Of a DNA stretch of 40,670 nucleotides, positions 1 through 40,670 are shown one piece after another. The notes beneath the pieces are model-generated. The model had not been told where the DNA came from and did no database searches. It saw only the letters and a program-made list of their open reading frames with translations. Position numbers and translations under genes: made by a program. The stretch's first letter is position 1; every line of letters starts with the position of its first letter. Origin of the DNA: a virus; IMG/VR virus record IMGVR_UViG_3300030521_000004, positions 1 to 40,670 of that record; one strand, 5' to 3'.

Positions 1-127
1 GTGGCGGAAGGCGCGGTCGTCCCGGCTTCCGGCCCCGCGGTGAAGGTGTCGGTCGGTCCGAACTGCGCGCCCGTGTCGTTCGCCGTAGCGGTGACGTTCT
101 GTCGGCCAAAGGATGGGTCGCCGGGAT
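1..127. repeat. Left copy of exact 127-bp end overlap (identical to 40544-40670)
   Basis: Base-by-base comparison of the two window ends; identical over all 127 nt. Confidence 0.95.
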
Positions 128-455
128 CGACTGCGCCGGGTGGTGCCGGAGGGGCGACCATCTGGCGGAGGAGCTGCGCCTGGGTTTGCTGATCGTTGCC
201 GCGGCGATCAGGGTTGCCGCTGACAAGATCCTTTAGCTGCTGACCCTTGAATGACGTGAGCCCGCCAGCTTGGTCCGTTAGACCAGTCTTTTTACCAAGA
301 TCGCTGACCGCCTTTGGCGATCGTAGACCGAACAAACCGTTGCCGATTGGCCCAGATTTAGAGGTGCCCCCGGTCTTCCCAGCATCGGGTGCCGCCTTCG
401 CACTCGCAGCCTTGGCTTTCGCCCGTTCCGCTGCCTGTTCACCCGGTCCAGCCAT
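1..455 (-). CDS. 5' (N-terminal) portion of junction-spanning gene; Gly/Pro/Ala-rich internal/ejection protein candidate
   Basis: ATG at 455 with GAGGAG 6 nt upstream. The frame has no stop down to base 1 and continues in phase at 40543. Absent from the ORF track because it runs off the window. Confidence 0.65.
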   Translation of the reverse strand, partial: MAGPGEQAAERAKAKAASAKAAPDAGKTGGTSKSGPIGNGLFGLRSPKAVSDLGKKTGLTDQAGGLTSFKGQQLKDLVSGNPDRRGNDQQTQAQLLRQMVAPPAPPGAVDPGDPSFGRQNVTATANDTGAQFGPTDTFTAGPEAGTTAPSA

Positions 456-534
456 CAGCCGCTCCTCGGTAGCCGCAAAGCAAAATGCGGCGAGTAATAC
501 GCAGAATGTAGCACATACCAGCGCCCGGCGCACG

Positions 535-870
535 TCACTGGGCCAGCCGCTTGTGAGCCGCAACGTGTTCCTGCCAATTCAAGAAATACCAGTTCTCGCG
601 CTCGTCTCGGCTCTGCCACTCGACGCCCTGCAGATCAGTCCCGTCCAGCCCGAGCACACCGTTAAGCTCGTTGTGATACGCTTGGTGGCGTAAAGCGAAC
701 CCCTTGAGGTCACCCGGTTCGACGGGATCGATGACATAGGTCGGCAGGAACACGCTGAGCCGCAGCCGGATCAGATCCACAATCGCTTGGTGATCCTGTG
801 CGTGGGCGAAAAACCATTCACTCTCGCCGTGCGGACTTGACGGTGGACGCAAGATCATTGCCAGAGACAT
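535..870 (-). CDS. hypothetical protein, 111 aa, His-rich
   Basis: Track ORF; ATG 870 with GAGG 5 nt upstream; no motif recognised. Confidence 0.6.
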   Translation of the reverse strand: MSLAMILRPPSSPHGESEWFFAHAQDHQAIVDLIRLRLSVFLPTYVIDPVEPGDLKGFALRHQAYHNELNGVLGLDGTDLQGVEWQSRDERENWYFLNWQEHVAAHKRLAQ

Positions 871-908
871 GACAGCCTCACTGACCTATTGAATTTCTCT
901 TGGGGCGG

Positions 909-1088
909 TCACTCTCTTTCGCGGTAACGCCCGCTGACCGTATCCCGGTACGGCAGCCTCTCCGTCGTCCGGCCCGGCTCATACGAACTGATCGTAACCT
1001 TGCCGCCCGAGACGCGTCCGACGCCGTTCGGTGATTCGATCTTCACCGTGCCGCGCGGCTTGGACGGGAACTCGCCTTGCTTTTCCAT
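909..1088 (-). CDS. small hypothetical protein, 59 aa
   Basis: Track ORF 909..1106 (TTG start) trimmed to ATG 1088, which has GGAG about 7 nt upstream. Confidence 0.5.
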   Translation of the reverse strand: MEKQGEFPSKPRGTVKIESPNGVGRVSGGKVTISSYEPGRTTERLPYRDTVSGRYRERE

Positions 1089-1106
1089 TTTAGTCTCCTC
1101 TCTCAA

Positions 1107-1940
1107 TTAGTGAATCGCGTTGCCTTGGAAGTAGGTATCCGTCACCGTGCCATCGACATCGGCAGCGCCAGCCGAGGCTTGGAACGCGAATATCTCGAAA
1201 AAGTCCGTCGTACCGTTCGCCACCACCATGCAAGACACAAAGGTGCCATTGGCACCCGTGCCTGATGCCTTGGTGGTGGTCTCTTTTTCCAACGCACCGT
1301 TCTTGTAGACGGCGAGTTTCATCGGCGACGTGTCATTGCCGATCGACACCCAGAGCAGACCGGCGATGATCTGGTACTTGCCGGCTGCGGTCGGGATGTA
1401 CTTGCTGTTCGGCGCATCATACTGCCCGGTCACGTCAAACACTTCGGTCGTGAACGTGACTTTGGTATAGGTCGAGGCCGCGACGCCGGTCTGATTGACG
1501 CCGCCCTTGGTCGCCGAGAACCCGGAAAAAGAGCTGCCGGCAGACGCTGGTATCACGTTGAAGACATGGAACCCGCCGGCTCCGCTGTTCAGCGCCACGT
1601 CATAGACGAAGTAATACGCCTCGCCCGCTACCACGTCGCTGGCACCCATCGCTGTCGGCCCTGCGACGGACGCCTTGTAGCAGTTGAGCAGCCCAGGCGA
1701 CGCGAGTCCTGCAGTGACCGCAGCGGCCGATGTATTCGGGATGACGGCAACGAACGCCTGGAGCTGATTATAGGCTGTGATGGTCGGCGTATTCGCCGCA
1801 GCCGTCAGCGTGTAAGCGTTGGTGCCGGCCGCCGTGCAGGGGATCGTCGCGATAGCACCGAGAGCTGCGAAATTCTGATCAAGCAGCGCAGCCGCGACGT
1901 TGCCGGCGGGCAGGTTGGCGAAGATTGTTGGCAGTGCCAT
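1107..1940 (-). CDS. tail fibre / receptor-binding protein candidate, 277 aa
   Basis: N-terminus MALPTIFANLPAGN and a Gly/Ala/Thr-rich beta-type C-terminal half; lies just downstream of the large tail genes. Confidence 0.6.
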   Translation of the reverse strand: MALPTIFANLPAGNVAAALLDQNFAALGAIATIPCTAAGTNAYTLTAAANTPTITAYNQLQAFVAVIPNTSAAAVTAGLASPGLLNCYKASVAGPTAMGASDVVAGEAYYFVYDVALNSGAGGFHVFNVIPASAGSSFSGFSATKGGVNQTGVAASTYTKVTFTTEVFDVTGQYDAPNSKYIPTAAGKYQIIAGLLWVSIGNDTSPMKLAVYKNGALEKETTTKASGTGANGTFVSCMVVANGTTDFFEIFAFQASAGAADVDGTVTDTYFQGNAIH

Positions 1941-1971
1941 TTATCTAGGTCTTTCTCGCGCGTCGCGCCGC

Positions 1972-3828
1972 TTACGGGCTGGAGATGTTATAGTCCTGGT
2001 ACAGGATCGAAATCGAGACGTAGACGAAATCCTTGTTAAAGCTGGTGAGTGTCGCCCCCATGATCTCACCATAGGTCTGCGCCGGGCCTCGGCTGATGAC
2101 GTAGCCAGTGACGACGAAGAATATGTTCTGAAAGAGCGAGTTCTGAAATTGCAGGATGCCGCCCGTGCTGTTCACGAAGGTCAGCACACCAGCGCCGCCG
2201 AGCGGCACCTGAATCGGCACGTTCTCAGTATCGATCTGGAACGTCGTCATCAGCGGGTCGCCGACGAAGTTATTGAAGACCTGCAGATAAGCCGCCAGAG
2301 ATTGCTTGGTGACGATGTTGCCGCTGCCGGTCCAGAGCTTGGTCTGCAGCCACTTCTTGAGCGCGCTGGAAGCCGTCGCGTACATCGGGAACAGGGCCGT
2401 GGTGGTATAGCCCCATGCGGTGATGTTTGAGTTCAGCTCCTGCAGCGCGATTGCGGTCGGGTTCGAGCCCTGCGAACCGACAAACCATTTCGTGCCATCC
2501 CAGAGGCACATGTACCGGCGCAACGTCGCGTCCACCGGATCATTCGACTTCACCAGCAGCATGTAGCACTTGACGCCGTAGAGCGTCATCGCGGCAGCGC
2601 TCGGCGTGAACGTGGTAAAATCCGCATTGGCAAAGATGCCGTCGAGCTGGGGCGAGACTTTCTCCGCCGCACCGCCATAGAGCGCGTAGACGCCGGATGA
2701 ATTGGGGAAGACCAGCGCGCGGCCGAAAGGCTGGACCGCGTCGCGCCATTGCGTGCCGACCTGCGGGTCAACGTTTGAGTTGTTGAACGTCGTCGTGGCC
2801 GGCGACCCGCTGGTGTTGACGTTCGAGATGACGTTGATCGAGGAGTCGCCCCAGTAGTAGAGGAACCCGTTCGATTGCCTGAGAGCCACCACGCGGTAGC
2901 GCAGGAACGAGTCAGCCGCCTGGAATGAGCCACCGCCGTTCGCGGTAGAGAAGTCGCCGACATTGTTCGGCGCGCTGAATGTGATCGTGGTCGGACTGGC
3001 AGCCGGGGCCCCGATCCAGATCCGGCCGCTGTAGACTTCGATGCAAAGCCCGGAGACACCAAACGGCATAAGCTGCACGGTCGCGGTCGCGGGCGTCGTG
3101 AAGCCACCGCCGGTAAACGCCAGAGTCACCGTCTCGCCGATCTTATACCCGGTGCCGGGGTTGGTGATCTGCACCGAGGTGACCGAGCCATTCGTTACTG
3201 TCGCGGTCGCTGTGGCCCCGGAGCCGGAGCCGCCGGAGAACCCCACGGTCGGAGCGCTGGTATAGCCGGCGCCGGCCGCTGTGATGGTGACCTGCGGCTG
3301 CAGCGAGCCCGCACCGAACAGCGACGTGCCGTCCCAGATGAAATATCCGTTCGTGGCACCGAGGACCGAGTCATCAACCACGATCAGGAGATACTTGGAC
3401 CCCCATTGGCAGCAGCCTGGCGTGAAACTGGCCGTGCAGCGGAACGTATTTGCCGTGGCCGTGATGGTGGTCGTGGCGCCATCGGATTGGCGCACCTGCA
3501 CGGCCGTACCGTTGTCCAGGAAAACGGCCCAGTAGGATACCGCGGCGAGATTGAAGGGGAACGAGAGGACGATGGTTCGCCCAACGCCCGGTGTGTAGAT
3601 CGATGCACCATTGTCATAGAGCGCCCGCAGGTTGCCGTCCCCGATGGGGATCATGTTTTCCAGCCAAGCGAACTCGTTATCGTCAATGCTGGTGCGCTTG
3701 GCTTTCGTATTGAGCGTGCCGAACTTTTCCAGAATCAGCCGCTGCGACGAAGACTGCGGCGTTTGGCCGGCAGCGGGTAGCCCGCCGCGCGCCTGGCCCG
3801 GGTCGCTCTGCCCGCCGTCCGGCGTCAT
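1972..3828 (-). CDS. large tail (nozzle / tail-tube-B-like) virion protein, 618 aa
   Basis: Track ORF 1972..3921 trimmed to ATG 3828, which overlaps the upstream TGA as ATGA. Carries GxGY modules. Size and position fit a podovirus nozzle protein. Confidence 0.55.
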   Translation of the reverse strand: MTPDGGQSDPGQARGGLPAAGQTPQSSSQRLILEKFGTLNTKAKRTSIDDNEFAWLENMIPIGDGNLRALYDNGASIYTPGVGRTIVLSFPFNLAAVSYWAVFLDNGTAVQVRQSDGATTTITATANTFRCTASFTPGCCQWGSKYLLIVVDDSVLGATNGYFIWDGTSLFGAGSLQPQVTITAAGAGYTSAPTVGFSGGSGSGATATATVTNGSVTSVQITNPGTGYKIGETVTLAFTGGGFTTPATATVQLMPFGVSGLCIEVYSGRIWIGAPAASPTTITFSAPNNVGDFSTANGGGSFQAADSFLRYRVVALRQSNGFLYYWGDSSINVISNVNTSGSPATTTFNNSNVDPQVGTQWRDAVQPFGRALVFPNSSGVYALYGGAAEKVSPQLDGIFANADFTTFTPSAAAMTLYGVKCYMLLVKSNDPVDATLRRYMCLWDGTKWFVGSQGSNPTAIALQELNSNITAWGYTTTALFPMYATASSALKKWLQTKLWTGSGNIVTKQSLAAYLQVFNNFVGDPLMTTFQIDTENVPIQVPLGGAGVLTFVNSTGGILQFQNSLFQNIFFVVTGYVISRGPAQTYGEIMGATLTSFNKDFVYVSISILYQDYNISSP

Positions 3829-4523
3829 GCCGAGGCCACCGGGCTGCCGTAGAACCCAGGCACCATGATCTGATTCGAGAATGCAGTCCCGCGCTGCATG
3901 AACTTCACGAACTCCGCCCACATCGCCTGCGCGTCGGCCGGGCGCTGCGCGTTGAGATACGCCTTATAGGCCGCATAGAACGGAATAGCGTCGGTCCAGG
4001 GGTAGGGGATCGCCTCGGGCGAGCTATCGCTCGTGAGCACAGATGGCAGGCAGTAGCAGTCCCAGTCCATGGAAAATGCGCCGCTCGGAATCGGCCAGAC
4101 ATAGACCGAGCCGCGGGCGCCCTGCGAGTATTGTGCCCAAACGGTCGGGTAGCTCTCGATCCCGACGTTATAGGAGCGCAGGTACGCTTGGAAGGCACTC
4201 CAGGCCATCTGATCGAGCACCGGCTTTAGCGTAGTGCCTTGATTCACGGCGATCGTAATCACGCCCATGATGCTATCGACGCCGGGGAAATTCGCCTGGA
4301 TGACCGGATTGATGGTGGAGAAGTTGTAGACTTCCTGCCCGAGCACGGTCTGATTCTGGCTAGGGTTTAGACTCGGCGGCAAAACGCGAACGCACATCGC
4401 CTCAGCAGCGATCTGTCGGCGACCCTCGTTGATGTAACCGACCAGATCCGTCTGCGTATAGAAGACCGCATTCGGATCATGCAGCAGAAGCTGGGTGCTG
4501 GTGATATAGGCAGTCAGGGCCAA
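3825..4523 (-). CDS. virion structural protein, head-tail adaptor candidate, 232 aa
   Basis: TTG start at 4523 with AAGGAG 9 nt upstream; first in-frame ATG is 42 codons downstream; lies between head and tail genes. Confidence 0.55.
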   Translation of the reverse strand: MALTAYITSTQLLLHDPNAVFYTQTDLVGYINEGRRQIAAEAMCVRVLPPSLNPSQNQTVLGQEVYNFSTINPVIQANFPGVDSIMGVITIAVNQGTTLKPVLDQMAWSAFQAYLRSYNVGIESYPTVWAQYSQGARGSVYVWPIPSGAFSMDWDCYCLPSVLTSDSSPEAIPYPWTDAIPFYAAYKAYLNAQRPADAQAMWAEFVKFMQRGTAFSNQIMVPGFYGSPVASA

Positions 4524-4546
4524 GTCTGATTACTCCTTGGCCCTGA
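4514..4546 (-). promoter_or_regulatory. 11-bp perfect stem / 11-nt loop hairpin enclosing the RBS and TTG start of the 3825..4523 gene
   Basis: TCAGGGCCAAG (4514-4524) is the exact reverse complement of CTTGGCCCTGA (4536-4546). Confidence 0.6.
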
Positions 4547-4590
4547 GCCCTGGGTACTGGTCCCCTATGACGCCCGCGAGGCCGTATCGG

Positions 4591-5730
4591 TTAGAACGGC
4601 TGGATGTAGCTGGTATCCGTAGTCCCGCCGACCGTAAACGTACCCACGCCCCAGGTGGTGGGAAGATTGCTCGGCGTGTTGATGGCGCTCGGCACCGCCT
4701 GCAGGCCGAACCCGGCGTCCTCGATCACAATGCCGGTTGCCGTGGTGGCACCGCCGGCCGTCGAGGTGCCGACCAGGCGCGCGGGGCGCGGGAAGGTGAG
4801 CCCGGTATCCGAGATCGGGCCGGCCGTGTTCGAGGCGCGCGTACCGGCGACGATGTTGCCGACAGACTGCACCACGAACGGCAGAGACGTGCCATAAGCC
4901 GCACCCGCCGTCGTCACGGTGTAGCCGGTGACGGTGAAGTTCATGATCGCAGTGACGGCGATCGTGGAGGCCGGCGAGAACGTGAATGTGGGAACGGCGG
5001 TCAGCACCGTGCCCGGATCGGTCGGGTAAAGCGCCGTGAGGGTGCCCGAGCCCACCAGCGTCGCGTTGACGGTCAGTACACCGCCCGAGCCCGTGGTATC
5101 GCGCGGGTCGTTGATGATGGTGATCGTCGGCGCCAGCGTGTAGCCCGCACCCTGATTGGTGACGGTGACAGAGCTGATGGCACCGGCCGAGATGACAGCG
5201 ATGCCGGTCGCCTGGATGCCGCCAGCCGGCGGGGCGGAGAAGACCAGAGTTGGCGCAAAGGTGTAGAGCGTGCCGGCAGTCGTCACGGTCACGGTCGAGT
5301 TGATCGCGCCGCCGACCACCGAAACCCAGACGCTCGCTCCAGCGCTCGGCGTAATGGTGACGGTGCCGATGCCATTGGTGAGGCCGGTACCGGCGTTCGT
5401 GATCAGGCCGCCGACCGGAGTGCCGGTCAGGTTCGCCAGACGCACGTTCGAGCCGTCGCTATCGACCGGGATCGGCCCGAGGGTGGGCGAAGCGTTGATC
5501 GTGGTCCAGTCACCCGTGACCGGGTCTTTGAGCTGCATCGAAGTATAGGCGCCGAGGGCGACCAGATACGTACCAGATGGCAGGTTCTGGATGCGCGCGG
5601 GTGGCAAGGTGATCGCGTTGCTGCCGCCAGTCGGATTCGAGATGCCCGTTACCGGGTTCGGTATGCGCGAACCGATCGCGCCCGTGAGGCTGAGGCCGAT
5701 ACCGGGGCCGCCGATGCGAGGGGATGCCAT
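4591..5730 (-). CDS. repeat-containing virion surface protein (head decoration/fibre candidate), 379 aa
   Basis: Follows the capsid gene directly with AGGAGA RBS. Gly/Thr/Ala/Val-rich with repeated ..VT(V)TNxGxGYTxAPT.. modules. Confidence 0.6.
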   Translation of the reverse strand: MASPRIGGPGIGLSLTGAIGSRIPNPVTGISNPTGGSNAITLPPARIQNLPSGTYLVALGAYTSMQLKDPVTGDWTTINASPTLGPIPVDSDGSNVRLANLTGTPVGGLITNAGTGLTNGIGTVTITPSAGASVWVSVVGGAINSTVTVTTAGTLYTFAPTLVFSAPPAGGIQATGIAVISAGAISSVTVTNQGAGYTLAPTITIINDPRDTTGSGGVLTVNATLVGSGTLTALYPTDPGTVLTAVPTFTFSPASTIAVTAIMNFTVTGYTVTTAGAAYGTSLPFVVQSVGNIVAGTRASNTAGPISDTGLTFPRPARLVGTSTAGGATTATGIVIEDAGFGLQAVPSAINTPSNLPTTWGVGTFTVGGTTDTSYIQPF

Positions 5731-5763
5731 TTCAGTATATCTCCTGTTTTCTCTCTCGCCCGG

Positions 5764-6786
5764 TTACCAAGCGCCGCCGGTAATGCCGGTGATCTGCCCG
5801 CCGCTCGCCGGCTTGGTGCAAACCGGCTCAAGGACGGTGATCAAAACGCCAACATTGGCGATCTGCAGGTTCGGGATGGCGCTGTAGAAGCCGGAGAACG
5901 CGAAATCCGCATCCTCGGAGATGTACATCGCCAGATATTTCGAGTTGATGAGGTAGGCCGTGCCCTTGGGGCAGAACGGATCGGCGAAAATCGGCGTGTC
6001 GCCCAGCATCAGGCCGCGGAAGCCGGCGTTGATCACATCGTCCTTGCCGTAGCGCGAGCCCGGCGACGTGTTGAACTGCTCGACGCCCATGAAATCGGTC
6101 ATCAGGGTCGTCCAATCCTGGAACGACATGACGCAGAAATCGGGGGCCTCGCCGCCGGCATTGGAGGTGACGTGCACCAGTTCCTTGATGAAGGCGATGC
6201 GGGTCAGGATGGCACCCGCCGAGGTCTTCAGATAGGACTTCCAGAACGCGTTTCCGGCGGTCGAGCGGTTGATGCCGCCGTAGGTCGTCACGTTCGTGCC
6301 GTCGTCATAAGCTTCCGGCAGGCCGTTGATGACTTGGCCCCCGGGTGCCGCCGAATTGTTGGTGAACAGCGAGGTCGAGACGGTCTGCACCCAGACGGTC
6401 TTTGCGTCAACCATGCGGGCCTCGAGCAGTGGAATCACCACCTCGCTCGACTGAATGATGGCTTCCATGCCCATGAACGGGATCGGAACCACGCCGAGCT
6501 TGAGATTGAACTCGGCATTCTGCGCCGCGGTCTGAACGCTCGGCTGCGGAAATACGCCGGAGTAGTCGGACCATGAGAAGCTGACGAAGCTCGACCCCTG
6601 GACCGGAACCGTGATCTGGCTTACGCCGCCCTTGGCGCGCTGGCCGTTGCGGAGCAGGAGCGACATGAGCGGAGTCGCCTGATAAATCTGCACCACCATC
6701 TTGGGGATGAAGGCGCGGCGCGTGACCGCTTGAAGTTCGGATCCAATTGCACCGCTCGGAACGATTCCGTTACCCAAAACCGGCAT
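5764..6786 (-). CDS. major capsid protein, 340 aa
   Basis: Size and position downstream of portal and scaffold; AAGGA RBS; ordinary globular composition. Call rests mainly on synteny. Confidence 0.7.
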   Translation of the reverse strand: MPVLGNGIVPSGAIGSELQAVTRRAFIPKMVVQIYQATPLMSLLLRNGQRAKGGVSQITVPVQGSSFVSFSWSDYSGVFPQPSVQTAAQNAEFNLKLGVVPIPFMGMEAIIQSSEVVIPLLEARMVDAKTVWVQTVSTSLFTNNSAAPGGQVINGLPEAYDDGTNVTTYGGINRSTAGNAFWKSYLKTSAGAILTRIAFIKELVHVTSNAGGEAPDFCVMSFQDWTTLMTDFMGVEQFNTSPGSRYGKDDVINAGFRGLMLGDTPIFADPFCPKGTAYLINSKYLAMYISEDADFAFSGFYSAIPNLQIANVGVLITVLEPVCTKPASGGQITGITGGAW

Positions 6787-6807
6787 TTTGTCTATCCTTT
6801 CAAAGTA

Positions 6808-7254
6808 TTAGCATAGACACGCCAGCCCCGAAACTGCTTCGGATGGAGTGTATTGCTGTACATCGAATCCATGGTCGCGCAGGAAAGTTGCGACGTGCTC
6901 AATCTTGTCTGAAACACGTTGGCCCTTGCCGTGACGGGATGACCACAGCTCCAAATTTTCAACCCGGTTGTCATTCCGGATGCCATTTCTGTGATGCACT
7001 GTTTCATCGGTCGTCAGTTTGCGCCCGAGATGGCGCTCCATGACCTGCCGATGTTCCTGGAATTGCTTCCCGCCCTTTTGGTGGACCACATATCCATTCT
7101 TGTCGATAAAACCAGTTCTCTGGCCTTCGTCAGCACATGCTTTTGAGCAGAACTTCTGTCGATATCGATAGCCGCCACACTGCTGCATGGGCACAGGGTA
7201 TGCCCGTTTACAAAACAAACAGTCTTGGTACGGCTGTGGCGCACGCTTTCCCAT
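6808..7254 (-). CDS. HNH homing endonuclease, 148 aa
   Basis: Motif [35 protein letters not shown] plus an N-terminal Cys cluster; visibly lower GC than the flanking genes. Confidence 0.85.
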
Positions 7255-7256
7255 GA

Positions 7257-7811
7257 TTACCGGGGGCTGCCCCAGCCGTATGTTTCGTTGCCGTAATCGG
7301 CCTTGCCGTTCTGTGCGAACTCGGTCAACACCTTGGCCGCCTCATCGCGGCCGAAGCGATCGGGGTCATCCAGCAGGCGCTTGAACTTCTCATCGTCCTT
7401 GTCGCCGATGTTCCAGTCATTCGACAGGATAGCAGGCGCCAGAGGCTTGGCCGGCGGATTCTGGCGCTCGAACAGCGCGGCCGCGGCGTCCACGTCGGGG
7501 ATCTGCCGCTTAAGCATCAGATCCTTCAGCTTCTCGATTCCGTCCTCGGTCCAGCCGTCTTGCTTGAGCTGGTCGAATTTCTTGTTGAAGCTGCCGTCGA
7601 TGATGTCGTCCTCGTACTTCTTCTTGAACGCCTTCAGTTCGTCCAGTTCGGCCCGCATTGGGGCGAGCGTCGGTTCGGCCAGCTCTTCATCGGTTACGAC
7701 GTTCGGATGCAGCGTCTTCACCAGCTTCTGAATCTCACGCTTGGTCTTCGGATTCGTCATGAGCTGATCGAGCAGCATGCGGGCGGATTGGTCGAGATTT
7801 ACTTCAGGCAT
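7257..7811 (-). CDS. scaffolding protein candidate, 184 aa
   Basis: Highly charged K/E/D/L-rich helical-looking product, placed between portal-side genes and the capsid gene. Confidence 0.55.
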
Positions 7812-7935
7812 TTCATTTCTCCCGTAGGAGCCCCTCTTCGAAGTCTATTTACGCCGAGAGCCGCGACGCTTGCCGCGGCCCATCTTCATCGCCATACCGG
7901 GGTAGGCCGTGCCCTTGCCTTTGCCGGTGCGCATC

Positions 7936-8106
7936 TCAGCCGCCCTTGCCGCCGACGTGGCTGAGCGTCATAGAATTTTTCACGTTCTTGGGCATCGAAG
8001 ACTTGCGCGCGCCCCACTCGGCGTTCGCCTGATCGACGCGGACGATCTTGGGGCTGCTGTCCATCAGCTTGTTGATGGAAGGGCCAGGAAAGTTCGGGTT
8101 GGGCAT
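7936..8106 (-). CDS. small hypothetical protein, 56 aa
   Basis: Track ORF 7936..8235 trimmed to ATG 8106 with TAGGAGA RBS 6 nt upstream. Confidence 0.45.
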   Translation of the reverse strand: MPNPNFPGPSINKLMDSSPKIVRVDQANAEWGARKSSMPKNVKNSMTLSHVGGKGG

Positions 8107-8116
8107 TTTCGGTCTC

Positions 8117-8584
8117 CTACAAGGATTCTGCTGTCTGCGATCGGTTACGCCGGCATCCCAGGCATACCGGCGGGCGGGCCACCTGCACCTGGGGGGGGCC
8201 GCCGGCACCGGCACCTGCGCCGGCACCAGCCCCACCTTGGCCGGCCGATCGCATCACGGATTGGAGCATTTGGCTTTGCTGCGCGTTGCGCTGGAGATCC
8301 GCCAGAGCCGTCATCTGCACGCCGTGAGTCTGGTCACCGGCGGGGACATGCTTGGCGAGCTTGGAAACTACATCGAGAACGTCCTTGTGCACCGGGGTGC
8401 CGGGCGGGACGTTTGGAAGCGCCATTTCGAGGATGCGGATAGCCTCCCCCACTTGGGCGAGGGCCTTTGCCGCAAGTCCCGGGTTGCCGGAGTGAACCGA
8501 CGCCGGACCTATTGGCCCCGGGGCAGGCATTTGCATCCCGCCGCCGGAACCTCCGCCTAGTGGAGAAGGCATCTGGAAAGCCAC
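8117..8584 (-). CDS. Gly/Ala/Pro/Met-rich protein, 155 aa; 3' end uncertain because of a C8 tract
   Basis: GTG 8584 with AGGGGA 4 nt upstream; (GA)n tract; homopolymer at 8191-8198. Confidence 0.55.
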   Translation of the reverse strand: MAFQMPSPLGGGSGGGMQMPAPGPIGPASVHSGNPGLAAKALAQVGEAIRILEMALPNVPPGTPVHKDVLDVVSKLAKHVPAGDQTHGVQMTALADLQRNAQQSQMLQSVMRSAGQGGAGAGAGAGAGGPPQVQVARPPVCLGCRRNRSQTAESL

Positions 8585-8796
8585 GCTATCCCCTGGAAGG
8601 ATGCGAAGCTGCTGGAAGTTCTACCGGCTTGGGTACCGCGGTGGGTAGAGCCCTTGCGAGCCCGCATTACCGGCCGGCGTGAGTTACTTCCGGCGGTGCT
8701 TGCGGCGACGAGCCATGGATACCTCGAAAGGTGCGGGGGTGAGGCTTCGAGTCATCATCGACCCCCTAGGTTACGCGCCCCGTTGCCGGAACGCGG

Positions 8797-10476
8797 CTAT
8801 CGCTTGGGCTTAGGCCCCGGCCTGGAAGATTGCGGATTCTTCGCTCTCTCCTGTGCCTCGGCTGCAGCACGTTCACGATATCGCGCAATCAGTCTATCCT
8901 CTGACGGAGGATGCGTCAAGGCGATTAGGTCTTCTCCGTCAATGGCACCGGACTTCTGCAGCGCGAACGCCTTGTTGGTCGCTTCCTCGCTGAATGCCGG
9001 CGACGAAGAATGCGAGTCCACGATCACATGCGCGTCCTGCGGCAGTTGGGAAAGCATGAACTTCTGCTCGGCCGGACCCTTCCCCGTCGTGAGAATGGTA
9101 GGCACCTTGGCCTGCAGGATCTTGAACCCGAGATCGCCCATGTCGGCGCACTGGTCTTCGACCACGAGCGCGCGGTCTCTGAGCCGCGGGGAGCCGGTGC
9201 GCACCAGAGTCTGCGCGTGGACGCCGGCGCGCACGCCAGCCTCCCCCTGACCCTGCATGATCGGCGAGAACCCGCCAACGTCGTCCATGTATTTCAGGAT
9301 CGCATCCACCTGCTGCAGCAGATCCGGCGGCAGATCCGGCGCCAGCCGCTCGATCTTGCCGTTGGGCGTCGGGTCGCTCATGAACCCGCCGCGGCGCATC
9401 AGGGCCAGATGCTTCTCGCGGGTCATGCCGGTAATGCCGATATAGCCCATCGGCGGACGGGCGCGGAGACTGAGAAGGTCGTTCACGTCGGCGACCCGCA
9501 TGTTCAGCACGTCCTGCAGCGTGGACAGATTCGCCAGTTCGCTGCGGCCCCAGAAATAGCCGTCGATCGGCATCGAGCACATCTCGAAAAACGGATGCTC
9601 GGCCTTCACGTCGCAGAGGTTCCGGTGTTTGTAGCGGCCCTCGGTGATGATACTACCGCCGCTCTGGCCGGCGCCGCCAAAGCTCACGATGGTGGTGTAG
9701 TCCTCGCGCTCGTCATCCCATACCCAAAGCTCGTCGCGCTTCACCAGCGACGCCATCACCTGCGGGTCGAGCTGGGGCACCGGGCCGCCAGTCACGCCGA
9801 CCATGCCTTTTTGCGGCGTCACGGGCGGAGACGTAGTCACCGGCTGCAGGCCGCCCATGATGATCTGGTGAACGAAGCTGCCGGGGCGAGTCTCGTCGGT
9901 ATCCGATTGCATGGAAGACGCCAGTTCCTTCAGCATCTTCTGCTCGTCTGGGTGCCCGTCGAGCTGGCGGCGGACCTGGTCCAGCGGGTGCCAGGTCGTC
10001 ATCAGGAAGCATTCCTGCTCGTCCAGCTCGGACTCGGCCTCGTTGTAGACGCCGAAGTTATCCGGCTGCACGAGGTGAGGGGTGAGACCCTTGCCGCCCC
10101 AAGTCAGCTTGCCGAGACATTTCCCCTTGATGTTGCCGTAGTCCAGCCCTTGGCTGAACGTCATCGTGGAGGATTTCAGTTTCTTGGTGATGTACTTGCC
10201 TGCGCGGTCGCCCTGCGCGGTCGCGATCTCGTCGTCCGTCTCCTCGTAGTCGATCGTGTAACGGACATCGATCGGCGAAAAGAGGTAGCTCGTGAGCCGG
10301 TCAACGTCGGCGTAGCATTTGTTGTACTGCGCCGGGTTCGCGTCCGCGGTGCCGCTGTAATAGTAGTTCGACCAGAACGCATACTGGGATATGCGGTTGG
10401 CGCGCGACGCCGAGCACGCGTGAATTTGCTCGTCGTTGAAGTCGCGGAGCTTCTTGATTTTCTGCGGGACTTGCAC
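8797..10476 (-). CDS. portal protein, 559 aa
   Basis: GTG start 3 nt after the upstream stop; size and position downstream of terL and upstream of scaffold/capsid. Confidence 0.7.
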   Translation of the reverse strand: MQVPQKIKKLRDFNDEQIHACSASRANRISQYAFWSNYYYSGTADANPAQYNKCYADVDRLTSYLFSPIDVRYTIDYEETDDEIATAQGDRAGKYITKKLKSSTMTFSQGLDYGNIKGKCLGKLTWGGKGLTPHLVQPDNFGVYNEAESELDEQECFLMTTWHPLDQVRRQLDGHPDEQKMLKELASSMQSDTDETRPGSFVHQIIMGGLQPVTTSPPVTPQKGMVGVTGGPVPQLDPQVMASLVKRDELWVWDDEREDYTTIVSFGGAGQSGGSIITEGRYKHRNLCDVKAEHPFFEMCSMPIDGYFWGRSELANLSTLQDVLNMRVADVNDLLSLRARPPMGYIGITGMTREKHLALMRRGGFMSDPTPNGKIERLAPDLPPDLLQQVDAILKYMDDVGGFSPIMQGQGEAGVRAGVHAQTLVRTGSPRLRDRALVVEDQCADMGDLGFKILQAKVPTILTTGKGPAEQKFMLSQLPQDAHVIVDSHSSSPAFSEEATNKAFALQKSGAIDGEDLIALTHPPSEDRLIARYRERAAAEAQERAKNPQSSRPGPKPKR

Positions 10477-10479
10477 GGT

Positions 10480-11097
10480 CTAGGGCTTCCATTTCGCCAT
10501 GATGCCGGAGCGCAGCGGGTCGCGAGTCTGATGCTTCATGGCCTTGTGCAACATGCCGGTAGGCGACTCGCCGCCGGTCAGCGCTTTGCCTTGCGCCGTC
10601 GCGACCTTCGCCGCCTGGTAGGCCGGGGACTGGGTGAGTGGGACAACGTTGCCGGTGTTCGCTGGGGGTGCGCCGACAAGCTGCGTCGGAGCCTGCAGTG
10701 GCGCGGTCGGGTCGGTCAGCGACTGGCCGGTAGCGCCGAGGAACTCGGCCATCTGCGGACTCACGGTGCCGGCCGAGCGATTCGCGAGCTGGCGCATGGC
10801 GTCAACGGTCTGGTGCATCACGGCATCACTATTCGCCTGCGACGGCGTAGGCGGCCCCATGGCGACGGACTCGCCATCGCGGGTGTTGTCCTTCATGTTG
10901 GTCAGGCCCATCTGCTCGGCCGTCTTCTGCGCAATATCGACCGCGCGCGACTTGTTCGTTTTGATGCGCAGGGGCTTCGGGACCCACTCGGCCTTGACGG
11001 TGCAGACCGGGCACGGCGGATAGGGTTCGTCGCTGGAATCGTGCGTCACGGTCCATTCCAGCGTGCAGGCGTCGCAGGCATAGGTGCGGCGGATCAT
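10480..11097 (-). CDS. zinc-ribbon protein, 205 aa (FmdB-like CxxC...CPxC N-terminus)
   Basis: N-terminus MIRRTYACDAC...PPCPVC followed by a low-complexity tail. Confidence 0.6.
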   Translation of the reverse strand: MIRRTYACDACTLEWTVTHDSSDEPYPPCPVCTVKAEWVPKPLRIKTNKSRAVDIAQKTAEQMGLTNMKDNTRDGESVAMGPPTPSQANSDAVMHQTVDAMRQLANRSAGTVSPQMAEFLGATGQSLTDPTAPLQAPTQLVGAPPANTGNVVPLTQSPAYQAAKVATAQGKALTGGESPTGMLHKAMKHQTRDPLRSGIMAKWKP

Positions 11098-11330
11098 GCC
11101 GGGACCCTCGTCTCTGACCTAGGCCCGGTGTAATTCTTCCGCCAGTGTCCGACGTGCCAGTAGTGGCAGAACTTGCAGCGATAGACCTGCAGGTTCTTCA
11201 CGCCACGTGGGTCTGATTTCTTCTCCACCAAGGACGCGAGTTGCATGCCGGCCGACACGATGGAGCCGTGCTTTTTCTTCTTGCCGCACTGGCGGTCGGC
11301 CTGACCGTGCTCGACTCTCACCTCGATCAC
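11094..11330 (-). CDS. small Cys/His zinc-binding protein, 78 aa
   Basis: GTG 11330 overlaps the terL TGA as GTGA. Motif C-x6-H ... YRCKFCHYWHVGH. Track ORF 11094..11531 extends spuriously into terL. Confidence 0.5.
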   Translation of the reverse strand: MIEVRVEHGQADRQCGKKKKHGSIVSAGMQLASLVEKKSDPRGVKNLQVYRCKFCHYWHVGHWRKNYTGPRSETRVPA

Positions 11331-13204
11331 CCATTCCCCAGATAGTACGGATTGGCCCACATCCGGCGGTCTTCCATCTCGGTGCGCTGGATCTCGCGTT
11401 GCCGGAAAAAGTCCGTGATGATGTGCCCGTGCAAGGTCTTCGCGCGCCCCGATTCCTCGTTGGCTTCCATCTCGGCCTGCGTCACTTGGAGATAGTTCAT
11501 CTGGTTGGCGATGAGGCCGGGCCGCATCCAATCATACCACGCCTTGTTCGCCAGCGCAGTGGCGAAAACCCGGTCATCCTTGCCCCGGCCGGCGGCCTCG
11601 ATCGAATCGCCGTCCTGGATGACCTTCGACATCTCCTCCAGGAGCGGCATCGACCGAACCCGGAGGATCTTGGTCGCGTAGGCGTCGCGGAGCTGATTCA
11701 GGATCAGGGTCTTGTTCTCGCTGTTGGTCTTCCAGTTCTGCACATACCCGGCGCGGCCAGGGCTATCCGGCCGGTTCCAGAGGTACCAGCGCACGTTATC
11801 GAAGATCGACAGGAGCACACCTTTCTCACCGTCTCTGGCGGCCGAGAGGGCTCCGGCGTCCAGCAAGTCCCGGAGGTGCCGCAGCTCCTGCACGATGGCG
11901 CCGCCTGGGCCGGTGATCTCGAGATTCACCATGCAGTTCCGGTAGACGCCGCAGAGATGCGCCAGTACCCAGGCAATCTGGTAGGTCTCCGGGTTATCCG
12001 TCGCGTACTCGGCCACCTGCACCATGGCGTCGGCAAAGCAGCGCCATATTTCGATGGCGTGCCGGTCCTTGTGCTCGGAGCGGCCAAACGCCGGATCAAC
12101 GCCGATCGCATAGACGCCGTTCACATGCGGCTCCTCCCAGACCCGAAGGTCGGCCAGATCCGCGCGGGTCACCTGCTCGATATCGGTCGCAAGGAAGTCG
12201 GCGCCGAGGTGGTAGCGGTAGGCGCGGTACGGCGCCTCGGACGTGAACTGCATATCCGAGCTGAGCTGCTTCAGCGGGAAGAAGCTCTGCCCGGTCGCAA
12301 CAAACGCCTCGTCCTCGGTCCATGGGTAGGACTGCGCCATCGCGGTCTCTGACATGCTGGACGCGGTGAAGCGGTGCCAGGCGACCTGCGCGGACTTCAG
12401 TTTCACGCCGTACTTATCGCGGACCTTGGCGTATTTCTCTTTCTCCTCGTCGGTCAGCGAGCCGTCCCAATATTCCTTGTAAATCTTCTTGCCCTGCGGC
12501 ATGGCGTCGGTCGAGTAGACCTCTTTGGCCCACCAGCCGATGAAGAAGAATTTCTGGGTAATCGGGTTGTCCTTGGCGCGGCGGACCATGTCGTACCACA
12601 TGTTGAAGCCGCGAGCGGTGGACTCGTAGATGTAAAGCCGGTTCGGATGCTGGATCGCCAGCGTGTTCAGGAAGTCGTCAATCGCGTCCGGGTCGCCGTA
12701 GTTGCTGACCTCCGTCGCGTGTAGGAAGTTGTACGCGCGCGAGACCGCGACACCGCCCTTGCGCTTCTTCTTGCCGGCTACGACATAGTCCAGCGTCGAG
12801 CCGTTGTTGAGCACCAGCCCGTTGCGATTCTCGGTCTTGATGCCGACGCGCAGGCCCTTGGGCAGCGAGTTGATGCAGCGGGAGAGGATGGTGCGGAATT
12901 TCTCGCGGTTCGATTCATCGTCGGTCAGAAGGCAGCCTTGCGTGCCTTCGTAAACCGAGAGCCAGAAGATATCGATCGGCAGAACGATGGTGGTGATGCC
13001 GAGCTGCCGGGCTTTCAGGCATTTGAAATCTCGAACGTTGCGTTCGAGACCCTCACATATTTCCGAGAGAAAGAGGTTTTGAGCGCCGTAGATGTTCTCT
13101 TCGGTGAGCTTCGTTATGCCGGTCTCTTTCGAGTCGATCGACATATGCGAGATATATTCGCGGAACAGTTTCTCCCAACGCTGGGTCGTGGGGGTGCGGG
13201 GCAT
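11327..13204 (-). CDS. terL: terminase large subunit, 625 aa
   Basis: Terminase-type Walker A (CLKARQLGITT), acidic Walker-B-like segments, size, and position upstream of portal. Confidence 0.88.
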   Translation of the reverse strand: MPRTPTTQRWEKLFREYISHMSIDSKETGITKLTEENIYGAQNLFLSEICEGLERNVRDFKCLKARQLGITTIVLPIDIFWLSVYEGTQGCLLTDDESNREKFRTILSRCINSLPKGLRVGIKTENRNGLVLNNGSTLDYVVAGKKKRKGGVAVSRAYNFLHATEVSNYGDPDAIDDFLNTLAIQHPNRLYIYESTARGFNMWYDMVRRAKDNPITQKFFFIGWWAKEVYSTDAMPQGKKIYKEYWDGSLTDEEKEKYAKVRDKYGVKLKSAQVAWHRFTASSMSETAMAQSYPWTEDEAFVATGQSFFPLKQLSSDMQFTSEAPYRAYRYHLGADFLATDIEQVTRADLADLRVWEEPHVNGVYAIGVDPAFGRSEHKDRHAIEIWRCFADAMVQVAEYATDNPETYQIAWVLAHLCGVYRNCMVNLEITGPGGAIVQELRHLRDLLDAGALSAARDGEKGVLLSIFDNVRWYLWNRPDSPGRAGYVQNWKTNSENKTLILNQLRDAYATKILRVRSMPLLEEMSKVIQDGDSIEAAGRGKDDRVFATALANKAWYDWMRPGLIANQMNYLQVTQAEMEANEESGRAKTLHGHIITDFFRQREIQRTEMEDRRMWANPYYLGNG

Positions 13205-13329
13205 TACCAGAGTTGAACGAGCGCGTTCCCGGTAGCCTGGAGCACGACGGCGCCGACCGTGTCGCAGCCCGCGAGAAGTGCGCAGGGCGAGCAGAGCGCC
13301 AGCATCAAAACAATTCTAGCCAGACGCAT
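13204..13329 (-). CDS. 41-aa lipoprotein micro-gene (lipobox LLAGC)
   Basis: Hand translation gives MRLARIVLMLALCSPCALLAGCDTVGAVVLQATGNALVQLW. TGATG overlap upstream and TAATG overlap with terL. Below the track's size cutoff. Confidence 0.45.
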   Translation of the reverse strand: MRLARIVLMLALCSPCALLAGCDTVGAVVLQATGNALVQLW

Positions 13330-13784
13330 CACTCCACCCCCACCTCAACGTCGCCATGCTTCGCCAGCGCCTCGGCGATCTGGTCATAGGGCTCGCGGCC
13401 GTCAGCGGCGACCGTCGCCATCGCGCGGATCGCCACGATGTGCTCACGCGACAGGCGAATCGGGAACCCGCCGAACACCTCGCCCAACGCACGGTGCACT
13501 GCGGCAAACGACGTGCCGAGAAACGTGACGCGCCGGGGCGTGGTCAGCGGGCGCCAGGACATCTGGGTGGGCGGGAGCAGGTCGCTAGCTTGCTCGTTCG
13601 CCAGGTTCAACGCCTGCGAGACTGAAACGGGTGGGCCAAGTGGCGTCATCACCTCGCCGTTGCCAACACTTGGCCCGCCCTGAGTCCGCAGCGTTCCAGG
13701 AGACTGCCCGACCGGAACCCGGCGGATCGTCCCACCTACGTTTTGAATGGTGCCGCGGGAGTCGCTAGAATTATTGCTCATCAC
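13329..13784 (-). CDS. hypothetical protein, 151 aa (small-terminase candidate by position only)
   Basis: Track ORF; ATGA overlap with the upstream gene. Confidence 0.55.
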   Translation of the reverse strand: MMSNNSSDSRGTIQNVGGTIRRVPVGQSPGTLRTQGGPSVGNGEVMTPLGPPVSVSQALNLANEQASDLLPPTQMSWRPLTTPRRVTFLGTSFAAVHRALGEVFGGFPIRLSREHIVAIRAMATVAADGREPYDQIAEALAKHGDVEVGVE

Positions 13785-14035
13785 GCGCTCCCCGCCACGT
13801 CACCAGTCGCCAACACCCCGGCGCGCTCGGCCTGCGCCAGAGCTGCATCCATCAGGGCCAGGCGCCGGCGCATCTCGACCTCGCCGCGGCCCAAGCCCTT
13901 CGCCGACATCATCCTCGCCAGCACGATCACATCGTTGATCGCCGCGGCCACCACCATCTGCGGGTCCGCCGCCTGATCGGGGTCAAGCTCTACGCCGACC
14001 GGGACCGCCGGCAGACCGTTCATACCCTGAGTCAT
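13781..14035 (-). CDS. hypothetical protein, 84 aa
   Basis: Track ORF 13781..14080 trimmed to ATG 14035, 1 nt after the upstream TAG. Confidence 0.5.
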   Translation of the reverse strand: MTQGMNGLPAVPVGVELDPDQAADPQMVVAAAINDVIVLARMMSAKGLGRGEVEMRRRLALMDAALAQAERAGVLATGDVAGSA

Positions 14036-14036
14036 C

Positions 14037-14327
14037 CTAGCCACCCCTCTCAATCCGCTCCAAAGCATCCGCCAGCGCACCGATCAATGGCGACGCCTCG
14101 CCCGTACCATCCCAGCGCCGCGCCGCCGCCAACAGCCGTGCGTCAGCCGTGCGCTGCGGCACCTCAAGGTAGTTTAGAAGCTGGTCGGCGACCGCGAGAA
14201 CGATCGCGCCCATCCTCTCAGGGTCCGTGGGCGCCCATCCGCCGATCGCCACAGCCTGCTCCACCGCCCACGCCCGGCGTGCCGACAAGGACAGCACCAG
14301 GGAACCGTAGTCCGACTCGTCAGGCAT
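14037..14327 (-). CDS. hypothetical protein, 96 aa
   Basis: Track ORF trimmed to ATG 14327 with TAGGAG RBS 5 nt upstream. Confidence 0.55.
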   Translation of the reverse strand: MPDESDYGSLVLSLSARRAWAVEQAVAIGGWAPTDPERMGAIVLAVADQLLNYLEVPQRTADARLLAAARRWDGTGEASPLIGALADALERIERGG

Positions 14328-14544
14328 CCAAACTCCTATCGCCGCAAGTATCACCAAGGGTCACCAGAACCACACTACGCTGAATTACGGTCACAGGCAA
14401 GCTCTGGGCGAACGGCGACTCTCCACGTACATAACCAGCCAATATCAAACACTTAGTCAGACACAGAATTTCTTCTGGGGGAGGATTGAAGTGGGTGCTT
14501 ACATTCACATCGATCGCGGGCCACCGCTCCCCAGCGTCTTGCGT

Positions 14545-14760
14545 TCAGTCTGGCACCCCGGCCTTGCGCTGCCGGCGCCGCACCCTACCGATCGTAGCGT
14601 ACGCGACGCTCACCCCCTGTCGGTGCAGCCACATGTACAGTTCGTCATCTGATTGATCCGATTGTCTAATGTGTCTCACCATGTCGTCGGTGAGCTTCCT
14701 CGACCGCGTGTGTGGACGGTAAGGACCTCGCTTGACGCCTGGTTTGGAGCCGCCTGCCAT
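14545..14760 (-). CDS. small basic HTH-like DNA-binding protein, 71 aa; first gene of the late block
   Basis: Track ORF (TTG 14796) trimmed to ATG 14760; the TTG codon is itself the -35 hexamer of a candidate promoter. Confidence 0.55.
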   Translation of the reverse strand: MAGGSKPGVKRGPYRPHTRSRKLTDDMVRHIRQSDQSDDELYMWLHRQGVSVAYATIGRVRRRQRKAGVPD

Positions 14761-14796
14761 GGCGTGAATAATGGCTCCAGCACCGGAGCGCGTCAA
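14761..14796 (-). promoter_or_regulatory. candidate sigma70-type promoter TTGACG-N17-CATTAT, 7 nt from ATG 14760 (leaderless geometry)
   Basis: Hexamers read on the minus strand at 14796-14791 and 14773-14768. Confidence 0.4.
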
Positions 14797-15062
14797 GCAG
14801 TGAATTAAGTGCGCGCGTAATTCTTATTATGTAATATCGTCATTCATAACGAAATCAACATCTTAGACTGTGATTTACCCTAATCTGGCTCTGGTCTAGC
14901 CGTTTTACGCACGATTCTGATCCAGTTTTACGCAAACGTGGCCGATTTGGTGACGTCCCGTCTCACTGTGTGACACGGCGTTTGGTGCATGTTGCAGCGC
15001 AGTAGTGAGGCGAAACTTGGCGGTCGGGCAGTGCGTGTCGCATCTCAATTAACCAGAATTCA

Positions 15063-15247
15063 GTTAACTCTCGGACAGATTTGGACAGAAATTCGGACAT
15101 CTTCGGACAGCTACGGACAAGTGTTAACGTCTCGGACATCCTTTTTATGGACAGACATGGACAGGGCTATATATAGCCTGTCCTGTCCTGTCCAAAATGT
15201 CGGACAAGTGTTAACAAACGAAAGAAAGTTACGAATGTCTCGTTAAC
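15063..15247. repeat. Iteron-like array: 12 GGACA/TGTCC units, 4 GTTAAC sites, a 15-bp direct repeat and a 25-bp palindrome
   Basis: GGACA starts at 15073, 15083, 15095, 15105, 15115, 15134, 15149, 15159, 15202. TGTCC starts at 15179, 15184, 15189. CGGACAAGTGTTAAC at 15114-15128 and 15201-15215. Confidence 0.9.
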
Positions 15248-16335
15248 CATGAGTAATCCATCCAGGACCCGATCATCCCGACCTTGGTGAGATCGTCCAC
15301 ACCGCGCTTGAAATTGCGGTCTTTGGACCCGGGCTTGGCACCGCCGATATCGCGGGCTCTATATTCGTCCCGCCACATGGCGTTCTTGGCGACAATGACG
15401 TTGGTCGGGATGTGGCTGCTCGGGGGTGCGGGCTCACCATTCGCGGCGAGGACATTCTGCAGGCAGCGCAGGGCGAGATGGGCAGAGGGGCGCAATTTAT
15501 CGATGGTTTTGCGCTTGTCTTTGGCGGCCGGCACGTCGGGATCCGGGGTGTACTCTTCAACAATGCAGCTCGTGACTGGATCACCGCGGTCGTTTTTGCC
15601 CAGCTCGACGGGGTAGAGCTTGAAGGTGAATTCGCCTGCAACCTCAAGATCGCGCTGTTTGCTGACCGTGGCGATGCTCATGGATCCAGTGCCGTTAGCT
15701 TGCTTGCTGACCTCTATTTCCGTGTCGATCGCTCCGCGGAGGCTGCTATGGCCGCGCATTCCCTTGGCCGTGTCCTTGCCGCAATGGTGGATCAACATCA
15801 CATGCGCCTGGGTCTCTTGGCGGATGAAGTCAACGTTTGAGACAAGCGCCGTCATGTCCTCTGGGCTGTTCTCATTGCCGCCAGGCATGGCACGGCTAAG
15901 CGTGTCCACAATCACCATCCTGACCGGCTCATCGATGCGGTCGGCGGCGTCAAGAATTGCGTGAATCATGGATCTAACATCGCCTTCAGGATCCATGAGA
16001 TTGAGAGTGGAAGTCACAATCCCGAATGGGATCCTGGCCGAGTCTTCCTTGCTGATTCCGTGGTGCTGGACATAGGCGGCAATGCGATTCTTAGCACCGT
16101 ACCCGCCTTCCAGCGCGCAGTAGATCACACCACCTTGCATCACCTCGCGGCCAAAGAATGGCGCCCCGCGGGCGACGCTTAACCCGAGTTCCAGCGCGAA
16201 GAACGTTTTACCGCAATTGGGCTCGCCATAGATGACGCTGGCCGTGCCGTTGCCGAGCAGGCCGGACACGAAATCGTGCGTCTCCAGTGACGCTGAAATG
16301 TCATGAAGCCAAATAAGCTCAATATGTTGGGGCAT
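15229..16335 (-). CDS. RecA-fold replicative helicase, RepA/AAA_25-like, 368 aa
   Basis: Walker A GEPNCGKT, Walker-B-like VRMVIVDTLS, and the IHHCGKD segment typical of RepA-like helicases. Confidence 0.75.
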   Translation of the reverse strand: MPQHIELIWLHDISASLETHDFVSGLLGNGTASVIYGEPNCGKTFFALELGLSVARGAPFFGREVMQGGVIYCALEGGYGAKNRIAAYVQHHGISKEDSARIPFGIVTSTLNLMDPEGDVRSMIHAILDAADRIDEPVRMVIVDTLSRAMPGGNENSPEDMTALVSNVDFIRQETQAHVMLIHHCGKDTAKGMRGHSSLRGAIDTEIEVSKQANGTGSMSIATVSKQRDLEVAGEFTFKLYPVELGKNDRGDPVTSCIVEEYTPDPDVPAAKDKRKTIDKLRPSAHLALRCLQNVLAANGEPAPPSSHIPTNVIVAKNAMWRDEYRARDIGGAKPGSKDRNFKRGVDDLTKVGMIGSWMDYSWLTRHS

Positions 16336-16496
16336 TTGTCACGGCAGGTTCCCTGGTAACGGTTGCAGGCCCCCGGGGCGGGCGAGCTGGCCGTTACTCC
16401 AGCCCGCCCTATTCCCGAGGGGAATACCGCGGTGCGCGCCGCGGCCAAGACAGAGTATCCGAATTCGGAGCGTGACTGAAGCGTGAATCGTGCCAG

Positions 16497-16871
16497 CTAC
16501 CGCAGCGGAGGCCGGTCTTTCCAGACGGTCTCCAGGGCGGTCCAGCGTGCGCCTTGCGTCGTGGCCCACCTGAGCGTCCGGACCCCGGCAACGTCGAGCA
16601 CGGGGCAAATGGCGCGCAGTATGGCGGCATCTCGCTGGCTTGCCGGCCAGAGCGTTACATCGGCCCCTAGGAGCGGCAGGTAGAGCGGCCAGCTCTCAAC
16701 GGCCGTCCACAGCTCGCACTCGTCAGGAAGGCTTAAAACCGCGGCGCGGGGGTAATTCTCCTGCACGTCTGGCCGCTGGTCAGGATCTGAGACCAGGATC
16801 ACCGGGGCCGGAGGGCCTGACCACTCTGCGACGCCGACGAGGTCTTCCCAGCTATCCATGCTGCTCGACAT
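16497..16871 (-). CDS. hypothetical protein, about 124 aa
   Basis: Track ORF 16497..16913 trimmed to ATG 16871 (alternative ATG 16859); overlaps the VRR-NUC stop. Confidence 0.5.
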   Translation of the reverse strand: MSSSMDSWEDLVGVAEWSGPPAPVILVSDPDQRPDVQENYPRAAVLSLPDECELWTAVESWPLYLPLLGADVTLWPASQRDAAILRAICPVLDVAGVRTLRWATTQGARWTALETVWKDRPPLR

Positions 16872-17292
16872 AAGCCTTCGCCTCCAAACAGACCTTGAAC
16901 GCATGTGCAGCATCGGCGGCGACTACGAAGATCACATTCCCCTCGGCCAAGAAATCGGCGTTCTCCTTCTGCTCCGGCGAGAGCCGCCCGCTGCCTGTCT
17001 TCACCTCGATCATGACGACGAGCGGTCGCTTGAAGCCGGGCGGGCGCCAGAGAAGCTCGATATCGGTATCTCCTTTGACGCCCACCGTGACGTGGACCCA
17101 CTTGCCGTGTTTCTTGATCGGATTCCCGAGTCTGTCCGCGAGGACGTAGCGCGCGGTGTTGCGCTTGCGGATCAGCTTCCAGCCCGGCAGCTTCTGCAGC
17201 GCGTGGCGGATTGAGAGGGCGGCCTTCGTGTGCTCGCTCGGCTTCCATTTGTCCGTCGGTGCAATTGGATTCGCCATGGCTCGACCCATCAT
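16852..17292 (-). CDS. VRR-NUC domain nuclease
   Basis: PD-(D/E)xK-type core GDTDIELLW ... VMIEVKTGSGRLSPEQ. Start ambiguous: track uses TTG 17349 inside the upstream gene; ATG 17292 chosen. Confidence 0.7.
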   Translation of the reverse strand: MMGRAMANPIAPTDKWKPSEHTKAALSIRHALQKLPGWKLIRKRNTARYVLADRLGNPIKKHGKWVHVTVGVKGDTDIELLWRPPGFKRPLVVMIEVKTGSGRLSPEQKENADFLAEGNVIFVVAADAAHAFKVCLEAKAYVEQHG

Positions 17293-17326
17293 GTCGCCCC
17301 ATGGTTCGGTGAGCGCCGGGTCGTCG

Positions 17327-18232
17327 TCAGCCACCGCGGCCTGCCACAAGCCCGCTTTTGGCTTCCATCAATGCATCAGTAATCTTCCGGTTGACCTCGC
17401 CGAGCCGAGCGATCGCCGACTCCGGCTTGCCAGCCTGCACATACTTGGTGTGAACGACGTTGAAGAACTCGCTGTTGCTCTCCCAGAAGCCGCCTTTGTC
17501 CGCCGCCTCGGAGAACGCAAGTTCGAGGCCGGTCAGGTAGTCGCTAAGCTTGTCGTATGGGATCGACTCGCCGTCTCCGGTGATCAGCTCGAAGGGGGCA
17601 GGTTTCACTGGCTGGTCAGGTTCCGGGACGGAAGGCTCGATAGGCGCAGCCAACGGCGGTAGATCGCTGACTTGCGCCCGATAAGTCTCAACACGGCTCT
17701 TTGGGGGCTCAAAGTCCTGCACTTCCTCCGGCGTGTACATACCGCTTGTCGAAGACGGGAACACCGTCTTGCATCCTTCGGAGACGCAGCGCGCGCGGAG
17801 CATCTGGCGCGAGTATTTCGTCCACATCTCCTTGCCGCCGAGGCCGGCTTTCTTGGCCCTGGCGAGATCCCAGTCGCATCGAAACGCGCCGCCTTGCGGG
17901 TGCGAGAACGTCGCATCGGCTCTGGCATCGGTCAGCTCGTGCCATTCGACCTTGCCGCCGGAGCGCTGGAAATCGCGGAGCATCGCCTCGGCCTTCTTGC
18001 TCGGGCGCCCCTGGATAATGTCATAGTCACGCGCGGCGATCATCGGGTGCAGCCCCTCGGCCTGGGCGAGCATCATTAGCGCGAATGCTTGCTCGGGCTG
18101 CTTCATTCCGAACAGCCCTGACTTCGCAACAGCTTGCGCCATGCGCCATATGTCGTCAAAGCTGGCTGGCGACGGCGGCACTACGATAGGAGTATCCGCG
18201 CGGTTAACGACCTGCAATTGATTCGGCTGCAT
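17327..18232 (-). CDS. RecT-like single-strand annealing protein, 301 aa
   Basis: Trimmed to ATG 18232 (GAGGGA RBS). The MWTKYSRQMLRARCVSEGCKTVFP segment resembles the conserved RecT core. Adjacent to a nuclease gene. Confidence 0.6.
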   Translation of the reverse strand: MQPNQLQVVNRADTPIVVPPSPASFDDIWRMAQAVAKSGLFGMKQPEQAFALMMLAQAEGLHPMIAARDYDIIQGRPSKKAEAMLRDFQRSGGKVEWHELTDARADATFSHPQGGAFRCDWDLARAKKAGLGGKEMWTKYSRQMLRARCVSEGCKTVFPSSTSGMYTPEEVQDFEPPKSRVETYRAQVSDLPPLAAPIEPSVPEPDQPVKPAPFELITGDGESIPYDKLSDYLTGLELAFSEAADKGGFWESNSEFFNVVHTKYVQAGKPESAIARLGEVNRKITDALMEAKSGLVAGRGG

Positions 18233-18602
18233 CGTCTCTATCCCTCTGTTCCAGCAGCTCGACATAAGCCGCCTCGGTTATCGGCCGCCCCACACACTCC
18301 GGCCATGCATCTTCAATCTGTGCCGGGTGCCCATCGATCTCGCATTGCCAGAGCGGGGAGCGATCGCCCTCCTCGCCGGTCTCCGGATCTCGCGACGGCG
18401 CAAACCAGATGCGGATCGGCATCCATCGCTTGACTCGCGCTCCAGCCTGGTCCGGCACCATCCACGGCTTTTCGTAGAAGCCGGCGATCGGCGGCCATGT
18501 CTCGACTGCGGCTATGCCGTCACGGCGGAGCGCATACATGCTGCGCTGAGGCTCGCCGACATCGCGTGGCCCGACAGGACGCGGCGTGTAGAGTTCACGC
18601 AT
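18204..18602 (-). CDS. hypothetical protein, 132 aa
   Basis: Track ORF 18204..18905 trimmed to ATG 18602 with AAGGAGG RBS 7 nt upstream. Confidence 0.6.
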   Translation of the reverse strand: MRELYTPRPVGPRDVGEPQRSMYALRRDGIAAVETWPPIAGFYEKPWMVPDQAGARVKRWMPIRIWFAPSRDPETGEEGDRSPLWQCEIDGHPAQIEDAWPECVGRPITEAAYVELLEQRDRDDAAESIAGR

Positions 18603-18769
18603 CACGCTGCCTCCTTCATCTTGACCCACACGATTCGCCAGTTTGCTACCGTCCCCCGCGCCACGCCCAACCGCTCCGCGATCTGTCCATTGTCGAGCCC
18701 GCGCGCCATGAGGGCGAAGATTTGATCGCGCTTGGTGCGGCGGCCACGGGCTGGGAGGGTGCTGGTCAT
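18602..18769 (-). CDS. LuxR/GerE or sigma-region-4-type HTH protein, 55 aa
   Basis: Hand translation gives MTSTLPARGRRTKRDQIFALMARGLDNGQIAERLGVARGTVANWRIVWVKMKEAA. ATGA overlap upstream and TGATG overlap downstream. Below the track's size cutoff. Confidence 0.6.
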   Translation of the reverse strand: MTSTLPARGRRTKRDQIFALMARGLDNGQIAERLGVARGTVANWRIVWVKMKEAA

Positions 18770-19008
18770 ATGGCATCAGCGAAGATGCAACCGATCTGCC
18801 GCTCCGGGTAGTTGCGCTCGTGAATCCAGTATTGGCCGTAATGTTCGTGAAAGAAGGCGCGGAGCTGGCGCCTCTCACCTGGCACGCGTCGCTGGTACTC
18901 ATCAACGGCGGCTTGCTCGTCGGTCGTCATGGGGATTTCGTAATTAACCCATTTGACCCACTGCCCACGTGCGTCGTCCATACCGGGCGTGTTTTCCTTA
19001 AATTCCAT
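18766..19008 (-). CDS. hypothetical protein, 80 aa
   Basis: Track ORF with protein-like composition. Confidence 0.55.
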   Translation of the reverse strand: MEFKENTPGMDDARGQWVKWVNYEIPMTTDEQAAVDEYQRRVPGERRQLRAFFHEHYGQYWIHERNYPERQIGCIFADAI

Positions 19009-19213
19009 CGCTTCCTCCTGTAAGCCCGCTCCTGCATCGAATGCACACCGTCTCAGCGCTCGGCACGCTAGACCACGGCGTCATGCCGCAGCCTGTGCAG
19101 GTCGCGAGCTGGTAGACGCGTTCCTTGGTCCGGAAATCGATGATGTATTTCAGTTCGTTCGCGGGGTCTGTCCCGCGAGTCGCGTAGCCTGCATCGTTTT
19201 CGTCTCTAAACAT
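18998..19213 (-). CDS. Cys-containing hypothetical protein, 71 aa
   Basis: Track ORF trimmed to ATG 19213; CxxC ... CxxC pattern. Confidence 0.5.
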   Translation of the reverse strand: MFRDENDAGYATRGTDPANELKYIIDFRTKERVYQLATCTGCGMTPWSSVPSAETVCIRCRSGLTGGSDGI

Positions 19214-19442
19214 CTTTCCCGCTCCCCGGATCACGCCCCTGTAGCGCCCGCGAGATACTGATACCAAGATCGAACATGATGAGATCCAGCGACCCGCCAG
19301 ATTTTCCCGCCGACCCGGTCGGCTTCAACACGATCTCCACCGCATGGCCTGCCTTATCGCGTGCTACGCTGAGACGCAGCGGGTAGGATTCGCCGAGCAC
19401 GAGATCGAAGGTATCGGCCTGCAGGCGGCCGGGGATGTTCAT
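19206..19442 (-). CDS. hypothetical protein, 78 aa (weak TSCPD-like resemblance, unverified)
   Basis: Track ORF; segment EIVLKPTGSAGKSGGSLDLIMFDLGISISRALQG. Confidence 0.5.
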   Translation of the reverse strand: MNIPGRLQADTFDLVLGESYPLRLSVARDKAGHAVEIVLKPTGSAGKSGGSLDLIMFDLGISISRALQGRDPGSGKDV

Positions 19443-19648
19443 GGCCTGATCACCCGCGGCTCGCCTCGAAACATATGCGCATACTCAGGCCGCGTGCCGC
19501 AGGTAACGCCGAGATCCTTCGCGGACTCCACGTTCCAGAACGGCTTGCCGCATTTGGGCTCCGGACAGCGCCACAGCTCATCGCTAATGCGCGGCTTGCC
19601 GACCATGAAACTCATCGTGCAAAGATGGCAGTGCAGGCGGGCGGTCAT
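19439..19648 (-). CDS. zinc-ribbon-like hypothetical protein, 69 aa
   Basis: Track ORF; CHLC ... CPEPKC pattern; ATGA-type overlaps on both sides. Confidence 0.55.
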   Translation of the reverse strand: MTARLHCHLCTMSFMVGKPRISDELWRCPEPKCGKPFWNVESAKDLGVTCGTRPEYAHMFRGEPRVIRP

Positions 19649-19839
19649 TGGTTCTCCAGCGTTCTGCAGAGCGCGAGATAAGCCTCGGTGGCTTCGCGCG
19701 GGGTATCCACCACGGTCGGCTTATGCCAGGGGTGAACGATCGCCCAGACCGAATCGCCACCATGGTTAAGAGCGGCGAAATTACGCACATGCACGCCGAG
19801 CCGCATACGCCGCAAAGCAGCCTCGAGATATTCACTCAT
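19645..19839 (-). CDS. hypothetical protein, 64 aa
   Basis: Track ORF trimmed to ATG 19839, 6 nt after GGAGG. Confidence 0.5.
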   Translation of the reverse strand: MSEYLEAALRRMRLGVHVRNFAALNHGGDSVWAIVHPWHKPTVVDTPREATEAYLALCRTLENQ

Positions 19840-19963
19840 CTCCATCCTCCGCCGTCCTGATCGCATACAGTGCTGCAAGCAACGTCGCCCCCAGCCACAG
19901 GAGCACGCCCGCTAGCCACCATGTGACCGTGCTGGGCGGGGCGATGATGTGAAGCGGGGTCAT
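19832..19963 (-). CDS. 43-aa single-TM micro-protein
   Basis: Hand translation gives MTPLHIIAPPSTVTWWLAGVLLWLGATLLAALYAIRTAEDGDE; ATGA overlap with the J-domain stop. Confidence 0.45.
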   Translation of the reverse strand: MTPLHIIAPPSTVTWWLAGVLLWLGATLLAALYAIRTAEDGDE

Positions 19964-20559
19964 GCACGTAGCTCCTTGCGAGCCTGTTGGACAGCTTGCG
20001 TAAGCGCGTGAAACCTTTCAGCATCCCCGCCCGCGTCAGGGTGGGCCGTCTTTGCAAGCTCTCGATATTGCGATTCAGCTTTCCCTAGATCAGTTGCCGA
20101 TGATTCCGATGCCGGCCCGACCTCTAGCACAGTCCGCCAATGCGCCTGAGACGGCAGCGCCATGAAGCCATCGAATGCCTTCTCCATCATGTGCGCGCCG
20201 CCATGTCGTTCCATCTGGCGCAATCCGGCTATCGACAACCCAATGGAGCGAAGATTGTCATGCGGCGTATCGTATTAATCACGCGCCATCGCCATTGATT
20301 TGCCGTGGAACAGAAAATAGACCGCGGCTCCCGGATCAGGGATGCGTTGTCGCGCAGCGCTTGCAAGGGGCAGCCCGTCATTCCGCAGCGGGAGCCACGA
20401 GGACACGACCGCGCTCTTGGCCCCGAGCAAATCAAGCTCGCTCAAGAGTTGCTGCCGCGCCTTAGTAAAGGTCGTATTGAAGCGCGACTTCCATTGGCGT
20501 CGTCCGCTCGGCGTCCGCGGCCACCCGTCCGGCCATTGTAGTGGATATGCTTGCGTCAT
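19960..20559 (-). pseudogene. J-domain protein gene interrupted by one in-frame TAA (20275-20277); ORF halves are 20275..20559 and 19960..20274
   Basis: Both track ORFs (20275..20688 and 19960..20238) share one frame, with no other stop between them. HPD motif present in YRELAKTAHPDAGGDAERF. Confidence 0.7.
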
Positions 20560-20636
20560 CTCGTCGCCACCTGATGTGCGAACGACGCGAGGCAGCAGAG
20601 GGAGGCGATGAGGAGCCAGAATATGGTCAAGGTCAT
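20556..20636 (-). CDS. 26-aa hydrophobic micro-protein
   Basis: Hand translation gives MTLTIFWLLIASLCCLASFAHQVATR. TGATG overlap with the Arc-like stop and ATGA overlap with the next start. Confidence 0.4.
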   Translation of the reverse strand: MTLTIFWLLIASLCCLASFAHQVATR

Positions 20637-20797
20637 CACCGCTGTCCTTTCTTGGCATTCTCGAATGATTTGCGCAGGCGCCTGGCAATCTCGGCGGTCA
20701 CTGGCCGGTCGGCTTCAATAGCCGCCTTGCGAACAGCTTCCATCAAATCGCGCGGGAGCGTCACATGAACCCGCTCTAGTGTCTCGATATTAGGCAT
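20636..20797 (-). CDS. Arc/MetJ-type ribbon-helix-helix repressor, 53 aa
   Basis: Track ORF trimmed to ATG 20797. Predicted strand RVHVTLPRDL followed by two helices. First gene after the switch region. Confidence 0.7.
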   Translation of the reverse strand: MPNIETLERVHVTLPRDLMEAVRKAAIEADRPVTAEIARRLRKSFENAKKGQR

Positions 20798-20810
20798 TTG
20801 AAAATTCCTG

Positions 20811-20838
20811 TTGACGCCCACGAATGGGTTACTATATA
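20811..20838 (+). promoter_or_regulatory. rightward early promoter TTGACG-N16-TATATA
   Basis: Hexamers at 20811-20816 and 20833-20838; ACGGAG RBS before ATG 20884. Confidence 0.6.
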
Positions 20839-20860
20839 GATCATCACACACCGTTGTCAA
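20833..20860 (-). promoter_or_regulatory. leftward early promoter TTGACA-N16-TATATA (or N18-TATAGT), sharing its -10 box with the rightward promoter
   Basis: TTGACA is the reverse complement of 20855-20860; the -10 uses the same palindromic 20833-20838 hexamer. Confidence 0.6.
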
Positions 20861-20883
20861 GACCGCTAAAACGGAGTCGCCCA

Positions 20884-21126
20884 ATGACCGCCACTCGCCT
20901 CAACCCCCTCGCTGCCGCCCGTGACGTCGCTCAGCGCTTCGAGGACAGCTCCGCCCTCAACGCCGCGGCCGGTGCTTTGCAGACCGCATACGTCGCCCTT
21001 GCGATCCAGCTCAAGGACATGCACGACGACGCTGGCGTGATGCTGGTCGAGGAGATGCTGTACCGGCTGGAGGATGTTGCGGCGAAGATGCGGGTTAGGG
21101 CGAGCGATATTGGGGATGGGTTGTAA
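20884..21126 (+). CDS. hypothetical protein, 80 aa
   Basis: Track ORF 20824..21126 trimmed to ATG 20884, because its first 60 nt are the promoter region. Confidence 0.6.
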   Translation: MTATRLNPLAAARDVAQRFEDSSALNAAAGALQTAYVALAIQLKDMHDDAGVMLVEEMLYRLEDVAAKMRVRASDIGDGL

Positions 21127-21647
21127 TGGACGACCTACACAAAGAAACCGTAGAGGCTTTCCGTCAGGCCGCCGATGTGGCGCTCGACGGTGAGACGCTG
21201 GTAAAACTGAAAAAGCAGGCCAGCGACATTTTCCAGGGCGCGCTGGATGACATTGAATACAGCCTCAAGGAAGACCTCGCCCACAACCTCGCTGCCTATA
21301 CAGCCGAGATGGCACGAAAGACTGTTGATGCCTTGCTGGCTGGCAATGAATCCGAGATGCGCCGTTATCTATCCTGCGAGGCTGGACGATGGAACGGCCG
21401 CAGTGATGGCGATACTTATCGGCCGCGTCCAATCGCCGAGCAGCATTCCGTCATTCACGGACGCCTGTTCGAGCAAGGCTGTGTCGAGTTGCGCGCGAGG
21501 ATCGTCGCCGCCCACCGGGATCTCATCACAAGCGAACGCATCCTAGATCTTGAGGATCAAGTCAAGTCGCTGGTGGCTCAGGTCAACAAGAAGGCGGACG
21601 AGAACGAGAAGCTAATCCAGCGTCTGCGCGATGCGAACGCGTGGTGA
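21126..21647 (+). CDS. hypothetical protein, 173 aa
   Basis: Track ORF; TAATG overlap with the upstream stop. Confidence 0.65.
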   Translation: MDDLHKETVEAFRQAADVALDGETLVKLKKQASDIFQGALDDIEYSLKEDLAHNLAAYTAEMARKTVDALLAGNESEMRRYLSCEAGRWNGRSDGDTYRPRPIAEQHSVIHGRLFEQGCVELRARIVAAHRDLITSERILDLEDQVKSLVAQVNKKADENEKLIQRLRDANAW

Positions 21648-21697
21648 CCACCTAACCCCACCCCTCCATAGATGGCGGGCAGGAAAGGGAAGAGAGA

Positions 21698-21991
21698 ATG
21701 AGCGAGTGGCAGCCGATCGACACCGCGCCGAAGGGAATGAAAGTGCTCGCCGGATATTTCAACGAGGCTGGCAAATGGCGGACGGTGACTGCCACATATT
21801 ACGAAGATGGGACATTAGATTCCCACGAGGATCAGCACGAGAGCGGATACGCACCCGAAGGCTGGTACGAGGAATCAGAGACGCATGAAGAAATCATGCG
21901 AATGACGACGCCAACGCATTGGCAGCCGCTTCCTGCTCCGCCTAACCCCACCCCTCACCGCCCGCCAGAGGAAGGAATGAGCCATGAGTGA
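21698..21991 (+). CDS. hypothetical protein with N-terminal WQPIDTAPKG motif, 97 aa
   Basis: Track ORF; purine-rich RBS. Confidence 0.6.
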   Translation: MSEWQPIDTAPKGMKVLAGYFNEAGKWRTVTATYYEDGTLDSHEDQHESGYAPEGWYEESETHEEIMRMTTPTHWQPLPAPPNPTPHRPPEEGMSHE

Positions 21992-22154
21992 GCAGAGGCC
22001 GGGGGAGCGCACGCCGCACGATGGCATGCCGTACTACTGCGACGCTTGCGGCGCAGGTTGGGCAGAGTTCATCGCGTGCGAGCAACTTAGCTGCCGTCTC
22101 GAAACGATAGACACCGCGCTGGCCCGCGCCGCCCTTAAGAAAGCGAAGGAATAG
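21984..22154 (+). CDS. Cys-rich hypothetical protein, 56 aa
   Basis: Hand translation gives MSEQRPGERTPHDGMPYYCDACGAGWAEFIACEQLSCRLETIDTALARAALKKAKE; 8-nt overlap with the upstream gene. Confidence 0.5.
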   Translation: MSEQRPGERTPHDGMPYYCDACGAGWAEFIACEQLSCRLETIDTALARAALKKAKE

Positions 22155-22159
22155 CCCCT

Positions 22160-22506
22160 ATGGATGCCACGCTGATTGAACGGCTGGAAGCTGCGATGGG
22201 GCCGGATCGTGAATTAGATTTTGCGATTTGGATGGAGATAGCGAAACCCTCTCAACCAATGCAATTCGTCGCGAACTCTCCGCATTATTCATCCAGCCTG
22301 GATGCGGCGATGACGCTGGCACCAGACGAGTGGACCGCATGGTAATTGCGTTCGCGGAATCGCAAGGCGAGATTCGTCGCTGATCTTTCGCGTCTGAACG
22401 CAGACAGCAATGAAGAATATGCGACTGGGCATGGGCCCACGCCAGCCATCGCTCTATGCATCGCAGCCCTTCGCACCCGGATCACAAGCGATAGGGCGGA
22501 GAGATG
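22160..22506 (+). pseudogene. paralogue of the 24374..24712 gene, interrupted by an in-frame TAA at 22343-22345
   Basis: The frame continues after the TAA for 53 codons ending ..GPTPAIALCIAALRTRITSDRAER, matching ..GGRTAVLALCIAALKARTMAKS of the paralogue. Its final TGA overlaps the next ATG as ATGA. Confidence 0.65.
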
Positions 22507-22713
22507 AAGCTGTGCAAGGACTGCAAGTGGTGCAAGCCGGATATGAGGTTCAGCAATCAGGACGACCAGATGGATTTTTCGATCTGCGCACGCAGTAAAA
22601 TTGACCCAGTTTCCGGAAAGCCGGGTTGGCCGTGTTCCGTGGAGCGTGGAAGCTTCGGGTTGTTCGCTACAACTTGCGGCCCGCGCGGCAGATTCTGGGA
22701 GCAACGCCCATGA
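22504..22713 (+). CDS. Cys-rich hypothetical protein, 69 aa
   Basis: Track ORF. Confidence 0.6.
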   Translation: MKLCKDCKWCKPDMRFSNQDDQMDFSICARSKIDPVSGKPGWPCSVERGSFGLFATTCGPRGRFWEQRP

Positions 22714-22787
22714 CCCGCGTAATCGAAGCGGCGCTCCTCGTGCTCGCTGCGGCCGTCGTGTGGGGCTGGTGCGTGGTGTTGTCATGA
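22710..22787 (+). CDS. 25-aa hydrophobic micro-protein
   Basis: Hand translation gives MTRVIEAALLVLAAAVVWGWCVVLS; ATGA overlaps at both ends. Confidence 0.4.
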   Translation: MTRVIEAALLVLAAAVVWGWCVVLS

Positions 22788-22972
22788 AGGGCGTCACCGT
22801 CGGAGTTTTCGTGACGTATTTAGTCGGCTGCTATTACGGCGGTGCCGCGATGCATGACGCCGATTCATTCTCGTTCAAACATCTGGCCCAGATAACAGCG
22901 TGGCCGGTCTACCTCGCCGCCGAAGAAATCTATCCGTATTTCCTCGCCCGCCTTCAGCACACGGAGAACTGA
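22784..22972 (+). CDS. small membrane protein, 62 aa
   Basis: Distal part of track ORF 22601..22972, starting at ATG 22784. Confidence 0.5.
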   Translation: MKGVTVGVFVTYLVGCYYGGAAMHDADSFSFKHLAQITAWPVYLAAEEIYPYFLARLQHTEN

Positions 22973-22973
22973 C

Positions 22974-23204
22974 ATGAACGCCATCATCTCCGAGTTCCGC
23001 GCTCGCTTCATCGCCGCGGCCACCGAGCCGGTACCAGCGCCGATCAACCGCGGCACGCCGAATCCGCCGCGACGAGGCAAGGATCTCGGCCCCAACCAGC
23101 TCGCGTGGCTGCGAGACAAGATCGGGCCGTTCGAGGTCTGCGAACGGCTTGTGTTGGCCAGTGACCAGCATCGGCAAGAGATGCTGGGGAAGGTCAGGCC
23201 ATGA
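22974..23204 (+). CDS. hypothetical protein, 76 aa
   Basis: Track ORF. Confidence 0.55.
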   Translation: MNAIISEFRARFIAAATEPVPAPINRGTPNPPRRGKDLGPNQLAWLRDKIGPFEVCERLVLASDQHRQEMLGKVRP

Positions 23205-23521
23205 CCTCGCTGACCCCCGAAGCCCTGCGGAGCTTGTGCGAGAGACTCACCGAGGAGTATTCGCCGGAACGCGAGGAAGCCGCTGCCGCCATCGCTGGGC
23301 TGGTGGAGGAGCGAGCGCAGATCATAGCTGCCCGCGATCAGCATTTCGCCCAAGCATTGGACAACGGCGGAAAAGCGAACGAGTACGAGGCAAAGCTGCG
23401 CGAGATCGAAAATCGCGCTGATTACTGCCTCTTGGATGGCCATACATTTGATGGACTGCAATCCAACTTGCGCCAGATTCTTGCCATCGCCCGCACCTCA
23501 CCCGCAGGAGAGAAGAAATGA
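23201..23521 (+). CDS. coiled-coil-like hypothetical protein, 106 aa
   Basis: Track ORF; ATGA overlap. Confidence 0.6.
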   Translation: MTSLTPEALRSLCERLTEEYSPEREEAAAAIAGLVEERAQIIAARDQHFAQALDNGGKANEYEAKLREIENRADYCLLDGHTFDGLQSNLRQILAIARTSPAGEKK

Positions 23522-23637
23522 ATAAGCCGAGACAGGTTGTTATTGCTGGATTCTTTGTCGCGTGGGTCGCGCTGGTGGTGTGCTTCATCGGGGGCGCGGG
23601 CTACATCGTCCTGCATTTCATCTCCAAGCTCTGGTGA
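23518..23637 (+). CDS. 39-aa single-TM micro-protein
   Basis: Hand translation gives MNKPRQVVIAGFFVAWVALVVCFIGGAGYIVLHFISKLW; ATGA overlap upstream. Confidence 0.45.
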   Translation: MNKPRQVVIAGFFVAWVALVVCFIGGAGYIVLHFISKLW

Positions 23638-23642
23638 GCCCC

Positions 23643-24377
23643 ATGACCCCGCCGAAGCAGAAAGAGCCGTTCACGAGGCCGTTTCGCGTCACACGCATGC
23701 TCTACTCTGGCGTAGAGATCGGCCATATCGTGGTCGATGCTGACCGCATCCAAATATCAGAAGTTATGCAAGAGCAAGATGCTAAATGGCTCTGCTCGCG
23801 CCTCAACTCCGCCCCACCGCCCGCCATGGAGAGCGAGAGGGAGGCGTTCGAGGCGGCATTTCCGGGACGCGACTTCGGCCTGTTCGGAAGTGCGGGCGGC
23901 GTGGTCGTCTACAATGACCAACTAACGCAATACCTGTGGCGCGGCTGGCTCGCCCGCTCCGCGGGGGCGAGGGAGGGAGTCGAGGTTAGGCAGCTCCAAT
24001 TCGGCGACATCCTTCTAGAAACCAGCGTAAGCGAGTCAACTGACGCCGAAAAGCTTGAGCGCATCAAGCGGGAGGCGGACGATGGGCTAGCGAATGCAGG
24101 CCCTAATATTTATGGCATCAAGCTGCACGCCATACGCTCGATCCTGCTTGAGCGCCGCCAGGACGATGTATCGAAGCGGTGGGTCATCGCCGCCCACAGC
24201 GCCCCGGCTGCGCTGAGCGAGGATGAGGCAGAGGAAGACATTCGCCAGTGTCCAGTATGCGCGGGTAGCGGCAGCGATGGCGTTTACCCCGATGATGGAA
24301 GCCCGGCCGAATGTCAATCATGTGGTGGCGAAGGTCTTGTAACATTCTGGCCAGCACGGACCGGACCCGCCAAATGA
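23643..24377 (+). CDS. hypothetical protein, 244 aa, with a C-terminal DnaJ-type CxxCxGxG zinc-finger pair
   Basis: Track ORF trimmed to ATG 23643 (GGTGAG RBS). Carries CPVCAGSG and CQSCGGEG. Confidence 0.6.
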   Translation: MTPPKQKEPFTRPFRVTRMLYSGVEIGHIVVDADRIQISEVMQEQDAKWLCSRLNSAPPPAMESEREAFEAAFPGRDFGLFGSAGGVVVYNDQLTQYLWRGWLARSAGAREGVEVRQLQFGDILLETSVSESTDAEKLERIKREADDGLANAGPNIYGIKLHAIRSILLERRQDDVSKRWVIAAHSAPAALSEDEAEEDIRQCPVCAGSGSDGVYPDDGSPAECQSCGGEGLVTFWPARTGPAK

Positions 24378-24712
24378 CCGACGCACTGATTGAAAAATTG
24401 ACATGTGCGACGGGCCCTAGCCGCGAGTTAGATGCGGAAATCCATTCAATAGTGCGCCACTGGACTGATGGCGACCGCCCTGCTCCATTTTATACCGCAT
24501 CGATTGATGATGCGATGACATTGGTTCCGACACAATATGGGTGGTGGGCTGAAATCCACCACCGGCCAGATTCGCCGGGTGTTGTGCTTTGGCAATTCCC
24601 GCAACCATGTGGGCGGATTCCAGCCGACAAGCCTTATCAAATTGGCGGCCGGACAGCAGTCCTCGCCCTTTGCATCGCCGCGCTCAAGGCTCGCACCATG
24701 GCCAAGTCATGA
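24374..24712 (+). CDS. hypothetical protein, 112 aa; intact paralogue of the 22160..22506 gene
   Basis: Trimmed to ATG 24374 (ATGA overlap). Shares xxALIExLxxAxGPxRELD ... DAAMTLxP ... ALCIAAL with the paralogue. Confidence 0.6.
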   Translation: MTDALIEKLTCATGPSRELDAEIHSIVRHWTDGDRPAPFYTASIDDAMTLVPTQYGWWAEIHHRPDSPGVVLWQFPQPCGRIPADKPYQIGGRTAVLALCIAALKARTMAKS

Positions 24713-24915
24713 CCCTCCGCACCGCCGCGAACATCCAATGCCAGGGCTGCCGCGAAGACTGGCCGATCCACGAGCGCACGCCAGCGTTGCCCGGGGGTGC
24801 CGAGCTGTACCACAAGCCGACGTTCGAGCAGTCGCCGACGTGGGTTCCGTGGCCGATGGATTGCCAGGCTTGGCGGATTAGGAAGATGGAGATGAAGGAC
24901 AAGGACGATGAGTGA
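24709..24915 (+). CDS. hypothetical protein, 68 aa
   Basis: Trimmed to ATG 24709 (ATGA overlap). Confidence 0.55.
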   Translation: MTLRTAANIQCQGCREDWPIHERTPALPGGAELYHKPTFEQSPTWVPWPMDCQAWRIRKMEMKDKDDE

Positions 24916-25378
24916 CGAATTTGACGAGACGGCGACCACACACGTGGTAATCCGCACATCGCCAAAAGGCCCTGGCATGCCGTTCGTCGGACGCTGCGCA
25001 AGATGTGGACAGACCGGCTTAGCGGCAGATACTGCTCTTGAGCCATGCGACAACCCAAACGGCGCGACTGTTGGCGGGAATATCTTGCTTGCTATCGAAG
25101 GCGCAGAGCCGACCGCTCCCTACGTCCATCACTGGAGCGAAGACTTCGTTCGTGGGCCTCAGTCCAGTGACGAGTGGGAGTTCATCGCGCAGTTTCTCTG
25201 GCGCTTGCTCGATAACATCGACACGGCAAGCGACATGGCGAAGGACAACGACAAGGCCTATCGCGAGTTCGTTGAACAGGAGCAGCGCAAGCGATTCAAG
25301 GTCGGCAGTACGGATGGACATGTCGTCAAGTTCTCGGCTGAGGCGTTCAAGGATAAATCCTCCGGTCCCAAGCCATGA
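24908..25378 (+). CDS. hypothetical protein, 156 aa
   Basis: Track ORF. Confidence 0.65.
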   Translation: MSDEFDETATTHVVIRTSPKGPGMPFVGRCARCGQTGLAADTALEPCDNPNGATVGGNILLAIEGAEPTAPYVHHWSEDFVRGPQSSDEWEFIAQFLWRLLDNIDTASDMAKDNDKAYREFVEQEQRKRFKVGSTDGHVVKFSAEAFKDKSSGPKP

Positions 25379-25430
25379 CCCTCCGCATCCAACACCGCAA
25401 CGCCGACCCCGCATCCACAGGAGCAGCCGG

Positions 25431-25706
25431 ATGACGCAGAATCCGCGAGACACTCGCAGCGACATGCCGGATGAATATCGGGTCTCCGGCATCCTCCCGC
25501 GCGATCTTAGTAACGCCGTGTCTGATGCCATGCACGCGGCGCTCGAACGCGGGATGACCACTGATGAGGCATGCTGCATGGTTGCATCTGTAGCGGCCGA
25601 CTACTGGCGATCAGCTTTCGGTAACGGCTCCCTCAACAAGCTGGCGAAGATCATTATCGCGCGGTCCAAAGAACCGATGCCGGATGCCGAGGGAGCCACC
25701 GAATGA
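25431..25706 (+). CDS. hypothetical protein, 91 aa
   Basis: Distal part of track ORF 25038..25706, starting at ATG 25431 with AGGAGCAG RBS. Confidence 0.55.
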   Translation: MTQNPRDTRSDMPDEYRVSGILPRDLSNAVSDAMHAALERGMTTDEACCMVASVAADYWRSAFGNGSLNKLAKIIIARSKEPMPDAEGATE

Positions 25707-25734
25707 ACTCCCCCGGCACCGGAGGCACGGCAGC

Positions 25735-25986
25735 ATGAGCGAGACGGGATGGTGGCGGAAGATGGAGTTTAGACGCATCAAGTGGTACGGCGCTTGGGGC
25801 GCGGCGATGACTGTTCTTTTGTTCCTGCGCATGGCCATGGATCATTCCGGCTGGCTACTCGGACTAGACCTTTTCTTCGCCGTTTCGTGGGCCGGCATCT
25901 TCGCAAGGTTCGTCATGCTCAATACGGTCGAGATTGAGAAGCCGTGCAACTCCATTGTCGTCAACGGCGAGCAGGTTTGGCCATGA
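25735..25986 (+). CDS. membrane protein, 83 aa
   Basis: Trimmed to ATG 25735; two hydrophobic segments. Confidence 0.55.
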   Translation: MSETGWWRKMEFRRIKWYGAWGAAMTVLLFLRMAMDHSGWLLGLDLFFAVSWAGIFARFVMLNTVEIEKPCNSIVVNGEQVWP

Positions 25987-26040
25987 CCGTTTTAGTCGCC
26001 CTGCGCACCCTATCCCCGGCAGCGGGGCATGGAGGGGAGA

Positions 26041-26241
26041 ATGAGTGAGAAATATGCAAGCCCGTGGTTCCTGCAACAGCTAGACCGCCAGATTGAGGCC
26101 GACCGTGTCGCATGGGAGAAAGAGCGCAAGCAGACAAAGCGCTGCCTCACTATCGTGTGGTGGTGTTACGGCTTCTTGGTAGCCGCATATGTCGGCTTCT
26201 ATTTCATCTATATTCCAATTCATGAGGCCAGCCATGGTTAG
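26041..26241 (+). CDS. membrane protein, 66 aa
   Basis: Trimmed to ATG 26041 with GGAGGGGAG RBS; C-terminal TM segment. Confidence 0.55.
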   Translation: MSEKYASPWFLQQLDRQIEADRVAWEKERKQTKRCLTIVWWCYGFLVAAYVGFYFIYIPIHEASHG

Positions 26242-26443
26242 CCCAGCAAGCCAGCTATCCCAAACCGAACAGCGCACCGAGGGCGAAAAGTTCGCCTGGC
26301 AGGCCCACGCCATCTGCAAAGAGCTAGGCCGCATCGGCTACCCGCATGTGTTCGTCGCGGACTGGTACCGGCGATGGCTGGCGTTCGCGCCGGAGTCGGC
26401 GGCTGTTGCCGTCGAGTATCCGGAAGATCCGAATGTGCCATGA
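26234..26443 (+). CDS. hypothetical protein, 69 aa
   Basis: Trimmed to ATG 26234. Confidence 0.5.
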   Translation: MVSPASQLSQTEQRTEGEKFAWQAHAICKELGRIGYPHVFVADWYRRWLAFAPESAAVAVEYPEDPNVP

Positions 26444-26452
26444 GAGGATGAC

Positions 26453-26689
26453 ATGAAAGAACTATCGCCGCGAGAGGCACTGAAACAGTATCGGCTTACA
26501 TCTCCCGTTACTCAAAACGAGCAAGCTGAAATGTTCACACGCATGCCGGCCAGCGACCGCATGGAATTGCTGTTCTATATGGCGATACATCTGGTGAATG
26601 GGATGCAATATGTCCACGGATTAGTCGACCAAGTCAGTGCAAAAACAACAGACTGGCGGAAATTTGGCGAATCAACAGAAGAAAACTAG
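26453..26689 (+). CDS. hypothetical protein, 78 aa, in a lower-GC segment
   Basis: Track ORF; GAGAGGA RBS; last gene of the rightward operon. Confidence 0.55.
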   Translation: MKELSPREALKQYRLTSPVTQNEQAEMFTRMPASDRMELLFYMAIHLVNGMQYVHGLVDQVSAKTTDWRKFGESTEEN

Positions 26690-26859
26690 ACCAGCCTCGC
26701 CCACCGAATCCACCACGCCGCCATGTTCGCGACATACTGCCGCCAGCCGGGGCGGACGGTGCCGTCAGCAGCGAGCTTATGATGCAGGATGTTGCCGATC
26801 GGAAGGCCTTGCGCGCGAGCCTGGGCTACGAGGGCGTCGGCTTCGGTGGGGAGGCTCAT
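26686..26859 (-). CDS. hypothetical protein, 57 aa
   Basis: Hand translation gives MSLPTEADALVAQARAQGLPIGNILHHKLAADGTVRPGWRQYVANMAAWWIRWARLV. ATGA overlap upstream; GC-rich third codon positions. Confidence 0.5.
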   Translation of the reverse strand: MSLPTEADALVAQARAQGLPIGNILHHKLAADGTVRPGWRQYVANMAAWWIRWARLV

Positions 26860-27059
26860 ACCTGCTTGGCAGCATCCGCGTTGATGCGAGCCTGCACAGC
26901 GTCGACGAGCTGCGCCAACAGCGCGCGAGTCTCGTCACTCACGTCGGGCCGGTTCGGCACCGATAGCTGCTTCTGAGCGGCGAACAGGCCTTGGAGGAAC
27001 TGCTCTAGCTGAATGCCGGCGGGAATCAGGCCGACGATGATCGGGATGAGGGCGGCCAT
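26856..27059 (-). CDS. N-terminally anchored membrane protein, 67 aa
   Basis: Track ORF trimmed to ATG 27059 (AAGGAG RBS). Confidence 0.5.
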   Translation of the reverse strand: MAALIPIIVGLIPAGIQLEQFLQGLFAAQKQLSVPNRPDVSDETRALLAQLVDAVQARINADAAKQV

Positions 27060-27072
27060 TATGTTAGACTCC

Positions 27073-27330
27073 TTAAAGATTGTTGCCGGATGCCAGTCTC
27101 GTGCTGCCCGTGGCGCTCCGCTCTGGATAAGTACCCACTCTGGCAGCTTCAAATCCAGGCATCACGGCGACGGGTTCACCCTTGATAGCTTCGTCGCCGA
27201 TAGAGCGGATTCCAGCATCCGGCAATCTAATGGACCCGACCGCCACGGCGCCGTCCTTGATAGCTGGCGCGTTCTCGGTCAACCATATATCAATGTTGTC
27301 AGCGCGCTGGCGGAATATTTCATCGCTCAC
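27073..27330 (-). CDS. hypothetical protein, 85 aa
   Basis: GTG 27330 overlaps the upstream TGA as GTGA. Codon signal only moderate. Confidence 0.45.
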   Translation of the reverse strand: MSDEIFRQRADNIDIWLTENAPAIKDGAVAVGSIRLPDAGIRSIGDEAIKGEPVAVMPGFEAARVGTYPERSATGSTRLASGNNL

Positions 27331-27749
27331 TGCGCCGCAATCCCAAACGCGCTCAACAGTCCCGACGAAGACCCAACCGCCGACTGTGCCGCGCCGATCA
27401 GTAGCGCCGCCGCCGAAGGATCACAGTGCACACCAGCCGCCAGATTAGGCGCATCACCCACAATGCCGGTCGTCTGATCACGGAAGCACTTCCCGGCCTC
27501 TGCATCGGCCGCATGAATCGCGTTTGTAGCAGCCTGTGTCGAGGCTGCGATCTTGGCCGGCACACCCGCCGGAAGCTTGCCGGTGTTGATCGCGGCGTCT
27601 GCGGCGGTCAGGACGGCGCCGTATGCGGTCATGACGGTCTGCATCTGCTCGCGTGGGCTATAGGCCGTGTTGCCCGTGGTGCCGACTGGGGCGGCGCTAC
27701 AGGCCGCGAGAAGCAGGATGACGGCCGCGAGCGGCCAGGCTGTGCGCAT
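27327..27749 (-). CDS. lipoprotein, 140 aa (signal peptide plus lipobox LLAAC)
   Basis: Trimmed to ATG 27749 with GAGGAA RBS. N-terminus MRTAWPLAAVILLLAACSAAP. Confidence 0.65.
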   Translation of the reverse strand: MRTAWPLAAVILLLAACSAAPVGTTGNTAYSPREQMQTVMTAYGAVLTAADAAINTGKLPAGVPAKIAASTQAATNAIHAADAEAGKCFRDQTTGIVGDAPNLAAGVHCDPSAAALLIGAAQSAVGSSSGLLSAFGIAAQ

Positions 27750-27759
27750 ATCAGATTCC

Positions 27760-27954
27760 TCATTTTTGAATTGGCCCAATGATGAAGCCTTCGGCGTAGA
27801 GCCATGCTAGCAAATGATCGGCTTGGGATAACGTTGGGTCTCCGATCTTCTGCATCTGCGCCTCAAAGAACGGCCCTTCGAAATACCGGTATATAGCCTC
27901 ACGCGCGCTGTTGCCTGGATTCCCCGTGCGCTTGATCTGGACGACTTCGCCCAT
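27760..27954 (-). CDS. hypothetical protein, 64 aa
   Basis: Track ORF 27760..28140 trimmed to ATG 27954; the upstream part of that ORF is out of frame over the holin-like gene. Confidence 0.5.
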   Translation of the reverse strand: MGEVVQIKRTGNPGNSAREAIYRYFEGPFFEAQMQKIGDPTLSQADHLLAWLYAEGFIIGPIQK

Positions 27955-28124
27955 CACTTCGCCGAGGTCGCGATACCGTGCCGCAGGGTCGAAAGGCCGA
28001 GAGCAGTGATGATGGCCTGGAGCGCCTGGCTCGGGTCGAGCGCGCCGGTCTCGTAGCCGTAAGCCGCTGCCGCGACACCGAGAGCCGCTACGATGTAGGT
28101 TTTGAAACCGTTGAGCGCTGCCAT
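27954..28124 (-). CDS. two-TM small membrane protein, holin candidate, 56 aa
   Basis: Hand translation gives MAALNGFKTYIVAALGVAAAAYGYETGALDPSQALQAIITALGLSTLRHGIATSAK; TGATG overlaps on both sides. Confidence 0.5.
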   Translation of the reverse strand: MAALNGFKTYIVAALGVAAAAYGYETGALDPSQALQAIITALGLSTLRHGIATSAK

Positions 28125-28315
28125 CACACCGCCTCCACATAGGTATCAGGGCCGTCGCCGGGATTGGCCGCTATCGGAGCACCGACGCCCCAACCGCGAT
28201 CCAGGGGCACCACAAGCGGGGTGGAGGCCCCTTCGCCGGTATCGGCCGAGGGCGAGAGCAGAATGCCGTCGATCACGCTGCCGTCCTGGAGGGTGAGCTG
28301 TACGAAACGGGCCAT
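28124..28315 (-). CDS. hypothetical protein, 63 aa; first gene of the cassette
   Basis: Trimmed to ATG 28315 with AGGAG RBS 5 nt upstream. Confidence 0.5.
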   Translation of the reverse strand: MARFVQLTLQDGSVIDGILLSPSADTGEGASTPLVVPLDRGWGVGAPIAANPGDGPDTYVEAV

Positions 28316-28334
28316 GAGGGCTCCTGTGAAAGGT

Positions 28335-28437
28335 TGCTGCGAGACGTATGAGACTAGCACCATCTTGACGGCCGCATTGCGCAGCGGTGAGATTTGCCCT
28401 AGCTACTTGGCCTCACGGTGACAAGCGTCTCGCAGCA
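28335..28437. promoter_or_regulatory. divergent control region with a 12-bp perfect inverted repeat and a 9-bp direct repeat
   Basis: TGCTGCGAGACG (28335-28346) is the reverse complement of CGTCTCGCAGCA (28426-28437). GAGATTTGC occurs at 28389 and 28461. Confidence 0.5.
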
Positions 28438-28501
28438 TTGTAATCCTAACTTAATCGCTAGAGATTTGCAACTATCGGCCTCTGTGCTACCTTACCCAGC
28501 G

Positions 28502-28786
28502 ATGACCCGCATAGACCCCCTCCTATGGCTGCGCGATCCCCGCACGGCCGAGATACTGCGAAAGGTTAACGCCGTGACCGTAGCCACTGACAATCTCTCC
28601 GCCGCCGTTGACGCCCTTGAGGGTGAAGTAAAGATCGTCGGCCAGACCATCCTTGATGAACTGGCCAAGATCAACGCCGCATCGACCGACCCCGTCGTTC
28701 AGGCCGCTGCCGACCGCATTACGGCCGCTGTGGCCACGCTGGCGGCTTCTGTCGCCGCGACGACTGGGCCGACTCCAGCGGCCTAG
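28502..28786 (+). CDS. Ala-rich coiled-coil-like hypothetical protein, 94 aa
   Basis: Track ORF (GTG 28418) trimmed to ATG 28502. Confidence 0.5.
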   Translation: MTRIDPLLWLRDPRTAEILRKVNAVTVATDNLSAAVDALEGEVKIVGQTILDELAKINAASTDPVVQAAADRITAAVATLAASVAATTGPTPAA

Positions 28787-29040
28787 GGAAACAGATCCCG
28801 CTTAATAAAGAACGTCAGCGCGCCGAGCATAGTCACCACCGCCAGGGCCGCGACCCATCGTACGATAGACAGCAGGAGGTCGAGCTTTTCGCCGATCTCT
28901 TTGTGACGTTCGGTGCATAGCATCAGGTGGCCATCGAAGTCTGAGAACAATTTCTGTACCCGTTGCCCCAATTCATGGCGGTCGCGACGTAGTTTACTAA
29001 TTTCTTCCCAGATCCTGTTTTCTTCGGTAAGCATGGTCAA
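28783..29040 (-). CDS. C-terminally anchored coiled-coil membrane protein, 85 aa, lower GC
   Basis: Track ORF (TTG 29040; alternative ATG 29034); last gene of the late block. Confidence 0.55.
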   Translation of the reverse strand: MTMLTEENRIWEEISKLRRDRHELGQRVQKLFSDFDGHLMLCTERHKEIGEKLDLLLSIVRWVAALAVVTMLGALTFFIKRDLFP

Positions 29041-29043
29041 TCG

Positions 29044-31761
29044 TTATTCGGCACCGGCCGCTTGCGCGAGATATTGAGCGACGGCCGCCTGCACCAATAG
29101 GAAGTCGGCCTGCTCACCCGGCGAGCCACCGCCCCACGAGAAGAAGTCATAGGCTCCGGTCGTAAAGCCACCTCCAGCAATCCCGCTCGTGTCGTGGCCA
29201 GCCTTGAACGCGCCCGTGACAATGGTCGCGGATGTGTCCGTGTTGCTGGCGACGGTGCTATTCACGATCTGCTTGAAGCTTCCGGCAACGATGCGATTGA
29301 CACCGTACCAAGCACGGCTATCGGCGTTCGCTGTCGTGAACGAGCCGCCTGAGTTGAGGCCGGTGGCGAAGTTACCGGACGAGCGAGCCTTTATGACCGA
29401 TTTGCGCGACGTGACATCCTCACCGAAATCGAGAATGTTCTCATCGACATTTGAGCCGGTTTTATGCAGGAACAGGTGCGCGCTGTTCTGCACAAAATGC
29501 GGCGTCGTGGCCGTGAACGGATTGAAGTTGAAATCTATCCATGCGTCCGAGCCGTTGCCTGTCCAGGGGTTCTTTGCCGACCATGTGGCCGAGCCGTTCC
29601 ATGTCGCGTGGTAGAGGTTCTGCCGCAGGTTACGCTTGGCGACACCGATCACATAGGAGACCGTTGTCTGCACGCCGTCTACCTGTGCCCAATAGCCGCC
29701 AGCGTTGATCGCCTTCAGGCCGCGGAATAAGTTGTCATAGGCCGAGCGCCAGCGCCGGCCGGTAGTAGACGGCGTGGCCAAGCCTGCACCCGTGAGTGCC
29801 GTCTCGAACGTCGTCATGTCCGCGTCGAGTACCGTGGCGTTGACGTAGATCGTGACGGTGAGCGTGGTCTTCACGAGCCCACTCGGATCGTAAGCCGTGA
29901 TCGTGCAGGAATGCGAGGTCTTGACGCTGGCGTTTAATGTGGCCGCGAGTTTCAGCGTGACGCCATCCGCATCGAGCACAAACTTACCATCCGGATCAGA
30001 GGCGACTCGGAACAGCATAGTACCGGTCATGTCTGTGCCCGAGCCGGAGAGTGTGGCAAGGGTAGTGCCGATGGCAGATGCTTCGTCGGTAACACCGGCT
30101 TCGACTCCTACGGCGAAGGTCGGTGACGCGGTCAGCGCACTCGGCAGCGGTGGGTCCCAAGTGATGAATGTATCGGAGAACGGATTGACCGTAGCAAGCG
30201 TCGTCGTGTCAGGATCAACAACAATATCCCAGTCGGTGGCCGAAATGCGCCACGGGTTGCAGGCGATGTGTGCGTCCAAGCCACGATTGTTGAAGAATAT
30301 ATTAGCGTGATTCCCGGTGCTTCCGCGGATTACCGGCCGTATAAGCGTCGTGACAGCATCAAGCGCGATGTTGGACTCGACCCCGCCGTTCGCGGCTTGC
30401 TCGAAATGACACGGTCCACCGTTGCCTTGGCGGTTGCGCGGATCGATAGATTGGCAGTCGGTCATGATTTGCAGGATGTTCCAGCGCTTATAGTTGGCGC
30501 GGCTGTCCTGACTGATGCACCCGACAAATGTGACCGTGGCGGCGTTAGCTAGCTTGTTGTCAAAACCAGCGTCGGTATGCCCCTGGCTCGTGACACGCGT
30601 ATAGACATGGTCACCGTTCCTCCGTTCAGTAGAGCTGCCATCGGCGTTCGCGAAAGAACTGGGGGCGACGCTCTGATAGGAGTTTTTAAGGATGCCATCC
30701 GTCCAATTGATATTGAACGCGGTCTGCGAAGTCTCATTCGCGTCTGCGAAGTTGTCACCATCTTGGCGATGGCTATCAAAGAAGAAATCATGAGTGTTCC
30801 AATCATGGCTGACACCGCGGATGCGGACAGCCTGCTTTGAATAGCCGTCGATATTTGGGTTGCTGATCTCGACGTTGCCAACTGTAATGTCGATATCATG
30901 CTCGACGAACCGCTGGCAGTTGAACACGGTGATGCTATCGAGGAGATAGCCGTGAACCGACCCAGTAAACTGGACAAAGGCCCCGACCCGGGTCAGCGAT
31001 AGGTTCTGGAACTTCAGATTGTTCGCGCCGAACGCTAATTTCCATAGCGTGGACCCCGCAGCCTTGCCTTTTACGCTGGTCGGCGTCTCGGGGTCGATCG
31101 GCGCCACGAACAGAAAACGTGCTCCGGTTATAACCGGCGTGCCTGGGCTAAGATCGGCGTTGGCGCCCTTGATCGTGACCGGATGTCCCGGCCCGCCACC
31201 ATGCGAGATTGTTGCCCCACCGCCTGCTGTGTAGCCACCCTGGTCCGCTGCAATCAGGACTTGTCCATCCGGACCCGCCAGTTGGATCATGCCGTCAAGG
31301 GAACTCATCGCTGCTTGATTGGCCCAAGTGCTGCCGTTCTTCAAGCCGAGCGCAATAGGTCCGATGTAGCGCGTGCCGGCAGTAAGAACGAGTGGTCTGA
31401 CTCGGACGGCCCAGAGTTTATTGGTGGCGATGCCGGTGATCGTGGAGACGGCATCCACCGAGACAACGTAGATGTTGTCGCGATCGGCATCGACCGGCGA
31501 GGCGGAGACCTTGGCCTCGAGGCGCAGCACATTCCGGACGCACGAGAAGAAGTCCTTGTCCGGCCCGCCGACAATCGAATACTGCACGTCATAAAGCGCA
31601 TCGTTGGTGTCGCTGTATCCGCCGAGTTGGAGCTCGAAATAATCGCCCTCATAGATGTCGAAGGGCTGCGGGAGATTGATGACGGGGTTAGACGGCAACA
31701 CCACTACCCCAGTTAGGCCGGTAGTCAGCGAATACGAAAAAACCGGCGGGCTGATGGCCAC
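29044..31761 (-). CDS. tailspike with central right-handed beta-helix (depolymerase-like) and cadherin-like flanking repeats, 905 aa
   Basis: GTG start 3 nt after the upstream TAA. Repetitive beta-helix-type segment NLKFQNLSLTRVG...ITVFNC...ITVGNVEISNPNIDG. Confidence 0.65.
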   Translation of the reverse strand: MAISPPVFSYSLTTGLTGVVVLPSNPVINLPQPFDIYEGDYFELQLGGYSDTNDALYDVQYSIVGGPDKDFFSCVRNVLRLEAKVSASPVDADRDNIYVVSVDAVSTITGIATNKLWAVRVRPLVLTAGTRYIGPIALGLKNGSTWANQAAMSSLDGMIQLAGPDGQVLIAADQGGYTAGGGATISHGGGPGHPVTIKGANADLSPGTPVITGARFLFVAPIDPETPTSVKGKAAGSTLWKLAFGANNLKFQNLSLTRVGAFVQFTGSVHGYLLDSITVFNCQRFVEHDIDITVGNVEISNPNIDGYSKQAVRIRGVSHDWNTHDFFFDSHRQDGDNFADANETSQTAFNINWTDGILKNSYQSVAPSSFANADGSSTERRNGDHVYTRVTSQGHTDAGFDNKLANAATVTFVGCISQDSRANYKRWNILQIMTDCQSIDPRNRQGNGGPCHFEQAANGGVESNIALDAVTTLIRPVIRGSTGNHANIFFNNRGLDAHIACNPWRISATDWDIVVDPDTTTLATVNPFSDTFITWDPPLPSALTASPTFAVGVEAGVTDEASAIGTTLATLSGSGTDMTGTMLFRVASDPDGKFVLDADGVTLKLAATLNASVKTSHSCTITAYDPSGLVKTTLTVTIYVNATVLDADMTTFETALTGAGLATPSTTGRRWRSAYDNLFRGLKAINAGGYWAQVDGVQTTVSYVIGVAKRNLRQNLYHATWNGSATWSAKNPWTGNGSDAWIDFNFNPFTATTPHFVQNSAHLFLHKTGSNVDENILDFGEDVTSRKSVIKARSSGNFATGLNSGGSFTTANADSRAWYGVNRIVAGSFKQIVNSTVASNTDTSATIVTGAFKAGHDTSGIAGGGFTTGAYDFFSWGGGSPGEQADFLLVQAAVAQYLAQAAGAE

Positions 31762-31764
31762 GAC

Positions 31765-32109
31765 TTAGTCCGGTATCGCATTGACATCGGCAAAGACTGG
31801 AGCGGATGGCGTGCCATTGATGCCAGCCCTGACTTGCGCTCCAGGTTCTAGTCTGAACCCGCCCATGAGCGCGACGGCACCGCTTCCGGTGAACGTGGTG
31901 GTCGTTACCCCGCTCGGGTCTACCGGGACCCCAGTCACGCCATCCGGCCCCTTAACTTCAAGCCGCACGACGGCATTGTTAAGGTTGGCGCAGCAGACGG
32001 TGAATCGTCCGTCCAGCGAAAGCCATGGGAACCAGTCGCCAGTGACGAGCGCACCTTCGGTGCTAACGCCTAGTAGTCGGATGAATGGGGTGAGAGTTGT
32101 GTGCGCCAT
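31765..32109 (-). CDS. small beta-rich virion protein, 114 aa
   Basis: Track ORF; TAATG overlap upstream. Confidence 0.55.
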   Translation of the reverse strand: MAHTTLTPFIRLLGVSTEGALVTGDWFPWLSLDGRFTVCCANLNNAVVRLEVKGPDGVTGVPVDPSGVTTTTFTGSGAVALMGGFRLEPGAQVRAGINGTPSAPVFADVNAIPD

Positions 32110-33680
32110 TATATCCCCGCCGTTCCACTGATCTGTCCGCGCGTCGGCTGCAGCGGACGGCCGAGCCCAGTATTCGGCACGGTCACGTTGTCATAGACCG
32201 GATTTCCCGTTGAATTGGTGATGTTCCACACCACCGGCAGAGACGAGCCGCCGCCGAACATGTAATCGACGTTAATCGTATCGGTCGCGATGAAGCTCGC
32301 AGCGGCGAGGGTCAGCACGATGTTGTTCCCGCTGAAGGCCGTCGAGCTGATCGTCTTCGCCGTGACACCATTGAACGCGCGGAACCCGGTCAAACCTGTA
32401 CCTGCTGCCGATCCGCTGTGATCAAGTAGCGCGGTTCCAGCATCCTGGGTGATCGGTAGCGTGATGGTCTGTGTCAGCGCTGACGCCGTGAGCGTGCCGG
32501 CGAATAGCGGGCCTGCAACTCCGGTTGCCGTCAGGCCCATCCGGAAGAGAGAACCAGCAGCATCACGATAGCCGAGAATGCGATATTGCGCGGTATCCAG
32601 ATGCGGGTCAGCAGCGGAATCATACTGATCGCGCTGGCTCATCAGGTCCAGATAGGTCGCCGCACTCACGTCACCCAAGACGATGCTGCCGAAACGTACA
32701 CCGTCATACCACGCGAGAATCGCTTGACTGATCGCGTCGCCATGCGCATCCGTCGCCGATAGATCACGACTCAGAAGCCCGAGAATGAAGATGATATGTG
32801 CGCGACCCGATAGAGTCAGACACTGATTGAACAAGTTTGTGATGCCGGTCATGTAGGTAGCCTTCGCCAGCCCATTGACCGCGTCAGTCTCACCTTGCTG
32901 CCACTTGACGATCTCGAAACCATAGCCGAGCGCCACTGCACGTCCGATCTGGGTCAGCAGATTGTCCCAACTCGTATGCGTACCGCCATTGGCCAGCGTC
33001 TGCCATGTCGCGATGGTGGTCGCACCAATCGCCATCTCCAGGATGAACACCGGCACGCGCGTTGTAGCGACCATGGTGTTGCCGAACGCCGTACAGCCGT
33101 CGCCTGCAAACCCGTCGATGCCGTTGGTCGCGGTAGGTTCATCGGGCTGGGACAGCGTGTCGTTCTTGTACCAGCCGATATATTGGCCGCCTGAGTAGCG
33201 GAATACGCCCGCCGATGCGACCATAGGTGTGACAGTGAACTGGCCGAACGGCTTCTCGGCGTTGGACTGACCGATCCACAGGACACCGATGCCGACCGCG
33301 ATGATCGTATAGGACGTGGTGATGACGGAGGGATTGGCAGAATCCCGAACCTGAATGCTATAGAGATACGAGCCGTCTAGATTCCCTTGTGGTACTGAAG
33401 TAGTCCCAGTAAAGGCGTTATTCGCCGGCGCTGCATCCAGAGTTGCCCAGTCAACTACTGTCCCCCCAGATACTTGATCTATTGTCCGTACTTCAACCGT
33501 TGCCGGGGCCGAACCTTTATAAAAGCCCGGTACAGCCAACGTGTAGCTCGTGCCGACACGCTGGAAGCATTTCACGGCAGTGATGCCCGGCTTCACGATT
33601 ATCTTGCCGGTATTCCAATTTGACTCATCGATCATCAATGCGGAACGGAGATTCCCGCCGAGGAATGGAGCTATGGTCAT
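32109..33680 (-). CDS. tail-associated carbohydrate esterase (SASA/SGNH-like), 523 aa
   Basis: Motifs WIGQSNAEKPF and VKWQQGETDAVNG resemble the GQSN and W-QGE-D blocks of sialate-O-acetylesterase-type enzymes. Confidence 0.55.
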   Translation of the reverse strand: MTIAPFLGGNLRSALMIDESNWNTGKIIVKPGITAVKCFQRVGTSYTLAVPGFYKGSAPATVEVRTIDQVSGGTVVDWATLDAAPANNAFTGTTSVPQGNLDGSYLYSIQVRDSANPSVITTSYTIIAVGIGVLWIGQSNAEKPFGQFTVTPMVASAGVFRYSGGQYIGWYKNDTLSQPDEPTATNGIDGFAGDGCTAFGNTMVATTRVPVFILEMAIGATTIATWQTLANGGTHTSWDNLLTQIGRAVALGYGFEIVKWQQGETDAVNGLAKATYMTGITNLFNQCLTLSGRAHIIFILGLLSRDLSATDAHGDAISQAILAWYDGVRFGSIVLGDVSAATYLDLMSQRDQYDSAADPHLDTAQYRILGYRDAAGSLFRMGLTATGVAGPLFAGTLTASALTQTITLPITQDAGTALLDHSGSAAGTGLTGFRAFNGVTAKTISSTAFSGNNIVLTLAAASFIATDTINVDYMFGGGSSLPVVWNITNSTGNPVYDNVTVPNTGLGRPLQPTRGQISGTAGI

Positions 33681-34594
33681 GCTGACGCCTCCATGGCGGC
33701 TTGAAGAGCGGTCAGATTGCTGCCGGAGATCGCGACGTTGTAAAAGACCGAAGTGGTTTCGCGCATCGGCGCGAAGTTCTGGCTATTCACGCCGCCGACA
33801 TAGACAGCCGCAGATACGCCAAGCGTCGGAGAGGGCAGAGAAGTAAACGAAGTCGTGGTCCCAGCCACGCCATTGACGTACCGCTTCACCGTGCCACCCG
33901 GGTAATCGGTCACGTTCATAAGGATGTTCGGGTTCGTATCCCACGAAGTGGGGGCCGATGCGGCAAATGGATTGCCGTCACCGCGATTGGTGCTGGCTGA
34001 AAAATTCGGCGTGGTGAGAAACGAGATAGCGGTACGGGCCGCGTTCCCGCTGGCCGTCTGTGAAATCGCCATTGCCTGCGCGGTAGCACTTGGCGTAGCC
34101 GTTGGCTGGACAGCACAGGCCATCGTGATGCCAAGCGCGGTATTGTTGATGCCGCGCATCGTGGCATTCGTCCAGGCAGTCCGTTGCGTTGTGCCGTTAT
34201 AAACAGCAACCGGATAAACTGAGACCGAGCAATCCAGCGTCGGCGATGTACCGGCCACACCGATTGTTCCTGTATCGCTGTCTAGCCCAGCGCCAGACTG
34301 ATCATATCTCTTGATCCTGTAGACCTGCGAGGCACCCGCCGCCTGACCCCAAGCCGCGAGAGTCAGAGATGTCGTGTTGGGCAGACAATCAAGCGTCGCA
34401 TTGTCGGACGACCGCTGAGCGCGGTAGGCAAACCCGGCGTAGGTCGCCGACGAGATAAGCTGCTGCTGACTGAACAGAGCAAACGCCGGCACCAGCGCCT
34501 GCATAGCATCGAAAGCGCCAGGGATAACGGCAGGCCCGCCCGCGTTCGCTCTGGCAGGCCCCATCAGCCTCGATACTGAGACCAGCGCACTCAT
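33677..34594 (-). CDS. virion structural protein, 305 aa (lectin/LamG-like composition)
   Basis: Track ORF; ATGA overlap downstream. Confidence 0.55.
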   Translation of the reverse strand: MSALVSVSRLMGPARANAGGPAVIPGAFDAMQALVPAFALFSQQQLISSATYAGFAYRAQRSSDNATLDCLPNTTSLTLAAWGQAAGASQVYRIKRYDQSGAGLDSDTGTIGVAGTSPTLDCSVSVYPVAVYNGTTQRTAWTNATMRGINNTALGITMACAVQPTATPSATAQAMAISQTASGNAARTAISFLTTPNFSASTNRGDGNPFAASAPTSWDTNPNILMNVTDYPGGTVKRYVNGVAGTTTSFTSLPSPTLGVSAAVYVGGVNSQNFAPMRETTSVFYNVAISGSNLTALQAAMEASA

Positions 34595-34887
34595 CAGGTT
34601 TGCGCGACGACCGAGATATTTTCGCCGTTATTCAGCCATATGAAATAGCCGAACGCACCCGCCGGCAGACGCTGCCCGGTCGTGGTCGTCGCAACTGCCG
34701 TCACGCCGTAAGTAATGCTCATGATCGCATCGCACGAAATCTCAGCGAGACACGATTGCGTCACAGCCGGCGCTTCGGCATGGCTCGCGCTGATCGTCAG
34801 TGGGGTCGCGTCGCTGAGCTTTCCTTGCGGCGCCTGAACCTGATTCGGCCCGACGTTGCGGTGGTAGGAGATAAATGCGGTCGCCAT
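34594..34887 (-). CDS. hypothetical virion protein, 97 aa
   Basis: Track ORF; AAGGTGA RBS. Confidence 0.55.
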   Translation of the reverse strand: MATAFISYHRNVGPNQVQAPQGKLSDATPLTISASHAEAPAVTQSCLAEISCDAIMSITYGVTAVATTTTGQRLPAGAFGYFIWLNNGENISVVAQT

Positions 34888-34943
34888 CTACTTCACCTTG
34901 CGCTTTGCGCGCTCCTCTATGGTTCCGGTCCTGCGGCGGGCCA

Positions 34944-35465
34944 TTAGCCCCTCCGCCAATACAGCGCCACGATCGGCACCACGACGCCGAGATTGAACGC
35001 GCCGTTAATTGACAAGGCTATCAAGGTCGGGTTCTCCAGGGTCTTCCACGCTAGGGCCCCGGCTATCATCACCGCGATCAGCAGCATCAGGCGCACGGCG
35101 AGCACGAGGCTTATCGTTAGACTCACGCCCAACAGCAGGCGGAATGCTCGCCCTAAGTCCTGCAAGCTCTGCGCCTCCGTTATCGTCGTCGGCGTGGGGT
35201 GGGGTCCTTGTAGTTCTGCGAGATGGCCCGACAAGCCTTGTCGCCGAAATTTCTCCGCTGCCGCTATCCCCGGGTATGGTTGTGACGCCCTCTCCTCGCT
35301 CGGGCTCAACGGCCTTTCGCGGCCAGGCAACGACTGGACCGCCATCGGTGACGGCTCGCGGTGTTCCATTATCTCGCCCTGGTCGAGCCCCAGAGTTTCC
35401 ATCGATTCCGGTGGGAGAGCTTCCTCCCTCAGTACCCGGATTGGTGAGCCTGTCTTTGAAACCAT
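34944..35465 (-). CDS. membrane protein with two C-terminal TM helices, 173 aa (frame B)
   Basis: ATG 35465 preceded by GAGGGGGAAGGA. GC-rich third positions counted in this frame at 35281-35340 (17 of 20). Confidence 0.6.
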   Translation of the reverse strand: MVSKTGSPIRVLREEALPPESMETLGLDQGEIMEHREPSPMAVQSLPGRERPLSPSEERASQPYPGIAAAEKFRRQGLSGHLAELQGPHPTPTTITEAQSLQDLGRAFRLLLGVSLTISLVLAVRLMLLIAVMIAGALAWKTLENPTLIALSINGAFNLGVVVPIVALYWRRG

Positions 35466-35685
35466 CGATTCCTTCCCCCTCTTTTTCGCCTGTGTCAGGA
35501 TTGACCTTGTTTTTGATCGCGTACCAGCCGCCGAGCGTCTTGACCACGTCCATGGCCTTGTTCACCGAGACCGGGACGGCTTCCACTATGCTGCCGTCAG
35601 GCGCCGTCATCTTGTCCAGAATGGCCAGCGCCAGCGCGTCGAGCTTGTCTTTCAGCGGGTCGGTTTTTACGGGGCGCACGGTCAT
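35005..35685 (-). CDS. hypothetical protein (frame A); only the first 75 codons or so look coding, the rest overlaps frame B
   Basis: ATGA overlap with the upstream gene. Third positions 20 of 20 G/C at 35521-35580. No stop in this frame until 35005. Confidence 0.5.
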   Translation of the reverse strand: MTVRPVKTDPLKDKLDALALAILDKMTAPDGSIVEAVPVSVNKAMDVVKTLGGWYAIKNKVNPDTGEKEGEGIDGFKDRLTNPGTEGGSSPTGIDGNSGARPGRDNGTPRAVTDGGPVVAWPRKAVEPERGEGVTTIPGDSGSGEISATRLVGPSRRTTRTPPHADDDNGGAELAGLRASIPPAVGRESNDKPRARRAPDAADRGDDSRGPSVEDPGEPDLDSLVN

Positions 35686-37436
35686 TGCGCACCGATGTAG
35701 CGCTGGGTCTGAGCCGCCGCCGGGGCCACTGTCTGTCGCAACATGCTGTTGACGCCCTGCGAGAACGGACTGCCCCAGTAGTTACGAATGCCTGGCAAGT
35801 ATGGGATCGTGGCTGCACCAAGCCCTACTGCGGTGCCAGGGCTCACCATATGAGCGCCGCCTAGCAAGCCTGCACCGATCAGCGCACGGCCAGCCGTCCC
35901 ACTATCCGGGTAATTGTTGCCCTGCACTTGTTTCGCAGCGGCGGCCAGTGGCTGCATAGGCGCCTCACCGCGGGCGAATTGTTTCTTCGATGTCGCCATG
36001 CCCTTAACCGCGTTCAAGAGCTGAGCGCCTGTAAAAACGCCATCCTTAGCGCCGAGCTTCGACGTGGCATCCTGTATGCGCAACAACAGGGCATAGGCTT
36101 GATTGATCGGCTGCAATTGGGCCTGGAATTGCGGATTCGACCGCTCAAGAGCTGAGCGCACGGCCATAAGAGCCTGTCGCACCGATGCGCCCAGTTCTCG
36201 CTGGTTCCACGACGGATCGCTTGCTAGCCCGCGCGCCTGCCGACCTATCTCGCTTTCCGCGCCCTTAAACGTGTCCCCATCCATAGACATGGTTTGTGGG
36301 TCAAGTTTTCCCGCAACCTCCCTATCCATGATTGCAGCGAAGGCCCGCTGTTGTTCTTGCGGCAGGCCGGAAACGGCCCCCGTAATCCTACCCATATCCG
36401 TCACGAATTGCTGGTCAGGTCGGAATGTCAGTTGTGGCAATAGGTGGTCGTATTGAGCGGAAATTATGTCATCAATCTGCGCGAACCCTTCATTCCCAAC
36501 CGGGAAATTGCGCGGCACCTGAAGATTGAGCGGAGCGAGCGCCGCGTTATACGTCGCTCGGTTCAGATCCTCGACGCCGACGCGCTGGTTATTTTTGATC
36601 ATGTCCCCAAGACCGGGGACCACCGTGGCCTTCTCTTCTGTCGCCTTCCCAGCCCCGCCTAGCATCTGCCCCCAAGTCTGACGGATGCCGAGCTGAGACA
36701 AGAGCCGGTTTGCGGCGGCCCCAGCCGGGGCCAACAATTCAGCGGCGCCTTGGATCACAGGGCCAGTGACGGCGCCAACCTTAGCACCATGCTCGGCTCC
36801 GGCGACTTTCTCACCCGGTGGCGCATAACCAGCGCCACCCACCGCGCCCATGGTGCTACCAGTGAGAACGGACCGCCCCATGCGCCCGAGCTTTGTGGCC
36901 CCACGGCCGATCCAACCGCCGACCGCGTTAAGACCAGGTGTCATGAACGCCGAAACCAGCTCCCCTGCCTTCAGGTTAGGATTCTTCTTCTGCGCCTCGT
37001 CAATGCTGGCGTTCACCGCATTGTCAAGCTGCGAGTAGATATCATACATGGCGCGCGGATCGCCTTGCGCCTTCAGGATCGCTGCCGCGAGTCCAGCCTC
37101 GGCATCGTCCGATGTACCCAGCGAGATGCCGCGCGCCCAGCTTTGCGCGCCGTCCATGAACTCCTGGAAACTCGGAGCATTCGTGCGCAGGCCAGCCGCT
37201 TTGAGCGATGACTTACCCTGCGCAATCATCGCGCCAAGCTCGTCTGGATTCGATCCCGCCGCCCCGGTGCCGGAGGGGACCGGAGGGGCGGCGGGGGTAG
37301 ACCCCGGGGCGTTCGCCGGGGAACGCGTCAGCATGGCGCCGCCAGGAAGCTTCGGCGCTGGGGAAGCTGACGGCGATTTTGTGAGCGTCGCGCCGGTTGG
37401 CAGCTTGATGCCGGTAGAAATGGATGCATCGGTCAT
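35682..37436 (-). CDS. internal virion / ejection protein candidate, 584 aa
   Basis: Track ORF; ATGA overlaps on both sides; Ala/Gly-rich; position in the run of large late genes. Confidence 0.6.
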   Translation of the reverse strand: MTDASISTGIKLPTGATLTKSPSASPAPKLPGGAMLTRSPANAPGSTPAAPPVPSGTGAAGSNPDELGAMIAQGKSSLKAAGLRTNAPSFQEFMDGAQSWARGISLGTSDDAEAGLAAAILKAQGDPRAMYDIYSQLDNAVNASIDEAQKKNPNLKAGELVSAFMTPGLNAVGGWIGRGATKLGRMGRSVLTGSTMGAVGGAGYAPPGEKVAGAEHGAKVGAVTGPVIQGAAELLAPAGAAANRLLSQLGIRQTWGQMLGGAGKATEEKATVVPGLGDMIKNNQRVGVEDLNRATYNAALAPLNLQVPRNFPVGNEGFAQIDDIISAQYDHLLPQLTFRPDQQFVTDMGRITGAVSGLPQEQQRAFAAIMDREVAGKLDPQTMSMDGDTFKGAESEIGRQARGLASDPSWNQRELGASVRQALMAVRSALERSNPQFQAQLQPINQAYALLLRIQDATSKLGAKDGVFTGAQLLNAVKGMATSKKQFARGEAPMQPLAAAAKQVQGNNYPDSGTAGRALIGAGLLGGAHMVSPGTAVGLGAATIPYLPGIRNYWGSPFSQGVNSMLRQTVAPAAAQTQRYIGAQ

Positions 37437-39082
37437 TGTGCCGGGCTCCCGTCGTCATAGAACCACGACTGGCCGTCGTCGCTGTAGATCGGGCGATTGT
37501 CCGGCATCGTCGCGGAATAGGGATGCGAGTCGCCGCCGCCGGTCGCGTCCGGTGCCTGGCCAATATCAGACAAGCGCTGCTGTAGATCACCGATCTGCTC
37601 TTGCGTGGATTGCTGCGCCGTCGTCACATCCTGCTGCATGACTTGGAAGGCTGCAGTGATCTGATCGAGGTTCATTGCGCTGTTGAACAACCCGTCCGCC
37701 TTTTCCATTGCGCCAGATTGGAGTTGGGCATTTGAATTTGCGCCGGACATAATGCGGGCGTATTCGTTTTTTGCGGTAACAATCGCGTTGTCGAACGCCA
37801 CCACAGCGGGGTCTCCGGTAGCCCGGCGGCCTTCCTGGATCCACGCGTCAACGACCGGGATTTTCGTCGGCCCAACGCCCTTGTCCGCGTATTGGAACAC
37901 CCGCTGCGCGTTCTTCAGGAACGTGCGCTGATAGGTATCGACGCGATTCAGGTACGTTGTGAAGTTGGAGAGCGAGCCTGACGCAGCCTTATAATTCGCC
38001 TTGTTGGTCGCGAGATCCGGATTGCCGCCCATCTCCGCCGCCCGGTTCTCAATCGCCATGCGGTTAGCGGCGCCTTGTGGGCCGTACCCTTGCGGCGGCA
38101 TCGTGCCGGTTTTGCGGAAATTCATCGCGAGCATGTCGAGCGTCTTCGGGTCAAGCGTAGTCTGCCCAGTGCCATATCGCTGCGCCGTCAGCGCCTCCAC
38201 CGCCTGATTGTGCCGCTCGCCTTCTGACAGGCGTTCGCGCTCCATAGCCATCTGCTCGTCGTGCTGCTTCGCCTGAATCAGAAGCTGTGTCAGCGTCGAG
38301 GCCGAGGACTGGCGCATCTGCAGCGCGTCATAGAGACCTTCCGGACCCTTCGCGCGCAGGCCAGCGAGCGCGATCTCGTCTCCATTCGAGGCAGCGATTG
38401 CCTGCAACTGCGCGTTTCGCTCCTCGTAGTCGAGCTTGGTGTTTTCCAGCAGCGTATTGTACTGGTCCATCTCGGCTTGGTTCTGCGAGATCGCGGCTTC
38501 TAGGTTATCCTTCCACGACTGGTGCGCGCGCTCGGCCGCGTCCTTGTCGCCGGCCGCATAGCCCTTGATCGCTGCCGATGCCGCATTCATCGCGGTCACC
38601 ATCGGGCGACGCGTGAACAACGAGCCGGCGAGAGCCAGAACCGCGCCCACGTTCTGGAACACGTTCAGCGGATTTTTCATCCGCGTGTCAGGCGCCTGCG
38701 GCATGCCGAGGAGCTGCGGCGCTACCGGACGCGCGATGGGAGACTGAGTGATCGCTTTCCGGAGGCCGATTCCCTGCTCGATATTCTGGATCGCCGGAGC
38801 GTAGGCGCCCTGGACCTGCTTCAATATCCCCGTGGTCGCGTCAGAGACTTCGCCCGGGGTCATCCCGCCGATGCCCTTGTACACGTCCAGAATACCGCCC
38901 CAGCCATCGGTGTTCGTGCTGAGCGGCACGTCGGCCGGAGCCTTGGTCGATTTCACGCCACTGCCACCAGCCGATCCGCCACCGGCAGGCACGCTCGCAT
39001 CCGGCTTATCGCCGGGGCCGGCCGACATGCCGCCTGCGAACTGCTTCAGGATGCTGTCGAGTGAGGCGCTGCCGTCTGCCAC
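37433..39082 (-). CDS. internal virion / ejection protein candidate, 549 aa
   Basis: GTG start directly after the upstream TAA; long helical Q/A-rich regions. Confidence 0.6.
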   Translation of the reverse strand: MADGSASLDSILKQFAGGMSAGPGDKPDASVPAGGGSAGGSGVKSTKAPADVPLSTNTDGWGGILDVYKGIGGMTPGEVSDATTGILKQVQGAYAPAIQNIEQGIGLRKAITQSPIARPVAPQLLGMPQAPDTRMKNPLNVFQNVGAVLALAGSLFTRRPMVTAMNAASAAIKGYAAGDKDAAERAHQSWKDNLEAAISQNQAEMDQYNTLLENTKLDYEERNAQLQAIAASNGDEIALAGLRAKGPEGLYDALQMRQSSASTLTQLLIQAKQHDEQMAMERERLSEGERHNQAVEALTAQRYGTGQTTLDPKTLDMLAMNFRKTGTMPPQGYGPQGAANRMAIENRAAEMGGNPDLATNKANYKAASGSLSNFTTYLNRVDTYQRTFLKNAQRVFQYADKGVGPTKIPVVDAWIQEGRRATGDPAVVAFDNAIVTAKNEYARIMSGANSNAQLQSGAMEKADGLFNSAMNLDQITAAFQVMQQDVTTAQQSTQEQIGDLQQRLSDIGQAPDATGGGDSHPYSATMPDNRPIYSDDGQSWFYDDGSPAQ

Positions 39083-39982
39083 TTAGTGCGCCCCCTGGCC
39101 CTGTGCGCCGAGCCCGTAGCCGATCGACTGCATCAGATTGGAGATCGCGTCCGAGAGCTGCGAATCCTGCTGTTGCTGGTAGCCGAGGATCGCTCCGTAG
39201 AGGCTGTTCGACATGCCCAGCTCCTGCAGGCCCTCCTGCGCCGAAGCCGACACCGCGCGCTCCTTGGCCGCGGCAATGTCCTGCGCTTCCATCGTGGAGC
39301 CGCCGAGGCCCATGTTCGCGTACTGCGCCTTGATCGTGGTGACGGCGTCGTTATAGGCAACCTGCGCGCTTGGCGAGAGATTGCCGCTGAGGCCGGCTGA
39401 GCCCAGACCGCCGAGCTGCTTTGCCTGCGCGTTCAGCGCCTTCTCGGCCGCAGGGTCGGCGTTACCTGTCCCCAGCATTTGTGCCCCGAGCCCGACGCCC
39501 CCCGCGACCAGCGCCGGGTTGTTTTTGAAGAAGTCTGCGATTCCACCGAAGCCACCCGCGGCACCAGCGCCCGCACCTGCGGCGGCGCCTGCTCCGGTAG
39601 TGACACCTGGAGCCGCTGCGGCACCGATCGAGGGAATCGACGCCTCAGCGGCCGAGCCGGTGCCCATGTTCTTCAGCAGATCGTCTATCGAGGACGAGCC
39701 GCTGAGGCCGGAACCCGCAACGGCGCCAGGCTCCGGCATCACACCGGTCAGCTCCGCGAGAGAAGGCCCGGCAAAGTAGCCGCCGGCACCGCCGAGCCCG
39801 GCCTCTAGCAGCGAGCCCTTGGTCCCGGCACCGCCGAACTCACCGCCCGCGAACCCACCGAGCGCACCGCCCAAGGCCCCGCCGATGGCAGGCGAGAAGC
39901 CGAGCGCACCCCCGCCGATCGAGCCGAGCGCTGCCCCGGCTACCGGGGCGGCGTATTGAGCTAGCTTCTTCCACCAAGACAT
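39083..39982 (-). CDS. Gly/Ala-rich membrane-associated internal protein candidate, 299 aa
   Basis: Track ORF; N-terminus MSWWKKLAQYAAPVAGAALG and GGALGG-type repeats. Confidence 0.6.
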   Translation of the reverse strand: MSWWKKLAQYAAPVAGAALGSIGGGALGFSPAIGGALGGALGGFAGGEFGGAGTKGSLLEAGLGGAGGYFAGPSLAELTGVMPEPGAVAGSGLSGSSSIDDLLKNMGTGSAAEASIPSIGAAAAPGVTTGAGAAAGAGAGAAGGFGGIADFFKNNPALVAGGVGLGAQMLGTGNADPAAEKALNAQAKQLGGLGSAGLSGNLSPSAQVAYNDAVTTIKAQYANMGLGGSTMEAQDIAAAKERAVSASAQEGLQELGMSNSLYGAILGYQQQQDSQLSDAISNLMQSIGYGLGAQGQGAH

Positions 39983-39996
39983 CTATGTGTGTCCCA

Positions 39997-40670
39997 TCAT
40001 AGGGTCTGCCACGGCCATGCGATCGTGTTGCCGCCGCTTATGATCGTGCCACCGCCCTGCGATTTCTGCCCCGAGGCGTTCACGCCCGGGCCGCTCGCGG
40101 TGGCAGCCGCCGGCGGTGCCTGTAGCGGCGTAGAGCCGGTGGTGGCCGTTGCGGTCGGCGTAGCGCTGACGAGCGGCGCAGCGCCTGGACCGCCAGTGCC
40201 GGAAGCATTGTGCGGCACCTCTCCACCGCCAGCAGGCGCGCCGGGCGCGCCGCCAGCACCCGGGAGCGGCGTCGAGCCCGGCCCCCCGAGCACCACGTCC
40301 GGACCGCCGAGCGCGTGGTAGCCCTGCCCCATGAGCGCGCCAATGCCAGGGATACCAGCCGCCATCCCAGCGACACCGCCCACGGCTGCGGCCGGGTTGA
40401 CACCATAGTGGTAGTCGCCGCCGACGTAGGATGAGGGCTGAGTCGGGCTTGGCGCCACTGAGCCGAAACCCAATGGCGTAACCATGTCGCGCAGCCGGTC
40501 CATGAATGAGCGGTTGCGGTAGGCGTCCAGCGCGTTTGAGAACGTGGCGGAAGGCGCGGTCGTCCCGGCTTCCGGCCCCGCGGTGAAGGTGTCGGTCGGT
40601 CCGAACTGCGCGCCCGTGTCGTTCGCCGTAGCGGTGACGTTCTGTCGGCCAAAGGATGGGTCGCCGGGAT
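39997..40670 (-). CDS. 3' (C-terminal) portion of the junction-spanning gene (333 aa on the circle: 455->1 joined to 40543->39997)
   Basis: Track ORF 39997..40503 has no upstream stop to the window end. The frame is continuous with 1..455 through the overlap. Confidence 0.65.
   Translation of the reverse strand, partial: PGDPSFGRQNVTATANDTGAQFGPTDTFTAGPEAGTTAPSATFSNALDAYRNRSFMDRLRDMVTPLGFGSVAPSPTQPSSYVGGDYHYGVNPAAAVGGVAGMAAGIPGIGALMGQGYHALGGPDVVLGGPGSTPLPGAGGAPGAPAGGGEVPHNASGTGGPGAAPLVSATPTATATTGSTPLQAPPAAATASGPGVNASGQKSQGGGTIISGGNTIAWPWQTL
40544..40670. repeat. Right copy of exact 127-bp end overlap (identical to 1-127)
   Basis: Base-by-base comparison of the two window ends. Confidence 0.95.

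Follow-up and report, generated by a model that had tools for sequence, protein, structure and literature searches.

A GGACA Iteron Array Behind a RepA-like Helicase Gene Is the Probable Replication Origin of a ~40.5-kb Phage

Introduction

The 40,670-nucleotide IMG/VR virus record IMGVR_UViG_3300030521_000004, referred to over its full length as the window, carries an array of short GGACA repeats directly behind the gene for a RepA-like helicase. Our analysis indicates that this array is probably the phage replication origin and that the adjacent helicase is its own, self-loading initiator. The narrower proposal, in which the helicase's C-terminal domain (CTD) has its cognate site in the array, seems somewhat more probable. 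We infer binding, melting, self-loading, and origin activity at this site. A first-pass annotation of the window had offered three readings of the array, as an origin beside the RepA-like helicase, a pac site, or an operator for an HTH protein, and had held that nothing in the sequence decides among them. Comparison with related loci discriminates among them: inheritance of the array follows the helicase, specifically its C-terminal winged helix, and not the 71-aa HTH protein, the terminase, or any downstream gene. The first of the three readings is thereby supported, and the other two are disfavored.

Results and Discussion

The array begins 23 nt past the helicase stop codon (15229-15231), and its 12 pentamers span 23-156 nt after the stop. 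On the plus strand, six direct GGACA copies make up a distal array (starts at 15073, 15083, 15095, 15105, 15115, and 15134; span 15073..15138), all oriented toward the core. Two more plus-strand copies start at 15149 and 15159 in the left arm of the core, three back-to-back TGTCC copies start at 15179, 15184, and 15189, and a proximal GGACA iteron, I12 (15202..15206, plus strand), lies between the core and the helicase stop. The first five GGACA copies are spaced by 10, 12, 10, and 10 bp and are helically phased, as the first-pass annotation had noted; its coordinates for GGACA, TGTCC, GTTAAC, and a repeated 15-mer were all reproduced exactly. The gap between the helicase stop and the next gene is also AT-richer than its surroundings, as had been described, with a GC fraction of 0.46 (0.43 in the array) versus 0.61 for the whole window.

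The two ends of the window share an identical 127 bp, which indicates a circular assembly and a complete ~40.5-kb phage genome. The pentamer array is the sole cluster of its kind in that genome. GGACA/TGTCC occurs 74 times in the window, with 62 sites outside the array (~0.0015 per bp in ~40.5 kb). At this density, ~0.2 pentamers are expected in the 134 bp that hold 12, in agreement with the earlier estimate of fewer than one by chance. A Poisson estimate from the window counts gives P ~1e-17 for the clustering, and every other 150-bp segment contains three copies or fewer.

The proposed initiator-helicase (15229..16335, minus strand; 368 aa) is a RepA-like SF4 protein with a RecA fold. It matches Pfam AAA_25 (E = 5.5e-35) and PHROG primase/helicase families, and an hmmsearch profile comparison with RSF1010 RepA (1g8y) gives E = 1e-10 over aa 44-205. 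The AF2 model (pLDDT 92) finds its best Foldseek matches in RSF1010 RepA (1nlf/1olo/1g8y, E = 8e-12) and DnaB. Residues G42-K43-T44 and D144, among others, are invariant in the helicase alignment, and the protein has the RepA hexameric helicase core with Walker A and B motifs and an arginine finger. Beyond the end of RSF1010 RepA, where the motor ends, the window helicase continues for ~100 residues. AF2 models fold these extra residues as helix-strand-helix-helix-hairpin, that is, as a winged helix (codons 283-364, 15244..15489, minus strand; H1-b-H2-H3-b-b), which we propose to be the iteron-specificity domain. All Foldseek matches of the CTD model are winged-helix structures (CRP/FNR, E2F-DP, histone H1, ORC/MCM WH), at probabilities of 0.75-0.97 and weak E values of 0.06-0.5. 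The predicted recognition helix, H3 (codons 335-351, PGSKDRNFKRGVDDLTK), is encoded at 15283..15333 on the minus strand. The helicase is the probable reader of the iterons, a point that had previously been missed.

A profile of the CTD gathers 4,110 clusters at 50% identity. Among the best matches listed, the domain lies mostly at or near the C-terminus of proteins of ~350-440 or ~620-750 aa. Primase-fused helicases are frequent among the relatives, with either a Prim-Pol (AEP-type, PF09250) or a DnaG-type domain in front of the helicase; the window protein is the helicase-plus-reader form. A tblastn search of the window with six kinds of relatives' N-terminal primase domain found nothing, and Pfam, PHROGs, and NCBIfam searches of ~40 ORFs recognized no primase, polymerase, integrase, or Par protein. 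The ORFs that were recognized are the helicase, RecT, an HNH endonuclease, the major head protein, structural proteins, and a weak TerL only.

To place the array in its wider context, 80 IMG/VR loci were fetched via helicase homology (35-51% identity); the hosts of the helicase relatives are mainly Alphaproteobacteria and their phages. When 30 window proteins around the array were compared with these loci, a homologue was found for the helicase only. Most high-GC relatives nevertheless carry 8-13 copies of a short word directly after the helicase stop, in a constant layout of direct copies, a GC-armed palindrome with an AT centre, and inverted copies. The first two ORFs downstream of the relatives' arrays fall into 46 unrelated families. 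Because the array is kept while all other neighbors differ, the helicase and the array behave as one module. The arm asymmetry of the window (3 proximal, 8 distal) is opposite to that of most relatives. In marine low-GC relatives with a similar C-terminus, a compact array was not found, so the placement after the stop is not universal for the helicase family. A blastn search of the region against GenBank phages gave no match.

The closest relative, L115, has a helicase 76% identical to that of the window. Between the two, iteron positions are identical at 56/60 and spacer positions at 28/54 (Fisher p = 4e-7). That the iterons are kept while the spacers drift points to purifying selection on the pentamers and speaks against functionless repeats arising by chance or slippage. 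Together with a partition centromere (parS/parC-like), that explanation is barely credible. Short phased repeat arrays do occur in type Ib/II plasmid centromeres, but the genome yielded no ParA/ParB/ParM/ParR-like protein, and an architecture conserved in dozens of lineages argues against either possibility.

The hexamer GTTAAC is present four times in the region, as first described, and six times in the 40,670 bp of the window. GTTAAC-1 (15063..15068) marks the array's distal edge. GTTAAC-2 (15123) is joined to iteron I5 in the first copy of the 15-mer CGGACAAGTGTTAAC (15114..15128, plus strand) and GTTAAC-3 (15210) to I12 in the second (15201..15215, plus strand); the 15-mer is found exactly twice, starting at 15114 and 15201, as had been stated. 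GTTAAC-4 (15242..15247) lies within the helicase's last codons (W-L-T). Three of the sites are conserved in L115, with GTTAAC-4 among those kept and GTTAAC-1 not, and the composite GTTAAC-N3-TGTCC is retained with a different N3. Among the relatives, GTTAAC is found only in the window and L115; in the loci compared, these sites are lineage-specific and no general feature of the system. CtrA (TTAA-N7-TTAA), IHF, and CcrM (GANTC) were considered as explanations of GTTAAC and rejected by eye for misfits of spacing or consensus. An exact search of IMG/VR with the 15-mer gave single chance matches only, and a motif search for the composite GTTAAC-N3-TGTCC-N5-TGTCC gave zero. A search with GGACAGGACAGGACAGG returned 94 matches, one or two per contig.

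Read in helicase orientation, the elements follow one another as GTTAAC in the last codons, the stop, GTTAAC-N3-TGTCC, three contiguous GGACA, and GGCTATATATAGCC. Beyond GGCTATATATAGCC come TGTCC, a degenerate copy, two more TGTCC, and GTTAAC-N3-TGTCC, and then four further TGTCC at 10-12-bp spacing and a last GTTAAC. Three contiguous GGACA are thus separated by GGCTATATATAGCC from eight TGTCC, and the iterons that flank the core face each other. The core itself is an imperfect 45-bp dyad (15149..15193) with three head-to-head pentamers per arm, which we propose as the melting and loading site. Its left part reads GGACA-GACAT-GGACA-GGGCTATA and its right part TATAGCC-TGTCC-TGTCC-TGTCC. Between the arms lies the palindrome GGCTATATATAGCC (15165-15178), whose AT centre TATATATA (15168-15175) is the window's extended version of a CTWWAG core, C-TATATATA-G. 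This centre is flanked by GGACA (15149 and 15159) and TGTCC (15179, 15184, and 15189), with at least two opposed iterons on each side. As single-stranded DNA, the dyad folds at -13.9 kcal/mol (z = -5.1), and convergent GGACA..TGTCC pairs occur only here, genome-wide.

L115 has GGTCTATAGACC where the window has GGCTATATATAGCC; the arm changes are compensatory, and the symmetry is kept. Of 34 dereplicated loci, 26 have a CTWWAG-centred palindrome within 420 bp past the helicase stop, regardless of the iteron word, and none occurs elsewhere in ~300 kb of flanks of those loci. In this set of sequences, the palindrome is the conserved core of the system, a point that had also escaped the first-pass annotation. 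An Rfam search of 14500-15500 gave no match at E <= 1, no intrinsic-terminator-like site was found, and no DnaA-box consensus was visible by eye in 14800-15250. The GC-skew profile tracks gene orientation and carries no origin signal.

A key question is whether the iteron word follows the putative reader. The word differs between lineages: CGGGACA is the commonest, and CCGGACA, GGAGACA, CATCACA, TCCGACA, CATACC, GCGAAnCA, CGCAACA, CGTGAC, and CCACGC also occur. The H3 motif (K/R)KKAFxRA pairs with CGGGACA in divergent backgrounds, including Planctomycetota and Burkholderiales MAGs, whereas SRNGWSDGKRA pairs with TCCGACA, SRVQFNRIKKA with GCGAAnCA, and RERTLWHRF with CATCACAC. Across 32 dereplicated loci, H3 identity is 0.48 in same-word pairs versus 0.22 in other pairs. 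In a logistic prediction of shared words, the coefficients are +16.5 for H3 and -2.7 for the ATPase domain (permutation p = 2e-4). As judged from these alignments, the iteron word tracks the recognition helix and not the ATPase domain.

The same association is seen in a natural swap. Loci L043/44/45/34 carry CGGGACA, whereas L040/31/47/30 carry TGTCGGA, in flanks with DNA identities of ~83-94% upstream and 89-92% downstream (74% for L034/L030). The L034/L030 pair is more diverged (74-83%) than L043/44/45 versus L040/31/47 (~87-94%). The swap divergence is confined to a stretch that begins ~97 codons before the helicase stop and runs to roughly where the next gene starts. Inside this cassette, every iteron has been exchanged, but where the iterons lie, how they point, and the central ATCCCTTTAGGGAT have stayed the same. 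As a natural experiment, this swap is nearly decisive. Because the CTD and the array adjoin physically, simple linkage could account for some of their co-variation. Two observations argue against this explanation: the swap has abrupt edges, and the iterons do not co-vary with the ATPase domain or the downstream gene, both of which are just as close. A protein of ~180 aa that is often encoded after the array was considered as the iteron reader and rejected, as it is ~90% identical across the iteron swap; it has no Pfam match. L043 also has extra iterons inside the CTD coding region.

These results bear on a proposed role in packaging, with the array as a pac or cosB-like site for the small terminase or a downstream HTH protein, for which the candidate is the 71-aa ORF (14545-14760). 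The array is upstream of a block that leads to the weak TerL match (11327-13204), HTH_32 matches the 71-aa ORF faintly (E = 0.009), and cosB of phage lambda is likewise a multisite array upstream of a small-terminase gene. The 71-aa ORF, TerL, and the other neighbors are, however, missing from the 80 loci that keep the array. In the relatives, the array follows the helicase and not packaging genes, the downstream genes are diverse, and the iteron word goes with the helicase CTD. The contig of one relative, L015, does end 191 bp past the helicase stop, but the relatives' contig ends are scattered, and L015 is the single case of a contig end at the array.

Two cultured relatives repeat the design. 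In Rhizobium phage 16-3, p101 is immediately followed by 15 CGTGACA/TGTCACG sites together with CACTCCTTTAGGAGTG. The cohesive end annotated at 60186-60195 lies 3.6 kb away from this homologous array (56250-56620), and terS (46-510) lies ~4 kb away. Roseobacter phage CRP-831 carries TTATACA iterons around AAACCCTTTAGGGTTT after its "helicase RepA family protein", within the replication module. Because the array is inherited with the helicase CTD, apart from packaging genes, and given the distances from cos and terS in 16-3, a packaging function is very improbable.

Another possibility is that the array is a multisite operator or enhancer of the downstream operon, bound by the 71-aa or 55-aa HTH protein or by the helicase CTD in a regulatory capacity. 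Its position between two gene blocks would suit such a role, as would the occurrence of the next gene directly after the array in some relatives. The GTTAAC palindromes could suit a dimeric HTH protein; only the window and L115 have them, and both also have the 71-aa ORF. The only promoter-like site, however, a sigma-70-like TTGACG-17-CATTAT (14796..14768) beside the 71-aa ORF, is 267 bp from the array. It belongs to a promoter/operator block of the next operon (14768..14934, minus strand) that lies 130-270 bp from the array, outside the proposed origin. This block has conserved elements of its own, TGCGTAAAA twice and TTACATAATA; it contains TATTATGTAA (14825-14834) and two copies of GTTTTACGCA (14902-14911 and 14925-14934), conserved in L115 and L116. 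The small HTH proteins are not kept alongside the array, the iteron word goes with the helicase CTD, and the convergent layout around the AT-centred palindrome is conserved across unrelated downstream genes. An operator is therefore an improbable reading of the array, though less so than a packaging site.

The co-variation evidence points to cognate binding, not to initiation. The CTD might thus bind the iterons while the origin lies elsewhere, with the array serving in sequestering or handcuffing (copy control, incompatibility), as a polar fork barrier, or as a crr-like auxiliary site. In phage P4, alpha binds crr as well as ori, and the extra iterons in L043 would fit a site of this kind. 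We nonetheless consider this arrangement unlikely. The array is the only iteron cluster in the complete genome, the searches turned up no further origin-like element or initiator gene there, and an AT-centred palindrome with convergent iterons is the layout of functional initiator-helicase origins.

The origin reading gains from comparison with systems in which a helicase reads its own origin. In SaPI origins, 6-12 penta- or hexanucleotide iterons directly follow the rep gene; the centre is AT-rich, at least two iterons per side point in opposite directions, and a winged helix in the Rep CTD reads them (PMC9371898). As in the proposed window system, the SaPI helicase doubles as a self-loading initiator via a C-terminal winged helix, and the iterons lie 3' of the ORF. 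Iteron word and CTD co-vary between elements in both cases, and some proteins are primase fusions (SaPI PriRep5) while others stand alone. The window shares with the SaPI type the C-terminal winged helix, 6-12 iterons directly 3', an AT-rich centre between opposed iterons, and, on comparative evidence, an iteron-CTD match. It does not share the AAA+ SF3/SF6 motor. SaPI Reps are AAA+ helicases of SF3 or SF6 that run 3'-5', whereas the window helicase is a RecA-fold SF4 protein related to RSF1010 RepA and lactococcal phage GP46, both of which move in the 5'-3' direction (PMC8965321). No sequence relationship was detectable between the window helicase and SaPI Reps. Because the motor is a RecA-fold SF4 enzyme, the window system has the same working design as the SaPI type but is no member of it by descent. 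Unlike SaPIs, which are staphylococcal satellites, the helicase family of the window has a near-universal CTWWAG-centred, GC-armed palindrome as its core and is hosted mainly by Alphaproteobacteria and their phages.

In P4 gp-alpha, one polypeptide combines a helicase with a C-terminal winged helix that reads short repeated origin words (PMC4889955). The likeness lies in the union of origin recognition and helicase in one chain, and the difference in the P4 motor, an SF3 helicase with a DnaG-type primase. P4 has octamer iterons, divided between ori and crr, and these are not known to abut the gene's stop. In SV40, GAGGC pentanucleotides lie head-to-head around a central palindrome by an AT tract, the helicase OBD reads them, and two hexamers form. 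The SV40 T antigen and papillomavirus E1 are SF3 enzymes of eukaryotic viruses with an OBD of a different fold N-terminal to the motor, and the likeness is an analogy only; the OBD-helicase fusion is described for the SV40/papillomavirus class (PMC4889955).

By descent, the window motor goes with RepA of RSF1010 (IncQ), which has a homologous helicase core. The RSF1010 origin is described as uniting iterons with an inverted repeat (ssiA/ssiB) and an AT-rich segment (PMC8567376); the window array also combines these three elements. RSF1010 RepA, however, has no DNA-reading C-terminal domain, whereas the window helicase has its reader fused. RSF1010 uses a separate RepC on 20-bp direct iterons and a separate primase, RepB', whereas the window system has 5-8-bp iterons in both orientations, and no further replication protein was recognized in the genome. 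In the primase-fused relatives, one chain would cover the roles of RepB', RepA, and RepC. Nor does the locus resemble a classical plasmid iteron origin (Rep_3/RepA/pi/TrfA), in which a dedicated WH-WH Rep initiator binds direct iterons of 17-22 bp and DnaA boxes are usually present, as its iterons are 5 bp long and no Rep_3-type protein was found.

These comparisons allow us to propose a mechanism, with its steps drawn by analogy from SaPI Rep, P4 alpha, and SV40 T antigen. The recognition helix of the helicase winged helix (aa ~335-351) would read the pentamer GGACA, and the winged-helix domains of the helicase subunits would dock on the iterons. Docking would gather helicase subunits on both flanks of the AT-centred palindrome, which would then melt or extrude. 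Hexamers could close around the single strands with no separate loader, and replication would start there. Because no primase or polymerase was seen in the genome, host enzymes would be recruited.

Conclusions

The array behind the helicase gene is best explained as an origin with its own initiator-helicase. We see about an even chance that the locus belongs to a large class of self-loading initiator-helicases with SF4 (RepA-like) motors, comprising at least 4,000 clusters at 50% identity. In such a class, a small, swappable winged helix at the C-terminus would read a 5-8-bp word specific to the lineage, and the iterons would converge on a near-universal CTWWAG hairpin core directly behind the gene's stop. 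Under that broader proposal, a Prim-Pol or DnaG-type fusion together with ~150-350 bp of DNA would be a complete portable replicon, and specificity could be readable, perhaps rewritable, from about ten residues of one helix.

SF4 (DnaB/RepA-like) bacterial-type helicases are normally thought to require a separate initiator, and usually a loader. A 2016 survey of viral replication modules finds origin-binding fusions mainly with SF3 helicases (PMC4889955), and origin-reading domains fused to a helicase are described mainly for SF3 and SF6 enzymes (PMC4889955; PMC9371898). AAA_25 proteins appear in a 2022 paper as lacking a described function (PMC8965321). Our search of the openly accessible literature found no account of RepA-like helicases that read an origin, nor one of an origin built in this way.

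If the proposal is correct, the position of the helicase stop would predict the origin, just behind it, for thousands of uncultured phages and prophages from Alphaproteobacteria, Planctomycetota, and other groups. The pairs of helix motif and iteron word would constitute a natural protein-DNA recognition table. Testable origin predictions would follow for roseophages and for a classical model, Rhizobium phage 16-3 (56.25-56.62 kb), and a minimal one-protein replicon could serve as a vector module in bacteria that are hard to transform.

Results and Discussion

The first 127 bp of the window are identical to the last (1-127 and 40544-40670), the signature of a circular assembly, and the window therefore represents a complete phage genome of ~40.5 kb. 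The protein database entry for protein P0001 gives the same contig as its source, with a length of 40,685 bp. Across the whole genome, no gene product could be recognized as a primase, DNA polymerase, integrase, repressor or partition protein, and most ORFs between 20.8 and 40.5 kb have no Pfam or PHROGs match. The only other recognizable DNA-metabolism gene near the helicase encodes RecT (17327-18265). An HNH endonuclease gene (6808-7254, minus strand; PHROG E = 4e-20) has an unusual placement inside the structural block, immediately upstream of the major head protein gene (5764-6786).

Between the iteron array and the 71-aa ORF, the non-coding DNA holds a second conserved block. It contains two copies of GTTTTACGCA 23 bp apart (14902-14911 and 14925-14934), TATTATGTAA (14825-14834) and a promoter-like site, TTGACG-17-CATTAT (14768-14796). 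The closest relative, L115, keeps the block (14768-14934), and L116 keeps part of it. It probably serves the next operon as its promoter/operator and is separate from the proposed origin.

The largest array found, at about 3800-4100 in the Burkholderiales MAG locus L127, has 17 CGGGA-containing iterons (consensus CGGGACA) within some 360 bp surrounding the stop of the helicase gene and is paired with a variant recognition helix, ARKKSWHRT. Loci L043, L044 and L045 carry extra GGGACA/TGTCCC copies some 150-200 bp before the stop codon, in the stretch of the gene that codes for the C-terminal domain (L043:6870-6935; alignment A1 columns 134-195). These copies form a second small iteron cluster, which lies inside the cassette exchanged in the iteron swap. 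Marine low-GC relatives (37-40% GC) lack a compact array after the helicase (L054:4150-4400, L063:6208-6460) and carry nothing beyond scattered 8-mers (GCATCTGA/TCAGATGC), which occur in both orientations at 40-130-bp spacing and are conserved between two loci.

A family of ~180-190-aa proteins is encoded immediately 3' of the array in nine dereplicated lineages with seven different iteron words (L034:6816-7350; L028, L029, L030, L039, L046, L053 and L117; and L135:3726-4304, CRP831_7). A Pfam search with this family gave no match. A role as the iteron reader was ruled out because the protein keeps ~90% identity across the iteron swap. The family may act alongside the replication module as a conserved partner.

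The same arrangement, iterons with a CCTTTAGG palindrome, lies directly 3' of the RepA-like primase-helicase gene in Rhizobium phage 16-3 (L134:3555-3921, corresponding to NC_011103 56245-56611) and Roseobacter phage CRP-831 (L135:3551-3701; PV211014). Neither the NC_011103 nor the PV211014 record annotates an origin at this region. Both phages are cultured, and they thus provide experimental systems that are ready to use.
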